DNA of 52,188 nt, the filler included, from Sphacelaria rigidula (Eukaryota), in NCBI GenBank assembly GCA_964200075.2. It is 4 parts of 4 records of this genome, joined end to end, with 100 filler letters (N's around TTAATTAATTAA, not from the genome) between each part and the next. Parts side by side here need not be neighbours in the genome. Positions count along the whole stretch, not along the records: positions 39,218 to 52,188 come from CAXNAA020003259.1; 3 more parts are not named here. The stretch is one strand, 5' to 3'. A program made the translations under genes and the position numbers. Positions within the stretch are counted from its first letter, which is position 1. Each line of letters opens with the position of its first letter. The notes below the pieces were generated by a model. The model did not search any database and was not told the origin of the DNA. It saw nothing but the letters and a program-made list of their open reading frames with translations. Below are positions 1 through 52,188 of the stretch, piece by piece.

Positions 1-13073: not shown

Positions 13074-13972
13074 CTCTTTTGGGGCGTAAAACGACGTGAA
13101 AGCTCCAAAAATACATTTTTCCGGGGTTTTATTTTTGTCTATTATAAGAAGCGGCCTTACACGAGTACAGTATTTTCTGCCAGTTTTCTGCTGGTATTTT
13201 TCATTCACCAATACGACGCTTGAATGCATGATTCCACGGCCCCTCGCAAAAGCTTTACCATGACTGTGAACCCCTTGCCCCTCGCTACTGTGTGTTGGAC
13301 CTTGCTGCCTTCTTCCTCTCACTACTACCTACCTTCCCTTCGTCCTGCAAGCGGGGCCAAGGTATCCGAAATACCAGTACAAGAGTACTCCACTACTGTA
13401 ACAGTTGTTGTACTGTCAGTATCAATGTACTATAAAGTATAATACCTGTACGCTGCAACAGCTCATCAATGATGTATCATGTGCCAACAACTCCATCGTT
13501 CATGTTGCCTTCACTTAGAACCGACAAGAGCAAGAGCTTGGAATGGTACAGGTAGGCAGAGATACGCCAGGAACAAGAAGCTATACGATTAGCAGAGCAC
13601 AGGACAACAACAGTGAACAAGGACAGGAATCGGCATGGCGGCAGACGACGTGCTGGGTTCATGCGGAGTATTTCACACAAACCTGCATGCGTTCTCGAGC
13701 GCCTTGCCAGTGCTTGCAATGGTCCCGTACAATATTTCCTTTGCTTTCTCGAATGATGTCATGGCTTGAGTGCTCTCACCACCCTCTCTTGCCACCGTTG
13801 TGGAGGTGGTCCAAGTCTTCGCGCTGAATGTAGTGCGCCGTGTCGACTCACTGATTGCGGGTTTGTGCAGCTAGGCTAATATACCGTTGAAAAAATAGGG
13901 ATAGACTCAGTCGCCAACTCCTGTCGTGCGAGTGTAGTTCAGGGCTTAGGTGCTTTACACAGGCTTGACAAT

Positions 13973-16900
13973 ATGGTACTGGTCTCGCGAGATCTACTAT
14001 GCCTCCCGCTTGCCCTGATATTAGTTGCGGTGACTCTGAACGTGAGAAAAACTAGTGCCTGGACGACATTTGCGAGTACTACTCTTAGTGCGCATGTTTC
14101 CGCCCCAGCGTGTCTTAGGAGTTGCTGGGGACATGAGGTTCCGTTAGCGGCAGCACGCCGCGACCGTGGCCGTGGCGGCGGCTCGATAGCCACCGGCCAT
14201 CTGACTCACTCAAGCATTATTCCCTGTCATTATCATGTGGATTCGTCTCTCAGGTGAGGTATGGTGTCCGTGAGAGGACGCAATTAGGGTTATGCGTCGA
14301 CCTGAAAACGGTCTTGGTTTGAAAATTGATGCTGTTACACAGTCGTGAGGTTGACTGTTTGATTTGATCAACTGATCATGATGCGGGTTTTCGGCAAAAT
14401 GTCCGTGCTCATGTTTCCCTACACCGCACACGGCTTCGAAGGTGGCGCCATGGTGTTGTAGTTTGGATCCCTAACGCGACACCCAAATACTTGCGGAAAA
14501 CCTGTCTCGTGCTTGAAGCCGCCTCTTATGACAAACAAGAGTAAAAATCTGGAAAGCTGTCTCAGATCTGGAAAACTGTCTTGTTGGAGCTTCTGCGTAG
14601 TTATACGAGTATTGTTGTTGTTGTGTTCACATTTAAAACCGTTCCGATATCTGCGCGGTACATTCGCACTGGGCATCTGACGCGGACGCCTTCCGTGGTC
14701 ACAGGCTAGCTAGCTATAATAAGGTATGAGGAAATCAAACAACGCCAAAAAAGCAAAATAGACCTACATTAAAACTCTCGAAACGCGGTGTAAGCAAAAC
14801 AGGAATAAATAATAAAGAAGAAAGATGTTACACCCTAAAAAAGAGAGCTGAATAGGCGAAATGTTGACACCTCGAAATGCCTTGCTGTACTCGTTGAGAC
14901 GCAATTTTTTTTATACTTGACCGGTCTCCGAGAAAAATTACCGGTCTCCGAGGAGAATGCAAGTTTGCCAAGAAAAAAACTGCGACTACCGGAAAAACGC
15001 ACTGGTAAGCTGGAACCGCCTCAACGAGTACAGTAAGGCATTCCAAATTCCAGGGTGTCAAAATCCGCCCTTGCTCTGCTTTCTCTTGGGGCTGTGGCGA
15101 AATCACGCCATCACGGTTAAGTATATAGTGGATCCTGGATGACGAGCAGGGGACAAGGGCATCTTGTGGATGATGACCCTTGCTGTGTAGCCCAGGCCAT
15201 ATGGTGCAGGGCTACAGGGGTTTCACTCCGAAAAAATGATAAGGTGTTGTAAAGACTGACAGCTGAGAACCTTGAGGCCAGAAGAGCTGGGGAGTCCCTC
15301 AACAGCATTTAGACGCTGCAGTACTAGCAAACCTGCCAGCGTCACAGGGCGTAAAACGACGCAAAACCTCCGAAAAGACATTTTTCCTTTCTTTCTTTTT
15401 TTGCCATAAGAAATGACCTGGCACATAATTTTATTTTATTTTATGTTATATACGCATACTCCATATTCAAATTTATGATCATAGGACCGTTTCTCGCGAT
15501 CCAGGGCGGGGTGTTTTCCACTTTTGAGATATTTGACACGGAGTGTCACTATCACATGTCTTGGGCACTTTGGGTCGCTCCAAGAGGAGTCTAGCCCACC
15601 TTTCCAATTCGCTTGGCTCCGAGGTTTCGAGAATGCCCTCTTAACAGAAACACGTCTGGACAAACAAATGCGGGGCCTGAAGGGATTTTCAATCAAAAAC
15701 CGTGTCAAATGTCCCGAAAGAGGAAAATAAACCACAACAAATGCCTACCGTAAGAAACGTTCCGAGGCAGGTTCTTATCGATAATCCGTCACTTTTCAAA
15801 AACTCTCGTGGAAGAAACGGTTAGTGATTGCTCGTGGCAATACCACCACCTCACGAACCCCGAAAAAAAAAAATGTGTCCCAAAACCATTTTTTGCAACA
15901 ATGATTTTGTGACACCTCAACATAGATGTCCTGTTGACAGAGGTACACGCGAAGGCTTGGCAGATAAACCAACACAATCAAGCGTGAACCTGAGGATCGC
16001 ATTGCACCCGCAAAGCAAAAACACACAGCTCCAGCGATAACTGCTCATTGCCTGAGTACATTGTGCATGACCTTGCCCAAAATCTGTTGAGAATTCAATG
16101 AGAGAAGATGATTTGCGTAGGATTTGCACACAGCACACGCACACAAACGGTCAACACCGGCACGTTTTGGTTGCAATTCGACACGCATGCCGCCACCTTT
16201 CCTCCAATTCTGGACGGACCATCAAACAGAGACTACGATACAGTGTGTGGATGAGCTAGAGCTAGCTCTAGAGGTAGTGCGGTTGAATGGTGGGTGTGCG
16301 TAGTTTTTCGGAGTTCGGTGTGAAGGTTTCATGTTACCTTGTTGCGTCTTGTCTGAGGCAGTACAGAGATGTTGGACGAACGACCACTTCCAGAACCGCC
16401 GCATTTATGAACCTGCGTGCTAATCCGGGCTTCGATCCGGACAAAACTGCTTCTCGACGAGACTCAAAACTGGTCCTGGTGAGGGCAATCAGTTTTTAAA
16501 GGTGATTTCTTCAAAACGATTCATCATCAACGAGAACACGCCCAACCAACGAGGGTTGATGTTTGATTCGATCAACGAATGATGATCGTTGGATTTCTTT
16601 TGCAACAGTTTGTGCGTTTCGTGCCGCAAACACCTCTTTTATTCTCTTTAACAATTAAACAATCATGATTGATGTGTAATCAGCATTTTGGACCCGGTCG
16701 ATGTAACTGTTAATTGGACAATTATTTCAATATTCAATCAAAATGCTGATGTGATTTACCGTTGATGCACAACCCTAGACGCATGTAAATATTTGCTACA
16801 GTAATTCATTTTCAGAACCACCAGCGAGCGTTTTTGTATTGCGCAAAAGCTATCACATCACTCCTGAAGGCTCGCCTTCACTTGCTGCTTCAATGCAAAT

Positions 16901-19900
16901 GTACTGGCCTGTACGCCACAGCACGGCCTGAATACGAATGCGACAGTACGGTACTGTATTGTATCCCGCTGCACTGTTATCAGCATAACAGGATATACGG
17001 ATGAGGCAACTTGCACGTAGCCAGTACCACATGCACGTTACCGTACCCTGCTGGACTTACGTCCAACGCCGTAACTACTTCAACAGTGGCGCATCTCATG
17101 ACAAAAACTGGATCCGTACAAACTGTGCGTGTTTGTACTTCAGGATGATGGCTGGGGATGGTGATACGAAGGATCGCGCTCCGCTAGGCACAGAATTAGG
17201 CAAGAATATGGGCAGCTACTACAGGCGGCCGTCTGCCGCAATCGAGAGAGGAGGCGGTTTCTTCGTCCCAGGTCTCCAGGGATCCAGGTATCGTATACAC
17301 AGGTGGCACAACAGATGCTGTGTTTGTGCAGCGATTGTAGATACGTTGCTGCTGCTGGAAAGTGATTTGCGGTGCCTGCGGTAGTGGCAGTACCGCGCCG
17401 ATTGGAGCTTAGCTCCGCTGAGGGTAAACGATCCCGAAAAAGACCGAATTCGCGCACGTAGAGTCCCGAAGTAGTGAGGTCGTAGCAGAGGAGCCGCAAT
17501 CTACTCCCGCGGCCTTTTGTTTTTCTACGATTGGGTATGAGAGTGGTGTCTGCGCAAGACCTTTTCCACCGATATCATGTGGCAGAGGTCGGCCATTACT
17601 AGGATTTTTTTTGTCTTATTTATTATATTTTATTTTATTTCCTTGGTCTACTCTGTTTGTCTATTCTCCATGTTTTTGTTCTTCTCTTGTTTTTCTTCTG
17701 CGAGTGTTCCAAGTGTTGTTTTTCTTCTCGGGCATGTCCGTCTATCGTGCGACCACGGCTGGATCCCTGGGGGGTCAGTGAAAGTGTGACAATCAATCAA
17801 TCAAATCGATCAGAGTTGCAAGCCAACACGCCCGGGATGCGCGTTGTAGCGCAAAAACGCGCAAGCTACTTTCACCGCAAAAAAAAAAGTATCGAGCTGC
17901 ACGCTTGACCATGGGCGTCATAGCACAAATGTCGACGGCTTATACGTGACAAGTATAAATGGCATCCATTGTTTTGTAGAGATCAGCTGTTGTCCTCCCC
18001 CTTTTCACACGCAGTTTGCCTCCGGACAAAACGCAGGCTTCGTCTTGTGTTCGGTGGGGTAATGCTGGGGCTATTGAGTCTTGACGGCTTACCTCGACCG
18101 GGGATGCCCAAGTCCCAGCTCGTGAGCATAACTATGGCTGCAGTCGCGGGATTGGCGCTAGTAGCGCAGGGACTTTTGGACCAAAGGAAGGAACAAGTGG
18201 TTCAGGTATATTCTTGTACCGTTGCCATTCGAGGTTCGTTTCATATGATTATTCTTGGGGCTGTGCTGTTTTATGTTGCGCGTTTTTTTTATGTCACAGC
18301 ACAAATTCCGCATCTAGCTGAAACATCATCTTGCCCGCAGGTCTTGGTGATATGTTCTTATCAATACTTTTCTGTTCATTGCTTTCAGTTCCAATTGACG
18401 GTGCGGGGTCTCCAAGTAATTCTGAGATCGCCGGGGTGGGTCATCTGTTGAATCAGCATTTTTCTTCACCCGAACAATGAAGGTAAGAACGACATGAACC
18501 ATGCTGGAGGTCACAAGGTCGAATATGACTTGGTGCTTACCTTGTATTTTCACGCGACGGGTGCAGCACCGCTACTCACTCGTCATCTTCATTGAAGTTG
18601 TTGGTGATGTAATCTTTCTAGCACTCTGCCTCCCTTTTTACAAGCATTTCTGCAGCGTATTACCGTAACTTGTTTTCAAGTCCGAGAAAGGCTGTTGAGG
18701 TTCAAGGGTTCGAACTCTCAACCCGAGTAACGGACGGATATCGAAGTCAGCTCAAGGGCTACTGGGCGTATCGCTTCCCTATAGTCGGGTGATATCTGCC
18801 GAAGGAAACATGAGCCTCCTCAGTCGAGGGCCGTTCGTCGCGCGGTGATCGAAAAAACAAGATAATAGCCAACCCCAGGAGTTGAATGTCGCCCCTGATT
18901 TGTTTTAGAGGCGCAGTCAACTTGAGTCGGTGAGTCACCAGACAGATCCGTCGCCTCTTTTGTCGCCGATCGTATGGAAATGGATGCATGTTTTAGATGA
19001 GGATCGACGCAATTGCCGCGTCATCTGGCGTCGCTGGTGGCGAGGGGGCGATAGACGCGGAAGGAGCTGCGGAGAAGGAGGTGACGTATTCTTTGTACCA
19101 GGAGGGGCGTCGTGCACGCTCCCGGTGACACCTGACTCACATTAGAATGCTTCTCTCTTGCAGCCTTCATTCTAACGATGTTTTCGTGAGATTGAGAGTC
19201 AAGGGTACGATTGGGAGTGAGAAGCGGTCAATTGACTAATTAAATGGTTTCAGTTCCGGAGTACCCCTCCGGGCCTCATGCGAGGTCTGGTACACTTTCT
19301 GCAATAGCTTGCCATTGAAAAGCCCTTGATATCCCCTAGGAGGGTATCGACGTGTAGCTGTAAGCACACGACAGTGTTTCAGGCAAAGTAAAGCACGCAC
19401 GACATGAAAAATTGGTCAAGCTAGAGCGAACGGTAAAACTCGCTCTCAATCAACGCCATCTCACGAAAACATTGTTATTCCTTGTTGTCGCGCGTCTTTG
19501 AACCCGACGCATGTGGACACATGACGTAGTTTGCGCGAATATACAGCACCCGTGGAATATCGTGGTTTGTTCGAAGGCGCAGCCAATGGCGACTGAGATT
19601 AATGAACCAGCGACCAAGAAGGCTCATGTGACTTGATGTGCACCGCGCTTGTTCCCCAGAGATGTATCTCAGTCGCAGCGTTTGTCCAGTCCCGTCCCAT
19701 GACATGCCCGAGCACGCCAACTACAAACCCCCCGCTTTTTGATGTGCCTTTGCTGTGTTGTTGGCATGGTAATTGTGGCGGTAGGCGTGTTTGACCTTAG
19801 AACACATGTGCCGCCTTTTCTCGATCCCGCCTAGGTCTCGCTCTTTGACACGGCAGCTTTGGGCAATGAACTGGATGGCCGAATGAGGTGGGCTGCGGAT

Positions 19901-20722
19901 ATCCTACTGCAGCTTACACCCGCTTGCACATTTGTAGCATTTTCGAAAGACAAGGTGCTGGCCAGGTGAGAGATGTGAATGCGGGCGTGCGTACCTGCAG
20001 CGTATGACACATCCTGGGGGTGAGACGTACTGGGGGCGGGGAGCGAGGGGAGCAGACCTCGAAGATGAGGGGCAGAAGTGTAATCCGGCATCGCAGCCAT
20101 CTCAATCCGCATGCGCTACCTGGATTGACAATATGTGAGGAAGGATCTTGTGACGCCATCTTTACTCGGTGCGAAAGCATCCGAGTTGTTGTGCCTTCCC
20201 TCCTGCCCAATCCCGAGAGGGGAACAGTCGCGGACGCACAGCTTCAATTCAAAACAATGTTCTCGACATCTCCCGTCCTTGTACAGGGTTGGTGTTTCTG
20301 GCGGCGAGTCCGACGACCCCTCGTTGCTTGCGATGGCCTCGGCTAGAGCGGCGAGCATCGCGCCCGGCGGCAGCAGTAAAAATAGCAATCAGGAGGGCAA
20401 TGGTGATGCCCCCCCTCCCCTCACGGTTACCGTAGCAAGAGGCGAAAACGGCAGTGGCAACAAGGATGTCACCGACGATGATAACGACAGCATTATGAGT
20501 CTTCTGCCGGACGTTTGCCGACAGGGTATCCTCTGTAGCGTTGAGGGGGTGGGAGGCAAACGTGGAAGAAGTGACACCGGAGTGGTGAGCACCGTGCTTC
20601 TGGGGTCGAGTTTGGCGGGCACCGGCGTGTTTTCGGCTCGGGATACCGCGTGGTATCAGAGGGTGTGTGTGTACCTTGCTCTTAGTAAAGACGACGGTTG
20701 GGGTGATGACAGCGAGCGGTAG
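13973..20722 (+). CDS. Plastid cofactor assembly of complex C subunit B (CCB2/CCB4 family) protein; exons 13973-14253, 17144-17287, 18037-18205, 18997-19080, 19835-19965, 20287-20722 (414 aa)
   Basis: All six exons join in phase (1245 nt). N-terminal signal peptide ending TSA-W plus transit-like region; YYRRPSAAIERGGGFFVPGLQGSRLRLVFG; two hydrophobic helices; RMRWAADILLQLT; C-terminal VLLGS...FSARDTAW, consistent with the CCB2/CCB4 family. CCB2 versus CCB4 not resolved. Confidence 0.75.
14855..15069. mobile_element. Short inverted-repeat element (MITE-like) in intron 1 of the CCB gene
   Basis: TTGACACC...AATGCCTTGCTGTACTCGTTGAG pairs with CTCAACGAGTACAGTAAGGCATT...GGTGTCAA. Confidence 0.6.
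17445..17808 (+). mobile_element. 3'-UTR fragment of RTE-type LINE (or related SINE) ending in (CAAT)n
   Basis: Homologous to the reverse complement of 41983-42300 (GACCACGGCTGGATCCCTGGGGGGTCAGT-AAAGTG...CAATCAATCAATC). Confidence 0.7.
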
Positions 20723-22084
20723 CGACATCTCGATTGGGATGATCGGGCGTGAAGGCGAAAACATAAAAAATGTTTGTCAGTACAGCTGCAACTGAACAGG
20801 AAATATAGGTGTGGTTACCAGACGTTCTTGAGTTGTGCGGTTCATGTGGGTAGCTTCGGGCTTCGGGTTGCCGGTCGCCTAGATACATGGAACCCCCGAA
20901 AACATCACGTGCCCCCATTGACAATGTGAACGTACGAGAGGTCTCAAGCGCCGAGTTACAGTGCAGTGAAAGAAACCAGTCTCCACTCCAGGGACTTTGG
21001 GGACGCAAACTTCAAGCCGGGGATAGTTACTGCCGCGATGAGCGGGCCCTGCCAAACTGACACCGAGAGACTAGCAGTTAGTGTCGCCAAATCTGTGATG
21101 GTGATACACGTTCGACAGGAGCAGGAGAAAAGAGTACATCCCGTGACCATGTCGCACGGCATGGTTGAAAGCAGCTATTCTTCAGTTGATTGCTCGAGAA
21201 TAATAGCTCCTACATACTTCTAGTTCTACACGTCTACCTTTTACGGTCCATCATTGGTGCTTTTGTGGAACAAAATACAGCCTTACATAAAAAAAAATCC
21301 CAGGCAACGATAAGCAGCACACTTGCTTCATCATGTGCTGTTTACTCGGACACCCGCCATCTGCCTTGATCCCCCCCCCCACCCCCCATCCAAAAAACGA
21401 ATCAACCGTTTCATCTAAGAATGAAAAGAGTACAAATATCGACACGTGAAGAAAGACACAAGACAAGAGGCAAAACGCGAGGTGTGACGCGGGAAAAGCA
21501 TCCATCCTCCCTCATAGCTCTTGGGCGGTAGATAACCTCACCCGAAAGGACAACCGACGAGACGAGCGGAGAGACCGTCTGATTCATCCGGTTCAAGAGA
21601 AAATCCGCTAGATTTCTCGTCGCCCTACTCCCGTACTCACTCGCACCCACGAGCGATACAAGATGGCAAACACCACAAAAGAAGCTCCAAAAGGGTCGAA
21701 CGGAGCCGTGCTGCAGACACGTTTTTTCTAGAAAATGGGAGCTTCCAGTGCTCAAGACATACAGCGATGACGTGATTACCCCGCCCCCCGCCTCCTTCAA
21801 GCGAACTTTTCTCGGACGCACTCTGTGCGAGTCCCTACTTGTCGCCAAATTACTTATCAGCTGATGCACTCTAAATGGAGCCCTGCCGCCTCCCCGTTCG
21901 CACACATGCTCAGATTGGGAGTCAATATACCTCGCATGCGATCAGACTTGAGCGGTGGGGAAAAAATACCATTACAGTCTACTTGACCCACCATCCCATG
22001 CGGCGGACACGAGAACTTGAGAGAGCAAGACCGTGTGTGTATTGTCGACAGTGGAGCGAGATAGGGTCCTTGGTTGCTCGCTTT

Positions 22085-25000
22085 TTAGAGCAGAGAAAGG
22101 ATGAGGGGTTTATTTTTCGCCCATGATTCCTCACTGATGGCGGTGGACAGTGTGTCGACCTGCGATTGCCTGCGAAATTCGGACGGGAAAAATATGATTG
22201 AGTAGCACGGCGGAGACAAACGAACAAGAAAAATATAAAAAAAAAATTGCTCCACTTCAGAATGGGGTTCAACGTCCATCGAGGAGCTATGAGGCACCGC
22301 AACGTCCCGTTTGAAGAATACGAGATGGAATATATTAGTCATTCGGCTAGAAGCGATGGCGTTGTTCCATTGCAAGATCATGAAAGAGTTCATTAACGTG
22401 GCACGGTCACGAATTCTTCACGAATCCAGCTTCGGGCCTAATATCCAGGTGGGCCCATGGAATCAATCGCTGAAGGAAAAGCGACAAGACGAAAGAGAGA
22501 GAGAGACAGGGGTAATAAACTGGAGGACGATAAAAAAGGGACAGAGGATAGGAAAAGTGAGAAAGAGAACAAGAAAACGCCAACCTACGATCTAGTACCG
22601 TCTCCGACACAAACACAAAATACGGCGGGCACGTGCCGCATAGCTTCAGGAAAAAGAAGGCGTAATGCTCAAGTATTTCATGAGATAACATGAGCCAAGA
22701 CTAGAAAGCATCACTATGCCAGCAGAAAGTCGACAAGGATAATCCCACGAGATGGGCCATAACCACCGCACTATCAACCCACACTGGTCAACATCGTACA
22801 CTCTGCTCCAACAGTCATCCGTGGAAGTGTCACCTGCAAGGGTCGGTGGTAACCACAAAGTCTACGTTGGAGGCGTCCTCGATGGGGTTTTGGTGGATAG
22901 CGTGGATGGATACACCGTTATCTGCCGCAAGCTCGCCCACCCGCTTGATGATCCCGAGGTCATCCCTGCAGATTGATTGATTGACAGGTTGATCGGTTTT
23001 CGCACTTTAACTCATCACCCAGGTATTCATGATCCAGCCGTGGTCTTTGTCCATATGATAGACGTGACCGACATGAGACAAAATGGAAACACTTGCTGGA
23101 GAAAATATTAAAAAAAGTAAAAAAAGTGAACCAAAAAATACGATTCGATTCCAGGCGGTGGAGGAAGCCATGACAAAAATCAACTCAACAATCCCCGGCT
23201 TGATTTTCTTCGATCAGCCACCACATCCCGAAGTAATGACAAGCAGCTTACCCAGCAGATCGACGATCCGACGTTTGTATGATACCCTCGGCTCGTGTCA
23301 CGCACGCTCAGTGAACAACCCGCCAAGCATTTGATTTGGCAACGCCCCCGAGCAACGAAATATTGTGGTGAAGACTTCTTCACATGTCCATTTCACCCCC
23401 AAAACAGGAGCGTCTGTGTGTATGCGCGTGTCTCCCGTGTTCACGGGCACTAGGGCACAACTATGCGACGCGCTGCGAGTGACACTATTCAGGTATTTAA
23501 CTCAGCCAACCCAGTCAAGAGCGATTTGATGCGCTGTTTGTACACTCACACGCATGTAATGCGCAAGTAGAATCCTGCCGTGTAATCCGTCTCCAGTTCC
23601 CATTCCTTGAGACGCCAGAGGCAACAGCCAGTGCATAGAGACAACGTAAAACAGGAGGGGAGGAGGGGGTGGGGGTGGAGGATCACCGCATCAAAACCCT
23701 GATGAACAGGTCACATGGGGTCAGCATACGGAGCTTCTATGCCAGCAGCAATCTGATTTGGAGGCCGGGTTCGAGCTGCGCAGTAGATGACCAGCTCCGA
23801 AGGTCCGGTACGCGGTGCTCAATAAGTACCCTTCCAACTTGACAGTTCACGTACAGTGGTGCCCGGGCATAGCCGAGGTGTAGTATGACTCGTTAGGGCA
23901 GAGGTGCTGTACAGCAGCGCGTCTTCATTTTCCGAGGCACACATTACCTTGTCGTACGGGAAAGGGCTGCCAACTGTCCCCGTGCCGAGGCGTACGAGAT
24001 CGTTAACGACGGAGTTGGCGGTGGGGTACCGCCCCGCTCCAGGGCCCGAGAAGGAAGCGGTGCCCATGTTCTGCAAAAAAGGGAAAAAAGAAAAACAGGA
24101 CGCAATGAATGAGGCCAACGATACCACACTCTTGACAACGGACACAATAATACTTCGCTGGTTCAAAAGCAGACGTGGCGGAAACCCATCGATATATGTT
24201 GTCCAACACAACGGATGGTGAAAAACATCTATCGATATGTTTTGCGAGCGACAACACACGTTACAAGCTTCGATCAATGGTCTATTGCAATTACAACATA
24301 TCAAGGTCGCTGGTCATCGATGGGCAGCGTATACCGCAATAGATTCTGGGAACTATCTATCGTCATTGCCGCCATCAATAGATTTGGAAAGGTATCTACC
24401 GATATATTTCGATCGGCGGCAATAACTGTCGGAATAGAGCCGAAATAGACTGCTGCCCGGCCAAGAGTGTGGGAAAGGGATCTATCGATAGATTTTGCCG
24501 ACGACAATGGACCGGGAAACTTGCCGATCGATAGCCATTACCGACGGCAACATCGGCGTCGAATGCGGTAGACTTTATTGCTATTGCCGTCGACGCCATC
24601 TACTGTAAAGGACGTGAAAATACCCTGAGGACGGTACATGGTTGCGACTGAGCTGCCATGCGTCAAATACAAAAAAAAGACGCGGTTTTGTTCAGATCAG
24701 TGGGCTCACCACATCATTGGCATGAAACAGCAAACGATCTAGCGAAACCATGTACAACAGCTGTTGCAACCAATATCTCTTCTTTCCGCGAACAACAAAC
24801 TACAAGAATGACACGACATAGTGCGCTCCGACTCTAAAACAAAACGATGATCACCTGTCTAGCGGTTCATATTCATTGTAAATATATACATATATTTGTA
24901 TAATTATTGTTTTACTTTTGTATCATATTACGCAGCACCTTGGAGTCTACAGAGACGATGTTCCCCGGTCCCCTGGCGGAGGCGATGGGGTGCTGCAGGG

Positions 25001-25908
25001 GCACCATGACAGGGGACACGAACACGGATAGTCTGTTTCCGTCCGGCGACAGCATCGCCGTCCCCAGCAACTTGATGGTAGAACGCATCATCTTAGCGTA
25101 CTCGAAGTCCACCTTCGTTAAGCTGGAGATGCCCTGGCATGGCACCTTGCAATACAAAAAACAAAGCAGAGGGACGAAAGTATGGGCACAAGGTTGAGGT
25201 TGTTGAATGACGCTGAAGGGTGCACTGAGCGTGAACCTACTTTTTACCCCCCTCTCCCTAAAGGTGTGTAATTTGCTGTGTTCTATTCCTGTAGATACTC
25301 CTCGTGCGAACTGATGTCTATTGTTCGAACAAGTAAACTCTGTTGTGTGGTTGTTTGAAAAGTTAGCTTGTAGGCAGCGGATCGCATTTAACGGCCCTGC
25401 ACGACGCTGCCTCACTTGAAGGCGTGCTAAAAAAGCACAGTGCGTGGTCACGATCTGCCTAAAAAATTCACGTGAAAGAGTGAGATTTTTTTCCAGTGGC
25501 GCCCTGTCCTCCTCCGTTTAGTTTCCAGGGAAGGGCATAAAATGAGTTATCGAGAGACCTTGAACATTCACGGGATGCATCACGCTAGATGCAAGAGCAA
25601 ACTGGTATATGACGACACTGGCTCTGGCTGAGTAAGGATTGTGCGTTTCTCGCTGGTGAATTTTTGTCAAGCTCTGCCCTCATCTCTGCCTTGGAGATGC
25701 CACGTGGAACAACCAGCTGTAACGTGGCGGCACCCGAGCTTACAACTATCAACTACCAGCACGCATTCAAAATCCGACTTTTTACTGGGTGTGCGTGTGT
25801 TCCCCACCCTCACCGAGCTAGAAGAGACAGTAGCGCCGAACGCCAGCTTTGTTAGAAGCGCGATCTTAGCTTGCACGTCGAAGCCCTCCACATCGGCGGT
25901 TGGGTCGG
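22085..25908 (-). CDS. hom: Homoserine dehydrogenase with C-terminal ACT domain, 3' exons 25814-25908, 24939-25145, 23948-24070, 23550-23605, 22834-22965, 22085-22169 (5' end beyond contig)
   Basis: In-phase exons give ADPTADVEGFDVQAKIALLTKLAFG; GISSLTKVDFEYAK...IKLLG; VSPVMVPLQHPIASARGPGNIV; GPGAGRYPTANSVVNDL; FYLRITCVDDLGIIKRVGELAADNGVSIHAIHQ (ACT); ...PLILSLL*. These are canonical HSDH motifs. Confidence 0.93.
22971..23097 (-). mobile_element. LINE/SINE 3'-end fragment with (CAAT)n tail inside a hom intron
   Basis: Reverse complement reads GACCACGGCTGGATC...GTTAAAGTGCGA...CAATCAATCAATC, as in the 17445-17808 and 41983-42300 copies. Confidence 0.7.
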
Positions 25909-26045
25909 CTGAAAAATAACGCAAGGCAGCGAGTTTCGCGTGAAGGGATTAAAAAATATCAAGTAGGGGGGGGGGGGGGGGGGACCGATTGTTTGTTTGC
26001 ATGAGTGTTTTGAGCGTGTGCAAAGAGCGGAGAGGCGTGGTGGAG

Positions 26046-26145
26046 NNNNNNNNNNNNNNNNNNNNNNNNNNNNNNNNNNNNNNNNNNNNTTAATTAATTA
26101 ANNNNNNNNNNNNNNNNNNNNNNNNNNNNNNNNNNNNNNNNNNNN
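26046..26145. other. Artificial contig linker N44-TTAATTAATTAA-N44
   Basis: Same 100-nt linker. Confidence 0.97.
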
Positions 26146-27128
26146 ACCAAGCCAACCAACAAATGATCACCCCCCCCCCCCCATGAGTACACCCCCCCCC
26201 CCGCCTCAAAAGCATTGATGCACCTGGATTATCAGTCGGTGAAACTGTTCCGAAACGATCCTGGAGGTCAAAGGATTACAAGACCGTGACGGGTAATCAG
26301 TTTCTTCGAAGTTGAAGTAATTTCACCCTGTGTCAGGGTTCTTGAGATTTAATGGCGAAACGAAGGGGTTTGGGATAATGCAGGTTTTCCCGTTTTTGTG
26401 GGGATTAGGGGGGTAGAGCCCTTGCCCCGTTCGTCCTTGTCTCAGATCCGCTGAAGTGTAAAGGTCGCGGACCTTAATATGATACAAGGAAAAGCCCTAG
26501 AGTTAGTGTGGACGGAAAATACCCCCACAGAAGATGCAGTTCCCACACGGGGCTGTAGAGGAGCTGAAAACCCTTTTTCACAGTGGCATCGTCTCAAAGT
26601 GCGTCAGATACTCATTTTCTCGTAATCGTTGGTGGAATCGCCCAGCACTGGGTCAGGAGTTCTCGAGTGTAAGTCCAGACTTGCTCACCGTAACAAAAGC
26701 TCTCTTTCGCGAGAAGGTACGCGGGCCGCAACACCGTCAGAGGACCTGAAATAACTTCAGTAACTACCCTCTAATTCTAGGGGAGGCCGAGAACCCTCGG
26801 ACAAGGGGGTCCAGAGCGTGCTCGAAGCAGAAACTGTGCAGCAGTATTCACGACAGCTTGGCGATCATCGTTCATGGTTGAAAACTCTTGATTTTCGGTG
26901 TGAACGACAATATTCGTTTTTGTTCAGGTCTCACAGACCCACAGTCCCCACGGCCCTTCCAGCCTGCGCAGCCTGCGCAGCCTGCGCAGCATGGGTTTCA
27001 ACTCAAATTGACGTCTGTGGGCGCCGATTTGAGCCAAAACAGCGCATGCTCTGCAGAGCGCACTGTGTGTAAGTCCCCTTGACCGAGATTATCGGCCTGC
27101 CTGGTATTTGTGGCTTGGATAAGCGTTA

Positions 27129-27502
27129 GGCCGCATCTTTGCAAATTATTTTCCGATTGGAAACGTGCGGCGGAAAAGAATAATCCGATAGGACAGGTCG
27201 ACATCTCGTAAATGACGTAGACACGAAATATGACGACCTATCCTCATTTACCAGATCGGGTTTTTTTCTTTTCCGCAGCTCGTTTTCGATCGAAAAAGCA
27301 TTTCGTGAGGCCGTGTCTTGTAGTAGCACACTAGTTTTCGTTCGAAATTGTGCGGTGGAAAACAAGAATCTCGATCTGATGGATCGTGATTTCAACCATC
27401 TTCAAAATTTTCGAACGATGGTTGAAATTACAACCCATCATGTTAGGATTTTTGTTCCCCACCGCACATTTTCGATCAAAAAGTGATGTGCTGAGACACG
27501 CC
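27129..27502. repeat. Two adjacent palindromic units bounded by GGCCG(T)GTCTT-like ends
   Basis: TTTTCCGAT...GTGCGGCGGAAAAGAATAATCC pairs with GGGTTTTTTTCTTTTCCGCAG...TTTTCGATCGAAAA; the pattern repeats at 27335-27482. Homologous to 41437-41635. Confidence 0.6.
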
Positions 27503-27970
27503 TTGAGGCACCGCCTTCGCGTTAGCGTAATGTTTTCACAACAACAACGTGCGATCAACCGTGGATCTTTGCTGTCAAGTTCGCGCACATGTGCCTAAAA
27601 TCTTTCAATCGTTCATTGGCAGGGGCGTCGATGGACGCAGGGCGGTGGATTCAATGTGATTATGTTGGTAAAGTTCCAGAAATTGATTCACCCCAGTTCT
27701 CCACACTTTTCATGATCGAAACAGTTTGAAATATTGCGAGCCCGAACCCGAACCCGAGGCATATGTATATACCCTGTGTTCACAGAGAATCCTCTGGCAA
27801 GGGAGGTTCAAGCGGTGCCCTAGGCAAAGTGTGCGTTGGCCCAGCGCCGATTTGAAGTAACACAAGTTCTGCGCACGCCAGGAGCACTCGGGACTGTCAG
27901 CCCCACGGAAGATCAGAAGATCGGTGTTGATACTCAAAAATCAAGTAATTTCTAGCACGAACATGTTCAA

Positions 27971-28068
27971 CCCTTGGACAGCGAGGATAGTCCATGCGGA
28001 TCATGCATACTTTTTTCGAGAGAAAATTTTGCCGATTCAACAGATTACTTACACTCGCCCTCAAAGGG
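27971..28068. mobile_element. piggyBac-type MITE (~100 bp), degenerate TTAA flanks
   Basis: CCCTTGGACAGCGAG ... CTCGCCCTCAAAGGG, flanked by TCAA/TTGA; internal sequence shared with the 29128 and 31421 copies. Confidence 0.7.
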
Positions 28069-28209
28069 TTGAGACGAACTGGGGTAAACTCTGCTGGAGG
28101 TATTATAGAATGGTAAATAATAATAATATAGTGTCGGCACAGTTTTCACAGCTCTCTACATTTTATGGTTGAAAACCGCTTGATTTTAGTGCAGACGTGT
28201 ATATGCACA

Positions 28210-28455
28210 ATGGGCTGTGGGTTCGAATCTCCGTGCAGTCACACGATGTGATATTTGTTTTACACACAATGCCCAACAGTGGAGAGCGACGATGTCGTGG
28301 GTACACAAAATGCGACGTCACGGTCGACGAGGGAAAGGGATGGGATGCTGAATCCCTCCCGCGATGAAAAATAAGGCAAGCACCGCACAAGGAAGGTTAG
28401 ATTCAAGTACAAAACAATAAGGGAAAAAATCTTGTGTTGGTCTCCCTCCTTCTGT
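28210..28455 (+). mobile_element. tRNA-derived SINE copy (same family as 33757-34100)
   Basis: B-box GGTTCGAATC then ACAGTGGAGAGCGAC-ATGTCGTGGGTACACAAAA...CGGTCGACGAGGGAAAGGGA...AATAAGGCAAGCAC. Confidence 0.7.
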
Positions 28456-28680
28456 GTTCAGCTCTTTGCACGGCTCGTAGTCTGAGGGTTCCGCCCATTG
28501 CCCTTCGCAAGTGTACCGGCTAATTTGGCTCAAATCGAGGCTCGAGGACGTTCTATGTATGTATTCTGCTTGCCGGAAGGTCTTCGGTCGGCCTTTGACT
28601 GAGATTTGACGGCTTCGGTGGAGCTGGGTTTACCCCAGTTTGTATGTCAAAATCCGTAAATGACAAATGTTTTAGATAAC

Positions 28681-29123
28681 GCCAACCCTAGCCTTAACCT
28701 CGACCCAAGGTATACCAAGAATCATCTAGCGAAGGTAGGGCGAAAGGGGTCCAGAGGTTGCCCAAGGCAAAGTGTGCTATGGCAGACCTCATCTCTGCCC
28801 CCGCGACGCCGATTTGGACAAAAACGCGTTCTGCGCACGCGAGGAGCACCAAGGACTGTGAGTTCCACCAAAGTTCCGAATATTGATGTCCACACTAAAA
28901 TCAAGTAATATCAACTCACAGTGCTTCAGTGTGGACCCACCATACTTTGATCTTCACATGGCGCCTAATCCCAAGAGCTGGCCCAGAGTCTTCAGCACGC
29001 ATGTTGGCCTACATTAGGCGCCGACTCGAGCTCTGCCAACACATATGTCACCTATCGCACCTTCTGCACCCCCATTTGCCCAGTTGTTCCCCTTCTGCCT
29101 TGAGTTGAGGTTGGGGGTGGGTG
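28681..29123. repeat. Inverted pair of telomere-headed ~200-bp repeats
   Basis: Plus copy AACCCTAGCCTTAACCTCGACCCAAGG...GGCAAAGTGTGC...CGCCGATTTGG...GGAGCAC. Minus copy 28990-29123 ends CCTTGAGTTGAGGTTGGGGGTGGG. Confidence 0.55.
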
Positions 29124-29127
29124 TTAA

Positions 29128-29225
29128 CCCTTGGACTGTGAGGGTAGTCTGTCTGGACCATGCATTCTTTTTTCAAGTGAAATTGATGCCGATTCCACCC
29201 ATGACCAACTCTCGCTGTCTAAGGG
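29128..29225. mobile_element. piggyBac-type MITE with perfect TTAA target-site duplication
   Basis: TTAA|CCCTTGGACTGTGAGGG...CTCTCGCTGTCTAAGGG|TTAA. Confidence 0.85.
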
Positions 29226-30220
29226 TTAAAATCAGCCCGAGGGTCCCACCAAAACCAAAACATTTTTTCAACCATGGAATTATGAGGGACGGGCTCGCGT
29301 AAACTCAAGTCGCTGGTAGGCGGTGACCTCGAGCAAAAACAGAGTATACTCAACCAGCATCTGGAAGCATCAGTTTTTTCAAGATTCCAGACGTGGGACA
29401 GCTCGCTCATGAGCTACTACCCATATTAACTAATCGAGGGGGACTCTCGGATCCCTTATCCAAAAATACAAATTACATGACAACAGGCTCCGAGAAGCCA
29501 AAGCGCCACCTTTACGTTACTCCGGATGCTCGGGGTCCAGGACTGTAGGGAGAAATATGGATAAAGCGGCCACATGAGCTAGCTCGTGATCCCGATCAGT
29601 ACACTGATGAAAAGCAAAACTCAGGTAGCTCATGAGCTCTCCGACGTGTGGAAGATTCGAATGCCGATGTCGACACGGGAGACCAAGAGTCGTGCTACAG
29701 TCGTGGTGTACAAACAAATTCTGGGGTTTGAATGGTTAGGAGCTTTTTATCTCATCCGACAAACGACTGATGGAGTATTTAGGAGAGAGACACGATTTTG
29801 GTGCATTTCAATGAGCTCGGGATATCTCGAATGAAATTGAAAAGGGGAATTTACTGACCCATATTCTTGTGCAGTTCTTAATTGTGGGAGCCCCCTAATG
29901 AGGAACATTTGAGCCCGAATGTGCAGTCCCTACCGTGGCATGAGTCCCGAGTATATTTTCACCATGGATCTGTCAGTACGGGTCTCGGGGAATCCGTGAG
30001 GAAAACCTACCTCCAGATGACGTTTTTCCTTATTCTCTTGGCCCAGAGCATTCCTGTTTGCCTCACGCCCCGCCTTCCCCCATCTCTCCTTCACCCCACT
30101 TCTTTCCGTGGTATTTCTCATTGTCGACTATCGTCTTTTCATCGCCCGTGAATTTCACCGTGTTTCAAGTTTTGCATCCCGAGTTACTCTCATTTCGGAT
30201 GAACATTCAGGAGTGCAGCG

Positions 30221-30267
<47 letters not shown>

Positions 30268-31420
30268 TCCCCCCCCCCCCTTTGTAGGGATGCGAGGTCA
30301 ATGGTTTCATGACAATGGCATACAGTATCATGAGTACCTCCACCCCCTTCCCTCCGCTCTGATTTGACTGTGTCGAGCCCTCGAGCACGTGAGTCGCCTG
30401 TTCTGTGTTGTGGAAAGCTTTTACCCCGCTCGGTTTTCTCTCCGGGCAGAGTTTTCCCCGAACCGGCTCCTCAAATACATGGTTGAGTATACTCTGTTTT
30501 TGTCATGCTCAGAAGATACCCATACAACCCAATACTCAATGCAAAGCACACCAAGGACGAGAAGCTTCGGGCAAGCGGAGTGTAAAAGGTGCCCTGGAAA
30601 TAGTGTGCATTGGCAGAGTTCAGGCGCCGACCTGAGCCACAACGCATGCCGAGCACGGTGGGCTTTTGCTGTTTGGACTGAGAGCCCAATGAAGATCTAG
30701 ATATGATGATTCTCACCATAATCGATGATTTTTCAACGGTAACTGGGGTCGTTGATTCATCGATGTAATTTTGATTGTCGCACATGAACCAGGGGCTCAA
30801 CTGTGGTAATCACACAAAATTTAAGCGCACTCGAGGTACACAAAACGGAAAGAGCTCACTGGAGAAAAACGTATGAAAGCGGGAAGTACAAAAGGATGGA
30901 CCAACCAACCAGGAGTAAGAGTGAAAGACCACGGTCGAGTCTGGGGAAAATTCCACTGCCGTGTGTTGTTCTGCTCTGTTTCGTGCGGAGCCCTTGCAAA
31001 TCTTGATGACTGTACATTCGGTAGTCTCGGCAGCTTGCCAATCTGCTCAGCATCCGTACATGTATGTGTATAGGTGCCCCATAATAACTTGCAGGTTGCA
31101 AATCGTACAGATTCCCCATCCGAGAGTTAGTTGTCTGCAGATGACAAATTGCGCGGGTTTTGCTTTCGAAAACTTGACTACCGGTAGGCTCTGAAGAGTG
31201 AGACATGCCCTAGTTTTTGCCTCATCGGAGCCCCTTCTCAGCAAAAGGTTTCCTGAGGCGGTGTTTGTTGCCTGAGAAACCCCTATCTTCCCAAGGCACC
31301 TATAGGGAAGTATAAAATAACACAATTTAGAACTCTCTGCAACCAGGGGCTAGGGGGACACCCATACATCATAGTCCCTAGCCCTGGGGGTGTTCGGTAT
31401 GATGTAAGCCATCTAGTTAA

Positions 31421-31520
31421 CCCTTGGACAGCGAGAGTAGGTCGCCTGTTGAATCGGCATCAATTCCACTTGAAAAAGTATGCGTGATCCAGATGGACTA
31501 CCCTCTTCGCGGTCTAAGGG
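31421..31520. mobile_element. piggyBac-type MITE with perfect TTAA TSD (opposite orientation)
   Basis: TTAA|CCCTTGGACAGCGAGAG...TCGCGGTCTAAGGG|TTAA; interior is the reverse complement of the 29128 copy. Confidence 0.85.
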
Positions 31521-31924
31521 TTAAGGGATGTAGATTGCGAGGCAAAATGTCTTAAAGTTGCCTTAACCCCCAAAAAATCGCCTGAGGCGGGCCTTGTTGC
31601 GCATGCCTTAGCCACCTTCGGCATGAGTTATTTGTCAAGGCCTAGCTTCCCACGCGTGACTATCATACTGTGAAGTGTACGCGAATTCATGCTAGATTTT
31701 CATCGTCGAAAAATTCTCGATGTTTGTGTGGGTGATGAGATTCGGATCTTTGCCCCATCTCGTGAATGTGAAAATATATAAGTTGGAGTTTACTCAGCAG
31801 GCAGACGTACAATGCAGAGCGTAGATGCGGATAAAGATCCACGAAGAATGGACATGGTCTGAACTTTGCCATCCGAGGCCACCAAAAGAAATGTAATTAA
31901 TGGTTGGTACTATGGAGATGCGGC

Positions 31925-32437
31925 CAACCCTAACCCTAACCCTAATCCGACCAAGGACCCCGGGATAAGAGGGGTGCAGATTGTTTTCTAAGCGGAGAGT
32001 ACGTTATTGCCAGAGCTCAAATCTACACCGCAGGCGCCGACTATAGACCCAAACACGTTATGGACGAGCTGGATCTACTGCTCACCACTGCTCACCTGCC
32101 CCAAACCATGAATTGAAGTAAAAGCGAGTACCAACCGTTATTCACGGACGTTTCCTTCGGTCTACTGTTTCACCTTGCGTTCACCACTTGATCGATGGGA
32201 ACTTGCCCGGAATTTTATTACTTTTTTTAGTAACACCGATATTCGAATCTTTGGGACTGGCAGCACCAAGTGCTCCCAGCGTCCGCAAAACGCGTTTTTG
32301 TCAAAATTGGCGCGTGCGGTGTCGATGTAAGGTCTACCAACGCCACACTTTGCCTAGGGAACACTCTGCGTCTCCTCGCCCGAGGGTTCTCGGGCATGCC
32401 TTGCGTTGGGGTTGGGGTTGGGGTTGGAGTTTGCGTT
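31925..32437. repeat. Inverted pair of telomere-headed repeats; (AACCCT)3 at the left end, (GGGGTT)n at the right end
   Basis: AACCCTAACCCTAACCCTAATCC at 31926; GTTGGGGTTGGGGTTGGGGTTGG at 32405; homologous bodies point toward each other. Confidence 0.6.
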
Positions 32438-32875
32438 AATTCATGATCACATACTTGGGAGAAATTCCTTTCAAGAGTCAATCGACCAAGTGGTGAAAAT
32501 ATCGTACCTTGCCACCTCGCGTAAGATTTCTCCATCCTGGTGCCAGATACACGCCGCAAGCGAAAATAACGAAAAACGCAATCTGCTCTCATGGTCGACT
32601 ACACAAATTTTATCTCCTTCTCCCCCTCCCTCCCACTGCAAGCTCGAAAATATTTGTCCCCCACTGAGTGGGTTGAAGTGAAATGAAAGTGCTGCTCGTG
32701 CTGCTCAGCTGAGAACACTGAACGATTCTGTCCTGTACTGCAGGATATATTTGAATTTTATGGACAGCTGTCTTATTCTTCCCTCCAGCGACCAAAACGA
32801 CCATGTATATCCGGTTTTGTGATAACCCGAGTCGTACTTCACTGTAGTCTGGTTGCTAGCAGTTGCATGCGGTAA

Positions 32876-33365
32876 GGCCATTTTTTTATGCGAACAAATC
32901 CGTACTTGTACAAGTCTGAGCATTTCAGCCCGTCTACAGCCACACTATCCCGTGGATTTTTTTTTCCGGACCGCAGTCCGTTCGGCGATAGTTCTCGGCC
33001 AGCAGTGAGAAAACCAGATCGATCCTCTGACTCTCTGGACGTTGGCTTTTGGTGAGTTACTTTTTTGCTCAAGTCGAGACACTACGGAATATGTGTGCGC
33101 GAGGGATAGATTTGGGCCGCGAGATCTGTATTTTGTACACGCATATTCGGGAGTGCCTCGATTTTGAGCAGAAAGGTAAATTACCAAAAGTCAACGTCCA
33201 GAGAATCAGAAAATCAATCTGGTTTTCTCACGGCTAACCGAGAAGCCTTGCCGGACGGACTGGGGTCCGGAGAAAAAAATCCACGGGAGGAAATGGACTG
33301 TAGACGGGCTGAAACGCTCAGATTTGTATACGTACAATACAAACCTGTCCCCACAAAAAAAGGTC
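32876..33365. mobile_element. Foldback MITE, ~205-bp inverted arms
   Basis: TCTGAGCATTTCAGCCCGTCTACAG...GTGAGAAAACCAGAT...TCTCTGGACGTTGGCTTTTGGT is mirrored by ACCAAAAGTCAACGTCCAGAGA...ATCTGGTTTTCTCAC...CTGTAGACGGGCTGAAACGCTCAGA; ends GGCC/GGTC, flanks TAA/TGA. Confidence 0.85.
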
Positions 33366-33756
33366 TGACGATTCGTCTCGACCCACAAACCTCAGATCCC
33401 GCTACCTTCTGATCATCCACTTTTGATGGGCTGTGTACTCGAGTCCCCCGTGCTCCCAGAGTGTGAATTCTCGGTATGACTTGCTCGGAGTAGCAGTAGA
33501 GCTTTCCCTCTAAGCCCCCTCCCCAACCCGAGTTTCGGAATTCTCTTTTGGGAAGTACTTGGTTTCAGTCCGAACCATCATATTTGGGTCTTCATCGGAC
33601 TCCCAGTCCCAAGGGCAAGCCCAGCGAGCCCCGGTTGCGTTCTGGCTCAAAATGCTACCTGCGGCAACGATTAGAGCTGTGCCAACGAACAATGCCGTCA
33701 TAGCTCCCCCCCCAACCAGCCCCGAAACTTTCACGGAGAACATGGCCATGCAAACA

Positions 33757-34100
33757 GTGTGTTATCGTCCCATCTATTCTGGACGCCGGTCTACATCTTT
33801 CGGTATGTGTGGGCGCACCAGCCGGGGTCACACAGGAGGAAGGTCAACACAGCAGTTTTTTTCTTTTTGTTTTTTTTAGTACCCCTTCTCTCTGCAGTGC
33901 TTGCCTTATTCTTTATCGCGAGAGGGGTTCAGCAGTCCCTTTCCCTCGTCGACCGTTAACACGAGTTTTGTGTACCCACGACATAGTCGCTCTCCACTGT
34001 CGGGCATGATTTGAGAAAAAATCCCAGATCGCTCCGAGGTTTTGACCCACGACCCAGCCGTCAGGAGGTTTCGAGGTTACCAACTGAGCCACCGGGGCGA
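33757..34100 (-). mobile_element. tRNA-derived SINE, near full length
   Basis: Minus-strand head GCCCCGGTGGCTCAGTTGGTAAC (A-box) ... GGGTCAAAACC (degenerate B-box); body repeated at 28210-28455 and 51268-51480. Confidence 0.75.
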
Positions 34101-34584
34101 CAGTACGTGATGGCTGGTTTCAGACTGCATGAAGCGCCTCATGTGGGAGGCATTGGCGAAAACGATCCCAAGCGAACAAAGTTTCACCTGGTCAATGTGC
34201 TCGGCTTTTTTTATCTTCATTTGCACGTAAATTTTGCCTCCTTAAACCAGCCACTTTCCTGTTGGGGGCTATCGTCGTATTACTCCAATGCACACTTTTT
34301 GTTGGACACTGCCTGTATATCCCCCGTGCCCGAGAGTTCTCCGCCTGTGCTGTATCGGGGGGGTTGGGTTGGGGTGGCCTCAGGCCTGCCTTGTGCCGCG
34401 CAAAAAAAATAAATTTGAAGATACTCCTTCACCTGCTGGTTTTCGGGAAGATTTCGTCATCATCGGTTATGTGTTGCGCGATGTTTTCCTCTCGGAAAAA
34501 TTGACTGAGGTACACTTGAAAAAGTTCTCAACGATACCCCTTTTCTCGGATAATCATGTTGAGAAATTTCCTCCCGCATTTTAA

Positions 34585-35312
34585 CCTTTAGACAGTGATC
34601 CCCCCGCAGATGGACTGAGTTGGACTGTGTCACATTTGGGGCTCAGACATTCTTATTTCTCGCTACACAAAACGCATTTTTCATCAACATGTGGATATTT
34701 GTCACTATATCGAAAATAGTCCCGGAGAACCTCTGTCCAATTTTGACCCTTCAGTCAATTGCGCGTGCAGAGACGGTATGTACGTGTGCTGTATGCTGTA
34801 TGTCTTCACTGGATACAGCGGCAAAATACAGTAAAAGTGTGTCATCGCTCTCCACTGAACAAAATTTACTTCATGCTGCCAATGCCTCTGCCTAGTGCTC
34901 AATAACACTACAGACAATATAAAGCTATGCTGACAGGATATGAGGGGTCAGGCAGGCGGCGTAGACCACGAGCAGAGTACAAAACAAGTTATTTGTACCC
35001 ATGTAATTCATGGTTGATTTTCCATGACCAAAATGAGTCGTGGGGATAGACGGCGAATTAGTCCAATGTAATCCACCCGAACCGGAAGAACGTGCTCATT
35101 TCGACGACCGTGATTGGTCAGAATGGGCATCCCGCGCCTCTCGGACCTCGTGCACGGCTGATAATTTTCCGCGCAAAACTTCCAAACACACATGGTTGAC
35201 TTGGTGAGCTTTTCGGCTCCTCTGCGGACCCGTCAAAAACCACCCGCCCCCGGTCACTGGAAACCCCCGAATGTCTCCAGACTGTTGTGAGGCGACGCTC
35301 GCTGTCTTGGGG
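34585..35312. mobile_element. Longer non-autonomous piggyBac-type element
   Basis: TTAA|CCTTTAGACAGTGA ... TCGCTGTCTTGGGG|TTAA; ends resemble the 100-bp MITE TIRs. Confidence 0.6.
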
Positions 35313-35744
35313 TTAAACGGGATCAGAGTTTTTTTAGAAAAAACGATCGTGTCGAGCATGCCTCCATATGCACGCGGCGGTGTCTGTATATGTCTAAGGA
35401 GGAGCTCATGACAATTGGGTACGGGCCGTGATGCACCAGCTTCACGGCGAAACGGCCAGCGTGATGAATCGGATCGCGTTCAATGCAAAGCTTCAACTCC
35501 GTAAGAAGAAACGGTTTTCAAATGTATCTCGCTCGTGAAGAGTGTCTACAAGAACACAGTTTTTGTTCTCAAAGAAGTGCTGAATTCACGAAACTCCACA
35601 GTAAGCGACCTTAGAGTTTGAGAAGAACGAATTATGTTCCGTCATGAATCTATGGAGCCGGCTTGGGGAAAATGCAAAGATTGGGGCGCGAAAAATGCAG
35701 AATGTACCAACTTTTAAATGTGCGACTAAATGTGTATGTAGCAG

Positions 35745-36345
35745 TTTCGAGCTGAACCTGGGGATAGTCGTAATTTGTTTATAATTGACGATTTCAGTTT
35801 TTTTTTCGACTGCCACCGCTCGTTCAAGTGAATGTTGGATCCCAAGCTTTGGGGGTCCGGAGATACTCGGCTTCCGCTCCACATTTCGAAACAAGAATCA
35901 CGTATGCGCTCAATGTTGAACGACTTACGTTCTGAACGGTCCTCGTGGGTCCTACGACTACCCAACCCCAGGTTCTGACCCTTGGGTTTCTTTACTCGAT
36001 CGAAGCGATCCCGATCGTTATCGTGAGCAAATCTGCAGAACTGTTGTTTGGAGTTCCTATCTATTCATTGCGCGAGAGCCGAGAAGCTGTGTTTTTTTAA
36101 CCAAAAACGGTCAGTGATACCCCCTGTCGATTTTCGTAGTTGGGTATTTTTTTAATTTTCTCGTACAGTATTTTTCCTTAGCGCTCGAGAGTCCTAGCGT
36201 CGATACGCATTGGGAAAAGAAGCAGGTCGTGCTCGGGGCACAACCCTCAAGTTGGTTTTGTCGGGGTGATGCGGAGCAAATACCTTGTTTATCAGGGGGT
36301 GTTATCGACCGTCACTGTTCCAAAGAACGCATTTTTTCGGCTGCA

Positions 36346-36383
<38 letters not shown>

Positions 36384-36655
36384 TTTGTTCACGATAACGA
36401 TCGGGATGGTATCAATCTAGCAAAAGTACCCAAGGGTCAGAACCTGGTAGTCGGAGGGCCCTCGAGGACCGTTCAGCCCGGAAGTCGAGTGCAGGGATAA
36501 ATTTTGTATCAGAATATGGAGCGGGTGCCTAGCATCTCCCGATCCCCAAAGTGTGGGATCACACGTTCACTGGGATAAGCGATGGCACGCAGAAAACAAT
36601 TGAGAATCGCCTGCTACGAAAAAATTACAAAAACCCGCTGGTTCAGCTAAAAACC
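35745..36655. mobile_element. Large foldback element with central (TA)n
   Basis: CTGAACGGTCCTCG...CCAGGTTCTGACCCTTGGGT...ATCCCGATCGTTATCGTGA is mirrored by TCACGATAACGATCGGGAT...ACCCAAGGGTCAGAACCTGG...CGAGGACCGTTCAG; (TA)n at about 36346-36380. Confidence 0.8.
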
Positions 36656-38676
36656 TTTGTAGTTGCCAGTAATGGAATAGAGGATGTGGCGGCGTAGCGT
36701 TATCTGAGGTTTTCCATTCGTTAATGCAGCACACAGTGCGCAGCGCACAGTTGGCATTGGTTCCAAAACCGGTTCGACACCCCTAAAGCAATCCCAGCGA
36801 CCACTGCAAACACACACCCTTCGTTCTTGCCCAAAGTTATGCCACGAAGAATATTTTCATATGGCTTGACTGTAGGGCGCTTAGAAATCGCAGATGAAGC
36901 ATACCCACACTCTGGCGATGGTACGTCGAATGCTAGAGGTGTAGGCACCTCCGGACATGCACTATCTTCGGTAAATGAAGTAAACTCTTTTGCCTCTATC
37001 CCGCTACGGCGACGTACCTACCAAAAAGCATTTTTAGGATATATATGTTTTTCACCAGCGTTTTTTCATGGATAATGTCAAAAACGCGCACTTTACATGC
37101 CCGATATCAGCTCACAGAGAGCACTACCTGAGATTCCTTGTTGCGGTCATCGGCATCTGCTTCGTCGGGAACTGGTCGTCCTCGAGTTGGGGGTACGCGA
37201 AAGGTCACTATTTTCAAGTAAATAGAAAATTCAGCCCGTGAGCGTAGTGTTTATGCTTTCCTCTGCTCTCTCGTGGTCATGCACGTTGTTTGATTTTATT
37301 GTTTGTCGCACCTTAAATCCCCCAAGTCACTCTAGTCGCATGTCCGGAGTGAAGTACCTGTATGACATGTAAACCGGAGGTGATGCAGCTACCGGAGCAG
37401 GTCGAACCGTGGCCTGGTCAAGAGGCCCGAAATTCTCACATCCATACAGCCGGATTTCGGGGACCCTAGGCTTAGAGTAACAGACCTCGGCGGTACAAAG
37501 AGTTCAACATAACAATCCCTTCCGTCGACCCCTGGGGGGTCACTTCTGTTCCATACCCTGTACAGCGCGACTCCAACTACCTACGACCCAGGTCAAGGCC
37601 AATCCTTTGCCTAAATATCATGAGAGAAAATACGCCTCACTTTGGAGATCTTCCCGGAGACCCACTCTGGGGAACATCCTACAACCCTAGCGGAGTAGTG
37701 GTTCACCTTGGTGACAATACTGAGACGGATTTTGGTTGAGGTCTGACTTGTGTCGTCACCCTGTCTGTACTGTCATCGTAGAGTACATCTCCCGCTACAA
37801 TACGAGTATACGACGGCGAAAGTCACCCCAACAAACACACCGTGTGTCCTGTGGCACGAGTGATGATACCATGTGTCAAGGGCTCCACGTCTGGAAGATA
37901 TTTTAAAGCCCTTACGGCGGGGTGCAAGATCACCACCCTTCCGTGCATCTCCCGTAGCATATGTGGTCATTCATGGGGTGCGTGTGCGTGTCGACCTCAA
38001 CCGTTCCAAAATGTTTATTGACCACTTTAAAGTTCGGGAAAAGGATTCCACCCATGAGTACGCCCGAAGACTGAATCCAACGGAGTGCTATACTAGTGGC
38101 TCGCACCTGATCAAATATCCGAATTTTCAGGTGTGCAACCATATTGGGTAGTGGTCCTTCGAGGAGGGACTGTTTGGAAAACAGCTGAAATTAATGGTTG
38201 AAGCGTAAAAAGCCAATCTTGTGTATAGTGGTAACCCTACCCTTAGCACCTTAGCACCAGCCCCAACCGTATAGAAGTGTGATAACATCATATCCGACTC
38301 TCTCTGCTCTCTGCGCCAATCACGTGTATGTATCATGTATATCGTGGCCAACCGTAGGTCTTGGCTGTTTTCCAAACTTTGCTGCCTTAAAAGTGGGGGT
38401 TCACGGAATTGGTCCTCAATTTTTTATGTTAATAGTTGACTCGTTCTGGATGTTTCGAAACTTAACCGCAAGCCCGACTCCAACCCAGCCCACCACAAAC
38501 CGAGAACCCCCAGGCAAGGGAGGTAAATCGCGTGTTGTCGGCAACGTGTGCGTGGGTAGAGAAAGAATTGCCGTCGACGGCGCCGATTTGAGGAAAAACC
38601 CACGCTTCGGATGCTGGAAGCGCTCGGGACTGTCAACCCTCTCCAGATCTGAATGTGCTTTTGTCAAAGATCGGCG

Positions 38677-38960
38677 CGCCCCGGTGGTGTAAATTAAAAA
38701 GGTCCAACTGGCACCATCAGGGTGTCAAGAACGCGGGTTCAATTCTCGCCAGATGCGTTTTTTTTTTTCCTTTTTGGAAGTACAAGTGTCTGATTTCCAT
38801 GGTTGGAAGCATGAAGATGTGAGTAACCAAGTGCTTTGTTGGACTGAGTTTGATTGACGAGAGTCGGCGCGGTGCGGGAGTAGTGCGGGCGGTCATGATC
38901 CAATCCGCGAGGCCAGCATGCAAAGCGTGTAGCGGGCGAACGATGGCTTGATCTCTTGAG
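38677..38960 (+). mobile_element. Probable second tRNA-headed SINE family
   Basis: GCCCCGGTGGTGTAA head and GGGTTCAATTCTCGCC B-box-like motif followed by a T-run; body differs from the 33757 family. Confidence 0.45.
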
Positions 38961-39117
38961 ACCACTATTATATCCCGAGGAAGGGCGGGGGGCAGGGGGC
39001 GTACTCATGCGGGGGGCGGGGGGGGGGGGGGGGGGGGGAAGGGTGATCTCTACAAACAAAAAACAGAAATGGAGGATGGGTCGCCCTATGGAAAAAAGAA
39101 AAAAATTTTAAAACACC

Positions 39118-39217
39118 NNNNNNNNNNNNNNNNNNNNNNNNNNNNNNNNNNNNNNNNNNNNTTAATTAATTAANNNNNNNNNNNNNNNNNNNNNNNNNNN
39201 NNNNNNNNNNNNNNNNN
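39118..39217. other. Artificial contig linker N44-TTAATTAATTAA-N44
   Basis: Same 100-nt linker. Confidence 0.97.
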
Positions 39218-39341
39218 CGCCCCTCGCTCAGACCGGGAGGCCCCTGCGCGCGGGGGGGGGGGGGGGGGGGGGGGGGGGGTACTCATTTTTTGCTTGCTCT
39301 AATCGCCCGGGAGGGGCGGGGCATTCTTCATGAGAGGTACC

Positions 39342-39829
39342 TCCCACGGTTGTGGAAATTTAGCGCCGGATTGCACCGACACCAGAATAATGCACAGCCG
39401 ACAACAAGCCGGCACACTAAGCCCCATTGATGCATAGCCGAAAATGATCCGCATCGTCCATGTCGAAGAGTCGCCCACCGGGCACACGGCATGGGGTTGT
39501 CGCCAGTCGATGAGTGAAGAACTTCGAAGGCGAGACGGACGCTCATGAGTATATTTTGCGTCCAGACGGCCGCGGCGTCCAGTTTGTTGCCGAGCAAGCA
39601 GTGCTCGAGCCCCGCTTCCAGCATCGCGATGAAAGACCACTCTTCCTTGAGATCTGGGTCCATTTGAGCTAGACAGAGTAACTCACGAACATTGCAGTAT
39701 ATATATTTGGCGTTGGAAGTGTTGTACGGTGCGGGATATTTCATCAGCCGGAAAAGGTGCAAGTGACGAAAGCCCTGGTCGAAAGACAGGGGCGTGTAGA
39801 CTGACGACGGAAAGTGCCTCAATAGATTT
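39342..39829 (-). CDS. Possible internal exon of an unidentified gene
   Basis: About 160 open codons with protein-like composition (RNLLRHFPSSVYTPLSFDQGF...MDPDLKEEWSFIAMLEAGLEHCLLG...) between a candidate CAG acceptor and AG|GTACC donor. No family recognised. Confidence 0.3.
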
Positions 39830-40656
39830 CTGTCTATCACAAAGTGTTTTATCTCTGTTTTCTGTTTGTTTTCCTCTGGAAAACAGGGGATGAAATTGAA
39901 AAGTAAGGAGAGGGACTGCCATCTCACAAGCCTGTCTCTTCATCTCACGACGTAGTGTGGAAATATTACATCTTCATCAAACGACTTTAATGGTAATACA
40001 GCTGGAAAATAAAATGCGGTATCTGCAGGGTTATTTTTTCAATTATTTTGCTACGAAATGACTTCAGGCTTCAATACTTCACACTGCGATGGTCGTGCCT
40101 CGTGTTCCTATTTTGTTCCGGGCCTGATCAGAAGAATGTTCAACTAAATATATTCTCTATACGTCGTATTATAAAAATGTGGTTGAGATTTGTTCACTTG
40201 TACAGCGTACAGCTGTACTACAGCATCAGCAGCATCAGCAACAGCAGCAGTGAGAGGTGATAGATAGGAAGTGTCAGCGGTGGAGGAGTCAACAATGCAG
40301 GTACTGAGGCGGAACCGAAAGAGGTTGAGGTGATTGAGGTGAGGACTTCGAAGCCTTTGCCGGGCGACGCTAAAAAGAAAAGAGAGAACAAAGTTTATTC
40401 TTGTAAGTAAAAGTAAACATCAAAACTTCGAATGCCCAACGTGTCGTCTCGTCCTCATGCTAGAAGGCGCGCCTCGTGAGGGGATACTGTCACAACGCCA
40501 CAACAAGGACGCGAGTAAGGCCTATTAAGCATGCATACATGCACTAAAAGAGCTCAAATTGGGGGCTTGGAAAGAACAAAAAGAACTTACTAAAAAACAG
40601 CTTAATGTCAAGAAAAGAACGCGCAAACGGAACTAAAGCCTAACGGCATGTGATAA

Positions 40657-41907
40657 GGCCGTGTCTTATCGAAACCAACAGGAGCGGGAAAAGGGATAGG
40701 TGTCCAAAAGCAGCATGTTGATTACTCGCCGCAACCATACACCCACCGGGCGATAAATGCACGTGCTGCTCTTGGCTTTCGGATCGTGTTCCTTATAGGC
40801 TGCGTCTACCTGAGACGGAAAAAAGGAGGGGGGAAATGGTACAAGCTCCACAAGCAGCATGTTGATTGGTCGCCCGGTGGGTCTATGGTTGCGTCGACTA
40901 GTCAACACGCTGCTTTTGGACGCATGTTCCTCTTATATTTTTTTTTTGCATTTTCTCGAGAAGACACGATATCGCGGCGACTAACCAGCATGCCGATTTT
41001 GGTCGCATGTTTCGTACTTACTATAAACGCTTTTTGCTTTTTGGTCTCGGTAAGACAAGGCTCGATGTGATAAGACCAGGCCTTGCCTGATCGACAGCAA
41101 AAAGTAACAGAGTAGAGTGGAACTAGCGTCCGAGAGCACCATCTTGATTATTCATCGGCGTAACCGTAGACTCGCCCACCGATCAATCAACGCGCTACTT
41201 TTTGACGCTTGCTTCTTTCCTCGCTTTTTTTTTTTTTGTGCTCGACACAGCGTCTAGGGTGTCATGTCGAGACACTAAAATAAGTGAGAAACGGAACAAG
41301 CGTCCGAAAGCAGCGCGTTGGTTGATCCCCGGGCGGGTCTATGGTTACGGCGACGAATAATCAACATGCTGTTTCTGGACGCTTGTGCCGTTTCTTCATT
41401 GCTCCAGTATTTTGTCTTCACAAGACACGGCCTAACGGCCTCGTCCCGTTTCTTCTCAAAAACAAAAATCGAACGAAAAAGCGCGGCAGAAGAGAAAATT
41501 CCGGTCTGACAGGTCAGGATGGGTCGTGATTCACGACATGTCCACGTCATCTTGAAATGACGACCTATCAGATCGGGATTTTGTTTTCCACGGCCCATTC
41601 TGGAATGTTTTTTGTTTCTATGACATCTTAGCCTAACGCCCTGTCTTGTCGAAACAAAAAAATAGCGAGAGGCGTAACGAGCTTCCAAAAACATCATGTG
41701 ATCCGTCGCCGGGCGGATCTGTGGTTCCGGCGACTCATTAACATGCTGCCTTTGGATGCTTATCTCGGTAAGACAGGGACCAATCACAGGGCCCTAAGCT
41801 TTTTCTTTCCGAGTTGATGAAAAAACAGCAGAAAGCAAAGAAAGCGCCCAAAAGCAGCATGTTGATCGGTCATCCCGCTGCGTGGTGTCGAGGCGATCAA
41901 TCAACCG
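40657..41907. repeat. Tandem array of ~6 palindromic units (core GTCCAAAAGCAGCATGTTGATT-loop-AATCAACATGCTGCTTTTGGAC)
   Basis: Cores at about 40702, 40845, 41126, 41297, 41680, 41843; asymmetric loop present in both orientations; shared flank motif GGCCGTGTCTT/AAGACACGGCC. Confidence 0.8.
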
Positions 41908-41982
41908 CTGATTATTATTTAAGGAGAGTTTGGCGTCGACACAAAGCGCACCTCGTGTCTGATGACGCTGAAACTTGGAGTA

Positions 41983-43020
41983 TGACTGACTGATTGATTG
42001 ATTAATTGATGGATTGATTGCCGCACTTAAACTGACCCCCCAGGGATCTAGACGTGGTTACATGATGGGCGTACCCGAGACAAAGCAAACTGAAACACTC
42101 GCTCAAGAAAAAAGAAGAAAACACAGAAGGGTAGAACACAACATAGTAGACTGATAAATAACAACATAAGACGAAAAAAGAAATGGCCGGCTCCTACCAC
42201 ATGGCTTCGGTGGTGAAGGTCTTGCACAGAAGCACACTCATACCCGGTCGTAGGACACAAAGTGCCGTGGGGAAATATTGCGACTCATCTACTACGACCG
42301 CACGCACTATTTTGGATATGAAGCCTCTCATCCATGGACCTTACGGAAGCGAGGAACCAAACCGCTGTGGCATACATCAGCAGGAAAAAACACATGTATA
42401 GAAAACAAGATTGGGGAAGAGAGGGCAGGGAAGATGGAGACTATAGACGTGGTGAAGCCCGAAGTATTCAGGGCAGCAGAGGAGGTACAGACACACACAC
42501 CAGGGGGCACTGCAGAGCTACCGACCAAGGCCGCAACCAATAATCGAGAGAGGCAGACCGGATTCTTCGATTGGCGGCTCTCGACGCAGCAGCCTCTCGT
42601 TTGTGACGATAGTCCCATTCTTGGATTCTTGTTGTGTTGGCGTCGCCACGTGTCCTCAAACCCTCCCGCTCCTTTTTTGGCTCCAAGATGCCATTCGGCC
42701 ATGTTCTTCGCCGCAGTGATCCAATCGTATGCATCCTACATTTCTATACCGTAAACAAACCATTCCCGTCGCGCAATTTTGTGCGGAGCAGCCCCTAGTG
42801 CACGTAGGTTCTCCTGAAGGTTTTCGTCCCATCGTTTGGGGGTGCGGCCAGCGTCCATGCGGCCTGGTGCGGTTAACCGTCCGTTCATGATGGGTTTGGG
42901 AAGGAGTGTTTCCTTCTGCCGGACAAGGACTGCAGCGAACCAGAGTTGACGCTTGTGGATAGTCGTCCCGATACGTTCGCAGTTCGTCATCTCGAGCACC
43001 ACTCTGCACGAAAGAGTCTT
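41983..43020 (-). mobile_element. 3' end of degenerate RTE-type LINE (ORF C-terminus, 3' UTR, (CAAT)n tail)
   Basis: LEMTNCERIGTTIHKRQLWFAAVLVRQKETLLPKPIMNGRL...GRTPKRWDENLQENLRALG resembles RTE-clade post-RT region (RRLRW-GH...RLPK...GRP-xx-W); in-frame stop; microsatellite tail. Confidence 0.8.
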
Positions 43021-43432
43021 GCAGCCACTTCGATCTTTCGTGCGGAATTCAGCTATTTGCAGCTATGGCTTGTGATGGGCAGTGCGCAGACTGTCGAATT
43101 CATTAGAACCATAGTAATATTTGAGTATTTTCGTGAGATTTGAAAGTCTAGCGTTGAGTGAACTTGAGTTTTAGTTTTCGCTCTAACTTGACCAACTTTT
43201 CATTTTGCGTGTACCTTTTTTCCGCCTGTAACACTGTCGTGTGCTTACAGCTGCATGGCGATAGCCTACTCAAGGATTTCAAAGGCTTCAGTGGCAAGCT
43301 ACTGCAGAAAACGTATCGGGCCTCGTATAAGGCTCCGAGGGGGCATTTCGGAACATAAACATTTCATTAACTAATTGACTGCTTCCCACTCTCAAACATA
43401 CCCTAGACTCTCAATTTCACAAAAAAATTGTT

Positions 43433-43525
43433 TCATGCGGTGCATCCATACAACAAAGCCTCCACCACCTTCGCTTTAAGCAGCCAGACTTCCAAGTTTA
43501 GCTGGGCGTGGGGTCGACCGTAGAG
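43433..43525 (-). mobile_element. RTE LINE RT C-terminal fragment
   Basis: QLYGRPHAQLNLEVWLLKAKVVEALLYGCTA; LLYGC is a typical RTE motif. Confidence 0.65.
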
Positions 43526-45239
43526 TTGAGAACTATATTCCACTTTCAAAAAGTGAAGTTGGTTTCTGCTGCGGGTGAAAAATCGACTAACCTGTATTTT
43601 GCGACTCCGTTTTTGCGACCTGATTTTTGCGACTTGATTACTGCGACTCGATTCGTGCGACATTTATTTGCCAGATTTTCCACTCTAAAACCCCTATCGA
43701 TTTCGTTTTTTTCGGATAACTTTGTCAAATAGAAACTGAAGGCATCTTGCTCCAAGGTGCACCTCGACACACAGCAGTTGCTGCTGCCTACGTAGTATCA
43801 TCCTCCAAATCGAAGTCTCGAGTAAAACCCCCCAGCGTTTGGTGCCCATGTACAGGGATGGTCCCCATCTAGTATCATGCTACACAACGTACCCGAGAAA
43901 GGGGCAACATCCTCGTAGAGACAGCAGCAATGCTAGCGGATCCCACGTCCTGACAGTCTGGTAGCCGGCAAGGTTGTTATAATATCTCCTTCTAGCGATA
44001 TCGCCTTACAGTGCACTGGAGCAGAGTTTGCCGGTGAATATTTCGGCGATTGCCTCACCTGCAGTTCGCACAGATGTTGCGGAGTTTTTTCACGGAATCA
44101 CTGAGTAACGTTACACACATTTACATGTGGAAAACGACCAGACCCTGCATTGTATATGGAAATGTACCCAACCGTGGACGAAAGATTTCCACAGTCAGCA
44201 CGAACATGATGTTGAAAGTGTACTGCGCATAGTCAAGTGTGTTGTGTGTGTTGTCGCCGTATCTATTCTGGACAGCTTTACAAATGTGATGTAGCGATAT
44301 AGTGCGTAGCGAGGGATTTTGTCGTTATATCCTGCGTACACGTTGGCCGCGATGCAAGCGGCTGCATTCATGGTGTGGCAAACCGCATAGGAATAGGCTC
44401 AGGATGTCACGTCCTGCGGTGTGCTTTGTCACCCTACACCCTGCCGCTGTGCAGTGAGCAGGTAGTCACGCCACAGGCGTCACGCTGCGGTTGATACGCA
44501 GTGTCGGCTCCACACACATACGAAGTAGGGTAACTCTGCGCCGAATTAAATAAAACGCAGTGAGTTAAATTAAACACGCGGAGCGCGTTATTTTCGAACA
44601 GCACGCGCGCTAGCGCTTGCGCGATTTTTCGTGTTGCCGAAATCGTGCCAGCGCGCTTGCACTACAGTGTTGTACTCCCCTGTGGCAGCCCATCACGGTA
44701 TTGCTACTCATGTTTCATCACGCTTTACTCGAAAATACGCAGAAGAGATGCCAGCGAATCCATCGTTGTTGCACTTGGAGGTGTGGTGAACCAGTTTTCT
44801 TCGATTTACTACTGCCGCGTGCTCTGTGCTGTACCAAATAGTATACCGTACCCTTTCAAAAACAGATATGCATGATATAAACGCCACCGACATGCTCTGG
44901 TTATAATGAAGTGTGCACGAGGCGCGGGAAGCGTAGTTTTTGTCAAGGAATGCGAGGACGTAACCATATTACAGTATAGGCAGTTTTTATTACTAGCATG
45001 CAACACGTGATTCGAACGAGACACAAGACAAAGCATTTACATGATAATTCCAGGGCGTTTTGGTACTAAAACGACTCCACCAATCCCTCCGCTGCCTACC
45101 GTAAGCAGAGACGGACACCACGTGTGAAAACAGAATAAAATGCGGGCAGACCCTCATTTTAGAGTAGAAGGGCCCAGCCGAGACCACTCCGGTTTCATCG
45201 CCGGAATTCGATACCGCAACGTCACAAACACTGAAATAT

Positions 45240-46720
45240 ATTGAAGTTGGAAGCGCCCTGGACACAGGGCAATCTATTTTCGGAAACACGCTCACGCTGC
45301 GCTGATGCGGCGGTTGATTTCGATAGACATTTCTACATCCGCGCCGGAAACACCGTCAAGGTAGACGAACTTCGCCGCCAGCTTACACCGTTGGCCGGCC
45401 GCCTTGGTGTGCAGGGCGGCCTCCGTGGAACTGGATACTAACCCCAGGCGCATGGACTCTGTCATACTCTCGGAGACCGTCAGCCCGTACTCCTGGCAAG
45501 TCACCGCTAGCACGGGCACGGCCATCATTCGAGCAAGGCCGTCTGAGGTCCTCGAGACGATGCTGGCATCGTCCGCATAAAACATTGTCCACACTGCACG
45601 TCTCTTTCAGGGGTTCACCACCGTCACCTTTTGGCGCATTATCTAGAAAAACTAAGTCTGGGATGATCACAGGGTCCGCCGCGAACCGCTCTACGATCGC
45701 GTCGACTATGCCTGCGCCGAAGGTGTCGAAGAACAGCGCAGACGAAACGCAACCATATCTGAGTCCTGCTTATGGTTCGCCACCATCAAGCTGTACCCGA
45801 GCTCGCATGCCGTCGTGAAACATGCGGATGATGATGATAATTTGCGGCGGGACTCCAAACTGAGGGATCACTTCCTACAGGAGCGTGCGGTCTACGGAAT
45901 CGTCGACTCCATCTAGATCGATAATGCACATGTTTAGTGGAACATTACCCGCCCGTCCTAAGCCCTGTAGTCGGCGTACTACGAACATCATGTCTGTGGT
46001 CAATCGTTGGCACCTGAATCCGCATCGTTCTTCTGGGATAACATCTGTTTCCTCACAAAAATTACCGAGCCTGTTGGCTACGATTTTGAGGAGAACTTGG
46101 CACCATGTGCCACGAGTGAACTGCCCGTCTAGTTACCACACTCGGTCCTATCCCTTTTCTTTGTGTAGCACTGTGACGGTGACGTCTCTCCATTCCTGCG
46201 GCACCTCGCCAGATGTCTAAACCACAGAGGCGATTATGTGAAAGCTGCACAGAATCTCCGACGCCTCCTCGTTCAGTCCAAGCTTCAGGATTCCAGCAGG
46301 TAGACCATCCGAACCCGTCGCTTTGCCGTTCGACATAGTTCTCAGAGTCTCCTTAGTTTCACGTGGGCTTGGCGGGTCTCCCAGTGACAACGCTATCGGT
46401 CGTTGCGCAATCTACTCGATGACGGCGGTTCGGTCGATAGTTGCCGATATGGAATTCAGTAATGTGGAGAAGTACCACTCCCGTCTCTTACTGTTCAAAC
46501 CTTTGGCTCGCAGTATATTCCGGTCCTCGTCTCGGGTGCACTGCTCACTCTCGATTTGTCGTCCCGACAGTCTCCACCCTCGGTTGAGATGTCTGTCCCA
46601 TCCTGTCATGTCCCCCACTCGAGTATATTCCTCCAACCCTCTAGCATATACATCCATGTATTTGTCCACCCTAACTTGGATCACGTCTTTGAACTCTTTG
46701 CGAGTATATCTTGGTGATTG
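45240..46720 (-). mobile_element. Degenerate RTE-type LINE reverse transcriptase region
   Basis: WTMFYADDASIVS (YADD), YGLTVSESMTE, KFVYLDG, IEINRRISAA; upstream frames disrupted by stops and frameshifts. Confidence 0.85.
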
Positions 46721-46809
46721 CCGTAAGTGGGTGTTGGAGCCACAGGTTCGGTGGCGCAAGGCGCTCAGGGCGCTGTATGGGTTGAAACGGTGATTATCAG
46801 CTGTGGTTA

Positions 46810-47300
46810 TCGCAGTTTCAGTTTTTTCGCGTAGTCCCTGGGACCATACGTGAATGGGTTTTTATTCCTATCCCCTCTCTGAACCCCCTGTATATCTTCA
46901 GGTGACATTCCTTGCCCAATTTTTGTCTCACCACTTGCTTGCCCCTTGTTTCTCGATCTTTGTTTACTTCGGTCTCGTGCCCCCCCATATTCACCCGTGG
47001 ATATTTTTTCGCTTTGGTTTCCTTTTGTACCCTCATGATTCCTCGACTAGCTGTTCACCTTAGTCCAGCCTATCCTTCCGGTACTTTCTTGCATATAGCC
47101 TTGTCAGCTGTAGCTGGTGATATTTTTTCTTGGCCTATTCCTCACGCTACATTGCCATTTCAATTTTCTCAATTCTCTATCTCCACCTGTATTTGTTTCA
47201 AGCCAACTTGGGTGGGAGGGGGAGTAATTCACAGCCACCAGTTGGCAGGGCCCCTTGTTCAAGGTCGAAATTACCAGCACCCACTCTAGGATAAATGGTA
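46810..47300 (-). mobile_element. Fragment of a second non-LTR retroelement ORF C-terminus
   Basis: HLKIYRGFREGIGIKT...GPRDYAKKLKLR (frameshifted) resembles the post-RT region of LINE-like repeats, recognised from memory only. Confidence 0.5.
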
Positions 47301-48338
47301 TTTGTATGTCAGTTATATTCATGCACACGGTATAACTGAGCATAACGTGGGATTAAATTGCATGGGTTCAGCGTGGATCAAATATCATTGATTCATCGGT
47401 GTAGTCCAATAACTATGACACTAGGTTTGGCAGCATTCTCGATGTCAGATATTTTCAGTAGGATGTGTTCGTGCGCCTTATTAAGCGTTTTCACCCCAGT
47501 CGTCTCACCCTTCCGCCGGCGCGCATGCCGGACTACTTTCGCAGTGTCATCTTGAAAGTCCCCACAATAATGCCTAGATGTTTCGCGGGACCTCTATCTA
47601 TGCTGCCCCCCGCTACGCCGTTGTGGTGTCGTACGCCGTGTGTGGTCGATCTGGTCTACACGCACTGTACGCGAGATGACGAGATAATTAAACACGTGAA
47701 AAACTGTCCCATAAAAGATCGCCACTTGACAGGATTGTGTAGCCGAGGGTGAGGTTATGTGCTCGTTCTACAATGTGTCAAGCGTGTTGGGACCTCCATG
47801 TCTATTTCACCGGAGTCTTTGTTTTTCTCCTTGTCATTTCCTTGCGTGGCTTGGGCGTAAAAAACGTTGTCAACACCCCACTAGATATCCTTTTGGCGCA
47901 GGGTTCTCGTCAGGCGCAGTGTACTCGTCGCACGCTCAACCCTGCTCCATGTGTTTGCTTATTCAAGACACCTAGACGAGCTTTCAGAAGAAATGATCAT
48001 CTGCCGAGCAATCCCCCAAAATATTTTCACCACATTGTTTTCACGATCAAATTTCTGGTTCCCCTGGGATCGTCCCCCGCCCGCCCGCTCCCCTGTAAGT
48101 TCCTTGCAGGTCACGTACACAGGGTACGCGAACTGGAGCAAGAGGGTGTCACAGCTGGTGGTGGCCTGCGGTCGAGGGATCTCTTCTGGTTCTGCCTGTC
48201 GCGTGTCAACTTGAATCGTTCCTTCCTCCCGTCACCCAGGTTTTCGTGGACACGCTTCTATCACAGTACGCTAGCGTGGGTTCCTCGATATATATCTTGC
48301 ATAATTTCGTCCGGTGTGTAGCGGCAAAGCGCGAAGTC

Positions 48339-50771
48339 ATGCACCCGGAAAAATCGGGCGCGAACATGCGCATTCGCCCGGCAAAAACGTGTCTCGAAGA
48401 CGGCTGCTCCAACCATCCGGTATTCGGTGTGGTGGGTTCCAAGAAGAGGGACTTCTGCCCTCAACATGCGAGAGCAGGGATGGTGGAGAAGATCCAGTAT
48501 AATTTGTGCAAAGAAAAGTCCTGTTCGATAACGGCGGTTTACGGTGTAGCGGGCAGTAGAAGAAGGGAGTTCTGTGCCCGACACGCAAGGCCGGAGATGG
48601 TCAGCCTCTGCAAAAAAGCTTGTCGTAAGAGGGGTTGCCACACATCACCTTCGCAGGGTGTCATCGGTAGCAAGATTCCGCAGTTCTGCTCCAAGCATGC
48701 GAAAAAGGGAATGGTGAACGTGGTGAGCAAACGGTGCGGTGAAAGCGGCTGCAACAAGCTTCCTTCATACGGTGTCGAAGGTAGCAGGAAGAACGCAGAG
48801 TTCTGCCTCGCACATGCGAAGGAGGGGATGGTCAACGTCGTGAGTTTGAGGTGCGTTGAGGAGGGCTGCTCCAAAACCCCGACGTACGGTGTCACTCAGG
48901 ACGGTCGACGGAGATTCTGCGCCCAGCACGCGGAGGCGGGAATGCTTAGTATTGGGGGCGAGAGGTGCTGCGAGGAGGGTTGCGAGACAAGACCGTCGTA
49001 TGGTGCACCGGGCAGCACGAGACCGAAGTTTTGCGTCCATCACGCCAAAACGGGAATGGTACGTGTTTTGAATGGCTCGTGTGCACGTGAAGGCTGCTCG
49101 AGAAGACGGTCGTACGGGGTCGCCGGTTCAGGAAAGGCCGAGTTCTGCGCCGCCCACGCCAAGGCGGGGATGATCAGTCTCGTGAACCGAAAATGTGCCG
49201 AAGAGGGCTGTTTCAAGGTTCCTTCCTATGGCGTCGCTGGGAGCATGAAGCCAGAGTTCTGTGTCAAGCATGCCAAGACAGGGATGACTCGTGCGACGGG
49301 TGAGTCGGATTTGTGTTCCAGCGAAGACTGCTCGACGAGGCCGTCGTACGGCGTCCCTGGTGGGAAGCCTGAATTCTGCGCCGCACACGCCAAGGCAGGG
49401 ATGATCAATGTCGTAAGCTACACATGTGCAGAAGAGGGCTGCTACACATCACCGACCTACGGCGTTGCTGGTAGCAAAAAAGCAGAGTTCTGCGCCAAAC
49501 ACGCAAGAGCAAAGATGGTCGACGTCCAGAACAAGAAGTGCGACAACGATGGCTGCTCGACGAGGGCGTCGTATGGAGTACCGGGCAGCAAAGTGGAGTT
49601 CTGTGCCAAGCATGCAAGGGCAGGGATGGCAAACCTCAAAGACACAAAGACGTGCGAAGAGAAGGACTGCTCCATCTTTCCGTCGTTCGGCGTCGCTGGC
49701 AGCAAGATGCCGCAGTTCTGCGCTCGGCATGCTTCGCCAGGGATGATCAACGTCGTCAACAAAAAATGCTCGGGGGAGGGTTGCTCGAAGATTCCGTCTT
49801 TCGGCGTACCTGGTAGCAAAAACAAGGAGTTCTGCTCCATCCACGCCAGACCGGGGATGGTTGACATCGCGAACAGAAAGTGCAGCAGCAAAGGCTGCAC
49901 GACGAGGCCGCATTTTGGTGTTCCGGGTAGCCGGAGAGCGGAGTTCTGCGCCACGCATGCCCCGGCGGGGATGGTCAGTATGTCTATTTGGCGCAGCAAG
50001 ACCAACAACAACAAGAGCCGCTCCGCCCAAGATGACGACTCTGGTGATGCAAAGCATTGTAGACAGCGTGCAGCAGCGACTGTGCAACAAGAGGCGAGCA
50101 ATGCGCCCGATCCAGCAGAGCTTTGTCGGGATGGAGGTGGTCCTGACCGGAGTGACCCGGCGAGGGATGGTGCAACCGGCGGGGTCGTTGCTGGTGGACG
50201 GGGACGAAAACGCAGTCGTCCTGCTCAGGATGCTGACAATGATGCTGGTTCAGCGTCACAACGCCCCCGTGCTGGGTCCCGCCGCAGTGTGCGTTGTGCA
50301 AGTGGCGGCACGCAGGGTGATGGTGTACCCCCGCGATCGTCACTGCTGTTGGTGTCACGGCAGCCCGCCCCAACAATAGTCGATCAAGTGTCCAACGGCG
50401 GGACATCGGAGGGTCAGATTAAGTTCGAGGCGACGGTCGAACCTGCCGTTGTTTCTGAGCGTCTCCGCGGTAGCACGGAGCAACTGCTGCGCAGCAGCGA
50501 GACACATCGTAACGGAACGCAGCGGGGCGAGTTGTCATTTGGCCCTTCTTCAAGTAGTAGCAGTAGAAGTGGTGGAAGCGGAAGTTCTTCGAGAAGCAGC
50601 AGTAGCAGCAAAAGTGGCAGAACAAAATCGGTCAGTAGGAATGACACCGGGGCAACGCCGGCGAAACACCCAGCCACAGAAATACAGGTTGTGGATGACG
50701 AGATTGTGTGTGGATCGGCAGATGCGCACGTGAAGTTGGAGTGGCCCGCACCGGCTCCTCATCATTCGTAG
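48339..50771 (+). CDS. EsV-1-7 repeat protein: 14 tandem C-x4-C-x4,5-(Y/F)G-x7-9-FC-x2-H-x4-M units plus disordered C-terminus (810 aa from the first ATG)
   Basis: Uninterrupted ORF 48246-50771; first ATG at 48339; repeats span 48390-49973 and match the EsV-1-7 cysteine-rich motif. An upstream exon splicing to the TAG at 48319-48321 cannot be excluded. Confidence 0.93.
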   Translation: MHPEKSGANMRIRPAKTCLEDGCSNHPVFGVVGSKKRDFCPQHARAGMVEKIQYNLCKEKSCSITAVYGVAGSRRREFCARHARPEMVSLCKKACRKRGCHTSPSQGVIGSKIPQFCSKHAKKGMVNVVSKRCGESGCNKLPSYGVEGSRKNAEFCLAHAKEGMVNVVSLRCVEEGCSKTPTYGVTQDGRRRFCAQHAEAGMLSIGGERCCEEGCETRPSYGAPGSTRPKFCVHHAKTGMVRVLNGSCAREGCSRRRSYGVAGSGKAEFCAAHAKAGMISLVNRKCAEEGCFKVPSYGVAGSMKPEFCVKHAKTGMTRATGESDLCSSEDCSTRPSYGVPGGKPEFCAAHAKAGMINVVSYTCAEEGCYTSPTYGVAGSKKAEFCAKHARAKMVDVQNKKCDNDGCSTRASYGVPGSKVEFCAKHARAGMANLKDTKTCEEKDCSIFPSFGVAGSKMPQFCARHASPGMINVVNKKCSGEGCSKIPSFGVPGSKNKEFCSIHARPGMVDIANRKCSSKGCTTRPHFGVPGSRRAEFCATHAPAGMVSMSIWRSKTNNNKSRSAQDDDSGDAKHCRQRAAATVQQEASNAPDPAELCRDGGGPDRSDPARDGATGGVVAGGRGRKRSRPAQDADNDAGSASQRPRAGSRRSVRCASGGTQGDGVPPRSSLLLVSRQPAPTIVDQVSNGGTSEGQIKFEATVEPAVVSERLRGSTEQLLRSSETHRNGTQRGELSFGPSSSSSSRSGGSGSSSRSSSSSKSGRTKSVSRNDTGATPAKHPATEIQVVDDEIVCGSADAHVKLEWPAPAPHHS

Positions 50772-51267
50772 GGGTAGCCGCAGTAATTACGTCACACTTT
50801 CCACGATAGCCCCCCCCCAAAAGAATGCATGTTTTTGGGAGGCAAAACCTTCACGTAAATCTAAATGGGAAAAGCTAACAACAGCGAGCAGCTGGGAATT
50901 CCCACGCTTGGGTTCGTTCTACCCAATGTCGCCAATATGAGGCGCTTCATGCAGACTGAAACCAAACGTCAGGCGCTCTATGGTCATTTTTTTCGTGACA
51001 CTGTTGGGCTGGTTTTGGTGGGGGGGGGCTAAAGTGGAACGTGTCACATTCGTACCCCCTGCTAAGCTGTCTACCCTGTAAAAATATATACGAAGTACAC
51101 GATGCGAACACAGACTCGCGATGGATCGAGTGGACGCTGTCTGTGCAGGTAGTTTGTTTGTACTGTGTGGGCTCTGTTGTTCTAGTGAGTGAGCATCTTT
51201 CATTCATTTTTTCGCGTGGGATCGGTCATAGATGCGCACATTGTAGTTGCGTCTTCTGTGTGTGTAT

Positions 51268-51480
51268 GTGTTGTCGTGCCATCTATTCTGGGCGCTGGTC
51301 TACACCTTTCGGTATATGTGGGCGCACCAGCCGGGGTTACACAGGAGGAAGGTCAAGACAGGAATTTTTTCTTTTTTGTTTGTTTTTGGTACCCCACCTT
51401 CCTTCTGCGGTGCTCGCCTCCATTTTTTTATTGCGAGAGGGGTTCAGCAGTCCCTTCCCCTCCTCGACCGTCACGTCGAA
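51268..51480 (-). mobile_element. 5'-truncated copy of the tRNA-derived SINE
   Basis: CCATCTATTCTGG...GTGGGCGCACCAGCCGGGGT-ACACAGGAGGAAGGTCAA...GCGAGAGGGGTTCAGCAGTCCCTT is nearly identical to 33770-33955. Confidence 0.8.
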
Positions 51481-52188
51481 TTATACGCGAAGGATTTTAT
51501 CCATATATAGTTAAGGATGTTATCCATGCATATTTATATATTCGTGCATATATGCAAAGTGGTGAGTAGGCGCAAGTTGCTGTGTCTTGGATTATGCTGG
51601 ATACATACCGTGGCTTTGCTGTCTTTCCTTTCCTCTTTTCTTCTGAATACTCTGTTGGCAGATGTGAGGGGTTTGTTTTTACCTCACCCCGATGAAATCG
51701 GGGAAAGCTACGATATTTATCTTCTGTTTTCTTGGCGTCTCTCTTGATGATTTTTATTTGGTGCTCCTTTATCAGGTTTGTTTCTCTCTTCTCCGGAGTA
51801 TCGGAAGGAACGACGAGAAGTCTGTCTCTTGTAGGGAGTAGCAGGGACGGTATTTTGAAAAACGAGCCCACGTCTGTGACCACGGGTTCGAGAGGTTGAG
51901 CGAATGTGCGGAAACAATGATGGCAATAAAAATAGCAAATGTCTTTTTATTTTATAAGTTGACTGCAAGTTCAGGGATTTGATCCGTCGCAATTCTTGAG
52001 AATCGTACATCGGCGTTTGTTGCTTTCAGATCATGCATCCAAGGACCAACTATTATTGATAATGTTCACCTTTGACCGCCAGGGTTACGAATCAGTCACG
52101 CAGCACTTTTTCAAAACAGCGAATCATCTATGTTGAGGATGGTACTTTTTGTTGAGGATGAAACACAGTCGGAAAAACCTCGCGCAAC

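What the first reader, a model, noticed from the sequence alone, without database searches (positions are those of the whole stretch)
48390..49973. 14-unit EsV-1-7 Cys3-His array with a fixed scaffold and hypervariable residues: a candidate programmable nucleic-acid reader
Seen: 14 head-to-tail ~38-aa units with invariant C, C, G, FC, H, M. The residues right after the second Cys vary from unit to unit (SNH, SIT, HTS, NKL, SKT, ETR, SRR, FKV, STR, YTS, STR, SIF, SKI, TTR) and are rich in R/K/S/T/H/N. Established: EsV-1-7 repeats occur in the phaeovirus EsV-1 and form an expanded family in brown algae that includes the Ectocarpus IMMEDIATE UPRIGHT protein; I know of no established ligand. Inference: fixed scaffold plus variable polar positions is the logic of C2H2 zinc-finger, TALE and PPR arrays. 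Each unit may read a few bases, which would be an uncharacterised recognition code.
Basis: partly seen in the sequence, partly recalled or inferred. Interest (0 to 1): 0.8.

Follow-up and report, generated by a model that had tools for sequence, protein, structure and literature searches.

The report
EsV-1-7 zinc-module array protein, brown alga
This is a brown-alga-type gene for a protein made of 14 small cysteine-histidine modules of the known EsV-1-7 family, and the same kind of array turns out to be the front end of a very large family of giant-virus DNA-cutting enzymes, which makes nucleic-acid targeting its most likely job.

Summary
Window 48390-49973 (+) encodes 14 head-to-tail EsV-1-7 units (Pfam PF19114, 14 stretches, E 7e-186). 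They lie in one ORF (48246-50771; first ATG at 48339 gives 810 aa).

The claim of special hypervariability just after Cys2 does not hold. Variable columns are spread over the unit in these 14 units and in 910 units from homologues. 973 distinct units give 500 different post-Cys2 triplets.

The idea that the array reads nucleic acid gains indirect support:
- 68 of the 121 proteins of the set (the query and 120 listed homologues) carry the same array fused to a C-terminal domain; these fusions recur on giant-virus contigs.
- That domain folds as a Vsr-like PD-(D/E)xK nuclease (Vsr Z 8.7; homing endonuclease I-Bth0305I Z 8.5).
- The same nuclease domain is elsewhere fused to classical C2H2 finger arrays.
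- An Ectocarpus Tc1/mariner transposase also carries an EsV-1-7 domain (PMC12477816).

The window protein has no nuclease. It has a basic array (net +39) and a low-complexity Ser/Gly/Arg/Ala-rich tail.

Most likely it is a domesticated, non-cutting nucleic-acid-targeting regulator. It is a member of a known family of unknown function.

The parts
48097..50914 (+). Stretch covered by one contig of 2841-2845 nt in each of three small runs (transcript-like cover)
   Evidence: runs X4, X5 and X6 (two studies) each hold one contig over 48097..50910/50914 at depth 42-62. Depth in 46180-47899 is 0-4.2 (bin means). The DNA-like run X1 has one contig over 46763-50821 at an even 68.6. 26-27 unaligned letters lie beyond 48097. 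That these runs are RNA is the tool's guess. 48095-48096 is GT, not AG, so a clean acceptor at 48097 is not shown.
48339..50771 (+). Coding sequence from the first in-frame ATG to the stop (810 aa); the frame is open from 48246
   Evidence: The ESM Atlas holds this protein from residue 32 (M) on. No interruption of the ORF.
48390..49973 (+). Array of 14 EsV-1-7 Cys3-His units (Cys1 of unit 1 to the conserved Met of unit 14)
48390..48482 (+). unit 1
48507..48599 (+). unit 2
48621..48713 (+). unit 3
48735..48830 (+). unit 4 (one extra residue in the loop)
48852..48944 (+). unit 5
48966..49058 (+). unit 6
49080..49172 (+). unit 7
49194..49286 (+). unit 8
49314..49403 (+). unit 9
49425..49517 (+). 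unit 10
49539..49628 (+). unit 11
49653..49745 (+). unit 12
49767..49859 (+). unit 13
49881..49973 (+). unit 14
49983..50768 (+). C-terminal tail of 262 aa, low complexity (S 44, G 29, R 27, A 27); no nuclease domain
   Evidence: Only weak similarity to the tail of a Sphacelaria homologue (P0013, 40% over 84 aa, E 3e-4 in a small local database). No Pfam family besides PF19114.
50196..50222 (+). Basic patch GRGRKRSRP in the tail; reading it as a nuclear-import signal is my inference
   Evidence: for the position. No tool tested localisation.

Best explanation
The ORF at 48339-50771 is an intact gene of a brown-alga-type host genome, probably transcribed, and a member of the EsV-1-7 family. Each ~38-aa unit is a small zinc-held module. 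Cys-x4-Cys forms a knuckle, and Cys-x2-His sits in a one-turn helix packed against a two-stranded sheet (YGV and MVN). The units follow one another through a short conserved linker. I read the 14-unit basic array as a nucleic-acid-targeting module, most likely for DNA, and the low-complexity Ser/Gly/Arg/Ala-rich tail as the effector or regulatory part. The protein would then be a non-cutting, domesticated relative of the giant-virus array-nuclease proteins, acting as a transcription or chromatin regulator. Shown: family membership, unit anatomy, an intact ORF under purifying selection, absence of a nuclease domain, the fusion architectures in relatives, and the nuclease fold. Inferred: zinc binding, DNA as the ligand, nuclear location, and a regulatory role. 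A simple per-unit code at the three post-Cys2 residues is not supported. If there is unit-wise recognition, it uses a more spread-out set of positions.
For: Family and anatomy: PF19114, 14 stretches, E 7e-186. Invariant C, C, G, F, C, H, A, M with synonymous codon use. AF2 model of residues 40-590: mean pLDDT 76, most units at 90 or more, DSSP shows short strands and a one-turn helix per unit. Basic array: net +39, pI 9.27. Family-wide conserved K/R at columns 1, 2, 10, 20, 21 and 29. Fusions: 68 of the 121 proteins of the set (the query and 120 listed homologues) carry a C-terminal domain after the array (HMM; 61 by regex). In IMG/VR loci, single ORFs hold 2-13 units plus this domain. Flanking genes include an NCLDV major capsid gene, RPB2 and topoisomerase II. 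Nuclease fold: P0022 model pLDDT 90.5. VIA-align gives Vsr 1cw0_A Z 8.7 (132 aligned, rmsd 4.1), I-Bth0305I catalytic domain 3r3p_B Z 8.5 (95 aligned, rmsd 3.2) and NGO0050 3hrl_A Z 7.3. The Foldseek top rows are PD-(D/E)xK nucleases at E 0.02-0.5. In 25 domains taken from loci, E, D, E, H, R, N, P and R are invariant. Slot equivalence: the L035 ORF has about 8 C2H2 fingers plus the same nuclease (blastp E 3e-13). BFVD lists C2H2-type giant-virus proteins and UniProt-named 'Endonuclease' and 'DUF559' proteins among the matches. Size: the nuclease profile finds 7285 cluster representatives at E<=1e-3. 67 of the first 100 of the 150 listed carry PF19114. 120 of the 120 listed relatives of the P0022 nuclease carry PF19114. 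Second fusion to a DNA enzyme: the Ectocarpus TcMar-2_Ec32 transposase has an N-terminal EsV-1-7 domain (PMC12477816, passage read). Host gene, not a provirus: this is the only ORF of 200 aa or more in the window's last 49 kb, apart from two overlapping antisense frames inside it. There is no nuclease domain in any frame. Transcript-like contigs occur in three runs of two studies.
Against: There are no binding data of any kind. The array model matches no nucleic-acid-binding fold. Foldseek found nothing at E<=0.001; its weak rows are the coronavirus nsp13 zinc domain, LIM domains and TFIIH. VIA-align found only RING and B-box domains at Z 3.0 or less (13 rows at Z>=2), and those are protein-binding modules. 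pTM values of 0.52 and 0.44 mean the long-range shape of the arrays is not predicted. None of the 16 named brown-alga homologues, nor this protein, has the nuclease, so the inference passes from viral relatives to host proteins. RAP-domain proteins, which bind RNA, are also among the fold matches (Z 6.8-7.1), so RNA is not excluded. The sets are biased. The set covers only proteins of 462-1472 aa. The members of A2 were picked with a motif regex, so their invariant catalytic residues are partly by construction. The 150 representatives listed are those closest to a query built from relatives of an EsV-1-7 fusion. That X4-X6 are RNA runs is a guess of the tool.
Confidence: 0.55

Rival explanations
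1. One reading: each unit reads a few bases through the three residues after Cys2, giving a TALE-, PPR- or C2H2-like programmable code.
For: The post-Cys2 columns 9 and 11 are among the most variable in the family (3.69 and 3.52 bits). They are rich in S, T, R, K, Q, H and N. Columns 10, 11 and 13 differ strongly between units (0.74-0.88) but less between orthologous units (0.33-0.35), as expected for unit-specific functional residues. Unit number varies from 2 to 13 in front of a constant nuclease.
Against: Columns 4, 5, 16, 27 and 30 are equally variable. 973 distinct units give 500 distinct triplets, and the commonest (TTR) occurs 26 times, so there is no small alphabet. The top mutual-information pairs involve columns 4, 15, 19, 22, 23 and 24, not 9-11. 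Per-column divergence between orthologous units tracks divergence between units (rho 0.85; 9 pairs, not independent).
Confidence: 0.15
2. The array is a protein-protein interaction scaffold of tandem zinc modules, like LIM, RING or B-box domains, and does not contact nucleic acid.
For: The only structural matches of the array model are RING and B-box domains (Z 2.0-3.0) and LIM domains (Foldseek E 5-7). In a 2026 preprint (10.64898/2026.04.27.720984, passages read), none of the Ectocarpus EsV-1-7 genes had any other Pfam domain annotation. The variable positions are many and spread, as on a binding surface.
Against: All these matches are in the noise range. The fusion to a nuclease in 68 of 121 proteins, the C2H2 arrays found in the same slot, and the fusion to a transposase are hard to explain by protein binding. 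The array carries a strong net positive charge.
Confidence: 0.2
3. The array binds RNA. Zinc-knuckle-like modules would each hold a few nucleotides of single strand, as repeat arrays do in front of RAP domains.
For: RAP-domain proteins, which pair repeat arrays with a Vsr-like fold on organellar RNA, are among the fold matches of the fused domain (9g6k_Li Z 7.1, 9gek_A Z 6.8). The Cys-x4-Cys knuckle is a feature of RNA-binding zinc knuckles (my own knowledge, not tested).
Against: The closest fold matches are DNA enzymes (Vsr, I-Bth0305I). The acidic and His residues of the motif are invariant in 25 of 25 domains. Sister proteins use C2H2 arrays with TGEKP linkers, the classical DNA-reading form. 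The other known fusion is to a DNA transposase.
Confidence: 0.15
4. The gene is a decaying, functionless remnant of a viral array-nuclease gene that lost its nuclease.
For: The nuclease domain is absent. The tail is low-complexity. No close orthologue was found; the best hit has 50% identity over 42% of the query.
Against: The ORF of 841 codons is uninterrupted. All 56 zinc-ligand positions are intact across 14 units although the units are only 58% identical in DNA, and the invariant residues use synonymous codons. Transcript-like contigs are present in three runs. According to Denoeud et al. (preprint 10.1101/2024.02.19.579948, passages read), the host family is large and one member, IMM, has a mutant phenotype.
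Confidence: 0.03

Closest known systems
EsV-1-7 domain family of brown algae, including Ectocarpus IMMEDIATE UPRIGHT (Macaisne et al. 2017, not held, known to me only through citing papers; Denoeud et al. preprint 10.1101/2024.02.19.579948, passages read)
   Same: Same Pfam motif PF19114 in tandem, the same Cys-x4-Cys...Cys-x2-His scaffold, no other Pfam domain, and a brown-alga-type host gene (best named hits are Sphacelaria, Ectocarpus, Ascophyllum, Pylaiella and Scytosiphon).
   Different: It has 14 units. That is the most among the 121 proteins compared (the others have 11 or fewer). IMM has five repeats according to the Denoeud et al. methods passage. No close orthologue is on record. The tail is weakly shared only with Sphacelaria proteins.
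Giant-virus (Nucleocytoviricota) proteins with an EsV-1-7 array and a Vsr-like nuclease; some are named 'Endonuclease' in UniProt (Faunusvirus, Brazilian cedratvirus, Pithovirus LCPAC)
   Same: Homologous arrays (33-50% identity to the window array) with the same unit and linker.
   Different: They end in a zinc ribbon and a PD-(D/E)xK domain of about 150 aa. The window protein has neither. Viral units prefer N at column 15 and K at column 29, where the window protein has G and A.
Vsr endonuclease, the 'EDxHD' homing endonuclease I-Bth0305I (PMC3239194, abstract and outline read) and DUF559
   Same: This concerns only the domain fused to the array in relatives. It has the same fold (Z 8.7, 8.5 and 7.3) and an E-x-D-E-x-x-H motif. 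I-Bth0305I also pairs a separate DNA-binding region with a C-terminal Vsr-like catalytic domain.
   Different: There is no sequence-level match to any PDB chain. Pfam gives only sub-threshold hits to REase_MTES_1575 and Hjc (3 of 25 each). No activity has been tested. It is absent from the window protein.
C2H2 zinc-finger arrays (TFIIIA/Zif268 type)
   Same: Tandem small zinc modules with a conserved inter-module linker and many variable surface positions. They occupy the same slot in front of the same giant-virus nuclease (L035; BFVD).
   Different: The ligand pattern and spacing differ (Cys-x4-Cys-x16-17-Cys-x2-His). There is no Pfam C2H2 hit, no long recognition helix in the DSSP string, and no fold match.
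TALE and PPR repeat codes
   Different: Those are helical repeats without metal, with one or two code positions drawn from a small alphabet. Here there are no helices beyond one turn and 500 distinct triplets among 973 units.
LIM, RING and B-box zinc modules
   Same: Small zinc-held modules; the weak best structural matches of one unit (Z 3.0 or less; LIM at Foldseek E 5-7).
   Different: The scores are in the noise range. Those domains bind two zinc ions with eight ligands, while each unit here has four ligands.
Pfam PF24906 Zf_WRKY19 (land plants)
   Same: Sub-threshold to marginal summed hits to the first 13 of 24 profile positions in a few array proteins (P0012 35.3 bits against a cut-off of 27; P0008 26.5; P0141 31.6).
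   Different: The window protein has no such hit. The relationship was not tested further.

Membership tests
EsV-1-7 cysteine-rich motif family (PF19114) | Match to the Pfam model above its gathering score | tested here: met
   602.1 bits against a cut-off of 25, 14 stretches, E 7e-186.
EsV-1-7 cysteine-rich motif family (PF19114) | Cys-x4-Cys ... Cys-x2-His scaffold with conserved G, F and M, repeated in tandem | tested here: met
   All 14 units have it. The same columns are 94-100% conserved in 910 units of homologues.
EsV-1-7 cysteine-rich motif family (PF19114) | Zinc coordination by the four ligands | not testable with these tools
   AF2 carries no metal. The model places the knuckle and the Cys-x2-His turn in confident (pLDDT 90 or more) compact units, which is compatible but not a test.
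IMMEDIATE UPRIGHT orthologues | The IMM-specific N-terminal domain in front of five repeats (criterion in the Denoeud et al. methods passage) | tested here: not met
   Only 15 residues precede the array when counted from M32. There are 14 repeats. No IMM sequence was at hand for a direct comparison.
Giant-virus array-nuclease (Vsr-like) proteins | C-terminal PD-(D/E)xK domain with the P-D ... E-x-D-E-x-x-H ... N-P-D motifs | tested here: not met
   My nuclease HMM has no hit in P0001 or in any of the six frames of the window.
C2H2 zinc-finger arrays | Cys-x2-4-Cys-x12-His-x3-5-His pattern, beta-beta-alpha fold, Pfam zf-C2H2 | tested here: not met
   No C2H2 family appears at E<=1. The spacing is different. 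DSSP shows no helix longer than one turn in the units.
TALE / PPR helical repeat readers | Two-helix repeats of 34-35 aa with one or two code residues | tested here: not met
   The units are non-helical and there is no small alphabet at any column.
LIM / RING / B-box | Fold match and an eight-ligand, two-zinc cross-brace or LIM pattern | tested here: inconclusive
   Z 2.0-3.0 only. Foldseek E 5-7 for LIM. Each unit has four ligands.

The most novel reading that the evidence does not exclude
EsV-1-7 arrays are a third natural zinc-based system for modular DNA targeting. They would have arisen as the aiming part of a very large family of giant-virus Vsr-like (homing-type) endonucleases, where they are interchangeable with C2H2 arrays. 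Brown algae would then have captured them without the nuclease and expanded them into hundreds of regulators, among them IMM and this 14-unit protein. If each unit contacts a few base pairs, paired array and target data from the viral nucleases could yield a recognition code.
Probability: 0.25. Interest if true: 0.85.

Novelty: new member of a known kind. Interest (0 to 1): 0.6.

Why it matters
EsV-1-7 proteins are one of the largest gene-family expansions in brown algae. Denoeud et al. catalogued 2018 of them (preprint passages). One member controls early development. [quoted passage not shown]

The link found here to a Vsr-like nuclease, and the swap with C2H2 arrays, turns that open question into a concrete test of DNA targeting. 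It also offers the viral nucleases as a system in which cutting reports on binding.

In my searches of the held library, no paper joins 'EsV-1-7' with a nuclease fusion. One search found 3 papers holding both words; I read the passage of only one, and it concerned a transposase. One search found nothing on giant-virus Vsr-type zinc-finger nucleases. UniProt's automatic names ('Endonuclease', 'DUF559 domain-containing protein') show that databases already see the nuclease part.

Tried and rejected
- Whole-genome search of the window's own assembly: none is held.
- Macaisne et al. 2017: not held, so what I say about it comes from citing papers.
- Viral records behind the loci: not held for the genome search.
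- Sequence searches against PDB chains with the protein, the family profile and the nuclease profile: no meaningful hit.
- Foldseek of both models against PDB: nothing at E<=0.001.
- VIA-align of the array model: no Z above 3.0. This shows neither a new fold nor a different one.
- ESM Atlas by features, leaving out PF19114 clusters: no usable hit.
- TRF at the DNA level: no array found.
- RNA evidence: no listed holder is on record as RNA. The contigs of X4-X6 look like a transcript, but the label is a guess, and the contig end at about 50914 abuts a high-copy repeat, so it need not be a transcript end. The idea of a splice acceptor exactly at 48097 was dropped because 48095-48096 is GT.
- Per-site dN/dS on brown-alga orthologues: not possible.
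- Solvent exposure of the variable residues: not possible, because model coordinates are not given to scripts.
- Complex prediction was not used, since it takes no nucleic acid.
- Whether the namesake viral protein EsV-1-7 (Q8QNQ2, 378 aa) itself ends in the nuclease: BFVD aligns 333 columns of it to the fusion model, but I could not fetch its sequence to check.
- Only the first 100 of the 150 listed representatives were scanned with Pfam, after a call with 148 exceeded the size limit.
Full report
THE OBSERVATION

The window has one long ORF at 48246-50771 on the + strand (841 codons). Apart from two antisense frames inside it and an overlapping pair at 1792-3005, it is the only ORF of 200 aa or more in the 52 kb. 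[quoted passage not shown]

An HMM built from the units finds these 14 and nothing else in six frames of the window.

The units are old. They share 48% identity in protein and 58% in DNA, and the invariant residues are written with synonymous codons. That is the mark of purifying selection rather than recent copying. TRF sees no DNA array, while repeat finder recovers 12 of the 14 copies at 111-117 nt spacing.

THE GENE

An in-frame stop lies just before 48246, and the first ATG is at 48339, which gives 810 aa. The ESM Atlas holds the protein from that same Met.

No genome is held for the window. The best named relatives are from brown algae: Sphacelaria, Ectocarpus, Ascophyllum, Pylaiella and Scytosiphon. 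None is close; the best has 50% identity over 42% of the query.

One DNA-like run covers 46763-50821 with a single contig at even depth. Three small runs from two studies each hold one contig over 48097 to about 50912 at depth 42-62, with almost no depth upstream. This looks like a transcript without introns in the coding part. However, the RNA label is the tool's guess. The 26-27 extra letters beyond 48097 are unexplained, because 48095-96 is GT. The 3' end also abuts a high-copy repeat.

The surroundings hold no dense set of ORFs, so the gene sits in host DNA and not in a provirus.

IS THE POST-CYS2 TRIPLET SPECIAL?

It is not. In the 14 units the triplet has entropies of 2.09, 1.99 and 2.69 bits. 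The column after Cys1 has 3.13, a linker column 2.98 and a column between Cys3 and His 2.61.

In 910 units from 120 homologues, the most variable columns are 9, 27, 4, 5, 11, 16 and 30, all at 3.4-3.7 bits. Column 10 is a K/T-rich position. Among 973 distinct units there are 500 different triplets, and the commonest (TTR) occurs 26 times. The strongest covariation involves columns 4, 15, 19, 22, 23 and 24.

I also compared nine close protein pairs, which are not independent. Per-column divergence between orthologous units tracks divergence between units of one protein (rho 0.85). Columns 10-13, 22, 26, 30 and 35-37 are somewhat better kept between orthologues than their between-unit variety would predict, while columns 2, 4, 6, 9, 16 and 27 evolve fast. 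Unit-specific functional residues may therefore exist, but nothing resembles a TALE-type code.

STRUCTURE

The AF2 model of residues 40-590, built with 116 sequences, has mean pLDDT 76 and pTM 0.52, and most units reach 90 or more. Each unit shows a strand at Y-G-V, a one-turn helix over Cys-x-x-His, and a strand at M-V-N.

Neither Foldseek nor VIA-align finds a known fold. The weak rows are the nsp13 zinc domain and LIM domains and RING and B-box domains at Z 3.0 or less. The array is basic, with net charge +39 and pI 9.27. The 262-aa tail is rich in Ser, Gly, Arg and Ala and contains a GRGRKRSRP patch.

THE LEAD FROM RELATIVES

In the alignment of the homologues, a conserved block follows the array in many of them. 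By regex 61, and by HMM 68, of the 121 proteins of the set (the query and 120 listed homologues) carry it. None of the 16 named brown-alga proteins does, nor does the window protein.

A scan of IMG/VR with one such protein (P0022) gave 37 loci, many from giant-virus MAGs. In 22 of them a single ORF holds 2-13 units by my HMM together with this domain. L026 has the two parts in adjacent ORFs. Pfam adds L018-L025 and L028 as array-bearing.

Neighbouring genes include an NCLDV major capsid gene, RPB2 and topoisomerase II. In two loci the fusion gene starts 45-79 nt after such a core gene.

The model of P0022 has pLDDT 90.5. Its residues 397-554 match the following structures:
- Vsr: Z 8.7, 132 aligned, rmsd 4.1
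- the catalytic domain of the homing endonuclease I-Bth0305I: Z 8.5, 95 aligned, rmsd 3.2
- the DUF559-like NGO0050: Z 7.3
- RAP-domain proteins: Z 6.8-7.1
- many restriction enzymes and Hjc: Z about 5-6.4

The Foldseek top rows are also PD-(D/E)xK nucleases, but at E 0.02-0.5. In 25 domains cut from the loci, E, D, E and H of an E-x-D-E-x-x-H motif and R, N, P, R are invariant. Pfam gives only sub-threshold hits to REase_MTES_1575 and Hjc, which may be why the fusion goes unseen in domain tables.

The profile finds 7285 cluster representatives at E<=1e-3. 67 of the first 100 of the 150 listed carry PF19114. So do 120 of the 120 listed relatives found with the P0022 nuclease part alone.

SLOT EQUIVALENCE

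One locus, L035, encodes about eight classical C2H2 fingers with TGEKP linkers followed by the same nuclease domain (blastp E 3e-13 to P0022). It lies beside a capsid gene.

BFVD lists further C2H2-type proteins of Marseillevirus, Pithovirus, Harvfovirus, Hyperionvirus and Heterosigma akashiwo virus among the matches of the fusion model. It also lists proteins that UniProt names 'Endonuclease' or 'DUF559 domain-containing', and EsV-1-7 and EsV-1-115 of EsV-1.

A Genome Biology paper reports that an Ectocarpus Tc1/mariner transposase gained an N-terminal EsV-1-7 domain (PMC12477816, passage read).

INTERPRETATION

An array that stands in front of a DNA-type nuclease in thousands of proteins, that can be replaced there by C2H2 fingers, and that also joined a transposase is most simply a nucleic-acid-targeting module.

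The window protein keeps the array and lacks the enzyme. I therefore read it as a domesticated binder with a low-complexity (probably disordered) effector tail, probably a regulator. This agrees with the developmental role proposed for the family in the papers read.

This is inference by architecture; nothing here shows binding. RNA, on the RAP analogy, and protein binding, on the weak RING/LIM likeness, remain open. The sets are biased by length window, by a regex choice (A2) and by the origin of the query.

NOVELTY

The gene is a new member of a known family. The family-level link to a Vsr-like nuclease was not found in the held literature. If the link is right, it gives the family's long-open function a direct test.

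Noticed in passing
window 12974-13017, 13030-13073, 26046-26089, 26102-26145, 39118-39161, 39174-39217: Three pairs of 44-base N runs, each pair 12 bases apart and the pairs exactly 13072 bases apart. So regular a spacing looks like masking or a construction artefact rather than assembly gaps.
   Followed up: no
window 50480-52188: Just downstream of the gene, summed contig depth jumps from about 70 to 1.5e5-5.7e5 in the DNA-like run and to thousands in the small runs. This is a very high-copy repeat. No Pfam search was made on it.
   Followed up: no
window 40688-41753: An inverted repeat with 87-nt arms (40689-40775 and 40848-40934, 80% complementary) and four copies of a 71-nt unit. The region is MITE-like, and it also shows raised depth.
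   Followed up: no
window 1792-3005: Two overlapping ORFs on opposite strands (325 and 336 aa) in a stretch of higher G+C. Neither has a Pfam family at E<=0.1.
   Followed up: partly
L035:4266-6167 (+): A giant-virus ORF of 634 aa with about eight C2H2 fingers, the Vsr-like nuclease domain, an acidic low-complexity stretch and further C2H2 fingers at the C-terminus. It looks like a natural zinc-finger nuclease, and it lies next to an NCLDV major capsid gene.
   Followed up: partly
L002:5001-6668, L027:5001-6512, L014: Array-nuclease genes start 79 nt after an RPB2 gene (L002) and 45 nt after a topoisomerase II gene (L027). L014 also carries HNH_3 and Bro-N/T5orf172 genes nearby. Such placement beside conserved core genes is what free-standing homing endonucleases of phages show (my own knowledge).
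   Followed up: partly
P0008, P0012, P0141 (array proteins): Marginal summed Pfam hits to the first 13 positions of PF24906 Zf_WRKY19, a land-plant domain (35.3, 31.6 and 26.5 bits against a cut-off of 27). This hints that the motif has relatives in land plants, where the literature read here says the family is absent.
   Followed up: no
P0044, P0074, P0091, P0112, P0119: A few eukaryote gene models join EsV-1-7 arrays to unrelated Pfam domains (MFS transporter, ETF, rhomboid, methyltransferase, ankyrin). These may be merged gene models. They were left out of alignment A1.
   Followed up: no
window 48875-49374, 48557-49595: Some contigs in the runs join distant units of the array with 8-39 other letters between them (table 5c). 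These are most simply contigs of paralogous EsV-1-7 genes or assembly cross-joins between repeats, not splicing.
   Followed up: no
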